Assembly: GCA_016840425.1 (NCBI GenBank)
Contig: JAEOSI010000121.1
Coordinates: forward strand, 1-7,128
Direction of reading: 5' to 3'
From: Candidatus Wukongarchaeum yapensis
GTDB lineage: Archaea > Asgardarchaeota > Wukongarchaeia > Wukongarchaeales > Wukongarchaeaceae
Length of the DNA: 7,128 bases
Positions within the stretch are counted from its first letter, which is position 1; every line of letters begins with the position of its first letter. The notes beneath the pieces are model-generated. The model saw only the letters and a program-made list of their open reading frames with translations, did no database searches and was not told the DNA's origin. Made by a program: the position numbers and the translations under genes. Below, piece after piece: positions 1 through 7,128 of the stretch.

Positions 1-14
1 GGGGTTTTTTATCG

Positions 15-51
15 TGTAGTTATCTTTATATGTAGTTTTCTATATATGTAG
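15..51. repeat. Degenerate 16-bp-period tandem repeat ending in TGTAG
   Basis: TGTAG occurs at 15, 31 and 47. Units 20-35 (TTATCTTTATATGTAG) and 36-51 (TTTTCTATATATGTAG) match at 14/16 positions. Confidence 0.5.
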
Positions 52-72
52 AAAAAAATATGTATAGTAGCC

Positions 73-87
73 TATATAAATTTTTCG
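73..87 (-). promoter_or_regulatory. Archaeal BRE + TATA box pointing left, for a gene outside the window
   Basis: The minus strand reads CGAAAAA-TTTATATA (plus 81-87 and 73-80), a close match to BRE followed by the TTTAWAWA TATA consensus. Confidence 0.55.
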
Positions 88-97
88 CACGAAAAAT
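80..97. repeat. Perfect inverted repeat ATTTTTCG-CA-CGAAAAAT (candidate operator)
   Basis: 8-bp arms with a 2-nt spacer, read directly from the sequence. It overlaps the BRE of the leftward promoter. Confidence 0.7.
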
Positions 98-262
98 CCA
101 ACCACAACCCAGTTTCTCCAAGTTTGTTTTTCTTTAAAAATAGAGATAGGGAGGTACTTGAAGCTGAATAATAAAAGATAAAGGACTTATAAGGCTCCTT
201 AGATATAGAAAGGAAGAAGCTTACATTTTAGGAATGGATTGGTCTCATGGTGATGGTTTAAA

Positions 263-967
263 GTGCCTAAGCCTGGTGTAAAGGGAAGAAGCAGTGAGAG
301 GATTGCTCTTGGCATCTTGGAAAGATTAGGCTATGAAATTCTTGAAACTAACAGGATAGTAAATGTGGGTGAGGCTGAGGCGTTTGAAGTTGATATGATA
401 GCCCTCAGCCAGGAAGGACAAAAGTACTGTGTGGAGGTTAAGGCTGGTCAGGCGGGGGTTTCAGACATTCGTCAAGTCTTTGCTGATAGTGAGGTTTTAG
501 GGTTAAAGCCTATGCTTGTCTGTAAGGGTTTTGCCAACGAGGCTGCAGAAGCGGTAGCTAAAAAGCTCGATGTAAAGATGATTCCATTCAGTCAATATTA
601 TGTCCTTTTAGAGCCTGAAGAACTGGAAGTGGTTGTGAGATCTGCTGTTCAAGATGTCTTGAACGAGTATGGTTTTTTCCCTCTTCCTCTTTGGGAAGCA
701 ATTAAAGAAGAAGATTGGAGGTTAATAGAAAGAATAACTGCGGCTGAAAGTTTCAAAGAAGCCGCTCAGCATCTTGATCTAAGCGTTGAAGATTTGGGGC
801 GTAGGATAGGAGATTTAAGAAGAAGGGGAATATTCCCAGGAAAAGGTCAGTCTTTCATGGATTTAAAACGGCATTCTCAACAGCTAATTCAAAGGTACTC
901 CCTCATTCGCAGGCTGGACAAAATTGAGGAACGCTTGAAGAAAATAGAAGAATCGCTTGATCATTGA
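263..967 (+). CDS. PD-(D/E)XK endonuclease-like protein (archaeal RecB/Mrr/YraN-like, COG4998-type) with C-terminal HTH and coiled coil
   Basis: Catalytic motifs E12, V-D44 and E58-V-K60, plus Q71. GTG start preceded by SD-like GGTGA (249-253). HTH-like SFKEAAQHLDLSVEDLGRRIGDL at aa 163-185. Terminal heptad LDKIEERLKKIEESL. Confidence 0.8.
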   Translation: MPKPGVKGRSSERIALGILERLGYEILETNRIVNVGEAEAFEVDMIALSQEGQKYCVEVKAGQAGVSDIRQVFADSEVLGLKPMLVCKGFANEAAEAVAKKLDVKMIPFSQYYVLLEPEELEVVVRSAVQDVLNEYGFFPLPLWEAIKEEDWRLIERITAAESFKEAAQHLDLSVEDLGRRIGDLRRRGIFPGKGQSFMDLKRHSQQLIQRYSLIRRLDKIEERLKKIEESLDH

Positions 968-1014
968 GTAATAGACTATAAAAATGCTATTTTGTTAATT
1001 AAAAGGAGAAATAT

Positions 1015-2574
1015 TCAGTCTAAGGTTAAACTGAATTCACAGTGTTTGTCGCCTAGGCCAGGGCATTTTACCTCTTGAGCGGTTACGTGTTTTTTGGTTA
1101 ATTTTTCTATGATGCCTGCTAAGACGCCGGCTTTGTAATCGCACAGTGGGAGTCCTACATTGGAAATGCCGGAAGCGTCGGCGCATTCAAAAACTTTAAA
1201 CGTTATCTCGTCTTTCTTGGCTGTGCCTTCACATTTTAAGTGGTCTCCGCTGAGGAGGAATAAAGGACTGTTAAAGAGTCTTTCTATAAGTGTTATAGAT
1301 TCGTTAGGAGAGGGGGTGTTTTTAACTGTTCTGAACTCGGTTTTCTGTATCAAGTCTCCCACTTTTTTACCTGCGGCATACATTAAGGCACCGTCTATTG
1401 GGTCGGCTAATTTTAGGACGGTGAACTGTTGTTGAAGCGTGGTTATGTGAACGTTGTCCATGACGCCTGATCTGATTTCTCTTCCTTCTAAAACACTGAC
1501 GTTTATGTTTCTTAGTATAGTTTTTAAAAGGGTTGTAAAGATTTCTGGTCGTGCGAGATATCTTAGTTGTTGTTCTTCTTCTTCTTTTTTTTCTTCTTCG
1601 TCTTCTTCTGGTTTAGCGGCTTCTTTTTTTGCTTTGTCTTCTTTTAAGCGTTCGTATTTTTCTTTTGGCATTATTTCAAATTGGCAAGAGCGGTCTCCCA
1701 TGCCCCAGCAGCTACTTTCAAAAACCACGGTTTCTTCGCTGGTTATAGCTTCTAAAAGTCCTGCTATTTTTCCTGCTTCGTAGTGGCAAAGACTTTCTCC
1801 TACAGCAGGGACTCCTGTGGATAGAGCGCTTTCATTGATCCTTAAAAGAGCGTTATCTTCTTCTAAATGCACTAGTCGTGCGTCTCTGGCGCTATAAAGG
1901 CCTAGGGCCATATCATGGTCATATAGGCGTTCAACGCCCCTCACTCCCTCTGTGAAATATTCTGACCTGTTAACTGCCTTTAGGAGGGAGGGGTTGAGGG
2001 CAAAGACCCAGCCGCTGTAGCCTCCTACTTTCCCTATGGCTTTTCCGAGGTTGTAGAGGAGGCTTCCGGCTATCTCGTCTAAGGCGAGAATGGAAAGGGA
2101 GCGTAGTTGGAGGTGGCTGCAGTGCACGTAATCTCCCATGTTTGGTCTTATTCTTTTTCCTTCTTCTCCTACGCTTTGGAGTAGGTTGATGCTTGTATCG
2201 ACTAGTATTTCTCTAGTTAAGCCGTCAGGGGCTATTATTCTTTCAGTTGAAGAGCTTATTATGTTCTTCCACAAGTGGCTGCTTATGACTCCAGCTTCCA
2301 TAGGGCCTTGATCTACCACTATGTCGCCTACGACGAGGGCAGGCAGGTTAGTAACATTGTAGTATGCTCCTAAGTGTTCTTCTTCTTCAACGTCTAAAAT
2401 GGAGATATGGAACATGCCTGAAAGATCTCCAAGTTGGGTTAAAGATCTGTCTAGTTCTTCTTTAGCTTTTTTGCAGTGAACACAATGTTTTGCTGTAAAT
2501 AAAATTACGCGGGTAGGGACGAAATCGTATATTTCACGAAGGTTTGATTCGGTATTTGTTTCCGTTTGAACCAC
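1015..2574 (-). CDS. Thioredoxin-like (CxxC) domain fused to two tandem V4R domains, 519 aa
   Basis: VILFTAKH-C31VHC34 and N-L-P78 give a Trx fold with its cis-Pro position (aa about 21-105). Two internal repeats (aa about 140-301 and 365-517) each carry C-x22-E-x2-C-x7-C (C263/E286/C289/C297 and C478/E501/C504/C512), the V4R signature. GTG start. Confidence 0.85.
   Translation of the reverse strand: MVQTETNTESNLREIYDFVPTRVILFTAKHCVHCKKAKEELDRSLTQLGDLSGMFHISILDVEEEEHLGAYYNVTNLPALVVGDIVVDQGPMEAGVISSHLWKNIISSSTERIIAPDGLTREILVDTSINLLQSVGEEGKRIRPNMGDYVHCSHLQLRSLSILALDEIAGSLLYNLGKAIGKVGGYSGWVFALNPSLLKAVNRSEYFTEGVRGVERLYDHDMALGLYSARDARLVHLEEDNALLRINESALSTGVPAVGESLCHYEAGKIAGLLEAITSEETVVFESSCWGMGDRSCQFEIMPKEKYERLKEDKAKKEAAKPEEDEEEKKEEEEQQLRYLARPEIFTTLLKTILRNINVSVLEGREIRSGVMDNVHITTLQQQFTVLKLADPIDGALMYAAGKKVGDLIQKTEFRTVKNTPSPNESITLIERLFNSPLFLLSGDHLKCEGTAKKDEITFKVFECADASGISNVGLPLCDYKAGVLAGIIEKLTKKHVTAQEVKCPGLGDKHCEFSLTLD
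1567..1668 (-). repeat. Low-complexity Lys/Glu-rich linker between the two V4R domains
   Basis: PKEKYERLKEDKAKKEAAKPEEDEEEKKEEEEQQ, seen as a TCT/TTC-rich tract on the plus strand. Confidence 0.7.
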
Positions 2575-2717
2575 CTATAAGTTTTAAATTAAGACGGAAA
2601 GTCAAGTAAAGGGGGTTTAATTGTGGGAAACGTTTCTGATTATTGTAGAGGGTTTCTCGTCTCGTTTGTTGAATCGCTGAAAGTTCACTGTTTATCTGGG
2701 GAATATAGAAGACTGGG

Positions 2718-2741
2718 ATATTTAAGGTTTGTTAAGGTTTG
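2718..2741 (-). promoter_or_regulatory. Candidate TATA box for the Trx-V4R gene, overlapped by a perfect 10-bp tandem repeat
   Basis: The minus strand reads CAAACCTTAA-CAAACCTTAA-ATAT. TTAAATAT (plus 2718-2725) is TATA-like and would give a leader of about 120 nt. Confidence 0.45.
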
Positions 2742-2866
2742 CTAGTTCTCATCCCCGATCTTTTGAATGGAGTTTTCCCGTCCGTCTGGATAGAAACTTA
2801 ATCTTATCTTCGTAAAAGTTGGATAGGAGTTTTTTTATTTGGTTTTTTAGCGTTCTTTGTTTTTAT

Positions 2867-3268
2867 CTATTTTTCTGAGAGTTCTTTTTCAACTTTTTTG
2901 ACTTGTTCGTCCCATTCTTTTTCTATAAAATGTTTTAGGCGCGAGTGTAACTGTTCAAGTCTTTCTTTTAACATCTCTTTAATTTCTTCTAGTGGGATTG
3001 CTGTGTACTCGTAGACATATCCTGGACCTTTTTTTGTTAGGGTTTGTCTTTTAACAAAGCCTTGGGCTAGGAGGTTCATCAGTATTCTTTGCGCTGTGCT
3101 GCGGTTTCTGTCGATTTTTTTTGCAAGTTCTTCTGCGGTTTTTATGCCGGTAAGGACGTGGAAATAAGCTTGTATTTCGGAACATTTTATGCCCGCTAAA
3201 CACCTTACAACATCATCTAAGCAAAGGGGAGAAGTGAGCATGATTGCGTCAATATTTTTCAGACTCAT
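2867..3268 (-). CDS. TrmB-like winged helix-turn-helix transcriptional regulator (COG3355-type), 133 aa
   Basis: HTH TAEELAKKIDRNRSTAQRILMNLLAQGFV (aa 44-72), wing with GPGYVYEY, a C-terminal helical dimerisation region, and an N-terminal VRCLAG motif as in this family. Confidence 0.85.
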   Translation of the reverse strand: MSLKNIDAIMLTSPLCLDDVVRCLAGIKCSEIQAYFHVLTGIKTAEELAKKIDRNRSTAQRILMNLLAQGFVKRQTLTKKGPGYVYEYTAIPLEEIKEMLKERLEQLHSRLKHFIEKEWDEQVKKVEKELSEK

Positions 3269-3412
3269 TTTTTCCCAAACCTTTTCGTTTCAAAGCCTTT
3301 TCAACAAATATTAAGTAGTCGTAACATTATTTTTTGAGATTTTTAACTCCTTTAAGTTGTTTAAGAAAAATAATCTTTTAAAAACTTTGAAAAACTTTTT
3401 CATCGAAACCCG

Positions 3413-3420
3413 TATAAAAT
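3413..3420 (+). promoter_or_regulatory. Candidate TATA box for the panE relic
   Basis: TATAAAAT preceded by CGAAACCCG, about 60 nt upstream of the ATG at 3480. Confidence 0.35.
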
Positions 3421-3479
3421 AACTGGGTTCTGTGGGTTTTTGTGAGGTAAAACTAGGAAAAAGAAGGAAGGGTCTAAAA

Positions 3480-3766
3480 ATGGTGTCTCTTAATGTTACG
3501 ATTTTTGGCGCAGGGGCGGGAGGGTCTATGCTTGGGGGGAATAATTAAACATGAAGGAAAAGCTGTGGTTAATCTTGTTGGAAGAAAACCGCACATGGAA
3601 GCAGTAGATAGGAGCGGTTTAACTATAGAGTTTGGAAATAGGCTTTTTAAACGGTTTTATTGCTTTAAAAGGAGAAGAGGTTGGAGTTCCAATAGAAGTA
3701 AATCTTAGTATGACACTTTTGATGAAAAAACTTGCAAAAAATGTAAAAATAAGAGGTAGAGGTTGA
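3480..3766 (+). pseudogene. panE: 2-dehydropantoate 2-reductase (ketopantoate reductase) relic: frameshifted and internally deleted
   Basis: Frame 3 from ATG 3480 reads MVSLNVTIFGAGAGGSMLGG (Rossmann GxGxxG). After a +1 shift in the G6 run (3534-3539) it continues IIKHEGKAVVNLVGRKPHMEAVDRSGLTIE, matching the PanE pattern V.L.GR..H.EA....GL.I. From 3635 a third frame reads EIGFLNGFIALKGEEVGVPIEVNLSMTLLMKKL..., matching the PanE C-terminal EIDxLNG...G...GvPtPvN..L..LvK motif, and ends at TGA 3764-3766. Confidence 0.85.
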
Positions 3767-3817
3767 AGGAATTAGGGGAGAAGGAGAATGAATGAGATTT
3801 CCCCTGTTTGCGGTTTT

Positions 3818-4243
3818 TTAAACGAATGTTTTCGTTATTTCATTTACTGCTTTTCTAAGAAGGTTTTCACTAATTTTTACGTATTTAGGAGCAAGAATTC
3901 CTAGTATGAAAGTGTGATCGTCTACTCTTATTGTTTTAAAAATCACATTGTTTTCTTTGGCTTGAATAACTATATCTTTTAGTTTACCCATTTTTAGTAG
4001 ATCTTGTATTCTGGAGGCAGTAGCGTGAGCAAGAGAGGACATGGCGGCCATTGTTACGGTTTCTTTGCCGTTTTCACTTCCTGCTTCTGCCATAATAAGA
4101 CCGCTTTCAGCGGCTAATATACTGGCTGAAAATTTCCCTACTCTGTTAAGTTCTTCTAGAATTTTGTTGAGAATTGCCGTCCTTGAAAGGGGTTCCTCTT
4201 CGGATTTTTCCTTTTTTTCTTTGAGTTTGTTTGAATTATTCAT
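3818..4243 (-). CDS. Roadblock/LC7 domain protein, divergent type A, 141 aa
   Basis: LNKILEELNRVGKFSASILAAESGLIMAE...MAAMSSL...R...LKMGKLKDIVI fits the Roadblock pattern. Start moved from 4288 to ATG 4243, which has AGGGGT 7 nt upstream (GGGG to start). Confidence 0.85.
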   Translation of the reverse strand: MNNSNKLKEKKEKSEEEPLSRTAILNKILEELNRVGKFSASILAAESGLIMAEAGSENGKETVTMAAMSSLAHATASRIQDLLKMGKLKDIVIQAKENNVIFKTIRVDDHTFILGILAPKYVKISENLLRKAVNEITKTFV

Positions 4244-4253
4244 TAAAAAACCC

Positions 4254-4451
4254 CTATGATATCCAGTATATGCAAATGTTTGATGCAAGTTTTCCCTTAA
4301 TCTCGTCTTCTGAATAATTTCTTTGTTGAAGCTTCTTACCGATTTTTAACGAGGGGACATAGCCTACTTTTGGATCGAAAAAGTTTACTAATCCCCTAAT
4401 GAGAAGGAGTGAAAACGTGGAGATAAAATTTAGGTTTTTCGCCCCCATCAA
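4254..4451 (-). CDS. Small hypothetical protein (64-65 aa) in the gap between Roadblock B and A
   Basis: Fills the intergenic gap with 22-nt and 10-nt spacing to its neighbours. GAGG lies upstream of TTG 4451/ATG 4448. Hydrophobic N-terminal segment. No recognisable family. Confidence 0.3.
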   Translation of the reverse strand: MMGAKNLNFISTFSLLLIRGLVNFFDPKVGYVPSLKIGKKLQQRNYSEDEIKGKLASNICIYWIS

Positions 4452-4473
4452 AAGTCGGCCTCTGGTGCTGGTT

Positions 4474-4848
4474 TTAAGTTGCTAGAATTTCTTTTACACC
4501 ATCGACAGTCATTTTTATATCGAAAAAGATCATGCCTAGTTTTGCATCTGCTGGGGCGATAGCGATCAAAACAGCTTCAGGTCCTGCATCCACGGTGACG
4601 GTGACTCCTTCTTTTCCTTTGATTATGACTTGTTCTACCTCGCCACACTTTAGTATGCTACCTACTCTTGTACCTAGGGAGAGCATACCGGCGGACATGG
4701 CAGAAATAGCGTCTTCGTCAATATCTTTTGGCAGTTCGCTTGCCATCATTAAGCCTTCTTTAGAAACGATAGCACTGGCCCGAATCTCGCTCCGTCTTTC
4801 CAGCTCAGTTAGTAAATCTACCAATTTTTTTGTCCTTGTTGCGGACAC
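4474..4848 (-). CDS. Roadblock/LC7 domain protein, canonical archaeal/MglB-like type B, 124 aa (136 aa if ATG 4884 is used)
   Basis: SAIVSKEGLMMASELP...DAISAMSA...R...L..GEVEQVIIKG..G...AGPEAVL.AIA...AKLGMIF is the canonical COG2018 pattern. GTG 4848 has GGGGTTGAT just upstream, while ATG 4884 has no SD. Confidence 0.9.
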   Translation of the reverse strand: MSATRTKKLVDLLTELERRSEIRASAIVSKEGLMMASELPKDIDEDAISAMSAGMLSLGTRVGSILKCGEVEQVIIKGKEGVTVTVDAGPEAVLIAIAPADAKLGMIFFDIKMTVDGVKEILAT

Positions 4849-4929
4849 CAATATCAACCCCTTTGAAGTTGTTAAATCTTTCATTTTTAGAGTAAAATGA
4901 TTTCCTTAATTTTTAAATGGAAGCGAGAT

Positions 4930-4946
4930 TATTTATCATTTTTGTG
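4930..4946 (-). promoter_or_regulatory. Candidate BRE/TATA for Roadblock B
   Basis: The minus strand reads CACAAAAA-TGATAAATA. Confidence 0.4.
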
Positions 4947-4952
4947 TATTTT

Positions 4953-4995
4953 AAGAAAAAATATGAGATTTTGATAACAATTTTTTGAAATAAAA
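4953..4995 (-). terminator. Candidate archaeal oligo-T terminator after Roadblock A'
   Basis: TTTTATTT immediately after the stop and TTTTTTCTT further downstream on the minus strand. Confidence 0.3.
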
Positions 4996-5490
4996 TTAAG
5001 TGAGACTTTCAGGGGAGATGAACGCTTTTTCAATTCTTTCTCCTGCTATTCGAAGAAGCTTTTTGATGTGTTTTTGACGAGATTTAGGAAAGGAAGTAGA
5101 AAGCACTCCTAAAAGAAAAACATCGGGGGGAATTTTGATAGGTTTAAGGATTAAGATGCTGCCTTCTGTGTTTATTTTTATGTTTTCCAGTTCGCCCATT
5201 GATAGAAAGGCGCCCACTCTTAGGGCAGTTTCATAACCTAGAGAAGACATAGCGGCCAAAGCGCCTGCGAATTCATCTCCAACCCCGTCTCCTGCTTCCG
5301 CCATAAGCAAACCGTTTTCTGCTGCTATAATGCTGCATTTAAACTTGCCAAACCTGTTTAAACGTTTTAGTAGGTTGCTCAAGTAGATTACCCGGCTTAC
5401 CGGCTGGCTTACTTTAGAGGGTTTAGAAGACATCAATTCTTTTATTCTATCGACCAGCTTTTTAAAAGGTTCAAAAGCTCTCACAAACAC
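4996..5490 (-). CDS. Roadblock/LC7 domain protein, divergent type A', with N-terminal amphipathic extension, 164 aa
   Basis: LSNLLKRLNRFGKFKCSIIAAENGLLMAE...LAAMSSL...R...LSMGELENIKI, a paralogue of 3818-4243. GTG start preceded by GGTGGG. GTG 5484 is an alternative start. Confidence 0.85.
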   Translation of the reverse strand: MFVRAFEPFKKLVDRIKELMSSKPSKVSQPVSRVIYLSNLLKRLNRFGKFKCSIIAAENGLLMAEAGDGVGDEFAGALAAMSSLGYETALRVGAFLSMGELENIKINTEGSILILKPIKIPPDVFLLGVLSTSFPKSRQKHIKKLLRIAGERIEKAFISPESLT

Positions 5491-5554
5491 CCCACCAAAG
5501 ACCCTTTACAAGTTCATCTTGAGTTAACTTCTAAACAATATTACAATTTCAAAT

Positions 5555-5569
5555 TATTTATACTTTCAT
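5555..5569 (-). promoter_or_regulatory. BRE + TATA box for Roadblock A' or the whole cluster
   Basis: The minus strand reads ATGAAAG-TATAAATA, about 65 nt upstream of GTG 5490. Confidence 0.55.
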
Positions 5570-5676
5570 ATTATATTTGAATTTAACATTTTATAGTTTA
5601 GGATTTCAGAGTTGGATAGAATACTCACCTCGTCTCCTTTTTTCTGACTGTCGAAGGTTTTCCAGTGGAGGAGGTT

Positions 5677-5775
5677 ATGTTGTATAGTAGAAATCAAACC
5701 TTTGTCATCTGTCTGGAGGAATTAGTTCGTTTAAAAGAACTTTTCTCTTGGGAAGCTGGAAGAGGGTGGAGATAG
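5677..5775 (+). CDS. Possible 32-aa small protein (MLYSRNQTFVICLEELVRLKELFSWEAGRGWR)
   Basis: ATG preceded by GGAGGAGGT (5667-5675), lies wholly in an intergenic gap, and is followed by a T-rich tract. No homology recognised. Confidence 0.2.
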   Translation: MLYSRNQTFVICLEELVRLKELFSWEAGRGWR

Positions 5776-5795
5776 TTTGGGTTTTTTGTGTTGTT

Positions 5796-7013
5796 TTAGA
5801 GGAGGGTTTTAAGAGAATCTTCTGTTTCTTTGAGGGTTTTACCTGTGGTTATTATGAATGCTTGGTAGGTTTTATCTTTTAGGGGAAAAAGGGGGGTTAT
5901 TATGCCTTTTCTAGGATCTGTTTGGATAAAGTGTTTATTTTCAAGTTTTGGATCGTGAAATAATACTTTCTTAAATATTGCGAAAGAATTGGTTGGGGGA
6001 ATTTTGGGGGTTTCTTGTTTTAGTACGGTGTCAAGGATGATCTGGGTTAGTTTTGGACCTAGGAGGGCGTAAAGTCCTAAAAATGAGGTTGTTATCCGGG
6101 GATTTACTTCAATTAAAAAGACGTCTTCACCTGTAAGAACAATATCAATGCCCACGTATCCGCGGATACCTCTGATTTTTGATAAAAGTTTTTGAGAAAT
6201 CTTGAAAGCTTCTTTTTTCTTTTCATGAATGAGAGGACAATGTCCTCCAGAATAAGATACAAGGAAAGGATCTTCAGAAATATCGATGTTTTGGTAGTTT
6301 AAACACAAGGGTATAGAGCTCAATCCATTGGATATGAGGGAGACGCTGGCGGGAACACCTTCGATCCATTTTTGAACGATAATTTCAGATCTAATTTTTT
6401 TGCTTGAATTAAAAGCTTTTTCCACAGCCTTCTTTATTATCTCGGTATTAAAATTTTTGATGAAAGATAAGCCTTCACAGCCGCAACCATCTACAGGCTT
6501 TACTACGAGGGGTGTGCCTAGTGCTTTAATGGGGTTTAGTACCTTGTCAAAATCATCGTTACGATTAACAACAACTGTGGGAGGGATTTTTATTCCCAGC
6601 TTTTCTGTTAAGCCGTTCACTTTGAGCTTGTTTGAAGCAAAATTGACAGCAAAGGGGGAGGGGGCAAGTAAGACAGCCTTATGCGCTACAATGGAGGAAT
6701 AATTTTCCAAGATACCGTCACTTTCAGGGGCGATGACTAAGCAGGCATCAAAATCACTTATAACACGATCTAAGAAATTTTGAAGTAGCCCTCCTTTGAG
6801 GAGTTCAACAGATTTTGTGTTAAACAAGGGGTAATAATCTTTGATTCTGTCATCAAGGGTGGTGGTCACAAAAACTCCTTCGCACTTGGAGAAACCATCA
6901 ACACAAGCTCTAAGCATAGCAAATCCTTCGCATAGAATATCAAAAGGAAGACTTTCTGTCTTCGCTACACCACCGCCAGAAAAATGCTCTAAAACTAACA
7001 AGTCTAAAACCAA
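5796..7013 (-). CDS. mfnD: ATP-grasp ligase of the MfnD (tyramine--L-glutamate ligase, COG1821) family, about 405 aa
   Basis: The family N-terminus LLVLEHFSGGG...EGFAML, then LVIAPESDGIL and ASNK. ATP-grasp motifs VVKPVDG, IVQKWIEG, YVGIDIV and FLIEVNPRITTS. Start moved from 7073 to TTG 7013 (or 7016), which follows AGGGGT. The ATP-grasp family call is firm and the exact substrate is inferred. Confidence 0.75.
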   Translation of the reverse strand: MVLDLLVLEHFSGGGVAKTESLPFDILCEGFAMLRACVDGFSKCEGVFVTTTLDDRIKDYYPLFNTKSVELLKGGLLQNFLDRVISDFDACLVIAPESDGILENYSSIVAHKAVLLAPSPFAVNFASNKLKVNGLTEKLGIKIPPTVVVNRNDDFDKVLNPIKALGTPLVVKPVDGCGCEGLSFIKNFNTEIIKKAVEKAFNSSKKIRSEIIVQKWIEGVPASVSLISNGLSSIPLCLNYQNIDISEDPFLVSYSGGHCPLIHEKKKEAFKISQKLLSKIRGIRGYVGIDIVLTGEDVFLIEVNPRITTSFLGLYALLGPKLTQIILDTVLKQETPKIPPTNSFAIFKKVLFHDPKLENKHFIQTDPRKGIITPLFPLKDKTYQAFIITTGKTLKETEDSLKTLL

Positions 7014-7128
7014 CAAAAAAACCCCTATTATAAAAAAGAAAGTGGGTGAATGAGCGCTTGTTACAACCTGCATAGGAACTTTAAGCTGACGAACAGTAAA
7101 ACTTAACGGGTCTTTATAATGATCGTTT

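Follow-up and report, generated by a model that had tools for sequence, protein, structure and literature searches.

The minus-strand open reading frame at 1015..2574 of the window (the whole 7,128-nucleotide stretch of DNA analysed here) encodes a protein in which a thioredoxin (Trx) domain is joined to two V4R domains. It belongs to a conserved family which is restricted to Asgard archaea and undescribed in the literature searched; the kinds of domain are known and their arrangement is new. Three things are solid at the level of sequence: the Trx-V4R-V4R architecture, the Trx domain's catalytic signature and the PoxR-type pattern of the zinc sites.

Domain architecture of the encoded protein

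From its N-terminus, the protein consists of a Trx fold with a CVHC motif, a connector of helices and a pair of duplicated V4R units, and the start position of the reading frame is common to homologues of 99% and 87% identity. Its features, all on the minus strand, are as follows.

1015..2574, minus strand: the whole Trx-V4R-V4R gene (P0001), 519 amino acids plus stop, GTG start
2251..2520, minus strand: Trx-fold domain of the archaeal PDO/Mj0307 type, residues 19-108
2473..2484, minus strand: CxxC motif C31-V-H-C34, both cysteines invariant in the family, middle dipeptide variable
2341..2343, minus strand: P78, the invariant cis-Pro counterpart, aligned with the cis-Pro of thioredoxins and PDI (YPT/LPA position)
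2170..2295, minus strand: helical connector, residues 94-135, two helices, 19% mean identity
1666..2169, minus strand: V4R/Bet3-fold unit 1, residues 136-303, a Pfam V4R match with structural matches to PoxR, MopR and TRAPPC3
2107..2148, minus strand: R143-x4-D148-x2-H151-x4-Q156 of unit 1, family consensus I-R-P-x-I-G-D-Y-V-H-I-x-x-L-Q
1684..1788, minus strand: predicted zinc site 1, C263, E286, C289 and C297 (C-x22-E-x2-C-x7-C)
1540..1665, minus strand: charged linker, residues 304-345, 67% D/E/K/R, 15% identity, variable length
1018..1539, minus strand: V4R/Bet3-fold unit 2, residues 346-519, Pfam V4R at 458-517, with structural matches to MJ1460, Bet3 and PoxR over 338-519
1432..1473, minus strand: R368-x4-D373-x2-H376-x4-Q381 of unit 2
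1039..1143, minus strand: predicted zinc site 2, C478, E501, C504 and C512 (C-x22-E-x2-C-x7-C)

The fusion described in an earlier note on this DNA is therefore real: a Pfam scan of the 519-residue protein recognised only two kinds of domain, Thioredoxin at residues 21-82, where the score passes the gathering threshold, and V4R, matched twice (E 4e-31), in agreement with that note's claim that an output domain such as an HTH is lacking. The CVHC motif, the C-x22-E-x2-C-x7-C motif of both repeats (263-297 and 478-512), the residues C152, H154, S249, C448 and C464, and the long charged linker between the repeats all lie where they had been placed. An NCBIfam scan found partial, sub-threshold likeness to MsvR (in the V4R part), BchJ, the MJ0307-type thioredoxin and PDO. 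The protein is cytoplasmic; no hydrophobic N-terminal signal was found in its sequence. The gene lies on contig C116 of a MAG of 2.16 Mb that is 92% complete, and metatranscriptome contigs from one library, belonging to a 95-99% identical strain, cover the parts of the gene at 996-1554 and 1728-2226, although carry-over of DNA is possible.

The N-terminal domain shows the beta-alpha-beta-alpha-beta-beta-alpha order of the Trx fold, with CxxC at the N-terminus of helix 1 and a cis-Pro loop, as defined by PF00085/CL0172. Conservation was counted in a 22-sequence alignment of ~30% pairwise identity, in which F26, C31, C34 and P78 are invariant (22/22) within Trx domains that are only ~28% identical; aligned with PDI A4, CxxC and P78 fall on its CGHC and YPT. 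C31 and C34 are the only conserved cysteines of the domain, and the family alignment has a hydrophobic residue where we would place Asp26 of E. coli Trx. On the strength of the invariant CxxC and cis-Pro, the domain looks catalytically competent. The dipeptide between the two cysteines differs in nearly every member (VH, AF, YR, KW, GP, YA, KF, AP, PP, AS and others), even among close subgroups. The proposal that CxHC marks an oxidising enzyme of the DsbA/PDI type consequently fails, because the dipeptide is variable and the paralogue encoded in the same genome carries CGPC; the missing signal and the profile of the domain, which is closest to the cytoplasmic archaeal PDOs and the Mj0307 thioredoxin (E 1e-16 to 5e-14), also speak against membership of that group. 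At least four canonical stand-alone thioredoxins are encoded in the host genome, and the fused Trx is for this reason likely to be specialised.

Residues 110-315 and 340-519 are 29% identical (E 9e-23), which identifies the V4R part as a duplication. It scores 107 bits against the V4R model PF02830 (cut-off 31), in two stretches which gave 61.4 and 55 bits when the proteins of the host genome were scanned. The Cys/Glu/Cys/Cys ligand pattern is found in both repeats and aligns with the C...E..C.......C segment of PoxR/MopR, as the earlier note had held. At predicted zinc site 1 the E-C-C ligands are kept in 22/22 sequences, preceded by C in 20/22 and by D in 2/22 as the first ligand; at predicted site 2 the full C/E/C/C set is kept in 18/22 and is clearly degenerate in two members. 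Zinc is bound at the corresponding place in Thor-TRAPPC3 and PoxR (PMC10933270). The further cysteines that had been put forward as Trx targets fared unevenly: C152 (2/22) and C448 (4/22) are lineage-specific and so cannot be the targets of Trx in the family as a whole, whereas C464 is kept in 13/22.

Both repeats also contain an R-x4-D-x2-H-x4-Q motif (RDHQ), located N-terminal of the Pfam V4R core. It is invariant in repeat 1 (22/22) and exact in 20/22 sequences in repeat 2, with conservative changes in the other two. The motif is rare among generic single V4R proteins, a search of solved V4R structures for a counterpart at sequence level gave none, and we regard it as new, a previously unnoticed motif of the Trx-V4R-V4R family.

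The connector, which carries long insertions in a subfamily of 530-580 residues, and the charged linker, which is predicted to be helical and continuous with the first helix of unit 2, are the least conserved regions of the protein. AF2 models were obtained for the 519-residue protein (pLDDT 83.6, pTM 0.81) and for a Heimdallarchaeaceae member of ~30% identity (pLDDT 85.3, pTM 0.86). For a chain of ~520 residues, pTM values this high suggest a confident relative placement of the domains. Residues 149..519 of the model are matched by many single Bet3 chains, whose alignments draw on elements of both repeats, and this, together with the pTM, implies that the two V4R units are intimately packed in the model. 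A compact single-chain V4R pair is thus plausible, and the modelled packing is consistent with the N-terminal helix dimer interface of Thor-TRAPPC3 (PMC10933270). Docking of the Trx domain (residues 17-112) onto the V4R pair (117-519), run without controls, gave a score of 0.00 and is evidence neither way.

Distribution and genomic neighbourhood of the family

A word-index homologue search returned two close relatives only. When 1.84 billion representatives at 50% identity were searched exhaustively with phmmer, 346 matched, 24 of them below 1e-30, and the full architecture, an N-terminal CxxC domain followed by two V4R units, is present in ~25 representatives of 480-580 residues. Its carriers are, by their NCBI names, Hodarchaeota/Hodarchaeales, Heimdallarchaeota/-aceae, Jordarchaeales and one Promethearchaeota MAG, and a homologue 90% identical to the gene in the window occurs in a Candidatus Hodarchaeota MAG. 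Members are labelled at NCBI only as "V4R domain-containing protein" or "thioredoxin family protein" and at JGI as "predicted hydrocarbon binding protein/glutaredoxin", and the ESM Atlas contains an archaeal cluster of like make-up, with 95 members, labelled hypothetical. In a profile search of 400 Asgard genomes the family was found in 91, being near-universal in ~10 taxonomic families (counts include 30/31, 19/22 and 12/12) and missing from others (0/135, 0/19 and 0/14). A literature search for a fusion of V4R and thioredoxin gave no paper combining the two, and the Asgard TRAPPC3 paper (PMC10933270) does not mention thioredoxin.

The host genome contains two copies. The second, on contig C123, is 493 residues long and has a canonical CGPC motif; in a maximum-likelihood tree it groups with the mainstream Hodarchaeales orthologues, and the copy in the window lies on a long branch, sister to Jordarchaeia sequences (100/100 support). 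Related tandem-V4R proteins have a zinc ribbon, which is another CxxC module, or nothing where Trx sits. Judged from these sequences, the tandem V4R pair looks like the core module, to which the N-terminal CxxC module would be an exchangeable accessory.

The other features of the window that bear on the neighbourhood of the gene are these.

7073-5796, minus strand: ATP-grasp gene, first in the minus-strand order of the window
5490-3818, minus strand: three Roadblock/LC7 genes, after the ATP-grasp gene
3493-3708, opposite strand: ApbA/PanE remnant of 71 amino acids, between the Roadblock genes and the wHTH gene
3268-2867, minus strand: TrmB/Lrs14-type wHTH gene with three N-terminal cysteines, 292 bp upstream of the Trx-V4R-V4R gene

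Downstream lies a UPF0102/NERD-like plus HTH gene, convergent with the Trx-V4R-V4R gene. This order is conserved within the genus only, where ApbA is intact. A single co-transcribed unit of wHTH, Trx-V4R-V4R and the Roadblock triad was considered and rejected, given the intervening ApbA/PanE gene on the opposite strand and a spacer between the HTH and Trx-V4R-V4R genes of 292 bp in the window and 655 bp in the 90%-identical relative.

We looked for a conserved operon partner at 20 loci from ~10 taxonomic families and found none that was universal. One family (f10) has TrmB upstream and a Ras GTPase and an HdrD-like CCG/Fe-S protein downstream; in another (f11) a Roadblock gene is adjacent and divergent; in a third (f13) the next gene downstream, 8-105 bp away and in the same orientation, encodes an AhpC/TSA peroxiredoxin. 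A small protein with seven cysteines is found downstream in Jordarchaeia, and a membrane protein without cysteine is the neighbour in Heimdallarchaeaceae (f8). Roadblock or GTPase neighbours thus occur in 3 of ~10 families, an adjacency which is only weakly above chance because the host genome has ~9 Roadblock and ~21 Ras matches. When that genome was scanned for TRAPP (PF04051), the proteins C127 and C269 matched weakly and the Trx-V4R-V4R gene did not. The C127 protein adjoins two Ras GTPases.

The occurrence of COX1 was compared with that of the family. COX1 was found in four taxonomic families, all of them carriers, and six further carrier families, including that of the host genome, are without it. 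A specific link to aerobic respiration was rejected on this ground, since the family is spread more widely than COX1 (4 of ~10 carrier families).

Candidate functions

The reading that we prefer, tentatively, is that Trx-V4R-V4R could be a redox switch based on thiols and zinc, one which would bring into a single chain the action of thioredoxin on MsvR. We infer that the protein is redox-active and binds zinc, that thiols are exchanged from Trx to V4R, and which partners it may have. The V4R pair would form one compact body, the single-chain counterpart of the V4R/TRAPPC3 dimer, in which oxidants or the cellular thiol pool would alter the state of the Zn-thiolate cysteines. The tethered Trx, itself kept reduced by the thioredoxin reductase system of the cell, would then exchange disulfides with these cysteines and reset them. 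As the protein is without DNA-binding or enzymatic output, the conformation of the pair would be read out through protein-protein contacts. Candidate partners would vary by lineage, the one in the window being the cysteine-bearing TrmB-type wHTH protein whose gene lies upstream; since no neighbour is conserved across the family, such partners are guesses.

The redox switch has a precedent in the Methanosarcina Trx system, which reduces the cysteines of the V4R regulator MsvR in trans, and in the reduction of the redox regulator SurR by a PDO (PMC7278568). We also counted in its favour the neighbours of redox type, namely the peroxiredoxin, the HdrD-like protein, the seven-cysteine protein of Jordarchaeia and the TrmB wHTH, the TrmB-type OxsR being a known thiol switch (PMC9426492), together with the zinc ribbon whose CxxC occupies the same N-terminal position in related tandem-V4R proteins. 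The idea of a Trx-gated V4R pair put forward in the earlier note thus keeps its plausible compact pair and gains the MsvR precedent, and loses the arguments from CxHC and the extra cysteines. Against the redox switch, zinc may have no more than a structural part to play, the usual assumption for MopR and PoxR, and the loss of zinc site 2 in 2/22 members that keep RDHQ hints at a core function other than that of zinc thiolates. The family is also spread more widely than aerobic respiration, with COX1 missing from the host genome.

A further point against the redox switch is that V4R is the input domain in all characterised proteins, which favours the reverse logic. The main rival accordingly takes the V4R pair as the input and Trx as the output, so that the protein would be a ligand-gated or client-targeted thioredoxin; we think this possible, though rather doubtful. 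Through the RDHQ motifs and cavities of the V4R/Bet3 type the pair would bind a client, a tetrapyrrole or some small hydrophobic molecule, and Trx would reduce specific clients, for which a peroxiredoxin and a regulator with a thiol switch are candidates. Wherever V4R has been characterised, it acts as a sensor or binds a ligand (phenols in PoxR/MopR/DmpR, palmitate in Bet3), the V4R part has BchJ-type similarity, and the JGI label names a hydrocarbon binding protein and a glutaredoxin. RDHQ, scarce in generic V4R proteins, is the best-conserved feature of both repeats, above zinc site 2, and other, housekeeping thioredoxins are present in the host genome. The peroxiredoxin gene immediately 3' in f13 would suit a client, but this adjacency is confined to one taxonomic family, and the redox potential depends on the CxxC dipeptide, whose lack of conservation would be unusual in an enzyme with a fixed client.

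The same freedom of the dipeptide would fit a Trx-like domain that is not a redox catalyst at all, its CxxC binding a metal or Fe-S or being structural, and the whole protein being a static, zinc-stabilised binder. The hydrophobic residue at what is presumably the Asp26 position and the zinc ribbon at the same place in sister architectures point the same way. An invariant cis-Pro with CxxC is, however, the catalytic signature of the fold, and two conserved cysteines would not suffice for a mononuclear site formed by a single chain; we consider this reading very improbable. A TRAPP-like role is possible but weakly supported, and we judge it unlikely. Here the V4R pair would mimic the Bet3-Trs33/TRAPPC3-C6 heterodimer as a scaffold working with Roadblock/longin proteins and Ras-superfamily GTPases, with Trx adding redox control. 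The sequence is of the V4R type with a PoxR-like C/E/C/C pattern and gives no Pfam TRAPP match at E up to 0.1, PoxR and MopR reach structural scores equal to that of Bet3, and the weak TRAPP match beside two Ras GTPases in the host genome is C127. Nor is the neighbourhood of much help to it, the Roadblock/GTPase adjacency being so near to chance and the Roadblock triad being separated from the Trx-V4R-V4R gene by the ApbA gene or its remnant.

The V4R/TRAPPC3-like proteins found in Asgard archaea are counted as eukaryote-like signature proteins, and to our knowledge a function is known for none of them. The present family is near-universal in several Heimdallarchaeia-type lineages, and the physical joining of a V4R/TRAPPC3-like module to Trx offers a concrete biochemical handle in the form of thiol chemistry, zinc content and trapping mutants. 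Were the redox switch borne out, archaea would have a redox sensor of a new type, and the MsvR/thioredoxin principle would extend beyond methanogens to lineages for which a metabolism related to oxygen and ROS has been described; contact with Roadblock proteins or GTPases would link redox state to proto-trafficking machinery. Two bolder variants are long shots. The protein might be a redox-gated, single-chain Bet3-like heterodimer acting on Roadblock/longin proteins and Ras GTPases, and would then give the archaeal lineages closest to eukaryotes their own, thiol-controlled equivalent of the TRAPP core. Or its RDHQ motifs might bind a tetrapyrrole or other redox-active ligand, and V4R would then underlie a new class of redox or gas sensors.

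Comparison with known systems

The nearest relatives of the N-terminal domain are PfPDO (1A8L), PhPDO (1J08) and the Mj0307 Trx (1FO5), cytoplasmic archaeal redoxins which have CxxC and cis-Pro in common with it. A PDO is built of two Trx units without V4R, and Mj0307, at ~85 residues, stands alone; with its single Trx unit and 15.7 bits against a cut-off of 185 (TIGR02187), the present protein is not a PDO. For the V4R part, the bacterial PoxR/MopR/DmpR/XylR proteins use the domain as the N-terminal phenol sensor of homodimeric AAA+/HTH activators, whereas Trx-V4R-V4R is a covalent tandem without AAA+ or HTH and has the RDHQ motif, which is missing from them at sequence level. Thor-TRAPPC3 (7YH2/7YH3) and Bet3/TRAPPC3-TRAPPC6 have four-cysteine zinc ligands and two chains, in contrast to C/E/C/C, one chain and a fused Trx here; membership of the TRAPP Bet3 family (PF04051) was rejected for want of a sequence match, the similarity of fold being real nonetheless. 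Other tandem-V4R proteins, either bare (~360 residues) or with a zinc ribbon before the two V4R units (~410 residues), keep RDHQ in some cases and are without the Trx domain; they are equally uncharacterised.

MsvR resembles the protein in having a V4R domain with a conserved cysteine cluster (NCBIfam model E 1.2e-19, V4R part), and is switched by cysteine oxidation and reduced by thioredoxin (PMC7278568). The protein is not itself an MsvR, as it reaches 71 bits against a cut-off of 220 (NF053755) in the V4R part only and the HTH is missing. MsvR, which is methanogen-specific, combines an N-terminal HTH with one V4R domain and meets its Trx in trans, whereas Trx-V4R-V4R, from an Asgard lineage, has no HTH and carries two V4R domains and the Trx in a single fused chain.

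Neighbours of the Trx-V4R-V4R gene in other lineages

In f10, a taxonomic family that has the aerobic respiration marker COX1, the gene lies on the minus strand of L051 (2221-8365). A TrmB protein (256 aa, without cysteine) precedes Trx-V4R-V4R there, and after it come a 187-aa GTPase of the Ras family (E = 1.5e-51), a 110-aa ORF and an HdrD-like CCG/4Fe-4S protein (679 aa), all on that strand. The 3' neighbours found in family f13 and in the Jordarchaeia are as follows.

L055 7599-8003, plus strand: AhpC/TSA peroxiredoxin (f13)
L061 7502-7999, plus strand: AhpC/TSA peroxiredoxin (f13)
L013 7515-8099: small protein with seven conserved cysteines (Jordarchaeia)
L062 7509-7895: the same small protein (Jordarchaeia)
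L056 5571-5930: the same small protein (Jordarchaeia)

The peroxiredoxin gene follows directly on the same strand with a gap of 8-105 bp, and the pair possibly forms an operon. The seven-cysteine protein, which has no Pfam match, is likewise encoded on the same strand as the Trx-V4R-V4R gene.

Other V4R proteins

Two further V4R proteins are encoded on other contigs of the window's own genome (G000).

C127:3-1226, minus strand: V4R protein of at least 408 aa (locus L010/L064)
C127:1482-1979 and 2350-2823, plus strand: two Ras-family GTPases, divergent from the V4R protein gene beside them
C123:4419-5900, minus strand: second Trx-V4R-V4R paralogue, 493 aa, with a CGPC motif (locus L063/L004)

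The C-terminal V4R of the C127 protein weakly matches the Pfam TRAPP model (E = 2.4e-5, under the cut-off), and this protein is a better TRAPP-like candidate in the genome than the Trx-V4R-V4R protein under study. The C123 paralogue adjoins an NMN-adenylyltransferase-like gene and one for ribosome biogenesis, and clusters with the mainstream Hodarchaeales orthologues. Tandem V4R units also occur behind a zinc ribbon (P0037, P0071 and P0100; ~410 aa) or bare (P0038, P0044 and P0048; ~360 aa), and some of these proteins additionally match MetOD1 or ATC_hydrolase models.

Surroundings of the gene in the window

263-967, plus strand: 234-aa ORF, convergent with the Trx-V4R-V4R gene
2867-3268, minus strand: TrmB/Lrs14/Sta1-like wHTH, single domain, 133 aa
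3493-3708, plus strand: N-terminal remnant of ApbA/PanE ketopantoate reductase (71-aa ORF, 83% identity over 40 aa)
3818-4288, 4474-4884 and 4996-5490, all minus strand: three Roadblock/LC7 genes in tandem
5796-7073, minus strand: ATP-grasp_3 protein with a hydrophobic N-terminus

The convergent ORF, kept in a close relative, is weakly similar to a UPF0102/YraN/NERD-like nuclease and to a LysR-type HTH. For the ATP-grasp_3 protein the top NCBIfam match is MfnD (tyramine-glutamate ligase), at a score of 137 far below the cut-off of 400. Among the Roadblock/LC7 genes the canonical one is in the middle (E = 1.4e-15); the genes on either side of it are paralogous to each other, with N-terminal extensions and only weak Pfam scores, and the triad could be a hetero-oligomeric set.

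The ApbA/PanE remnant lies between this triad on one side and the wHTH and Trx-V4R-V4R genes on the other. At the equivalent position, on the opposite strand, the 90%-identical relative has an intact 310-aa gene (L012 5861-6793), and the window ORF is a recently decayed copy. The wHTH carries three cysteines near its N-terminus (C16, C23 and C29), which are kept in the relative. The protein is reminiscent of OxsR, a TrmB regulator that works as a thiol switch (PMC9426492).
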